From positions 1 to 32,032 of the forward strand of contig DAVZKM010000001.1 in NCBI GenBank assembly GCA_052272245.1: a stretch of 32,032 nt of DNA, in the 5' to 3' direction. Below the pieces are notes generated by a model. That model did not search any database. It saw only the letters and a program-made list of their open reading frames with translations, and was not told the DNA's origin. This stretch comes from Eubacterium sp. GTDB lineage: Bacteria > Bacillota > Clostridia > Oscillospirales > Acutalibacteraceae. Every line of letters starts with the position of its first letter. Positions within the stretch are counted from its first letter, which is position 1. Shown piece after piece: positions 1-32,032 of the stretch. The translations under genes were made by a program, and so were the position numbers.

Positions 1-41
1 GGTATAAATGTAACCAATGACGTTAAAATTAAAATAATACA
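1..41. repeat. 41-bp exact direct repeat, copy 1 (other copy 1696-1736)
   Basis: GGTATAAATGTAACCAATGACGTTAAAATTAAAATAATACA read at both positions; probably continues left of the window. Confidence 0.9.
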
Positions 42-64
42 TATAATATTTTTTATTTTTTCAT
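1..64 (-). pseudogene. 5' end of signal-peptide micro-ORF P4 (frameshifted, truncated by window edge)
   Basis: ATG at 64 followed by A6; adding one base gives MKK(I)KNIICIILILTSLVTFIP, matching P1 (1512-1759). Bases 1-41 are identical to 1696-1736. Confidence 0.6.
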
Positions 65-114
65 TTCTTATCTCTTTCTATTTTTGTAGCACTTTTATAA
101 AATAATTTTACAAA

Positions 115-465
115 TTAAAATTTATCAACAATGTAAACAAAAAGATAAGCCAATGTTTCAGTAGTCCACGGATAAGTAATTCTTAACAAAAAAAGTATTA
201 AAAGGGTAAAAAAATTGATTTTCTTTTTTAAAATCATAAATATATTCAGTATGATATATACAGCAGGAAATGCAACTGAATAAATCCATATAAATTCTGT
301 AGGACTATTTGAAAACCAAAAGAAAATTCCCTTATAAGTAACAGCAGAATAAAACTCAGCAATAAAAAGAACTATAGAGAGAACATATAATATTATTTTT
401 ATTACACCCAGACCTTTTAAATATTCAAATACCCCTTTGAAATAAGTTTTAATTTTCTGTTTCAT
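115..465 (-). CDS. Small multi-TM membrane protein, array paralog A2 (putative immunity/receptor protein)
   Basis: ORF track 115..471; ATG at 465 (MKQKIK). About 3-4 hydrophobic segments; body aligns by eye with 1811-2152 (WIY..FP..YI..NI, KIN, LR.TY). Confidence 0.8.
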   Translation of the reverse strand: MKQKIKTYFKGVFEYLKGLGVIKIILYVLSIVLFIAEFYSAVTYKGIFFWFSNSPTEFIWIYSVAFPAVYIILNIFMILKKKINFFTLLILFLLRITYPWTTETLAYLFVYIVDKF

Positions 466-494
466 ACACACTACCTAAAACATTAAACTCGCCT
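414..494. repeat. 81-bp direct repeat copy a (peptide/membrane-gene junction)
   Basis: 76/81 identical to 940-1020 by manual comparison; partial third copy at 1465-1521. Confidence 0.9.
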
Positions 495-589
495 AAAATA
501 TTCCCCATTGCATAAGAACAAACGGGAAATTCAAATAATAATATTACTATTATCAAAAATACAGTTAATGTTGATTTGGATTTTTTCAA
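449..589 (-). CDS. 46-aa secreted micro-protein P3: MKKSKSTLTVFLIIVILLFEFPVCSYA-MGNILGEFNVLGSVYETEN
   Basis: GGAGG RBS then TTG at 589 and TAA at 449-451. Basic N-region, hydrophobic core and SYA cleavage-like site; overlaps the start of A2. Below the ORF track length cutoff. Confidence 0.65.
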   Translation of the reverse strand: MKKSKSTLTVFLIIVILLFEFPVCSYAMGNILGEFNVLGSVYETEN

Positions 590-613
590 AATTACTTCCT
601 CCATATATTAAAA

Positions 614-991
614 TCACACGCCGTTTACTATCATAGGAAACCAAGCGATAAAAAACATTACAATAGGATGCAATGATAGTAGCAATGCAACGATAAAACA
701 ATTAAAATTATTAAATTTTTTTGAAAATAATGTTATTAAAAAATATGTTGAAGATATAAAGGTACTGTAATACATCCAATAATCTAATAAAAAATCCGAA
801 ACATCAAGATGAAATATATCTTTTATCGGAGATAATCCATCAAAAGTAAGACCTAAAAAAGCACCTCCAGAATATATCAACTCACATATACTTAAAAGCA
901 TAAAAAATATTAACAGTAATTTTTTAAACCAATGTAATTCTTTTAAATATTCAAACAATCCTTTAAAATAAGTTTTAATTTTCTGTTTCAT
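614..991 (-). CDS. Small multi-TM membrane protein, array paralog B2
   Basis: ORF track 614..1000; ATG at 991. Clear paralog of 1132-1515 (LLDY..YYS, TYFLIT, FN.FNC, HPIV..FI.WFPMI). Confidence 0.8.
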   Translation of the reverse strand: MKQKIKTYFKGLFEYLKELHWFKKLLLIFFMLLSICELIYSGGAFLGLTFDGLSPIKDIFHLDVSDFLLDYWMYYSTFISSTYFLITLFSKKFNNFNCFIVALLLSLHPIVMFFIAWFPMIVNGV

Positions 992-1020
992 ACACACCAC
1001 CTAAAACATTAAACTCGCCT
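940..1020. repeat. 81-bp direct repeat copy b
   Basis: Near-identical to 414-494. Confidence 0.9.
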
Positions 1021-1115
1021 GTGATACTACCCATAGCAACAGCGTTGAAAGGTATGGATATAAACATCGTGGTTAAAATTAAGAATGAGCTGATTAGTGA
1101 TTTAAACTTACTGAT
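975..1115 (-). CDS. 46-aa secreted micro-protein P2 with non-canonical or mutated ATC start: (I)SKFKSLISSFLILTTMFISIPFNAVA-MGSITGEFNVLGGVYETEN
   Basis: AGGAGG RBS 7 nt upstream of ATC at 1115; TAA at 975-977. Same length and register as P3, with an AVA signal-peptidase-like site. Confidence 0.55.
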   Translation of the reverse strand: MSKFKSLISSFLILTTMFISIPFNAVAMGSITGEFNVLGGVYETEN

Positions 1116-1131
1116 ACGCTTTCCTCCTTTA

Positions 1132-1515
1132 TCAACCAAAAATATCTTCCATTATCATCGGAAACCAGCCAATAAAAAGTGAAACTATCGGGTGCATTGA
1201 CAATAATAAAGCAATAATAATACAATTAAAATAATTAAAATTTTTCAGTAATATTGTGATTAAAAAATATGTAAATGAAACAAATGCACTATAATACACC
1301 CGGTAATCAAGCAAATAATCGAATATATCTGTAGAATAAATTCTATTAAAAGGTGAATAATCATTAGAATAAAGACCTAATAATGCACTGATAGAACACA
1401 CTAATTCAATCAAGTTAAGCAATATAAAGAAAAATAATAAAATTTTTTTTGGCATGCTTAAATTTTTTAAATATTCAAACAATCCTTTAAAATAAGTTTT
1501 TATTTTTTGTTTCAT
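1132..1515 (-). CDS. Small multi-TM membrane protein, array paralog B1
   Basis: ORF track 1132..1521; AAGGAG RBS and ATG at 1515 overlapping the TGA of P1 (ATGA). Confidence 0.8.
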   Translation of the reverse strand: MKQKIKTYFKGLFEYLKNLSMPKKILLFFFILLNLIELVCSISALLGLYSNDYSPFNRIYSTDIFDYLLDYRVYYSAFVSFTYFLITILLKNFNYFNCIIIALLLSMHPIVSLFIGWFPMIMEDIFG

Positions 1516-1521
1516 ACACAC
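1465..1521. repeat. 57-bp direct repeat copy c
   Basis: 55/57 identical to 941-997. Confidence 0.85.
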
Positions 1522-1759
1522 TCCTTAGAATACGAAGTATTACCGTCAACATAAAATGTAGCAGTAAAGTTTTGTTTATCATAATTTATTGTTTTTATTA
1601 CTAAGTGAATAGTATAACCGCTTTTCTTGCGTGTATATTCGCAACCAATAACTCTAAATTCACCTGTTGCGTCACCCATAACGTAGCTTGCTGTAGGTAT
1701 AAATGTAACCAATGACGTTAAAATTAAAATAATACAAATAACATATTTGATTTTTTCAT
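1512..1759 (-). pseudogene. Signal-peptide protein P1 (~82 aa if repaired), -1 frameshift just after the start codon
   Basis: AGGTGA RBS and ATG at 1759 followed by A6, one base out of frame with ...KYVICIILILTSLVTFIPTASYVMGDATGEFRVIGCEY... (ORF track 1512..1712). Pro22, Met28, Gly29 and GEF fall in register with P2 and P3. Confidence 0.6.
1696..1736. repeat. 41-bp exact direct repeat, copy 2
   Basis: Identical to 1-41. Confidence 0.9.
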
Positions 1760-1810
1760 GATTTCACCTTTAAGCTGTATTTTTCACAAACACTTTAAGT
1801 ATTTTATAAT

Positions 1811-2152
1811 CTAAAGTCTATTAAAAATATCAATAAATGTATATACTAAAAACATAGCAATAGGTTGATAAGTCACTCTTAAAATCATAAAAAACAACAA
1901 TGTTATATAATTGATTTTATTAAAATATAGTAAAACAATATTTATAACTATGTATATAAGCGGAAAAAAAGTATAATAAATCCAGTATAAATCCAACGGA
2001 TTATCCAACAAAAAATCCCACGCATAAACACCCTCATCACAGATTACATAAATCATTTCAGATAAAAATAATATAGTAGATATTATATATATTATTTTTT
2101 TTGTTTTACTTAATTGGCTAAAATTCATAATTACCCTTTTTGTTACAATCAT
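1811..2152 (-). CDS. Small multi-TM membrane protein, array paralog A1 (first gene of the array)
   Basis: ORF track 1811..2197; AGGAG RBS favours ATG at 2152. Homologous to 115-465; shares the TM1 Glu and DFLLD..W.YY with the B paralogs. Confidence 0.8.
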   Translation of the reverse strand: MIVTKRVIMNFSQLSKTKKIIYIISTILFLSEMIYVICDEGVYAWDFLLDNPLDLYWIYYTFFPLIYIVINIVLLYFNKINYITLLFFMILRVTYQPIAMFLVYTFIDIFNRL

Positions 2153-2236
2153 TACTACTACTCCTAATATCAATACACCATTCTTATAAATTATCAATCT
2201 ATGATTCCTAACTTAAGGTGATTTATTCCAATTATA

Positions 2237-2265
2237 TTTATAACATATTTACATTTTGCTTGCAA
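2237..2265 (-). promoter_or_regulatory. Candidate sigmaA promoter for the left array
   Basis: TTGCAA-17 bp-TATAAA with TG extended -10 on the minus strand; AT-rich context lowers specificity. Confidence 0.45.
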
Positions 2266-2476
2266 GAGCATTTATATATTATATAATATAACACCTAATT
2301 TTAAGAACGTGAACTTCTCCGTTATCGAAAGAATAATAATAAAGAAATATAATATAAATAAGTCCGAAAGAAACACGCCGAAATGCGACTTTCTAATTCT
2401 TCACATAATAACGTTTAAAATATTGCAGATTTTTGACTTGTAAAAAAAGAATTTGAAAAAGAAAAATCCCAAATAG

Positions 2477-2510
2477 AAAAAGCACATCGGCTAAAATGCC
2501 GATGTGCTTT
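2477..2510 (-). terminator. Intrinsic terminator after the GH25 gene
   Basis: AAAGCACATCGGC-6 nt-GCCGATGTGCTTT perfect stem with T-run. Confidence 0.85.
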
Positions 2511-2514
2511 ACGT

Positions 2515-3882
2515 TTATTTAACCTTAACCTTTTTAACCGTTGACCACTTGCCATAATATTTAGTGCCGTTTGAATGAGTTTTATATGCTCTTACACGCA
2601 CATAATATGTTTTTCTGCTTTTAGATGTAGAAATTGTAACACTTGTTTTCTTAGTAGTCTTTGTTAAATAGTTTTTCTTAAAGTTTTTACTTGTTGACCA
2701 TTGGTATTGATAGCCTGTACCGGTGGTCTTTTTCCATTTAAATGTAATTTTCCTTTTCTTAGTGCTTTTTGCAAGCTTTGTTTGCACCTTGCGAGGATTT
2801 GTTACAACCTTATACGGTTCGCTTCTTGCGCCTTCATTACCGCCAACTACGGCAGTAACCTTAAATCTGAAATAAGAACCTTCGGGCAGCCCTCTAACCT
2901 TAAATGTATTCACATTACCGGCAGTTGTGCCGACCTTAACGTACTTATCTTTCTTTGAATCATACTTATAAATATTATAATATTCAGCATAGGTTTGCGA
3001 TGTCCAAGAGAAAGTCAGAGTTGTATTAGTTTTTGCTTTAAGCTTAACACCTGTTACCTTTTTTGCTGTAGGCTGAGTTACATTAGGTTTAACCGATACG
3101 CCAGGAACAGCCGGCTGTGCCCCTTGATACCAGATATTCATATCAACTCTGCCCGAAATGCCGTTTACTCTGCCATCTGAGGTATACTGCCAATATTCGT
3201 AATCGCCCGGATAATCGGTTGAAGTATTATAATGAGCAAGCCAAATTTTAGCAATACTTGAAATTTGAGAAGCATCCACCCTATTTTTAAGAAAACTGTA
3301 ATTCGCATAAAGGCAAGGAGTATATCCCATTTGAGAAACTCTGTTCAAAAAAGCAAGGCTGTTAGCAGTCATTTGAGCCTTAGAAAGGTTAGCACTGTCA
3401 AGCCTGCCGTCTTCTCCGACTCCCGCAAACTCATAATCGTAAACAACCGGCAGTGTGATGTTATAGCTTCCTATAACATCAAGAAGTTTATTTGCTTCTT
3501 GTAAAGCCTCGTCCTCATTTAATGCCTGAGAATACCAATAAACTCCGACCTGCAAGCCTGCGGCAAGTGCATTGGTAATATTTTCCTGATAATAAGGGTC
3601 ATAATTGAGCGATAATTTTTTCTTAGTATATCCCGTGTAGCCAACTCTTACATAAACGAAGTCAATTCCGTCAGCTTTAACCTTGTTAAAGTCAACAGTT
3701 TTGTTATGCTCTGACACGTCAATACCTACAACCTTATTAAGTGTATCAAATTTAGTATTATGTGTATAAGTTTTGTTATCATATTTGCTGTCAAATTTAG
3801 TTGATGCAAAGGCAACAGATGTTGAAGCAAAAACTATAATTACAGCAAGAAAAACGCTGAGTATCTTAATTAATTTCTTCAT
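2515..3882 (-). CDS. Secreted GH25 muramidase (lysozyme) with C-terminal fibronectin type III domains
   Basis: Signal peptide, GIDVSEHN, YDYE catalytic motif, WQYTSDGRVNGISGRVDMN, and Lys-rich Fn3-like repeats (YYVRVRAY..YGKWS). Confidence 0.9.
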   Translation of the reverse strand: MKKLIKILSVFLAVIIVFASTSVAFASTKFDSKYDNKTYTHNTKFDTLNKVVGIDVSEHNKTVDFNKVKADGIDFVYVRVGYTGYTKKKLSLNYDPYYQENITNALAAGLQVGVYWYSQALNEDEALQEANKLLDVIGSYNITLPVVYDYEFAGVGEDGRLDSANLSKAQMTANSLAFLNRVSQMGYTPCLYANYSFLKNRVDASQISSIAKIWLAHYNTSTDYPGDYEYWQYTSDGRVNGISGRVDMNIWYQGAQPAVPGVSVKPNVTQPTAKKVTGVKLKAKTNTTLTFSWTSQTYAEYYNIYKYDSKKDKYVKVGTTAGNVNTFKVRGLPEGSYFRFKVTAVVGGNEGARSEPYKVVTNPRKVQTKLAKSTKKRKITFKWKKTTGTGYQYQWSTSKNFKKNYLTKTTKKTSVTISTSKSRKTYYVRVRAYKTHSNGTKYYGKWSTVKKVKVK

Positions 3883-3897
3883 AAATTCCTTTCAAAT

Positions 3898-5052
3898 TCA
3901 TTTCCAAAGTTCTTTATAAATGTTTAATAAGTCGTCCTTGTTAAGTTCTTTAACAGTATTGGACGGCGAGCCTGAAGCCATGGCGTCATCAGCCATCTTG
4001 TCCATATTAGCAAAAAATTCGTCCTTATCAATTCCGTATTTTTCAAGAGTAGGAATTTCGCAAATTTCACAAAGTTCGTTACAAGCATCAATAAATTTCT
4101 TAGCGGCGGTCTTATTGTCATCATTATCACTTGCAGCACCGATTTCACGTGCCATATTCGCAAAACGGTCATAAGCTCCGTCATAAACATAAGTAAAACA
4201 AGCTGAAAGAAGCATGGCATTACTAATGCCGTGAGGAACGTGGAAAAGAGCACCGATAGGACGGCTCATTCCGTGAATAACAGTTACGGAAGCGTTGTTG
4301 AATGCAACGCCTGCCTCAAGTGCGGCAAGGGACATTTGCGCTCTTGCCTCAACATTAGCGCCGTCTTTATAGCAAACAGTAAGATATTTAAAAATCTTTT
4401 TAATTGCAGAAAGTGCAAATTCATCTGTAAGAGGCTGAGCCTTGCGAGAAGTATAAGCTTCAGAAGCATGGCAAAGCGCATCCAGACCTGTTGCAGCAGT
4501 AACAGACTTAGGAGCAGTCAAAGTAAATGCAGGGTCATCAATAGCAACATCCGGCATTAAAACAGGACCTTTAAGCAGCATTTTTATATCTTTTTCCGTA
4601 TTTGTAATAATTGTAAACTGTGTTGCTTCAGAACCGGTGCCCGAAGTGGTAGGAATAGCAACCATAGGCGGAGTAGCAACGGTAATAACCTTACCGAGAT
4701 AATCGTCAATTGAGCCGCCGCTTGTTGAAACTGCTGCAATAGCTTTCATTGAATCAATCGGGGAGCCACCGCCGACTGCGATAAGAAAATCACAAGTTTG
4801 GTCATTATAAACATCAAGACCTGTCTCAATCATTTTATCTGTTGGCTCGCCTGTAATATTAGAATAAATAGCATAATGAACACCCTTTTCATCAAGAAGG
4901 TCGGTAACCATTTGTGCTGTGCCGAGCTTCATCATCATAGGGTCGGTAACAACAAGTGCTTTTTTACCGAGTGTTGCGATAACATCAGCAGCATCTTTAA
5001 GAGCGTTTTCGCCGTAAAATACCTGTTTTGGCATAATAAATTGATTTCCCAT
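3898..5052 (-). CDS. Iron-containing alcohol dehydrogenase
   Basis: GGGSPID, PTTSGTGSEAT, DALCHASEAY and HGMS..HVPHG metal ligands. Confidence 0.93.
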   Translation of the reverse strand: MGNQFIMPKQVFYGENALKDAADVIATLGKKALVVTDPMMMKLGTAQMVTDLLDEKGVHYAIYSNITGEPTDKMIETGLDVYNDQTCDFLIAVGGGSPIDSMKAIAAVSTSGGSIDDYLGKVITVATPPMVAIPTTSGTGSEATQFTIITNTEKDIKMLLKGPVLMPDVAIDDPAFTLTAPKSVTAATGLDALCHASEAYTSRKAQPLTDEFALSAIKKIFKYLTVCYKDGANVEARAQMSLAALEAGVAFNNASVTVIHGMSRPIGALFHVPHGISNAMLLSACFTYVYDGAYDRFANMAREIGAASDNDDNKTAAKKFIDACNELCEICEIPTLEKYGIDKDEFFANMDKMADDAMASGSPSNTVKELNKDDLLNIYKELWK

Positions 5053-5195
5053 AAAAAATACCTCTTATATAATAATATACTATTAATAATATCACGCATT
5101 TAAAATAATTTCAATAGAATTGAATAATTTAACAATTTCTTCCACCTTTCATAGAATAATCATATCAAAGAGTACACGAAAGGTGTGAAAAACAT

Positions 5196-5420
5196 ATGCT
5201 TCTTTCTCAAATGAAAGAAAATGAAATATGCGAAATTGTTGCAGTTAAAGACGGATGTCATATAAAAAACAGATTAAGTGAATTAGGAATATCAAAAGGA
5301 CAAAAAATAGAGTGTAAAAACATCGGTTTATGCCGTTCTCCTATTGCTTATCAAATTTGTTCAAGCAAATTTGCAATAAGAAAAAAAGATGCACAAAATA
5401 TTGAGGTGACATATATATGA
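5196..5420 (+). CDS. feoA: Ferrous iron transport protein A
   Basis: 74 aa with RLSELGI..G and AIRKKDA; overlaps the feoB start. Confidence 0.88.
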   Translation: MLLSQMKENEICEIVAVKDGCHIKNRLSELGISKGQKIECKNIGLCRSPIAYQICSSKFAIRKKDAQNIEVTYI

Positions 5421-7243
5421 AAAATAAAAATGTTTTACTGATGGGCAATCCCAATGTGGGCAAAAGCACAGTTTTTAATGAGCTTACAGGAATGCACCAG
5501 CACACAGGCAATTGGACAGGCAAAACCGTTGACTCAACAGCAGGCAAATTTTATTATAAATATAATAATTATGAGTTGATAGATTTGCCCGGTACATACA
5601 GCCTCATACCGTCAAGTGAGGAAGAAAGGGTTGCCGGCGAATATCTTTTAAAAGAAAAATATGACTGCGTTGTAGTTGTTATTGATTCCACGATGCTTCA
5701 ACGAAACCTAATGTTATTTTTTCAAATATTTGAGATAACAAATAAGCTTGTTGTAATGCTCAATCTATGCGACGAGGCTAAAAAAAGAAACATAGAAATT
5801 GACAAAGAAATTTTGCAAAATCTGCTTGGTGTGCCTGTAATCAAAGCAACGGCAAGAAGCGGAAAAGGAATAAACGAATTACTTGAACAGATACATCTCA
5901 TTTCAACAAACAGTGAGGATTATTACGCTAAAACAGATTACGATTTAACCAATTTAGATATTGAAAACATAGCATACAAAGCTGAATTTGTTGCAAGAAA
6001 AGCACTCAAAAGAGCACCGTCAAAAAGAGAAAAAAGAGATGAAATGCTTGATAAAATACTGCTTGGAAAATACACCTCTATTCCTATCATGCTGATAATG
6101 TTTAGCTTAATATTATGGATAACAATTAAAGGCTCAAACTATCCAAGTGAATTTCTTTCAAAAATATTTAATGCTTTTGAAGCCTTTTTATCGAGCAAAA
6201 TGGCTCAAGCAGGAGTATCTCCGATACTTATAAGCCTGCTAATTGACGGAATGCTCAAGGTGCTTTTGTGGGTAATCGCCGTTATGTTGCCGCCTATGGC
6301 TATATTTTTTCCTCTTTTTGCAATACTTGAGGATTTCGGAATACTTCCGAGATTTGCATTTAACCTTGACCGTCCCTTTGAAAAATGTAATGCCTGCGGT
6401 AAGCAAGCGCTCACAACGTGTATGGGGCTTGGATGCAATGCAGTAGGAGTAACAGGAGCAAGAATAATAGATTCACCGAGAGAAAGAGCAATCGCTGTAA
6501 TTACTAATTCTCTCACCCCCTGCAACGGAAGATTTCCTTTTTTAATTGCAGTTATATCAATATTTTTAGCTAAAAATTCAATAATTGCAAGCCTTATACT
6601 TTTAGGCTTTATTATTATATCAATTGTGTGCACTATGACAAGCTCAAAGGTGCTCAGCCATACAGTGCTCAAAGGGAAAAGCAGTTCACTTATTTTTGAA
6701 CTGCCTAAATATAAAGTACCTGATTTCAAAAATGTAATTATATCAACAATAAGGGGTAAAATTTTACTTGTCCTTTTCAGAGCTGTTGCAGTTGCCGTTC
6801 CTGCCGGACTGATAATTTGGGCACTTGCGAATATAAGCGTTCACAATACATCACTTTTAAATATTATCTCAGCCAAACTTAACCCTATAGGAAAATTCAT
6901 AGGACTTGACGGAGTTATGTTAATGGCTTTTATACTCGGCTTACCGGCTAATGAAATTGTGCTTCCTATTGCATTAATGGCATATCTTTCAAGCGGAGTA
7001 TTAAGTGATTATTCATCAATCGAATGTCTAAAAGATATACTTGTTACAAACGGCTGGACAATAAAAACAGCACTTTGTGCCTGCATATTCAGTATGTTTC
7101 ACTTTCCCTGCGCAACAACATTATTTACAGTCTTTAAAGAAACAAAAAGCATTAAATACACCCTGCTTTCAATCATAACTCCGCTTGCAAACGGAATAAT
7201 AATCTGCTGTGTAATTAATGCTTTGTTCAATATATTTACTTAA
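5417..7243 (+). CDS. feoB: Ferrous iron transport protein B
   Basis: GNPNVGKS, GNWTGKTV, DLPGTYS, NLCD GTPase motifs followed by a Gate-type membrane domain. Confidence 0.93.
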   Translation: MKNKNVLLMGNPNVGKSTVFNELTGMHQHTGNWTGKTVDSTAGKFYYKYNNYELIDLPGTYSLIPSSEEERVAGEYLLKEKYDCVVVVIDSTMLQRNLMLFFQIFEITNKLVVMLNLCDEAKKRNIEIDKEILQNLLGVPVIKATARSGKGINELLEQIHLISTNSEDYYAKTDYDLTNLDIENIAYKAEFVARKALKRAPSKREKRDEMLDKILLGKYTSIPIMLIMFSLILWITIKGSNYPSEFLSKIFNAFEAFLSSKMAQAGVSPILISLLIDGMLKVLLWVIAVMLPPMAIFFPLFAILEDFGILPRFAFNLDRPFEKCNACGKQALTTCMGLGCNAVGVTGARIIDSPRERAIAVITNSLTPCNGRFPFLIAVISIFLAKNSIIASLILLGFIIISIVCTMTSSKVLSHTVLKGKSSSLIFELPKYKVPDFKNVIISTIRGKILLVLFRAVAVAVPAGLIIWALANISVHNTSLLNIISAKLNPIGKFIGLDGVMLMAFILGLPANEIVLPIALMAYLSSGVLSDYSSIECLKDILVTNGWTIKTALCACIFSMFHFPCATTLFTVFKETKSIKYTLLSIITPLANGIIICCVINALFNIFT

Positions 7244-8613
7244 TCTATAAATTCAGGCACTTCTAATACCGCATCGCTGTCGGGAAAACCGCTGTCATAA
7301 AGTATCCCTTTAATAACACTATCAATCTCATCACCTTTAAAGATTTTATGAAAAATCGGTGATAATCTGTCATATATTGCCATAAAGGAATCATATTCGG
7401 CAGTACCGGGAGCATAAGGCTCATCGCCCGCATATATATTACGCACTAACGTGATAATAAAATCAGCCAGGCGGACATTATACATTCTCGGCGCAATTTT
7501 ACTTTTACACATAAGGACTGTGGCCGCCTTTTTAAACGTCAAGCTGTCAAGCAGCTTTCCTAAAATATGAATAGGCACTTTTATCTTTTCCGCCTGCTCC
7601 TTGTGCAGACTGAAGCACTCTGCGACCTCAACAAATCTGTTAATATCATTAGCCGCAGAATCAATGATATCATTAAGCATAAAATCAAAATGGTCACGAC
7701 TGTAGGTCATATATGATTTTGAGCCGAAATCATAATGAATATTTTTTGGGTGGAGAGTTTTAACCGTCAGTTTTTCATCATCAAGTTCCATTTTACGTAT
7801 AGGGCTTGGGTAACCGATCAAGGAAGCTGTATTAACATCATAAATTCGATTACCCTTGACGGTATCAAAAAAGTTGATGTTTTGCATATGAGTATGCCCG
7901 GTAAATACAAAATGAATATCATTATCAGCAAAAAGCGCAGCTATTTTTTCATTGTCGCCGAGCATTTGATTTTTGCAATAAAACTCATAAACAGGGCTTG
8001 GAGCAAGCAAGGGGTGATGAGTAATTGCAATCATTTTCTGCCCTACTTTTCTGCAATCAGCTATTTGCTCTTTAATCCAATTAAGTTGTTCCTCAAAATA
8101 GCCGTGAAAGCCATCCTCCCAGCCTATACCATCATCATTAAGTGCAAGAAGCCTTGTTTTTTCGTCAAGCTGAGAAACGTACGAAAACGTTTGTGGGTGC
8201 TTGGCTATTGCATCGTTAAAGCCAAAATCGCCGTAAATTTCCTCAAGCTCCTGCCTCGTGCAACCTTCAACAACATATTCGCCCTTTTCATTTGAATAAC
8301 CCTTCGGCTCGGGGTGCAAGTCATGAGTACCTGTGATTAAGTAGACTCTTTTGCCGGCTTGGGTAAGCTAATGCAGTTTCTCGGCAAGTGAAATATGCCC
8401 TGCTTTTTCGCCGTCGCAAACATTATCGCCCGTAATTAAGATAATTTCGATTTCCTTATCATCAAGAAACATTTGAATTGTTGCGTCAAGTATAGCTTCA
8501 CTTTCAGCAATGCACTTTTGGTCATACATTGCACGATTAATCCACTCTTTGCCATGTGCATTTAAAAGTTTTGCGGGATAATAATGCAAATCGGTAATTT
8601 GATAAAATTTCAT
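7240..8613 (-). pseudogene. Calcineurin-like metallophosphoesterase interrupted by a single in-frame TAG (8368-8370)
   Basis: ORFs 8368..8613 and 7240..8319 share a frame. Read-through gives ...EKLH*LTQAGKRVYLITGTHDLHP..., completing the motifs TDLH, TGD, GTHD, THHP, GHTH. Confidence 0.85.
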
Positions 8614-8675
8614 AATATCAGCCCCTTATATTCACATTTTATCACACATAAAAAAATATGCAAATAAATAAGATT

Positions 8676-10013
8676 CTATTTATTAAGTTTTAATGATTTT
8701 TTATAAACAAAAAGAGAAATAACGGCAGTGAGAAGTTCAGCAACCCAAAAAGCATGCCAAACACCGACGGCGCCAAAAAATCGGCTTAAAATAAATGCAG
8801 CCGGGATAATTATAATAATATATCTGCAAAGCGAAATAACAAGCGAAGGAAAGCCTTTGCTAAGCCCCTCAAGAGCACCGCAAGACGTTACAGACACGGC
8901 TGACACAACAAAGCCGGCGCTTATAATTCTTAAAGCGATTGCGCCGAGTTTTACAGTTTCGTCATTATTTGTGAATAGAGAAATAATATTTGAGGGAATT
9001 ATCAGGCAAATAACAGTGCCTGCTGCCATAATTGCGGCAATCATAATAAGAACATAAGAATATATTTGGCGTACTCTTTTATGTTCACCGGCACCGTAAT
9101 TATATGCAATAATGGGCCTCATACCTTGAACAATTCCGTTAGCAGTCAAATAAAGAAAAGTTTGAAGTTTATAATAAACGCCAAGCACAAGAACACAAAC
9201 CTGTGAAAAAGCGGATAAAATAGCATTTAAAGACGAAATAAGAAGAGACGGCAGAGCAAGATTTAAAATAGCGGGAATGCCGATTGAATAAAGCTTTTTA
9301 ACCATATATGAAGTGAGTCTTACATAATGACGTTCTACCTTAACACTCGAAGGCTTTAAAATATAATAAATAACATAAATAATAAACGTAACACATTGAC
9401 CGAGGCCTGTTGCAAGTGCGGCACCTTTAATGCCCATTTTTGGTATAAAGCCGATACCGAAAATCATAATCGGGTCTAAAATAATATTTGTTATACAACC
9501 TACCATTAAACCTATCATTGTTATTTTCATATTACCGACTGCCTGAAAAAGCTTTTCAAAAAAGAGATTAAGGCTGTTAATAATTGTGAATAAAAAAACA
9601 ATATTACAATACCAAACACCGAGAGAAATCACATTTTCGTCTTTTGTAAAGGCAGATAAAAACGGTTTAATAATGAAAATACATAAAACGGTAAGAACAA
9701 TACCATGAATCAGCGAAAGTAAAAGACCTTGGGTTGCAGCGTCGTCTGCCTTATCCTTATCCCCAGCACCGAGGTGAAATGCAATAACAGCATTAATGCC
9801 TACGCCAAAGCCAATTGCAACAGCATTAATAAAGTTTTGAACCGGATAAACAAGCGAAATTGCGGTCATAGCATTTTCACTGATTTTAGCGACAAAGTAG
9901 CTGTCGACAATATTATAAAGCGAATTTACACACATAGAAATAACCATAGGAAGCGCCATTGAAATAATGAGCGGCAAAACAGGCTTTTCTTTCATAAATA
10001 CTTCATTTTTCAT
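8676..10013 (-). CDS. MATE family efflux transporter
   Basis: About 12 TM; LYNIVDSYFV, NIILDPIMIFG, GAALAT, YNYGAG. Confidence 0.93.
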   Translation of the reverse strand: MKNEVFMKEKPVLPLIISMALPMVISMCVNSLYNIVDSYFVAKISENAMTAISLVYPVQNFINAVAIGFGVGINAVIAFHLGAGDKDKADDAATQGLLLSLIHGIVLTVLCIFIIKPFLSAFTKDENVISLGVWYCNIVFLFTIINSLNLFFEKLFQAVGNMKITMIGLMVGCITNIILDPIMIFGIGFIPKMGIKGAALATGLGQCVTFIIYVIYYILKPSSVKVERHYVRLTSYMVKKLYSIGIPAILNLALPSLLISSLNAILSAFSQVCVLVLGVYYKLQTFLYLTANGIVQGMRPIIAYNYGAGEHKRVRQIYSYVLIMIAAIMAAGTVICLIIPSNIISLFTNNDETVKLGAIALRIISAGFVVSAVSVTSCGALEGLSKGFPSLVISLCRYIIIIIPAAFILSRFFGAVGVWHAFWVAELLTAVISLFVYKKSLKLNK

Positions 10014-10036
10014 AAATACTCCTCTTATTTAGGCAT

Positions 10037-10070
10037 AAAATAAGCCACGCAGCCAAAAAGACTGCATGGC
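10037..10070 (-). promoter_or_regulatory. Terminator-like hairpin inside the 5' leader of the MATE gene (candidate attenuator)
   Basis: GCCATGCAG-9 nt-CTGCGTGGC followed by TTATTTT, lying between the promoter (10123-10150) and the RBS. Confidence 0.55.
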
Positions 10071-10122
10071 GAAAAGGTGACGTAATAAGTCAGGAAAAAT
10101 CCACACTTGTTTTCGTGAAGTT

Positions 10123-10150
10123 ATTATAACATAAGAAACAATAAAGTCAA
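10123..10150 (-). promoter_or_regulatory. sigmaA promoter
   Basis: TTGACT-16 bp-TATAAT with TG extended -10. Confidence 0.7.
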
Positions 10151-10153
10151 CAT

Positions 10154-11536
10154 TTATTTTTTCATATTCATTTGTTCATGTGGAAGCCACTTACCGAATT
10201 TAGTATAAAGCGACATAAGAACAGCGCCGACAACCCAAGAAATCGGATAAAGAATAAATACACCGTCAATAGTTGAATAAAACGGTAATGCGAATTTAAT
10301 CCAAAGAATACGGAAAACACACATAGAAAAAAGCAAAATCAGCATCGGAGGAACGCCCTTTCCCGCACCTCTTACTGTTCCGGCGAGGGTATTCAAAATA
10401 CCTAAGAGAAAATAGAACGGACAAAAATACTTCATTGTAAGCTGACCGTACTTGATTACCTCTTCATTATGAGTGAATAAGCCTAAAACTTGATGAGAAC
10501 TTAAAAGAAGAACCGTACCAATAAATACAGTATAAATCAGTACCATTGCAAGCGCCGAGTACATACCTTTCTTAACTCTGTCAAGCTTATGTGCGCCGAC
10601 GTTTTGACCTGTAAACGTTGTTCCTGCCATACTTATACTTAATACAGGAAGAATATTAAAGCCGTCGATTTTCAAATAAGCCGCATAGCCTGCCATAGCT
10701 GTAGCGCCATATGTATTTACGCTCGACTGAACAAGTACATTTGAAAAAGAAATAACCATATTTTGAATAGCGGTCGGCAAACCTATTTTTATAATTTTAA
10801 AAGCTATATCTTTATTTATTTTAAGTTCTTTTAAGCAAAGCTTATAATCTGATTTAACTCTAAAAAGATAACCGAGTGCAAGAACACATGAAAGAGCCTG
10901 ACTGATATCCGTTGCTATAGCCGCACCCATAACGCCAAGTTTAAACACCCTAATCAAAAGTAAGTCAAGAATAATATTTGTTACAGACGCTACCGCAAGA
11001 TAAACAAGCGGTTTTCTTGAGTTGCCTGCCGCATTCAATATACCTGTAGCCATATTATAAATCACGTTAAAAATAAGTCCGCCGCAATAAATTTGAAGAT
11101 AAAGTGACGATGATTTTAAAACCTCTTTCGGGGTTTTCATCAAAACAAGGAGTGACGGACTTAAAAATACGCCGAGAAGCGTTAATATTATGCCTAAAAT
11201 AATCGATATGCACATTGATGTATGAACAGATATTTTAATCTGTTCTTTCCTATTTGCGCCGAGATATTGCGACACAACAACACCTGCACCGACAGCAGCA
11301 CCCTGCGCAAAAGCAATAATCAAATTTATAAGAGCGGTACCCGCACCTACTGCGGCAAGACCGTTACTGCCCACAAAATTGCCCACTATAATCGAATCGG
11401 CTGTGTTATACATTTGCTGAAGGAGATTTCCCAAAATAAGAGGAATAGAAAATACAATAAGAAGCTTCCAGATATTTCCCTCAGTCATCAAAAGAGTAGT
11501 TTTGTCTTTTTTCGTTTTTACTGCATTTTTCTGCAA
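10154..11536 (-). CDS. MATE family efflux transporter
   Basis: ORF track 10154..11632; GAAAGGA RBS and the upstream promoter favour TTG at 11536. QQMYNTADSIIVG, NIILDL, GAAIAT, GQNVGA. Confidence 0.92.
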   Translation of the reverse strand: MQKNAVKTKKDKTTLLMTEGNIWKLLIVFSIPLILGNLLQQMYNTADSIIVGNFVGSNGLAAVGAGTALINLIIAFAQGAAVGAGVVVSQYLGANRKEQIKISVHTSMCISIILGIILTLLGVFLSPSLLVLMKTPKEVLKSSSLYLQIYCGGLIFNVIYNMATGILNAAGNSRKPLVYLAVASVTNIILDLLLIRVFKLGVMGAAIATDISQALSCVLALGYLFRVKSDYKLCLKELKINKDIAFKIIKIGLPTAIQNMVISFSNVLVQSSVNTYGATAMAGYAAYLKIDGFNILPVLSISMAGTTFTGQNVGAHKLDRVKKGMYSALAMVLIYTVFIGTVLLLSSHQVLGLFTHNEEVIKYGQLTMKYFCPFYFLLGILNTLAGTVRGAGKGVPPMLILLFSMCVFRILWIKFALPFYSTIDGVFILYPISWVVGAVLMSLYTKFGKWLPHEQMNMKK

Positions 11537-11575
11537 AAAAATCGCTTTCCTTTCATATATTCTCAAATCAACTGT

Positions 11576-11604
11576 ATTATAATCAAGCGAAATAGCGTTG
11601 TCAA
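11576..11604 (-). promoter_or_regulatory. Consensus sigmaA promoter
   Basis: Perfect TTGACA-17 bp-TATAAT. Confidence 0.85.
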
Positions 11605-11641
11605 TAGATAACAAAGTAAAAAGTCGATACATAAGTATCGA

Positions 11642-12313
11642 CTATTTTTTTATTTTAAACGTTTTTAAATATGCCTTATCTTCATTTGAAACTCTAAAGG
11701 ACTCGCATATTTTTTGAATTGTTTTATTATGAACCCAAGGAGATATTTTTTTATTTATTATAATATCGTTTATCTTATCCTTAAAATCAACATAGGCATC
11801 AGCCAAGGTCCATGCGATTGCCATATTAATATAATATTCTTCCCTATTAATTGATAAAAGAATATTTAATACTTTGTCAATATACTCCTCTTTAAGAAAA
11901 TAATCAAGCATCATAACGCACATAAAGCGCACTTCATACTCACTGCAGTTTTTAAATTTAAGAATATAATTAAAAACCTCATCAAGATTTTTAAGAGTGA
12001 ATTTATAAGTTGCTGCACAGCAATCGCAAATTGCCCAATTATCAATAAGCGGCACAAATTCATCAAGAAGTGAAAATCTTTGCTCCAAACTCAATTTCTT
12101 ATTATATTCAACAACCATACCCTTTACCATTTTTTCTTCATAATAAAAGGTGTCAACAAAGGCATTTTCACCTGCCGCCGCTTTAGCAATTTTTCTTATA
12201 TTAGGCAATCTCACGCCGATTATCTTATCCCTGTCAATATTAGGGATAAGCTTAGAATGAAAGTTACCGTATTTTTCGTCTTGATTTTTAAAAAGTTCTT
12301 CTCTTACGTTCAT
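11642..12313 (-). CDS. DNA alkylation repair protein (AlkD-like HEAT-repeat glycosylase)
   Basis: IIGVRLPNIRKIAK, IDNWAICD, YYINMAIAW; start probably ATG 12313 (track 12337). Confidence 0.82.
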   Translation of the reverse strand: MNVREELFKNQDEKYGNFHSKLIPNIDRDKIIGVRLPNIRKIAKAAAGENAFVDTFYYEEKMVKGMVVEYNKKLSLEQRFSLLDEFVPLIDNWAICDCCAATYKFTLKNLDEVFNYILKFKNCSEYEVRFMCVMMLDYFLKEEYIDKVLNILLSINREEYYINMAIAWTLADAYVDFKDKINDIIINKKISPWVHNKTIQKICESFRVSNEDKAYLKTFKIKK

Positions 12314-12336
12314 AATATCACCGAGGATATTATACA

Positions 12337-13575
12337 TTAATCAAAATATTCTTTCAAGTTATCAAAAATATCCTTTTCAATCTTAATGATATTTTCTTTT
12401 ATTTCACAATCAAGATTAATTTCATCAACAAGTTTAGGATTTCTGACCTCTATTGAAGTATCACTAAATCTTATTATATTTTGAACACCGCCGAGGGCAG
12501 ATACCGTATTTTTAAGGTTGTTGGGAATATAGATATTTAAAAGTGAGCTGATACCGTATTTTTCATAAAAATACTTAGTTACAAAATATCCGATAGCGGT
12601 AAAAACAATACCAAGAGTTACAAGATAAATATACTTGTCGGCATTAATAAATATTTCAATTATACCGCCTCCGAAGGAAAAACCGACAGAAATTTTAACA
12701 ATTGAAGCGCAAAAATAACCAAGGGAAGAAATAACACAAAGGCTTAAAAATAAATATGGGCTTTCCAAAAGAATAAAAAACATAAAAATAGTGACATTAC
12801 CACAAAGAATTGAAGAAGCAACAATTATGCAAAACACTGCTTTTTCAATGCCTTTTAATTCTTTGATTAGCGACGTAAACACACCGACAATCAAAAATAT
12901 TAAATAGGAATGACCGGAAAGATAGGTAATAACCGATTGAGATTTGATATTATTTTTAAAAATATTAATTGCACCGCTGATAATTGAATTATTATTGATA
13001 ATCTGTGTTGAACCGAAGCTTTTATAATAAAACATATTTTCAAAGCTTGAAAAATCAAGCGGAGAAAGAAACGTATTAACAAAACCGAACATAGCTGATG
13101 AAATATTCCCTTTATTTGAAACAAATGCGGAAACACCCATAATAAAATTATTATAAATGTCATACAAATAAGTGCACAAAACAGCAAAAATAAGCGTTGA
13201 CGACAAAAGCAATAACGAAGCGGTAACAAAGTTCAGATTTTTGTAACAATAGTAAGCTAAAAGAGAGATTAAAACAGCAAAAAAATATGATTTAGACTGC
13301 GTAAATACAGAGTAAAAAATAAATGTGCAAAATAAAGTAAACAATGCTTTAAAGGTTTTCCTGCCGTTAATCAAATAAAATGTTGTAAAAAAAGAAATGG
13401 CAAGAGGTACAATAAATTCAAGACAGGAGGATAGATTTTTAAATGAAATAATTTCGTTGTTCGTTTTAAACGCAAGAAAATCAAAAAATGCTTTAAACGC
13501 AAAAAAGATTGAAGTTATTCCCAAAGAAATGAGCATTGCATTTTTAAGCTTATTAAAATAATTATAAATGTTCAT
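12337..13575 (-). CDS. Highly divergent PTS glucose-family EIIC(B)-like membrane protein lacking catalytic motifs
   Basis: Colinear similarity to EIICB (FGFVNTFLSP, FGS, GFSFGGGIIE, LGGVQNI..VRNPKLVDE) but no GLHH, GITEP or CxTRLR. Start probably ATG 13575. Confidence 0.7.
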   Translation of the reverse strand: MNIYNYFNKLKNAMLISLGITSIFFAFKAFFDFLAFKTNNEIISFKNLSSCLEFIVPLAISFFTTFYLINGRKTFKALFTLFCTFIFYSVFTQSKSYFFAVLISLLAYYCYKNLNFVTASLLLLSSTLIFAVLCTYLYDIYNNFIMGVSAFVSNKGNISSAMFGFVNTFLSPLDFSSFENMFYYKSFGSTQIINNNSIISGAINIFKNNIKSQSVITYLSGHSYLIFLIVGVFTSLIKELKGIEKAVFCIIVASSILCGNVTIFMFFILLESPYLFLSLCVISSLGYFCASIVKISVGFSFGGGIIEIFINADKYIYLVTLGIVFTAIGYFVTKYFYEKYGISSLLNIYIPNNLKNTVSALGGVQNIIRFSDTSIEVRNPKLVDEINLDCEIKENIIKIEKDIFDNLKEYFD

Positions 13576-13598
13576 ACATCTATTATTACCAAAATATG

Positions 13599-13639
13599 AA
13601 AAAAATAAACCGCAGCAAGAATAAATTCCTGCTCCGGTT
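13599..13639 (-). terminator. Intrinsic terminator after radC
   Basis: AACCGGAGCAGGAAT/ATTCTTGCTGCGGTT imperfect stem followed by TATTTTTTT. Confidence 0.65.
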
Positions 13640-13643
13640 AATT

Positions 13644-14477
13644 TTACCAATCATCCTGCATAAAACTCATACGTAGTGAGAAAGGTTGATCATTTCCTAT
13701 AATAATATGGTCGATAAAATTAATATCAACATTTTTAAGCACATTGTCAATAGAAACAGAAAAATTCAAGTCTGCGTCTGACGCTTTGCTTGAACCATTT
13801 GGGTGATTATGCGTAAAAAGCACACCGGAAGCCTTGTCTATTATTGCAGCTTCAAGAATTTCACGAGTATTCGACGGTGCAGTATTGGCATTACCCTCTC
13901 CTATCAAATGGATATTAATAATTGATCCGTCGTTATTGAGCGTAATCATATATAACTTTTCGACTTTTTCATATTTAAACAAATTACTGCAATAAGCTAT
14001 TGCTTCTGATGAACAATTCAAATTATCAACATTCTTATTTCTGTTATTTGCTACTCTTTTATTAAGTTCGACAACCATTTTAATACCTATAGCGGCAGAT
14101 TGACCGATACCGTTTACCGTCATAAGCTGATTAGCATCTGCATTCAGGACTCCCTCAAGCGAGCCAAAGCGATTTATCAACGCATATGCAAGTTCCTTAA
14201 CATCTTTTTGAGGAATTATAATTGATAAAAATAGTTCAAGCAAATTATGGTCGGGAGAATTTTGCATTCCTCCGGCAAGATAAACTTCCCTCATTCTCTG
14301 CCTATGACCGTTTCTGCTTAGCTTAGGGTTGTTTGATTCAACAGAAAGAGCGTTAAAATCCTTTGCCGGGAAATTTTTATCAAGCGAATTTTGATAATAC
14401 TTATTCGTAAATTTATCTTTATCGTTATAATCAGACAATGCACTGCCGAAATCAAATTTCGACATATCAAATTTCAT
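13644..14477 (-). CDS. radC: RadC family JAB-domain protein
   Basis: GHRQRMR, HhH region (VNGIG), HNHPNG..S.AD and DHIIIG; start probably ATG 14477 (track 14501). Confidence 0.9.
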   Translation of the reverse strand: MKFDMSKFDFGSALSDYNDKDKFTNKYYQNSLDKNFPAKDFNALSVESNNPKLSRNGHRQRMREVYLAGGMQNSPDHNLLELFLSIIIPQKDVKELAYALINRFGSLEGVLNADANQLMTVNGIGQSAAIGIKMVVELNKRVANNRNKNVDNLNCSSEAIAYCSNLFKYEKVEKLYMITLNNDGSIINIHLIGEGNANTAPSNTREILEAAIIDKASGVLFTHNHPNGSSKASDADLNFSVSIDNVLKNVDINFIDHIIIGNDQPFSLRMSFMQDDW

Positions 14478-14494
14478 AATATCACTTACTCTTT

Positions 14495-14746
14495 TCACCA
14501 AGTTTTATTGTTAAAATCTGCACAATGTTTATCCTTAAATGCAGCACGAACTTCCACATAACAACCACACTTAAGGCACATACCCGAAATAAGGAAGTCG
14601 CATTTCTTACACTTTTCAAGCCTTAATTTATAGTTTTTCATATCTGTTTTTAAAGATGAGTCAATATTATTAAGATATTCTTTTATTGTATCATAAGATT
14701 TATTTTCCCCAGCCTCTAAAAGCAAACATTTTTTACATTTTTTCAT
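14495..14746 (-). CDS. Small Cys-rich protein (DUF6171-like)
   Basis: CKKC, RLEKCKKC, CLKCGCYVEVRA and HC pattern; TAATG coupling to the GH51 stop. Confidence 0.75.
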   Translation of the reverse strand: MKKCKKCLLLEAGENKSYDTIKEYLNNIDSSLKTDMKNYKLRLEKCKKCDFLISGMCLKCGCYVEVRAAFKDKHCADFNNKTW

Positions 14747-16230
14747 TATTCAATAACAAATTTAACTACACTGCACGGAGGAAGCGTTGCAGTAAAGCCA
14801 TCCTTTAATTGTCTAAAATCGGAAAAATCCTTTATTTCAACAGTATTTGTATTTTCAAAATCATTTTTATCATGAATATCACCGTTCAAAACATATGCTT
14901 TTATATTCTTAACCTTCTTATCAGCTATTTGACATTTGATTTTAGCTGATTTTTTATCGGCAATATTTACAACTGTTGAATAAATAATATCATTTTCATC
15001 AATTGAAGCGGATTCAATAAGCTGAGGACAAGAACGTTTCGCATCTTTAGAATCAATTTTATCAGTAGTAATAAACGAACCTAAAAGCATATTATTTTGA
15101 TGTTCTTTAAACATCTTAAAAACATAAAATGTTGGAGTAAGCACAATCCTCTGTGCATCTGTTAAAATCATTGCCTGCAAAACATTAACGGTTTGAGCGA
15201 TATTTGCCATCATTATCCTATCGCTGTGCTTATTAAATATATTAAGCGTTAATGCGGCAACCATAGCATCACGCATTGTGTTTTGCTGATATAAAAATCC
15301 CGGATTTGTACCCGGCTCAACATCATACCAAGTTCCCCATTCATCAACAATAAGATTAACCCATTGCTGAGGATTAACGCTGTTCATAACAGCGATATGA
15401 TTGTTTATAAGTTCTTCAATTCTGTAAGCCTTTGCAAGAGTTTTATAATATTCCTTAGTGTCAAACTCTGTTGCAGAACCTTTATGCTCCCATGTATCAC
15501 CGGGAATTGTATAATAATGAAGCGAAATACCCTGAGCATAGTGCTTAACCTTGTCCATTACCTCTCTTGTCCAGTGATAATCATCAACATTAGGACCACA
15601 GGCAATGCGCTTTATTTTATTATTGCTGTTATAATCACGAACGTATGTATTATATTTCTTATAAAGGCAGCCGTAATATTCAGGGTCCATATTACCGCCG
15701 CAGCCCCACGACTCGTTACCAACGCCGAAATAGTTGATTTTCCAAGGTTTTTCACTGCCGTTTTGCTTTCGAAGCTCAGCCATTGGAGAAACGCCGTCAA
15801 ATGTCATATATTCAACCCATTCGTTCATTTCCTTAACAGTACCGGAACCTACATTGCCGTTAATGTATGTGTCACAGCCGAGCTGACGGCAAAGCTCAAA
15901 ATATTCATGAGTTCCAAAAGAATTATCCTCAACAACACCGCCCCAATGGGTATTTATCATTTTTTTACGATTTGCTTTATCGCCTATTCCGTCCTTCCAA
16001 TGGTATTCGTCGGCAAAACAACCGCCGGGCCAACGAAGAACAGGAATATCAATATCCTTTAACGCATTAACAACGTCAATTCTCATACCGTTTACATTAG
16101 GAATTTTGGAGTTCTCGCCAACATATATGCCCTCATATATGCACCTACCCAAATGCTCGGCAAAGTGGCCGTATATATCTTTATTTATTTTACTTATTTT
16201 ATGATTTGGGTTAATTAAATATTTATCCAT
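14746..16230 (-). CDS. Alpha-L-arabinofuranosidase, GH51
   Basis: [27 protein letters not shown] acid/base and DEWG nucleophile; AGGAG RBS before ATG 16230. Confidence 0.93.
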
Positions 16231-16259
16231 ACCTACTCCTAAAAACAATTATACTAATG

Positions 16260-16333
16260 AAAATATCACATCATATCAAATTTGTCAATAATTTACATAA
16301 AATATTGACAACAAATATAAATGAGATTATCAT
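16260..16333. promoter_or_regulatory. Back-to-back divergent sigmaA promoters
   Basis: Minus: TTGACA(16288-16283)-17-TATTTT. Plus: TTGACA(16305-16310)-17-TATCAT. Confidence 0.6.
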
Positions 16334-16356
16334 TAATGGGAAAGCAGGTATTAAAA

Positions 16357-17433
16357 ATGTATATAAATATTGAAAAGACAACAAAATTAATTAAAGAAAA
16401 AGGGTGCGACGCAGTTATACTTTTCAACGAGAGTAATATGCACTACCTTTGCTCTTTTTCGCCGAGCGAAGGCGTTATAATAATCACAAAAAGCGGCAAC
16501 GGTTACCATATTGTTGACTCACGATACACTGAAACGGCTCAAATTCACGCTCAAAAAACCGGATTACAGGTAATAGAAATCAAAAATTCATTTTTATACG
16601 AGGTAAATGATATCGTAAAAAAAGAAAATATCAAAAGACTTCTTTTTGAAAATGAAACAATATCGCTTGCGCAATATAATTCATATGCAAAAAAACTCAA
16701 CAGCACAGAATTTGTTGAGTTAAATCACGATTTTATGCTTATGAGAAACAAAAAAGAAGCATTTGAAATCGAGCTTATTAAAAAAGCAAATAATATTGCC
16801 GAAAAATCATTTTTAGAGCTTTTAAATGAAGTAAAAATAGGCAGAACAGAAAAAGAACTTGCTGCCTTATTTGATTACATTATGGCAAAAAACGGTTCTG
16901 ACGGAGTAAGCTTTGACACAATTTTATTAACGGGCACTCATACATCTATGCCCCACGGCGTTCCAAGTGACAAAAAAATCAAGGATGGTGATTTTATACT
17001 CTTTGATTTTGGTGCAACGTACCAAGGATATCATTCAGATATGACAAGAACAATTGCAATCGGTAACGTAACAGAGGAAATGAAAGAAGCTTATGACCTT
17101 GTATTAAAGGCTCAGTTAGCCGGAATAAAGGCGCTTAAAGCCGGAGAAAAATGCGCCGACGTTTACCAAGCAGCTTATGACGTGCTAAATGAAAAGGATA
17201 TGGGAAAATATTTCCGCCACAGCTTAGGTCATGGAGTAGGACTTGACATTCACGAGGGATATAATGCCTCGCCAAAAAGTAATGATGTGTTTGAGGTCGG
17301 AAACGTAACTTCGATTGAGCCGGGAATTTATATACCTGACAAATTCGGAATACGAATTGAGGATTTACTTTATATTTCTCCGAGAGGAAGAGAAAATCTT
17401 TCAAAAGTAACTAAAAAATTAATCATCTTATAA
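16357..17433 (+). CDS. Xaa-Pro aminopeptidase/dipeptidase (M24B)
   Basis: DFGA..YHSDMTRT, HSLGHGVGLDIHE, EPGIY, GIRIED; likely ATG 16357 (track 16321). Confidence 0.92.
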   Translation: MYINIEKTTKLIKEKGCDAVILFNESNMHYLCSFSPSEGVIIITKSGNGYHIVDSRYTETAQIHAQKTGLQVIEIKNSFLYEVNDIVKKENIKRLLFENETISLAQYNSYAKKLNSTEFVELNHDFMLMRNKKEAFEIELIKKANNIAEKSFLELLNEVKIGRTEKELAALFDYIMAKNGSDGVSFDTILLTGTHTSMPHGVPSDKKIKDGDFILFDFGATYQGYHSDMTRTIAIGNVTEEMKEAYDLVLKAQLAGIKALKAGEKCADVYQAAYDVLNEKDMGKYFRHSLGHGVGLDIHEGYNASPKSNDVFEVGNVTSIEPGIYIPDKFGIRIEDLLYISPRGRENLSKVTKKLIIL

Positions 17434-17435
17434 AT

Positions 17436-17482
17436 TATAAAAACTAAAAGGACATATGCAATATGTCCTTTTAGTTTTTATA
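17436..17482. terminator. Bidirectional terminator, perfect 22-bp stem
   Basis: TATAAAAACTAAAAGGACATAT-GCA-ATATGTCCTTTTAGTTTTTATA between convergent genes. Confidence 0.88.
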
Positions 17483-17620
17483 GCTATTAAATGTGTTACT
17501 CTTACAAAAGACGGATAGCCGCCGATTAAAAAGCCATATAATAACGTAACGCAGATATTTACAATAACGTAATATGATTCAAATAATTTTTAGGTGGAGC
17601 AGTAAAAAATCAAATTTTGA

Positions 17621-18160
<540 letters not shown>

Positions 18161-18293
18161 TTTCCTTTCTTATTGATTTATTTAATTTTATCATAATTTA
18201 TTAAATAAGTAAATATACAAAAAATGAATATTTGTTGAAAGTATCAAATATTTAGTGTATATTATTATAAGACTTATTAGGAGGTATAAATTT

Positions 18294-19670
18294 ATGGATT
18301 ATCGTATTGAGCACGATTCTATGGGAGAAATAAAAGTCCCTGCTGATAAATACTGGGCGGCGCAAACGCAAAGAAGCCATGAAAATTTTGAAATTGGCAT
18401 TGGAATTGAAACTATGCCGATAGAAATCACCCAAGCTTTCGGCATCTTAAAAAAAGCGGCGGCAATTGCAAATAACAAATTAAAAAAAGACAAAATGACA
18501 GATGAAAAGCTTGAAGCAATTTCAAAGGCGTGTAACGAAGTAATTGACGGAAAGCTTAATGAGCACTTCCCTCTTGTTGTTTGGCAAACCGGCTCAGGCA
18601 CTCAATCAAATATGAATGCAAACGAAGTAATTGCAAACAGAGGAAATGAAATTGCAGGTAAGAAAATACTTCACCCAAATGATGACATAAATATGAGCCA
18701 AAGTTCAAACGATACTTTTCCTACCGCTATGAGCATTGCGGCTGTAATAGGAATTGAGGACAAGGTTATTCCTGCAATTGAAGCATTGATTAATAGTTTC
18801 AAAAAGCTTGAAAAAGAAAATGAAGGAATAGTTAAAAGCGGACGAACTCATCTCCAAGACGCAACTCCTATAACATTTTCCCAAGAAATAAGCGGCTGGC
18901 GCAGTTCACTTGAAAAGGACAAAAAACTTATTAAAATTGCTCTGCCTGAACTTAAAGAATTAGCACTCGGAGGAACGGCTGTAGGAACAGGTCTTAATGC
19001 ACCTAAAGGCTTTGACGAAGAGGTTGCAAAGGCAGTTTGTGAAATTACCGGAAAAGATTTTATTACTGCTGAAAATAAATTTCACGCATTAACTTCTAAA
19101 GACGAAATAGTTTTTGCTCATGGCGCATTAAAAGCACTTGCATGCGACCTTATGAAAATCGCTAATGACATAAGATGGCTTGCAAGCGGTCCACGTTTGG
19201 GACTTAGCGAAATTACAATACCCGAAAATGAGCCGGGTTCATCAATTATGCCCGGAAAGGTAAACCCTACTCAGTGCGAAGCAGTAACAATGGTTTCAGT
19301 TCAGGTTATGGGAAACGATGCGGCAATTGGCTTTGCGGCAAGCCAAGGCAACTTTGAACTTAATGTTTTTATGCCTGTAACAATTTACAATTTTTTGCAA
19401 TCGGTAAGGCTTTTAAGCGAGGCGATGATTAGTTTTAATAAAAACTGTGTATGTGGTATTAAGGCTAACAAAGAAAAAATGGACAGCAATCTTCATAATT
19501 CGCTCATGCTTGTAACAGCTCTTAATCCATACATAGGATATGAAAATGCTGCCAAAACCGCAAAGTACGCTTATAAAAACAACATTTCGCTCAAAGAAGC
19601 TTGCACAACACTCGGATTTTTAAGTGAAGAAAAATTCGAAGAGGTATTCCATCCGGAACAAATGGTATAA
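18294..19670 (+). CDS. fumC: Fumarate hydratase class II
   Basis: WQTGSGTQSNMN, GRTHLQDA, GSSIMPGKVNP; AGGAGG RBS before ATG 18294. Confidence 0.96.
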   Translation: MDYRIEHDSMGEIKVPADKYWAAQTQRSHENFEIGIGIETMPIEITQAFGILKKAAAIANNKLKKDKMTDEKLEAISKACNEVIDGKLNEHFPLVVWQTGSGTQSNMNANEVIANRGNEIAGKKILHPNDDINMSQSSNDTFPTAMSIAAVIGIEDKVIPAIEALINSFKKLEKENEGIVKSGRTHLQDATPITFSQEISGWRSSLEKDKKLIKIALPELKELALGGTAVGTGLNAPKGFDEEVAKAVCEITGKDFITAENKFHALTSKDEIVFAHGALKALACDLMKIANDIRWLASGPRLGLSEITIPENEPGSSIMPGKVNPTQCEAVTMVSVQVMGNDAAIGFAASQGNFELNVFMPVTIYNFLQSVRLLSEAMISFNKNCVCGIKANKEKMDSNLHNSLMLVTALNPYIGYENAAKTAKYAYKNNISLKEACTTLGFLSEEKFEEVFHPEQMV

Positions 19671-19764
19671 ATATAACATAATAATAAAAAAGTCACAAAT
19701 CAGTAAATGACCCGGTAAATCACAAAGTTCTTGATAACATATATACCATTTTTATAGAATAAAG

Positions 19765-19801
19765 AAATAAGAGGCTGTGTTTTTTCACAGCCCCTTTATT
19801 T
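19765..19801. terminator. Intrinsic terminator (likely bidirectional)
   Basis: Minus strand GGGGCTGTG-6 nt-CACAGCCTC followed by TTATTTCTTT. Confidence 0.8.
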
Positions 19802-19807
19802 ATGTTC

Positions 19808-19901
19808 ACCGTCTGCTTAAATTATAAAAGGAGTTTAAGATAAGCATATTGCTCAAGGGTTTTGGGTTTAAATTGGGTAAAACATAATTAAGCAGACAGG
19901 T
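19808..19901 (-). ncRNA. Candidate sRNA: long closing stem with a large C-rich loop, followed by a terminator
   Basis: Arms ACCTGTCTGCTTAATTAT / ATAATTTAAGCAGACGGT enclose about 58 nt with ACCC x3 and CTCCTTT. Confidence 0.5.
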
Positions 19902-19914
19902 AAAACCTATTAAA

Positions 19915-22344
19915 TTATTTCAAAAGCGATTGTGCTTTTTCTTTCGAAAGATACTTGGTTATATAAGTATTGTTTTTGAATTTTACAAGGACAATATAGC
20001 CGTCCTTTTTGCAAAGCGAGTAAATTGATGATTGATTAAATATTTCCTGTGCCTTTTCACCATCGGTAATTTTCTTACCGTTATAGGTTTTAAGCACATC
20101 CGTCTCTTTAAGCTCGCTGCCCTGATATTCATGATAACTTTCAGGCGTTGCCGTATCGCTTTCAAAAGTGGAAAGCGCAGTAAGTGATGACTCGCTTGAA
20201 AGCCTTTTATCAAGAGCAGTAACGGTTACATACTCTATCTCACCGGACTTTGACAAATCAGCAAATGCCGTAAATTTTTTAATAGATTTAAGATAATTAA
20301 CGGTATTAACCATATCATCCCAAATATAATATGTGGCGTCATTCATATAATCGATATCATCATAATTTTGAACGCTATCATCATATGTGAAATTGATTGC
20401 GCCCAAAGGCGATTTGCCGCAGGTTAAAAGCTTTTTGTAACCTACTTTCTCAATATCTTTTAGTATCGCATCACGAAGTGCCGGCGTATTTTCAATCTTA
20501 GTTTTGGTGACGGCATCATTTGAAACTATATATGCATCACCCAAAGTAAGTGCATTTTTCACATTACTCTCATTTGCAAAATAAGCGAAGTAATATTGGG
20601 AATCATCAGAATTAAAGGTGCCGCTTGATTTTTCATCGGCTCTCTTTGATGACATTAAGAATTCAAGTTCTTTTTGATATTCTTTGCTTTGAGTCAATTC
20701 AATAATATCAAGTGAAACGTCACTGTTCGTGCAAGTATATTCACGATTAACTACCTTGCCGTTTTTAAGCAAATACTTTATCTTAACAGTAACATATGGT
20801 TCATTTCTTTTAGCAATTCTGTTTTTAAAAGAATAATTCTGTATTTTCTCAATTTTATCTATTGAGTCTTTTGTATTGAATTTACCAAGATATGCGCCCG
20901 ATAACTCATACGTACCGTAATAAAGCTGATCGGTACCTGCAGTAAGTGAACCGTCAGCAAACTGATTAGTTGACATAACACCCGAAGCGTCTATATATTC
21001 GCTGTTTATTGTTGCATAGTCAATATCCTTAATATCGGGGCAATATGTTGAATAGCCGAAGCCGCCGGAAATACAAATAACGCTTATAACCAAAATGGCA
21101 ATTGACGACACGCCTACCGGAATTACAAGCTTAATGCCGTGCTTGATATTTCTGCGTGAAATTGACATAAATACGAAATAAGCAATAATACCGCAAATCA
21201 AACCAACAAAAATATCAAGTGTTTTTGACTGAATAACATCAAAATCAGACAATAACGGCATAAAGAATGTTGCAACAAACACCGAAAATTCAAGGCTTAC
21301 AAAAACCGTTACAAAAAGGTTTGAAGAATGAAGCGCCGTATTTTCAAGCTTACGTTTATTAAGAAGCTTATTAGAAATAAATATAAACAATACGGATAAT
21401 ACAAGCCAGATAAGAATAGGTAAAATATAATTCATTCCTGCTTTTTCAAATCCTACATTTCTGCTTGCATTATTATAATAAAAATCGTTATCTATTCCGA
21501 TATCGCTTGTAGTGTCTCTCAAACAATTGAAATACATATTATTACGAACGTTATTTGAACCGAGCGCCGTACCGAAAATAAGCGGATTAATCACCGAAAG
21601 CTTAGACCAAAGAGTATCTACCGTCACCGTCAAAGAAGAACTTCCAAGCGGCATAACACTACTGTTGGTTTGCGCATATCCTCTAAGGAAATTTTTGAAA
21701 AGATATTCTATCGAAACAATGTAAAACATTGGCGACCAAATAAGACCGGCGCCGAAGAAAAGGCTTTCGATTACAGTATAACAAGCCATCATCGCAATAC
21801 TCATAAGCGAAAATCCTGCAAGCATATACGTAAAATGCTCTAAAAACAGGAAAAATCCTTGATGAATAATAAAATCCGCATGGCCTAAATATCTTATATT
21901 AATTATAATATCAATCAGCAACGGCACAGCCGTTGTTAATATCATTATAATAATCGACGAGAGCACTCTGTTTTTAAAATATGTCTTTCTGTCAATTCCG
22001 CACGAGAAAAAGAAATTAACATTGTTTTTCCTCATAATCGGAAAGAATATGCAAAATGCAAAAAGCACACCGATTATTATCGCATATATTCCATAAAACA
22101 TATAGTTAGTCGACATATTTGCGAAAAGAGCACATGCAAGCTGTTTTCTTATTGAAGCTATATTTTCTGCTCTTAAGCTAAGCGAATAAGTGCCTGCAGA
22201 TGAAATTGTTGTTACAGGAATAACAATAAAATATATAACCGAGAATAAAAGTGAAACAATGCCCGGAGCAATTAATCTAACAAACGAACGTTTAAAATCA
22301 TAACTTGCCGAATGCTTATCAACAGAAGATTTTGGAGATGTCAT
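19915..22344 (-). CDS. Large ABC transporter permease with extracellular C-terminal domain
   Basis: Many TM segments in the N-terminal half; GGAGG RBS before ATG 22344; overlaps the ATPase gene. Confidence 0.8.
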   Translation of the reverse strand: MTSPKSSVDKHSASYDFKRSFVRLIAPGIVSLLFSVIYFIVIPVTTISSAGTYSLSLRAENIASIRKQLACALFANMSTNYMFYGIYAIIIGVLFAFCIFFPIMRKNNVNFFFSCGIDRKTYFKNRVLSSIIIMILTTAVPLLIDIIINIRYLGHADFIIHQGFFLFLEHFTYMLAGFSLMSIAMMACYTVIESLFFGAGLIWSPMFYIVSIEYLFKNFLRGYAQTNSSVMPLGSSSLTVTVDTLWSKLSVINPLIFGTALGSNNVRNNMYFNCLRDTTSDIGIDNDFYYNNASRNVGFEKAGMNYILPILIWLVLSVLFIFISNKLLNKRKLENTALHSSNLFVTVFVSLEFSVFVATFFMPLLSDFDVIQSKTLDIFVGLICGIIAYFVFMSISRRNIKHGIKLVIPVGVSSIAILVISVICISGGFGYSTYCPDIKDIDYATINSEYIDASGVMSTNQFADGSLTAGTDQLYYGTYELSGAYLGKFNTKDSIDKIEKIQNYSFKNRIAKRNEPYVTVKIKYLLKNGKVVNREYTCTNSDVSLDIIELTQSKEYQKELEFLMSSKRADEKSSGTFNSDDSQYYFAYFANESNVKNALTLGDAYIVSNDAVTKTKIENTPALRDAILKDIEKVGYKKLLTCGKSPLGAINFTYDDSVQNYDDIDYMNDATYYIWDDMVNTVNYLKSIKKFTAFADLSKSGEIEYVTVTALDKRLSSESSLTALSTFESDTATPESYHEYQGSELKETDVLKTYNGKKITDGEKAQEIFNQSSIYSLCKKDGYIVLVKFKNNTYITKYLSKEKAQSLLK

Positions 22345-23212
22345 AATTCTTGTCCTCCATTTCATTTAAAAATACTTCTTCAAGAGAAAGAGTAACGCTG
22401 TCCATATGAACAGGACAAAGGCAAGCAAGAGCTCCATTGTCAAAGCTTGACGGCACAATGATTGTTGCAAGCTTATTATCAATAGTAATACCTTTATTTT
22501 CAATTCCGTCAAAAATTGATTTGTCAATATCCCTATCAAAAATAAGGCGATATTTAACATAAGCCGAGCTTGCGTCATCAACAGAAACATTCATTGCAAG
22601 TTTTTTGCCATTAATGAGTGCAACGTGGTCGCACAAATCGGCAATTTCCTGCAAATTATGACTGCTCATAATCATTGAACAGCCGGTTTCAGCCATATAT
22701 TCAATAAAAATTTTCTTACAAAGATTTCTTTTTAGCGGGTCAATTCCGTCAAAAACCTCATCAAGAAGCATATATTTAGGCATTGTTGACATAGCCAAAA
22801 CTACTTCAGCCTGCCTTTGCATACCCTTAGAAAAAGAGCCTATATTCTTTTTAGGGTCAAGACCCATTGCCTCCGTCATATTTTTAAACACTTTTGAATT
22901 AAAATTCGGAAAATAGCCTTTATAAATTTTTCCCATTTTTTCAAGGCTTGCACCCTTTACAAAATAAACTTCATCGGGCACATAAAGAAGAGATGAACGC
23001 ACCTTGCCGTTATCATAAACATTTTCCGAGTCAAAAAGCACCTCGCCGCTTTCCGGCTTTAGTATTCCTGCCGCAGTTTTTAAAAGTGTGGTTTTGCCTG
23101 CACCGTTATAGCCGACAAGACCATAAATCGAAGACTCCTCAACTTTGAAGCTTATATCCTCAACGGCAATATAATCACCGTATTTTTTAGTCACATTTTT
23201 AATTTCAATCAT
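22319..23212 (-). CDS. ABC transporter ATP-binding protein (YtrB-like)
   Basis: GYNGAGKTT, FSKGMQRQ, LLDEVFDGID, SSH. Confidence 0.93.
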   Translation of the reverse strand: MIEIKNVTKKYGDYIAVEDISFKVEESSIYGLVGYNGAGKTTLLKTAAGILKPESGEVLFDSENVYDNGKVRSSLLYVPDEVYFVKGASLEKMGKIYKGYFPNFNSKVFKNMTEAMGLDPKKNIGSFSKGMQRQAEVVLAMSTMPKYMLLDEVFDGIDPLKRNLCKKIFIEYMAETGCSMIMSSHNLQEIADLCDHVALINGKKLAMNVSVDDASSAYVKYRLIFDRDIDKSIFDGIENKGITIDNKLATIIVPSSFDNGALACLCPVHMDSVTLSLEEVFLNEMEDKNYDISKIFC

Positions 23213-23582
23213 TGCCGTTATCCTCCGAGTATATTTCATCTATTAGAAAGACAACCTCATTCTTGCTAACACCCTTAGTTTTGCAGGAGGACAAAACAAG
23301 CTTTGCATCCTCAAGTGCGGAAGCTTTAATTTTCGCATTGCCTATCGGGTTTTCACTTACAAACATTCCTCTGCCTTGGGCCGAATATGTAATTCCGTCA
23401 TGCTCAAGCTCACTGAACGCACGCTTAATCGTATTAACATTAATATTAAGCTCATTTGATAAATTTCTTATCGACGGCAGCTTATCGCCCGGATTGTAAA
23501 CACCTGTATTGATCAGCATTATTACTTGCTCTTTTATCTGCTCATATATCGGAACACGGGAATGATAATCTATAAAAAGCAC
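23205..23582 (-). CDS. GntR family regulator, YtrA subfamily
   Basis: PIYEQIK, LPSIRNL..ELNINVNTIKRAFSELE, GRGMFV and a short C-terminus; AAAGGAGG RBS before GTG 23582. Confidence 0.92.
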   Translation of the reverse strand: MLFIDYHSRVPIYEQIKEQVIMLINTGVYNPGDKLPSIRNLSNELNINVNTIKRAFSELEHDGITYSAQGRGMFVSENPIGNAKIKASALEDAKLVLSSCKTKGVSKNEVVFLIDEIYSEDNGND

Positions 23583-23613
23583 GCTTGCCCCTCCTTTTTT
23601 CATAATAGCTGCG

Positions 23614-23652
23614 TAGTGCAACTGTGATATCATTGATATCACAGTTGCACTA
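23614..23652. promoter_or_regulatory. Perfect 39-bp palindrome, putative YtrA-type operator
   Basis: TAGTGCAACTGTGATATCA-T-TGATATCACAGTTGCACTA overlapping the -10/+1 region of the operon promoter. Confidence 0.8.
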
Positions 23653-23677
23653 TATCACAGTTTTCTTCTATTGTCAA
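23649..23677 (-). promoter_or_regulatory. sigmaA promoter of the GntR/ABC operon
   Basis: TTGACA-17 bp-TATAGT with TG extension. Confidence 0.75.
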
Positions 23678-23688
23678 TAGAATTTTTT

Positions 23689-23725
23689 AAAAAAATAAGC
23701 ACATTGAGAAAAACTCAACGTGCTT
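23689..23725 (-). terminator. Intrinsic terminator
   Basis: AAGCACGTTGAG-5 nt-CTCAATGTGCTT followed by ATTTTTTT. Confidence 0.7.
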
Positions 23726-23928
23726 AAAACGTGCTTAATAAAAATAAATATAAAATTTTAATTCTTATTTGCTTTCAGCGGTTGCATTTCTTTAGGCTCT
23801 TCTTTCGGTAGCACACCTTAACAAAATCTTTATTCATTTTGTTTACTCCTGTAATTTTAAAATATTTAAATTCGGGGGCTTCTTCACCAAAGTAATTAAT
23901 TTCCTTCCCCCACTTAGGCTTTCCATTC

Positions 23929-24018
23929 TCATGCCAACCGATCAATTTTCTTTTCAGGGTTGTTGTATATACTCTCAAACTTATAATCGTCAAGAAAGAA
24001 ATGCACTATACTTTTAAA
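23929..24018 (-). pseudogene. DUF4417-like gene fragment
   Basis: Startless frame FKSIVHFFLDDYKFESIYNNPEKKIDRLA*, resembling the VHF(F/Y)LDDY.FE motif recalled for DUF4417 proteins. Confidence 0.5.
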
Positions 24019-24032
24019 AGTGAATAATTTAA

Positions 24033-24076
24033 AAATAAGGATATCATTTGGGTCAAACCGCATGATATCCTTATTT
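24033..24076 (-). terminator. Intrinsic terminator after the LUD gene
   Basis: Perfect 15-bp arms AAATAAGGATATCAT / ATGATATCCTTATTT. Confidence 0.8.
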
Positions 24077-24080
24077 AATA

Positions 24081-24719
24081 TCAATATCCTAAATTTTCAT
24101 TAACGATAATGACCTTGATTCTGTCCTTATGGCGCTGCTTTGCGGAAACGACATAATTACAGCAAATCCTGTTATCGCCGCCGCAGCCGTCGCAAAGGTA
24201 TGGATTATCCTTAGAAAGAGAAATACATTTACCTGTTTTATTACAAGGGGTCTTGACGTCAAGGCGCTGAGTGTTCATAGGAGCGCAAACGGTTTTAACC
24301 CTATAAATTGCCTCGTCAATATCCTTAACAATTTTATTTATGCCAACAATCATAATAACCTGACGTGGACCGTAAACAATGCAAGCAACACGGTTTGAAT
24401 TACCGTCAACATTATAAAGCTCGCCGTTTTCCGTAACTGCATTTGACGAAGTGAAAAATGTGTCGCAGCCGAACGTTTTAATATATGACTGCCTAAGCTC
24501 CTCTCCCTGCAAACCCGTGCGGTCGATAAAATCATAATCGCCGTTTTGCATAAGCGCCTTAACTCCCGTTTCATCAAGAGTGACAGAACCGCCGCATGAA
24601 ACGCTTTCGCCATTATTAATTAACGTCTTTACAAGAGGGACAACCTTGTCTTTAGTTTCGACGAAATAAGGCTTTATTCCGTTTTTCTCAAGATTTTGCA
24701 TAGTTTTTTGAATATCCAT
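24081..24719 (-). CDS. LUD-domain (lactate utilization LutC/YkgG-like) protein
   Basis: GGSVTL, SSNAVTENGELYNVDGNSNRV, GINKIV, Cys-rich C-terminus ending LGY. Confidence 0.82.
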   Translation of the reverse strand: MDIQKTMQNLEKNGIKPYFVETKDKVVPLVKTLINNGESVSCGGSVTLDETGVKALMQNGDYDFIDRTGLQGEELRQSYIKTFGCDTFFTSSNAVTENGELYNVDGNSNRVACIVYGPRQVIMIVGINKIVKDIDEAIYRVKTVCAPMNTQRLDVKTPCNKTGKCISLSKDNPYLCDGCGGDNRICCNYVVSAKQRHKDRIKVIIVNENLGY

Positions 24720-24725
24720 AATTTA

Positions 24726-25922
24726 TTACTCCTTTTCAATTAAGCCGTAATTTATCTTAGTTATAAGTATTCTTGTGACTGAATCTTCAATTTGAGAAAG
24801 CTCAATTCTGCCGTCGTTGACAGCTTTAACAATTGCACGAAGCTGAACGCCTACATCGGTTGCGCAGAGCATATCGTTACCTGCCATAACCGCACTTACA
24901 GCGACCTCACCTTTATCGCCGCCGACATAATTACGAACGCCGCTCATACCAAGACCGTCACAAAGAATTATGCCGTCATAGCCCATATCCTTGCGAATAT
25001 AATTATGAAGTTTTTTGGAAAGAGAGGCAGGAACGCCCTTGTCATAATCATCAATAACGTTATGACTTACCATTAAAAACGGCACGCCTGCATCAATACC
25101 TGCTTTAAAAGGCTTCAAATCCCTCTCCTCAAAGCTTTCCCAACTTCTTTTATCAACACTCATACCTGTATGGGTATTTGTATTATTACCGTAGCCCGGA
25201 AAATGCTTAACACAGCTTAAAAAGTTATTTTCATTCATAGTGCTGACTGTCTTTGATACATATTCGCTTACACTGTCAGCATCGGTTGAAAAGGCACGGG
25301 AATAAATATAGTCGCTCCTTGAATAAGGCACATCGGCAACAGGGGCTAAAACAGTATTGATACCAAGGTCAAGCATAAACTTGCTTTTATCCTCAGCGTC
25401 ATCAACAACAGCCTGCCAGCCACCTTTTTGATAATTTGTAATTCCCGAATGAAACGGCTCATTTCGATATTGGCTATATTGCGAAACACGATTAACTCCG
25501 CCGCCTTCCTCGTCAACTGCCATAAATGCAGGAATTTTAGCCGCAGACTGATAATCGATTATATCACTTCTTGTTTTGGCAGGAGTGGAATTTTCAAAAT
25601 TACGTGAGAAAAGGATATATCCTCCGAACTGCCACCTTGCCATCATTCTTGTGGGGTCTTCCTCTTTAGGAATATAGTAGAGAAGCATTTGACCTACCTT
25701 TTCATAAAGAGTCATATTTTTAATCATTTCCCTTGCCTGCGCTTCGACAGGGTCGGAATATGTTTTTTCCGCTTTTGTTGTACTCTCGCTGAGAGTTTGG
25801 GCAGTTGAAGCGGTTTTTTTATTTTCCGTTTTCGCATTATTAACAAGCACCACGTCAAACACAATTGCACCTATCAAAACAATTGCCAAAATCAGAATGA
25901 TTATTTTAACAGATTTTTTCAT
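24726..25922 (-). CDS. Membrane-anchored GH3 beta-N-acetylhexosaminidase (NagZ-like)
   Basis: N-terminal TM, AVDEEGGGVNRV, APVAD, KHFPGYG, AGNDML. Confidence 0.87.
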   Translation of the reverse strand: MKKSVKIIILILAIVLIGAIVFDVVLVNNAKTENKKTASTAQTLSESTTKAEKTYSDPVEAQAREMIKNMTLYEKVGQMLLYYIPKEEDPTRMMARWQFGGYILFSRNFENSTPAKTRSDIIDYQSAAKIPAFMAVDEEGGGVNRVSQYSQYRNEPFHSGITNYQKGGWQAVVDDAEDKSKFMLDLGINTVLAPVADVPYSRSDYIYSRAFSTDADSVSEYVSKTVSTMNENNFLSCVKHFPGYGNNTNTHTGMSVDKRSWESFEERDLKPFKAGIDAGVPFLMVSHNVIDDYDKGVPASLSKKLHNYIRKDMGYDGIILCDGLGMSGVRNYVGGDKGEVAVSAVMAGNDMLCATDVGVQLRAIVKAVNDGRIELSQIEDSVTRILITKINYGLIEKE

Positions 25923-25925
25923 TTG

Positions 25926-27452
25926 TCATACTTCCCAATATTTTCGATCAAGGGCACGAAACTGAAGCGCCTCGGCGATATGCTCAAGTTTGATTTCCTC
26001 GCTGTCTGCCAAATCGGCAATAGTCCTTGCAAGGCGCAAAACCTTATCGTAAGCACGTGCGCTCATTGAAAAATTATCAAAGCTTTCATGCAAAAGTTCG
26101 TCAGCATCCTCACTTAACACGCAACATTCCTTAGTCATTTTAGGAGTCATTTTTGCGTTGCAGGTAATTCCCGTTCCGGCAAAACGCTTTCGCTGAACAG
26201 CCCTTGCTTTATCAACACGTTTTTTAATATCTCTGCTCTTTTCGCCCACGGTATTATCCGAAAGCTCCTCATATTCGACAGGTGCAACCTCAACGTGAAT
26301 ATCAATCCTATCAAGAAGCGGACCGGAAACCTTGTCCTGATATCTCTTTTTGGCAGTAGGAGAGCAAGTACACGGCCTTGTGGGGTGGCCGAAATAGCCG
26401 CAAGGACACGGATTCATTGCTGCAATAAGCATTATACTTGACGGATAAGTAAAAGTACCTGCCGCCCTTGCAACAGTAACAACTCCGTCCTCAAGAGGTT
26501 GACGAAGCGACTCTTTTGCCCTTCTGTCAAACTCCGGAAATTCATCCATAAACATAACGCCGTTATGGGCAAGACTTATTTCACCGGGTTTTGGGTTTGC
26601 ACCGCCGCCCGTAAGTGCTTGGGCAGACACGGTATGATGCGGAGAACGAAACGGTCTTTTGGTTACAAGCGACTTGCCTGACGGAATTTTGCCTGCAATT
26701 GAATAAATCTTTGATGTTTCAAGCCTTTCCTCAAAGGTCATATCCGGCAAAATGGTAGGAAGTCTTTTTGCAAGCATAGACTTGCCCGAACCGGGAGGGC
26801 CGATAAGCAGGCAATTATGACCGCCTGCCGCCGCAATCTCAAGTGCTCTTTTGGCTTGGTCCTGACCCTTAACATCGCTGAAATCAACATTGTATTTAGT
26901 TTCTTCTTCGGCGTCAAAGTCATATTTAACACTTTCAATAACCTTTTCACTTTTAATATGAGCGAGAACGTCCATAACATTTTTAGCAGGTAAAACGTCC
27001 ACCCCGTCAACAACGCTTCCTTCATACGCATTTTGAAAAGGCACAAAAACTTTTTTAATGTTATGTTCCTTTGCCGCCATAATCATAGGCAAAATACCGT
27101 TTGCTTTGCGAATTTCACCATCAAGAGAAAGTTCTCCCAAAAATGCATAATCGTCGATATTTTCTTTAATTTGCTCGCTTGATTTCAGTATAGCGATAAA
27201 CACAGGCAAATCGAAAATCGCACCTTCTTTTTTAATATCGGCAGGTGCAATATTAACGGTTATTCTTGAAACGGGAAAATTAAGCCTGCAATTTTTAATT
27301 GACGACCTCACTCTTTCTCTGCTTTCTTTAACGGCGGTATCAGGCAAGCCGACAACGTCAAAGCGTGGAAGCCCGCCGCTGATATCACATTCAACAGTAA
27401 CATTGAACGCTTCAATACCAGATATACCTAAGCTTTTAACTTTAGAATACAT
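25926..27452 (-). CDS. comM: ComM/YifB Mg-chelatase-like AAA+ ATPase
   Basis: VGLPDTAVKESRERV, GPPGSGKS, RPFRSPHH, NPCPCG, SGPLLDRID; ATG 27452. Confidence 0.92.
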   Translation of the reverse strand: MYSKVKSLGISGIEAFNVTVECDISGGLPRFDVVGLPDTAVKESRERVRSSIKNCRLNFPVSRITVNIAPADIKKEGAIFDLPVFIAILKSSEQIKENIDDYAFLGELSLDGEIRKANGILPMIMAAKEHNIKKVFVPFQNAYEGSVVDGVDVLPAKNVMDVLAHIKSEKVIESVKYDFDAEEETKYNVDFSDVKGQDQAKRALEIAAAGGHNCLLIGPPGSGKSMLAKRLPTILPDMTFEERLETSKIYSIAGKIPSGKSLVTKRPFRSPHHTVSAQALTGGGANPKPGEISLAHNGVMFMDEFPEFDRRAKESLRQPLEDGVVTVARAAGTFTYPSSIMLIAAMNPCPCGYFGHPTRPCTCSPTAKKRYQDKVSGPLLDRIDIHVEVAPVEYEELSDNTVGEKSRDIKKRVDKARAVQRKRFAGTGITCNAKMTPKMTKECCVLSEDADELLHESFDNFSMSARAYDKVLRLARTIADLADSEEIKLEHIAEALQFRALDRKYWEV

Positions 27453-27493
27453 TTTTTCATCACCATTTGTAATTATAACATTTAATAAGAATA

Positions 27494-27522
27494 TTGACAA
27501 TATATTTTATAAAGGTTAAAAT
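27494..27522 (+). promoter_or_regulatory. sigmaA promoter of pgm
   Basis: TTGACA-17 bp-TAAAAT. Confidence 0.7.
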
Positions 27523-27554
27523 ATAAATATAAACTATATAAGGGTGTGTTTTTT

Positions 27555-29279
27555 ATGGAAAACAAAAATATAAATAGGATTTATGAGCTTTGGCTTGAAA
27601 AGGCAACTGCCGACCCTGATTTAAAAGAAGAATTGCTTTCAATCAATGGCAAGGACGAAGAAATTTTAGACAGATTTTATCGCAGTCTTGAATTCGGAAC
27701 TGCAGGACTTCGAGGCGTTATCGGCGCAGGCACTAACCGAATGAACTATTACACCGTCGGAAGAGCGACGCAGGGACTTGCGGATTTTCTCAACAAGCAT
27801 TTTAAAAATCCGTCAATCGCTATCGGTTACGATTCACGCATCAAGTCTGATTATTTTTCAATTGAAGCAGCAAAAACTCTTGCCGCAAACGGCATTAAGG
27901 TTTATCTCTACGAAGAACTTGAACCCACACCTTGCCTCTCATTTGCAATCAGACATTTCAAAACTTCAAGCGGTATTATTTTAACTGCTTCTCACAACCC
28001 GGCAAAATATAACGGCTACAAATGCTATAACGAAAACGGATATCAAATGACCGACGAGGAAGCAAGCGAAACCTACGATTTCATCCAAAAGGTTGACTAC
28101 TTCACCGGCATTAAGACTATGGACTTTGATGAGGCAAAGCAAAAAGGTCTTATTGAATATATGGGTCAGGACGTTATTGATTTGTTCCTTGACGAGGTAA
28201 TTAAGCAATGCGTTAATTACGGAATTTGTGAAAAAGCTGACCTCAATGTTATTTACACACCGTTAAACGGCACGGGCAACAAGCCGGTAAGAAAAATTCT
28301 TGACAGAATCGGAGTTAAAAAGGTTACTGTTGTTTCTGAGCAGGAAAATCCCGACGGTAACTTTCCAACCTGTCCCTTCCCTAACCCCGAAATTAAGCAA
28401 GCGTTTGAATGTGCGCTCAAGCTTGCAGAAAGTGTTAAACCTGATTTGCTCCTTGCAACAGACCCCGATTGCGACAGAGTAGGCATTGCAGTCAACAACG
28501 GCAAGGGCGATTTTCAGCTTATGACGGGTAACGAAGTCGGCGCAATGCTTCTCAATTACCTTTTATCGCAGAAAAAGGCACAAGGTACACTTTCCGAAAG
28601 TTCAATTGCAGTTAAGTCATTTGTATCAACTGACCTTGCAGAAGTTATTGCAAAGAAATACAACTGCACATTTAAAAATCTTCTCACAGGCTTTAAATAT
28701 ATCGGCGAACTTATAACCGAGCTTGAAAAGCAGGGCAAGGCAAGCGATTTTGTAATGGGTTTTGAGGAGTCCTACGGCTATCTTGCAGGCACTCACGCAA
28801 GGGATAAGGATGCTGTGGTTGCTTCTATGCTCATCTGCGAAATGGCAGCATACTATAAATCTCAGGGCAAAACTCTTATTGACGTTATGAACGGTCTTTA
28901 TGACGAGTTCGGCTACTATTGCAATACCGTTCAAAGCTACACCTTTGAGGGTGCGGCAGGAATGGAAAAAATGGCGGCTATTATGGACAACTTAAGAAAT
29001 AACAAGCCTTCATCATTTTCAGGATATGAGGTTACTAAGATTGACGATTACAAGACCTCAAAATCAACAATTGTTAACACAGGAGAGGAAAGCGAAATCA
29101 CTCTTCCTAAATCAAATGTTCTTGCTTACACGCTTACAAACGGTAACAAAGTAATCGTTCGTCCGTCAGGCACAGAGCCTAAGATCAAGGCATACATTAC
29201 CGCTATCGGCTCAAGCGAGGAAAATGCAAAGGAAATTGCTCAAAAGCTTCTTGACGATGCTGACGAGCTTATGAAATAA
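27555..29279 (+). CDS. pgm: Phosphoglucomutase/phosphomannomutase
   Basis: FGTAGLRG, TASHNP, DPDCDR, FEESYG, RPSGTEPKIK. Confidence 0.95.
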   Translation: MENKNINRIYELWLEKATADPDLKEELLSINGKDEEILDRFYRSLEFGTAGLRGVIGAGTNRMNYYTVGRATQGLADFLNKHFKNPSIAIGYDSRIKSDYFSIEAAKTLAANGIKVYLYEELEPTPCLSFAIRHFKTSSGIILTASHNPAKYNGYKCYNENGYQMTDEEASETYDFIQKVDYFTGIKTMDFDEAKQKGLIEYMGQDVIDLFLDEVIKQCVNYGICEKADLNVIYTPLNGTGNKPVRKILDRIGVKKVTVVSEQENPDGNFPTCPFPNPEIKQAFECALKLAESVKPDLLLATDPDCDRVGIAVNNGKGDFQLMTGNEVGAMLLNYLLSQKKAQGTLSESSIAVKSFVSTDLAEVIAKKYNCTFKNLLTGFKYIGELITELEKQGKASDFVMGFEESYGYLAGTHARDKDAVVASMLICEMAAYYKSQGKTLIDVMNGLYDEFGYYCNTVQSYTFEGAAGMEKMAAIMDNLRNNKPSSFSGYEVTKIDDYKTSKSTIVNTGEESEITLPKSNVLAYTLTNGNKVIVRPSGTEPKIKAYITAIGSSEENAKEIAQKLLDDADELMK

Positions 29280-29292
29280 GGAGATATAAACA

Positions 29293-29388
29293 ATGCAACA
29301 AAAATGGGTTAAGGTAACCGCAGTAATTTTAGCGGCTCTTATGGCTGTCAGCGGCCTCGGCGTAGGCCTCGTAGCGTTAATTAAATAA
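29293..29388 (+). CDS. 31-aa single-TM microprotein MQQKWVKVTAVILAALMAVSGLGVGLVALIK
   Basis: AAGGAGA RBS overlapping the pgm stop; lies before the operon terminator. Confidence 0.7.
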   Translation: MQQKWVKVTAVILAALMAVSGLGVGLVALIK

Positions 29389-29393
29389 GTTTT

Positions 29394-29426
29394 TACAGCA
29401 AGGTAACCGTCGGTCGCCTTGCTGTA
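29394..29426 (+). terminator. Intrinsic terminator of the pgm operon
   Basis: TACAGCAAGG...CCTTGCTGTA stem followed by a short T-run. Confidence 0.75.
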
Positions 29427-29470
29427 TTTGCTTCATTTTTGGATTTTAAAATTAACAATACAATGATAAA

Positions 29471-29522
29471 AAAGGCTGTGAAGAAACTATGCTAAAAATA
29501 GCTTTGAATCTTCGCAGCCTTT
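29471..29522. terminator. Terminator-like inverted repeat at the core/accessory boundary
   Basis: AAAGGCTGTGAAGA...TCTTCGCAGCCTTT flanked by A/T runs. Confidence 0.55.
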
Positions 29523-29610
29523 AATTTTTGGTGATTTGAAGTGAAATATGAAGATAATTCAAATCCACTATCCATATGATTCAAAACAGCATAAAAATAT
29601 GCTCTGATTT

Positions 29611-29641
29611 AAAAATAAAGCAGGATGATTTCTCATCCTGC
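29611..29641 (-). terminator. Intrinsic terminator ending the RHS array
   Basis: GCAGGATGA-4 nt-TCATCCTGC followed by TTTATTTTT on the minus strand. Confidence 0.75.
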
Positions 29642-29694
29642 CCATATTACTTAACACAAAAGAATCGTTCCCTTGTGCATTATTCTATTGATAT

Positions 29695-30033
29695 TTAAAT
29701 TTTATCTAGTTTATAATACAGTATTTTATAAGGAATTGTGTCATCCTCGGTTATTATTTCTATATATTCTTTGTCATTTGAAATATAACACATAGGCGAA
29801 ACTAACCATTGAGAATAAAGAGAATTTCCTTCTTGATATGCCTTTATATTTTTATCTAACACGCAATCTTCAGGTAACGAATCAATATTAATATATATAT
29901 TATTGTTATATTCAATAGTGTTATAATCTTTGCTTACTTTGGCTTCATAAGAATTATACATTAAAACAGAAGAAATAGAAAAAATCATCACTATAAAAAT
30001 GAATAGTATTATTAATTTTCGTGCTTTTTTCAT
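29695..30033 (-). CDS. Membrane-anchored/exported protein, putative immunity protein
   Basis: GGAGG RBS, N-terminal basic-hydrophobic segment; directly follows a toxin-tail-like ORF. Confidence 0.65.
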   Translation of the reverse strand: MKKARKLIILFIFIVMIFSISSVLMYNSYEAKVSKDYNTIEYNNNIYINIDSLPEDCVLDKNIKAYQEGNSLYSQWLVSPMCYISNDKEYIEIITEDDTIPYKILYYKLDKI

Positions 30034-30054
30034 AATAACAATCCTCCATGTGTT

Positions 30055-30528
30055 TTAAATCGTTGATTTATATTTATTAATTGTAGATTTAACGCCTTTA
30101 AGTACATTAGAAAAAGTATTAGGAATTTTTGCAATGTTTTCAAAATCTTTTGCGTTATAATCTATGTTGGTTCCACCAATATCAGTAATTTTAGTATGAC
30201 TAGTTTTATAATTCATTTTATAAAGATAATAGTGGATTGCTAATTCAGCGGCTATTCCTTTTCTAGTTCTTCCTTTTAGCGAGCTACTGTGTATGGATTT
30301 AACCATTTCATATATTGCATCGCCCATTTCATCAAAATACGAACTTAGTGCCACTTGTTTTGCATAATTTTTACTGTTGTCGAAAGTAACAAACTTATTA
30401 GTATATGCTTTGTAAGTAAAATAAGCTTTTGTAGACAAAGCCTTTCCTGCATATAGCTTAATTTCAATAGTTATAGCACTACCATAAGATGAACTGCCAA
30501 CAGCCCACTTTAAGTATAATAACAACAA
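30055..30528 (-). pseudogene. Probable orphan toxin C-terminal fragment
   Basis: 157-codon Lys-rich frame with no recognisable RBS before TTG, placed before an immunity-like gene in an RHS locus. Confidence 0.5.
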
Positions 30529-30549
30529 ATTGATATATAATTTTATTTT

Positions 30550-30989
30550 TTACCAATTATCACTGTCATCAGTTCCTGAGTATTCGAGCAGAACTCTTGA
30601 ATGCTTGGAATAAATTATAGTACCATTTTTAACCTTTTTAGGCATACCATTTACAACACTAAGCTCAATATTATAATCATCAGTTTCAAAAAGATATGGT
30701 GTAGCAAGGGAAAAACTTTTGTGTGCACTTTGGGTATAAAGATATCCCGTTGAATAGTTTGTTTGAACTGTATTATTTTGATTTATATCAAGTTGAATAG
30801 GAATTAATATGGTAAAAATTCCTGCCAAGGCAAATGTCATAATTAATAGTTCTGCAATAATTGCTTTTTTTGTTTTTTTCTTAATATCTCAATTATAAAA
30901 ATTATGAAGCATATTATAAAAAGTGCTATATAAAATAGGCTTTCTTGCAAAAAACATTGATAAAGAATGGATGCATATTGCTTATTCAT
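30550..30989 (-). pseudogene. Two-TM putative immunity protein with a -1 frameshift in poly-A (~30865-30879)
   Basis: GGAGG and ATG 30989 (MNKQYASILY...EILRKK); one more A joins it to TKKAIIAELLI-MTFALAG... of ORF 30550..30840. Confidence 0.65.
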
Positions 30990-31008
30990 TTTGAGCTTTT
31001 CTTTCCTC

Positions 31009-31146
31009 CTATATAATTGTCTTCAATTGATTCCACATATATTTTTTTATTGATGAAGCAACACTTGATATTACATCTTTTATTGCACCATATGTGACAG
31101 AATTTACTCTTATCTTATTAATTGTTATTGCAAAAAAAAGAAAAAA
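31009..31146 (-). pseudogene. Startless toxin-tail remnant ...IRVNSVTYGAIKDVISSVASSIKKYMWNQLKTII*
   Basis: Open frame whose TAG overlaps the RBS (TAGGAGG) of the next immunity-like gene. Confidence 0.4.
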
Positions 31147-31173
31147 TTAATACATATAGATAGACAATTATAT

Positions 31174-31659
31174 TTAGCTAATTTTAGAAAATTTGTAATG
31201 CTTTACTCCAAAAGTGCCATTAAATTCTTTGACTTCTACTTTGTCTCCGACCTCAAAATCAAACGGTATAATTCGAAATTCTGAATAATATATTTCATCA
31301 CCATTTTTGTCACGATAATAAAAACCATCATCAATATTTCTTCCTTCCGGTAAATCAGTAATTTGAATTTGATACTGTTTAGTAGGTGCTTGATTATCAA
31401 ATGCTGTATTTATCCAATAGTAAACTCCCGAACCAAGAGCTGAAATTATAATACTCATAAACAATACTGAAGCTATAGATTTTTCAGTGATTCTTTCTCC
31501 AAAATAAATTACAATAAGAAAAAGAGATAAGACTGTTAGAACTATAAATTGGATAACTCCTATATCGCCGCCAATGAATCCACCATAAAGAATCAATATA
31601 AAGAGCATCATAATCGATAGCAAAAATATTTTTATAACTTTTTTTGCCATAACACTCAT
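31174..31659 (-). CDS. Three-TM protein with soluble C-terminal domain, putative immunity protein
   Basis: Starts 7 nt after the RHS fragment stop; hydrophobic N-terminal half. Confidence 0.7.
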   Translation of the reverse strand: MSVMAKKVIKIFLLSIMMLFILILYGGFIGGDIGVIQFIVLTVLSLFLIVIYFGERITEKSIASVLFMSIIISALGSGVYYWINTAFDNQAPTKQYQIQITDLPEGRNIDDGFYYRDKNGDEIYYSEFRIIPFDFEVGDKVEVKEFNGTFGVKHYKFSKIS

Positions 31660-31666
31660 CCTTTCT

Positions 31667-32032
31667 TTAATTAAGAATATTCATCCAGCCTTTGACGAAT
31701 GGTATTCGAATTTTATTATTTAAATTCCCGTCAGAAATCCAATCTAAAATACCTGAAATTAAGAAGCCTATGCTGTCTGTTATCGCTACAACGTCACCCA
31801 TTTGGTTTGTCATATAGAAATACTGAGTGCCGTTCCATATAAATCCGAGCGGTACTCCGCTTGTATCGTACTGGAAATACATTGTATCTGTTCCATCAGT
31901 TTGCGAAAGAATAACGCCGTCTTTAGTATTGTAATAAGTTGTTTTACCGTTTACGGTTTTACTTGTTCTGATACCGCTTTCATCATAAGTATAGCATACC
32001 GTGTCAAAGCAGGTCAAGCTTGAATCATAAAG
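31667..32032 (-). pseudogene. RHS/YD-repeat protein fragment with in-frame internal deletion
   Basis: YTYDESGIRTSKTVNG...YFQYD...YFYMTNQMGDVVAITDS is typical RHS core. It joins directly to a 34-aa tail with no RYYDP or DPxG motif. The frame is open to the window edge. Confidence 0.8.

Follow-up and report, generated by a model that had tools for sequence, protein, structure and literature searches.

The four small reading frames that alternate with membrane-protein genes in a 32,032-nt window (the whole stretch of DNA that was analysed) are 5′ stubs of a large Sec-secreted lipase gene, here called L, and not peptide genes. The gene order on the minus strand is A1, P1, B1, P2, B2, P3, A2 and P4, an alternation already described in a sequence-only reading of this DNA, and the open reading frames bear it out, the A and B types being homologous. 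P1 to P4 are fragments of L; the Lipase_3 domain (PF01764) with its GxSxG motif is absent from the window copies, which end after 22 to 80 codons, and the window holds pieces of L genes, not members of the lipase enzyme family.

We consider it somewhat probable that what survives here is a cassette locus, variable between strains, from which all L bodies were removed, and that its membrane proteins (M) are possibly protective. Each cassette would consist of a small three-helix M gene and, directly downstream, a gene L for a Sec-secreted surface protein of about 1,240 aa. The genome now carries four divergent M genes in tandem, with every L body deleted, and P1 to P4 are what is left of each L, namely the RBS, the signal peptide and 0 to 55 further codons. 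M would have been kept, and accumulated from several alleles, as protection against the L proteins of neighbouring strains.

Membrane-protein genes and lipase gene stubs

The four M genes, A1 (1811..2152), B1 (1132..1515), B2 (614..991; P0039 and P0040 types) and A2 (115..465), all on the minus strand, are intact paralogs encoding three-helix membrane proteins of about 115 to 127 aa. The A and B types are 34 to 38% identical to A2, and the protein-level divergence among the four amounts to 62 to 66%. A1 starts at ATG 2152 behind AGGAG, its frame being open from TTG 2197 and containing an inner ATG at 2128.

L encodes about 1,240 aa with a Sec signal peptide, an N-domain, a class-3 lipase domain with GHSRG, leucine-rich repeats (LRRs) and a dockerin; sizes range from 1,240 to 1,535 aa, with LRRs plus dockerin or choline-binding repeats, and the alleles vary over their first 550 aa but are 90 to 100% identical beyond. 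Intact copies are common elsewhere (clusters of 516 and 287 members), one of them being P0068, of 1,237 aa with Lipase_3, LRR and dockerin and 287 cluster members. Behind M genes of the window's types, related records and samples carry L, intact after A1 and continuing beyond the stub point after B1 and A2. The A1 ortholog of record L035 (639..1022, 90% identity) stands directly upstream of an intact L of 1,245 aa (Pfam Lipase_3 at 1.9e-13, LRR_4, LRR_5 and Dockerin_1), and the A2 ortholog of L005 (534..884) has 5 residue differences and lies just ahead of a 263-aa L ORF. In contigs of runs X2 and X3, B1 is followed by sequence that continues beyond base 979, past the P2 stub point as in P0068, and the overhang translates to KNYSITLTI, the same as in P0068.

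P1 (1512..1759, minus strand) retains about 80 L codons. It is 85% identical to residues 2 to 81 of the 263-aa L005 ORF, a likeness far beyond chance given the E value of 6.3e-41, and it matches the L lying after the A1 ortholog in L035; it departs from L after ...NTSYS and finishes in the RBS and ATG of B1. P4 (1..64, minus strand) is the stub of the L gene of the A2 unit and runs off at base 1, and its upstream DNA and first codons match the L gene after the A2 ortholog in L005. In the same alignment (A3), the upstream DNA of P1 and P4 equals that of L in L035 and L005. The ATGs of P1 (1759-1757) and P4 (64-62) are followed by runs of six A, known from a single assembly, where intact relatives have seven, and the loss of one A puts both starts one base out of frame; an extra A at 1750 is present in the X2 and X6 contigs. 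The sequence-only reading had taken P1 and P4 for in-frame signal-peptide ORFs by reading through this frameshift. The dN/dS check suggested for the stubs gave 0.27 for P1, no different from the 0.19 to 0.28 of intact L, and is uninformative on decay.

P2 (975..1139, minus strand) is the stub of a P0068-type allele, with 37 L codons followed in another frame by the RBS and first codons of B2. It equals P0068 over all 26 residues common to both, up to GGVY; P0068 begins ...MFISIPFNAVAMGSITGEFNVLGGVY, its called start falling within the signal peptide. The P2 Shine-Dalgarno (SD) motif, AAAGGAGG, leads to ATC and not to ATG, and this ATC at 1112 is the sole SD-served start of P2. P3 (449..604, minus strand) breaks at the same point and is the stub of a further L allele. 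It starts at TTG 589 behind GGAGGA, with ATG 604 inside the SD motif, and is 40% identical to residues 1 to 45 of the L005 ORF (E 3.6e-5); its 3′ half lies within a 97%-identical block common to the P2-B2 unit, and no intact L allele with the P3 signal peptide was found. Of the clear SD motifs earlier reported for P1 to P3, that of P2 serves an ATC start and that of P3 a TTG.

Secreted genes cut down to N-terminal stubs amid a library of membrane genes had been one of two models for this array. The model holds for P1, P2 and P4, and the long secreted proteins with the same N-terminus that it called for do exist, at 1,237 to 1,245 aa; the immunity that it ascribed to the membrane genes is what we infer with more caution below. 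The lipase part of L has no match anywhere in the genome of the window (G000) by profile A4, which recovered N-terminal stubs only, and a 1,535-aa L query matched there only to the repeat regions 606-1308; the assembly, in 280 contigs and 94.8% complete, leaves room for an unassembled L copy.

Junction boxes and possible roles of the stubs

Conserved 5′ boxes on the minus strand mark the unit junctions. The box of the B2 unit (940..1020) takes in the stub end, the RBS and the first ~17 codons, MKQKIKTYFKGLFEYLK, and is 97% identical over ~80 nt to that of the A2 unit (414..494), the flanks being 37 to 60% and the two M proteins 38% identical. The box of the B1 unit (1464..1522) is shorter, running from the RBS onward, and its first codons are 93 to 100% identical to those of the B2 unit. 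RNA structure is unsupported in all three boxes (folding z of 0.66 for B2, -0.33 for A2 and -1.70 for the third). A 9-nt string of L, GTGTGTATG (codons G-V-Y), occurs also at the RBS and ATG of the next M gene, and P2 and P3 end there. Joining of L to the next M gene at this string accounts for the equal length of P2 and P3 and for their common VYETEN tail, which is the next gene's MKQKIK in another reading frame.

In the other of the two models, P1 to P4 are precursors of secreted micro-peptides (bacteriocins or pheromones) and M is the cognate immunity protein or receptor. Several of its observations are correct: P2, from ATC 1112, and P3, from TTG 589, both have 46 codons, and the common Pro22, Met28-Gly29 and GEF.V.G motif is present in P1 to P3. 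The N-termini could well be Sec signal peptides, an A-x-A-type site standing ahead of MG, and P2 and P3 have 16 of 19 "mature" residues in common. However, what looks like conservation of a peptide is a property of the ~80-nt DNA block. Its synonymous sites are fixed too, and it ends inside the next M gene, the start of which supplies its last 17 nt. Where relatives were expected to keep ORFs of ~46 aa, the same N-terminus opens a protein of 1,237 to 1,245 aa; P1 and P4, two of the four, are frameshifted and have no in-frame ATG; only 3 small ORFs like P1 to P3 are called among 5.8 billion proteins; and there is no AgrB, bacteriocin or other Pfam match. We therefore hold the micro-peptide account to be very improbable.

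Class II bacteriocins and the AgrD/AgrB pair have signal- or leader-peptide precursors beside immunity or processing membrane proteins, and a ~46-aa ORF with an N-terminal leader next to a small membrane-protein gene resembles this layout. Unlike such precursors, the ORFs here are cut-down copies of a large gene; an in-frame start is missing from two, and none has a family match. Two cautions follow for similar loci: a large gene nearby can leave scars between paralogs that look like conserved signal-peptide micro-ORFs, and what seems a conserved mature peptide can be the next gene's RBS and first codons in another frame.

Stubs of this kind also separate partner genes in two further lineages. 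In L022, M1 and M2 have a 24-codon L stub between them. Other lineages carry in M's place an unrelated N-anchored protein, Y, with tandem Y arrays upstream of L, and L113 has a 79-aa stub between two Y genes that has its own ATG, is still open, is 43% identical to the neighbouring L and ends in ATGA with the next gene. Contig C93 of G000 bears Y plus an L stub. This recurrence in three lineages would fit stubs that are functional as translation-coupling uORFs, membrane-targeting mRNA leaders or small secreted decoys, as would the overlaps with the next M gene, which the earlier reading had rightly seen (the P1 stop overlaps the B1 ATG in ATGA; P2 and P3 overlap the next start by 17 nt each), and P0074, a 46-aa version with an ATG start on 9 contigs. 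Yet P1 and P4 have a frameshift at the start and P2 begins with ATC, and in L042, which has an M-M-L stub arrangement, the tandem M genes overlap with no stub between them. The break points also differ (24 codons in L022, 37 in P2, 37 in P3, about 80 in P1 and 22 or more in P4), and a stub may differ from the L next to it through descent from another allele, as P2 shows. A function for the stubs thus seems improbable, if less so than the micro-peptide account.

Retention of M and its candidate role

The comparative genomics of the locus makes it a serious, if tentative, possibility that M would act as an immunity-type protector against the L lipase. This suggestion draws on the presence of four intact M genes (34 to 38% identity) without any L; on L005 and L037 (L cut at residue 263), L036 (L split) and L038, where M is intact and L broken; on the frequency of intact L elsewhere; on the variability of L in the N-terminal 550 aa against 90 to 100% identity beyond; and on the tandem Y arrays upstream of L. 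Three features of an orphan immunity array were found here, namely tandem non-identical paralogs, strain-variable content and a partner kept where L is lost or broken (L042, with its L stub, being a further case), and a lipase lost while its partner is kept and multiplied is a pattern typical of toxin-immunity conflict.

A precedent that supports this role comes from Staphylococcus aureus, where type VII secretion system (T7SS) lipase toxins (TslM, TslA) are reported to be neutralised by membrane-anchored immunity proteins (TilM, DUF1433; TilA), and the immunity genes form variable multi-copy arrays that are kept when the toxin gene, as is often the case, is lost or frameshifted (PMC13560087). 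Both systems combine a secreted lipase whose enzymatic domain is N-terminal with small membrane-attached partners in non-identical tandem copies, strain-variable in number and content (PMC13560087). In contrast to the S. aureus lipases, L has a Sec signal peptide, no LXG/WXG partner and 1,240 to 1,535 aa with repeats; M is polytopic with three helices and without a Pfam match, being neither DUF1433 nor DUF576; and the M gene precedes L, both being on one strand, the antibacterial role of L being putative.

In CDI/Rhs orphan modules, immunity genes form arrays, each preceded by a toxin-gene fragment, and are reshuffled at conserved junctions. The present array likewise combines putative immunity-type genes with putative toxin-gene fragments and proposed recombination at conserved junction sequences, but, as the earlier reading had also pointed out, CDI/Rhs orphans retain the C-terminal end of the toxin. 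There the immunity gene comes after that end, whereas here the remains are N-terminal (signal peptide and a few codons) and each partner gene precedes the stub that follows, a mirror-image layout. TsaI proteins, the polytopic and multi-copy membrane immunity proteins for the pore-forming, depolarising and T7SS-dependent toxin TspA, are similar to M as small multi-pass membrane proteins in tandem non-identical copies by a membrane-acting toxin, if L has such a role; no sequence or fold relation between M and TsaI was found in Pfam or by Foldseek against the PDB.

Against protection stand the appearance of L as a cell-surface enzyme or adhesin (LRRs with dockerin or choline-binding repeats) without a known antibacterial delivery domain, and the M model, which has short extracytoplasmic loops only. 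In another account, the stubs are relics, M is accessory to L (in anchoring or maturation), works with Y or is independent, and the array is a neutral by-product of duplication and deletion in a recombination-prone locus. Most M genes of the genus have no adjoining lipase gene: of the 14 M-bearing genomes of the genus whose loci were read, 5 (G000, G015, G064, G090 and G103) have M next to an L, whether whole or truncated, and in the rest M is alone or beside Y, several times the latter, and among the 80 best L-lipase loci M adjoins in 3 and Y in 11. Over the part of L compared, strict co-variation with M was also not seen, since A1 and A2 are 33% identical and yet the L N-termini behind them are 84 to 100% identical in 50-aa windows. 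B1 pairs with P0068-type L and A1 with P0067-type L, while A1 and A2 precede nearly the same first 263 residues, the span over which the L of the A2 unit was compared, the most variable L segment being 401-550. However, a factor serving L should decay once L is lost, whereas four divergent M genes are open with good RBSs and L is destroyed. M orthologs show dN/dS of 0.30 (A1 against L035) and 0.43 (A2 against L005), and the B1 type is held at 93 to 95% identity in 38 clusters, one of them on 997 contigs. The accessory or independent account is possible but on balance rather doubtful to us.

We hold in similar doubt the wider proposal that M and Y are immunity proteins against a novel class of Sec-exported, surface-held lipase toxins, with the array as an acquired immunity library. 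Such toxins would be held by dockerin or choline-binding repeats and used in contact-dependent antagonism among gut Oscillospirales; the layout would mirror that of CDI/Rhs, with a variable N-terminal enzymatic half and the immunity gene upstream, and the library would have been built by capturing M and L 5′-end units from several allelic cassettes via the 5′ box and the 9-nt microhomology. If M or Y do protect against L, this would amount to Sec-dependent cell-surface lipase antagonism in Gram-positive commensals. Through this locus, polymorphic class-3 lipases anchored at the surface of gut Clostridia are linked with a three-helix membrane family that has no annotation.

Family and structure searches gave no lead on M, which the accessory account also accommodates. 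The family comprises 26 representative clusters among 1.84 billion proteins. Pfam returned no family at E <= 1 for A1, B2 and A2, and for B1 only a chance-level SECRET domain (E 0.83, 10 bits against a 20.5-bit cut-off); the M proteins matched neither DUF1433 (TilM), DUF576 (TilA), AgrB nor bacteriocin families, the L022 M genes gave nothing at E <= 0.01, none of the 42 M homologs listed had a match, and P and Y proteins gave nothing significant. The best ESM Atlas score with B1, 0.90, fell to an unnamed cluster of low recognition value. The AlphaFold model of M (pLDDT 86.3) has three long helices and no Foldseek match in the PDB, and that of Y (pLDDT 69.7) has as its best PDB match a DUF5037 protein at a non-significant E of 0.11. 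The M-alignment search of genome contigs gave 601 pattern matches and 0 confirmed. Literature searches returned neither an account of the M family nor one of a dockerin lipase paired with a partner gene.

Leader, sample variation and array ends

Ahead of the array lies a leader region (2198..2471, minus strand) common to relatives, probably its promoter region; it also lies ahead of the first M gene in L005, L035 and L038. Part of the window stretch was present in 16 sequencing runs, each with a share of at most 0.19, no RNA run being listed among them. The contigs of runs X1, X2 and X3 agree with the window as far as 2471, beyond which they differ, and in them 2208 is joined to other cassettes, the alternative joints in other samples being 2208>991 and 2208>1506. 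The X3 match to the window ends at 1506, and B2 comes directly behind the leader in X1 and in P0040-type contigs. Cassette content therefore varies between samples. With less confidence than for the protective role of M, we suggest that the array may have grown by capture or duplication of M and L 5′-end units via the 5′ box and leader.

The sole terminator-like site in 1-2600 (2479-2510) belongs to the GH25 gene (2515-3882), and an Rfam search of 1-2600 gave only this hairpin, below threshold. We rejected GH25 as part of the system because the leader abuts other DNA in relatives (tRNA-Asn in L005) and sample contigs diverge at 2471.

The array or its junction with contig C268 of G000 might be an assembly artefact, either repeat collapse or a chimera in a metagenome-assembled genome. 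The genome is in 280 contigs, the window contig ends inside the P1/P4 signal-peptide repeat (60 nt, 95% identical), and no contig of the sequencing runs spans the whole 2.5-kb array. But M proteins that differ by 62 to 66% cannot be collapsed copies, independent contigs cover B2-P3, P2-B1 and A1-P1 at 90 to 99% identity, proteins of the P0039 (B2) and P0002 (B1) types are present on many contigs, and C268 overlaps the window end by 50 exact bases. An artefact is accordingly highly unlikely.

At that end, bases 1-50 of C268 equal window bases 50..1 and are followed by 10 more L bases and then by unrelated DNA. P4 matches its counterparts as far as Pro22 at the window edge, as had been noted, but it does not simply continue: on C268 the ORF diverges once past ...FIPTAS, entering a truncated AraC-type gene in reverse complement. 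The 5′-open tail of this AraC-type HTH ORF lies at 1..105 on the plus strand and reads into the reverse complement of P4, which marks a deletion junction. An 82-aa ORF on C268 runs into this tail and matches HTH_18 at E 5.4e-4, below the Pfam cut-off.

Layout of the array and origin of its short ORFs

The array consists of genes of a small three-helix membrane protein family (M) set apart by decaying 5' remnants of L, a large Sec-secreted lipase-type gene. Along the minus strand of positions 1-2265 the order is A1, P1, B1, P2, B2, P3, A2, P4, as the sequence-only reading had it, where P1 to P4 are the short signal-peptide ORFs and the M genes are A1 (frame open from 2197, ATG at 2152 behind AGGAG, end at 1811), B1 (1515..1132), B2 (991..614) and A2 (465..115). 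The four membrane genes are homologous, with 34-38% identity to A2. The 46-codon length of both P2 (from ATC at 1112) and P3 (from TTG at 589) was confirmed, and so was the overlap with the next M gene, the P1 TGA lying on the B1 ATG and P2 and P3 overlapping by 17 nt. The start codons did not hold up: the ATGs of P1 (1759-1757) and P4 (64-62) that are served by Shine-Dalgarno motifs lie one base off the signal-peptide frame, each followed by six A's, and the codon after the P2 motif is ATC, not ATG.

Comparison with related loci revealed what these ORFs are. In a genome of the same genus (locus L005), the A2 ortholog is followed by a 263-aa ORF whose first 81 residues are P1/P4-like; identity to this ORF is 85% for P1 (E 6.3e-41) and 40% for P3 (E 3.6e-5). 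On a metagenome contig (L035), an A1 ortholog of 90% identity lies directly 5' of an intact 1,245-aa L with a P1-like N-terminus, in which Pfam finds Lipase_3 (1.9e-13), LRR_4, BspA-type LRR_5 and Dockerin_1. The DNA alignment of the stubs with intact L shows that P1 and its upstream DNA are the 5' end of the L035-type gene, and P4 and its upstream DNA that of the L005-type gene; both intact relatives carry A7 after the start, where the window has A6 at P1 and P4. The extra A at 1750 is also present in contigs from two sequencing runs that match the window (X2 and X6).

In a large protein collection, close full-length L falls into two clusters, namely P0067, which is the L035 protein (516 members), and P0068 (1,237 aa, 287 members). 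The called start of P0068 lies inside the signal peptide, so that it begins ...MFISIPFNAVAMGSITGEFNVLGGVY; P2 equals P0068 over those 26 residues, beyond which P0068 continues with VREKKNYSITL whereas P2 has ETEN and a stop. Contigs of X2 and of a third run, X3, that cover B1 and P2 depart from the window at base 979 with an overhang translating as KNYSITLTI, and therefore the sequence behind B1 in those samples continues beyond the P2 break point as in P0068, which is consistent with an intact L there. Each of P1, P2 and P4 thus has a matching L that elsewhere follows the same M type and extends beyond the end of the stub. After A1 this L is full-length, after A2 it stops at residue 263, and after B1 it carries on into P0068-type sequence. 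No intact L allele corresponding to P3 was found. The observation behind the sequence-only reading is real and its first interpretation, a family of secreted micro-peptides, was mistaken, since P1, P2 and P4 match 5' ends of L; its second model, in which large secreted genes were deleted to N-terminal stubs beside an immunity library, is essentially right in anatomy, and the function it proposed stays putative.

Junctions, the block shared by P2 and P3, and strain variation

When the three stub-M gene units were aligned with one another, P2-B2 and P3-A2 proved to share a block of about 80 nt at 97% identity, from GGCGAGTTTAATG through the first ~17 M codons, whereas its flanks are 37-60% identical and the B2 and A2 proteins 38%; the conservation is thus at the nucleotide level, synonymous sites included. 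No RNA-structure signal was detected in this block. The VYETEN tail of the peptides is the ribosome binding site and ATG AAA CAG AAA of the next gene in another reading frame. At the P2 break site, the G-V-Y codons of L read GTGTGTATG, and M genes have these nine bases as their spacer plus ATG, as in L005 and at the P1/B1 junction; deletion or recombination at this microhomology accounts for the identical 46-codon length of P2 and P3. In a set of 5.8 billion proteins, just three called small ORFs resemble P2, and one of these, P0074 (46 aa, ATG start), occurs on 9 contigs. The commonest B1-type protein, P0002 (997 contigs), starts MKIKIYLKDLFSYLK; the window B1 instead has, at 1465-1515, the MKQKIKTYFKGLFEYLK box, which is common to B2 and A2, and its first 17 codons look like an exchange by recombination or gene conversion.

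P4 also ends at a junction. The opening 50 bases of another contig of this genome (C268) are window positions 50..1, followed by ten further bases in the P4 frame (...TAS) and then divergence; on the other strand, a shortened AraC-type HTH ORF, with a CorA gene next after it, runs into the reverse complement of P4. Because P4 diverges there and the AraC-type ORF reads into it, P4 is itself a stub ended by a deletion junction.

Contigs of other samples depart from the window beyond 2471, and the leader (2198..2471) has alternative joints. In run X1 it is joined (2208) straight to the B2 ATG (991), in X3 it is joined (2208) to B1 (1506) via 250 other bases, and P0040 has B2 directly after the leader on 46 contigs, indicating one locus with different M(-L) cassettes by strain. 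The cassette break points are the leader and the M 5' box, and the window genome has four M types in tandem.

Stubs recur beyond this locus. Of 74 L loci whose 5' end is complete, two have an N-terminal stub upstream: L022, from another species, with M1, a 24-codon stub from the start of the L of that genome, M2 and an intact L of 1,535 aa (Lipase_3, LRR, choline-binding repeats), and L113, titled a Ruminococcaceae MAG, with Y1, a 79-aa L stub that ends in ATGA with the next start, Y2 and a 1,319-aa L, where Y is a second, unrelated N-anchored family. Two further matches lay downstream of L and were not stubs. Tandem duplication, capture or deletion with one break just behind the partner gene, that is, inside the L 5' end, would leave such a stub.

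Loss and breakage of L

The genome with the array has 280 contigs and is 94.8% complete, and the window is the opening 32 kb of its contig C1. A profile built on the N-domain and lipase domain of L gave only two matches in this genome, P1 and an N-terminal stub on contig C93, and none to its lipase part; with the 1,535-aa L of L022 as query, hits in other proteins were confined to LRR and Cys-rich repeats (residues 606-1308). C93 carries a second lipase-less locus (L139), in which a 238-aa N-anchored Y homolog (1417-2133) lies directly 5' of a 64-aa ORF (2177-2371); this ORF matches L profile positions 3-76 (E 9.1e-4) and is thus a further N-terminal L stub.

Broken L genes were also found elsewhere, and the adjoining M genes are all intact. 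L005 (1699-1839) and L037 (1657-1778) share one break in L (263 aa, …EWEGSLPEK), made by DNA that carries or abuts a tRNA-Asn gene, which suggests that an element entered L or that a tRNA-Asn copy served as a site of recombination. L is split in L036 and frameshifted in L038 (low coverage), and in L042 only 128 aa of it are left, joined to part of an M23 peptidase. Another L copy is represented 5' of the A1 ortholog in L035 (339-620) and L036 (3-344) by an internal piece (around residues 140-250), pointing to tandem M-L units and partial L deletions also in strains with intact L.

Candidate partner families M and Y, and the flanking chromosome

M has no Pfam match, and a set of 1.84 billion proteins contains 26 representative clusters of it at E <= 1e-3; within the genus, 19 of 145 genomes have matches at E <= 0.01, 15 of them at E <= 2e-4. 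AlphaFold confidently predicts a three-helix membrane bundle (pLDDT 86.3; helices 8-32, 48-68 and 74-104) that has no PDB neighbour. Across the alignment of M the N-terminus is basic, helix 1 keeps an acidic residue and helix 3 a Pro, and a KK.N loop is conserved. In 14 M-bearing genomes whose loci were read, M lies 5' of an intact or truncated L in five (G000, G015, G064, G090, G103), and in the rest beside Y in several and alone in a few.

M may be a protective partner of the lipase, for which we put the chances slightly below even. The genome has no L and keeps four divergent M genes intact (dN/dS 0.30-0.43 in comparisons with orthologs), L is repeatedly lost while M remains, intact L is common in the population (P0067, P0068), and partner genes form tandem arrays, all of which argue for this role. 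So does the mosaic nature of L alleles, with 50-63% identity over residues 1-100, 31-55% over 401-550 and 90-100% over 551-1245, which places the variable enzymatic half next to the partner gene. On the other hand, the domains of L are adhesin-like as well as enzyme-like and its antibacterial role is only putative, most M genes have no adjoining L, and A1 and A2 are 33% identical yet lie 5' of nearly identical L N-termini. PMC13560087 describes S. aureus T7SS lipase toxins with membrane-anchored immunity "rafts", and the pattern reported there, a partner kept and multiplied and a lipase lost, is that of M and L. We rate the locus as an orphan array of partner genes next to a polymorphic secreted enzyme, arranged in mirror image.

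Y is a candidate second partner or immunity family. Its proteins, of about 240 aa, are signal-anchored with a conserved FYDDYQL..I..WCTE motif, occur in other Clostridia and have no Pfam match. M adjoins 3 of the best 80 L-lipase loci of genome contigs and Y adjoins 11 of them; tandem Y genes, two or three copies, precede an L-type lipase gene in L072, L080 and L113, and the order is Y-L in L064-type loci and M-Y-L in L013 and L076.

Outside the array the window carries ordinary chromosomal genes, among them those for GH25 muramidase, Fe-ADH, FeoB, MatE and fumarase. The secreted GH25 muramidase, with two fibronectin-III-like domains (2515-3882, minus), ends 8 bases before the locus boundary, is followed by a strong terminator (2479-2510) and has no link to the array in relatives. 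Three long minus-strand ORFs, of 359 aa (7240-8319), 437 aa (12337-13650) and 816 aa (19915-22365), have no Pfam match at E <= 1e-5. Of the named records with M-L loci, the nearest bear the titles Eubacterium sp. CAG:251 and Ruminococcaceae/Oscillospiraceae MAGs.
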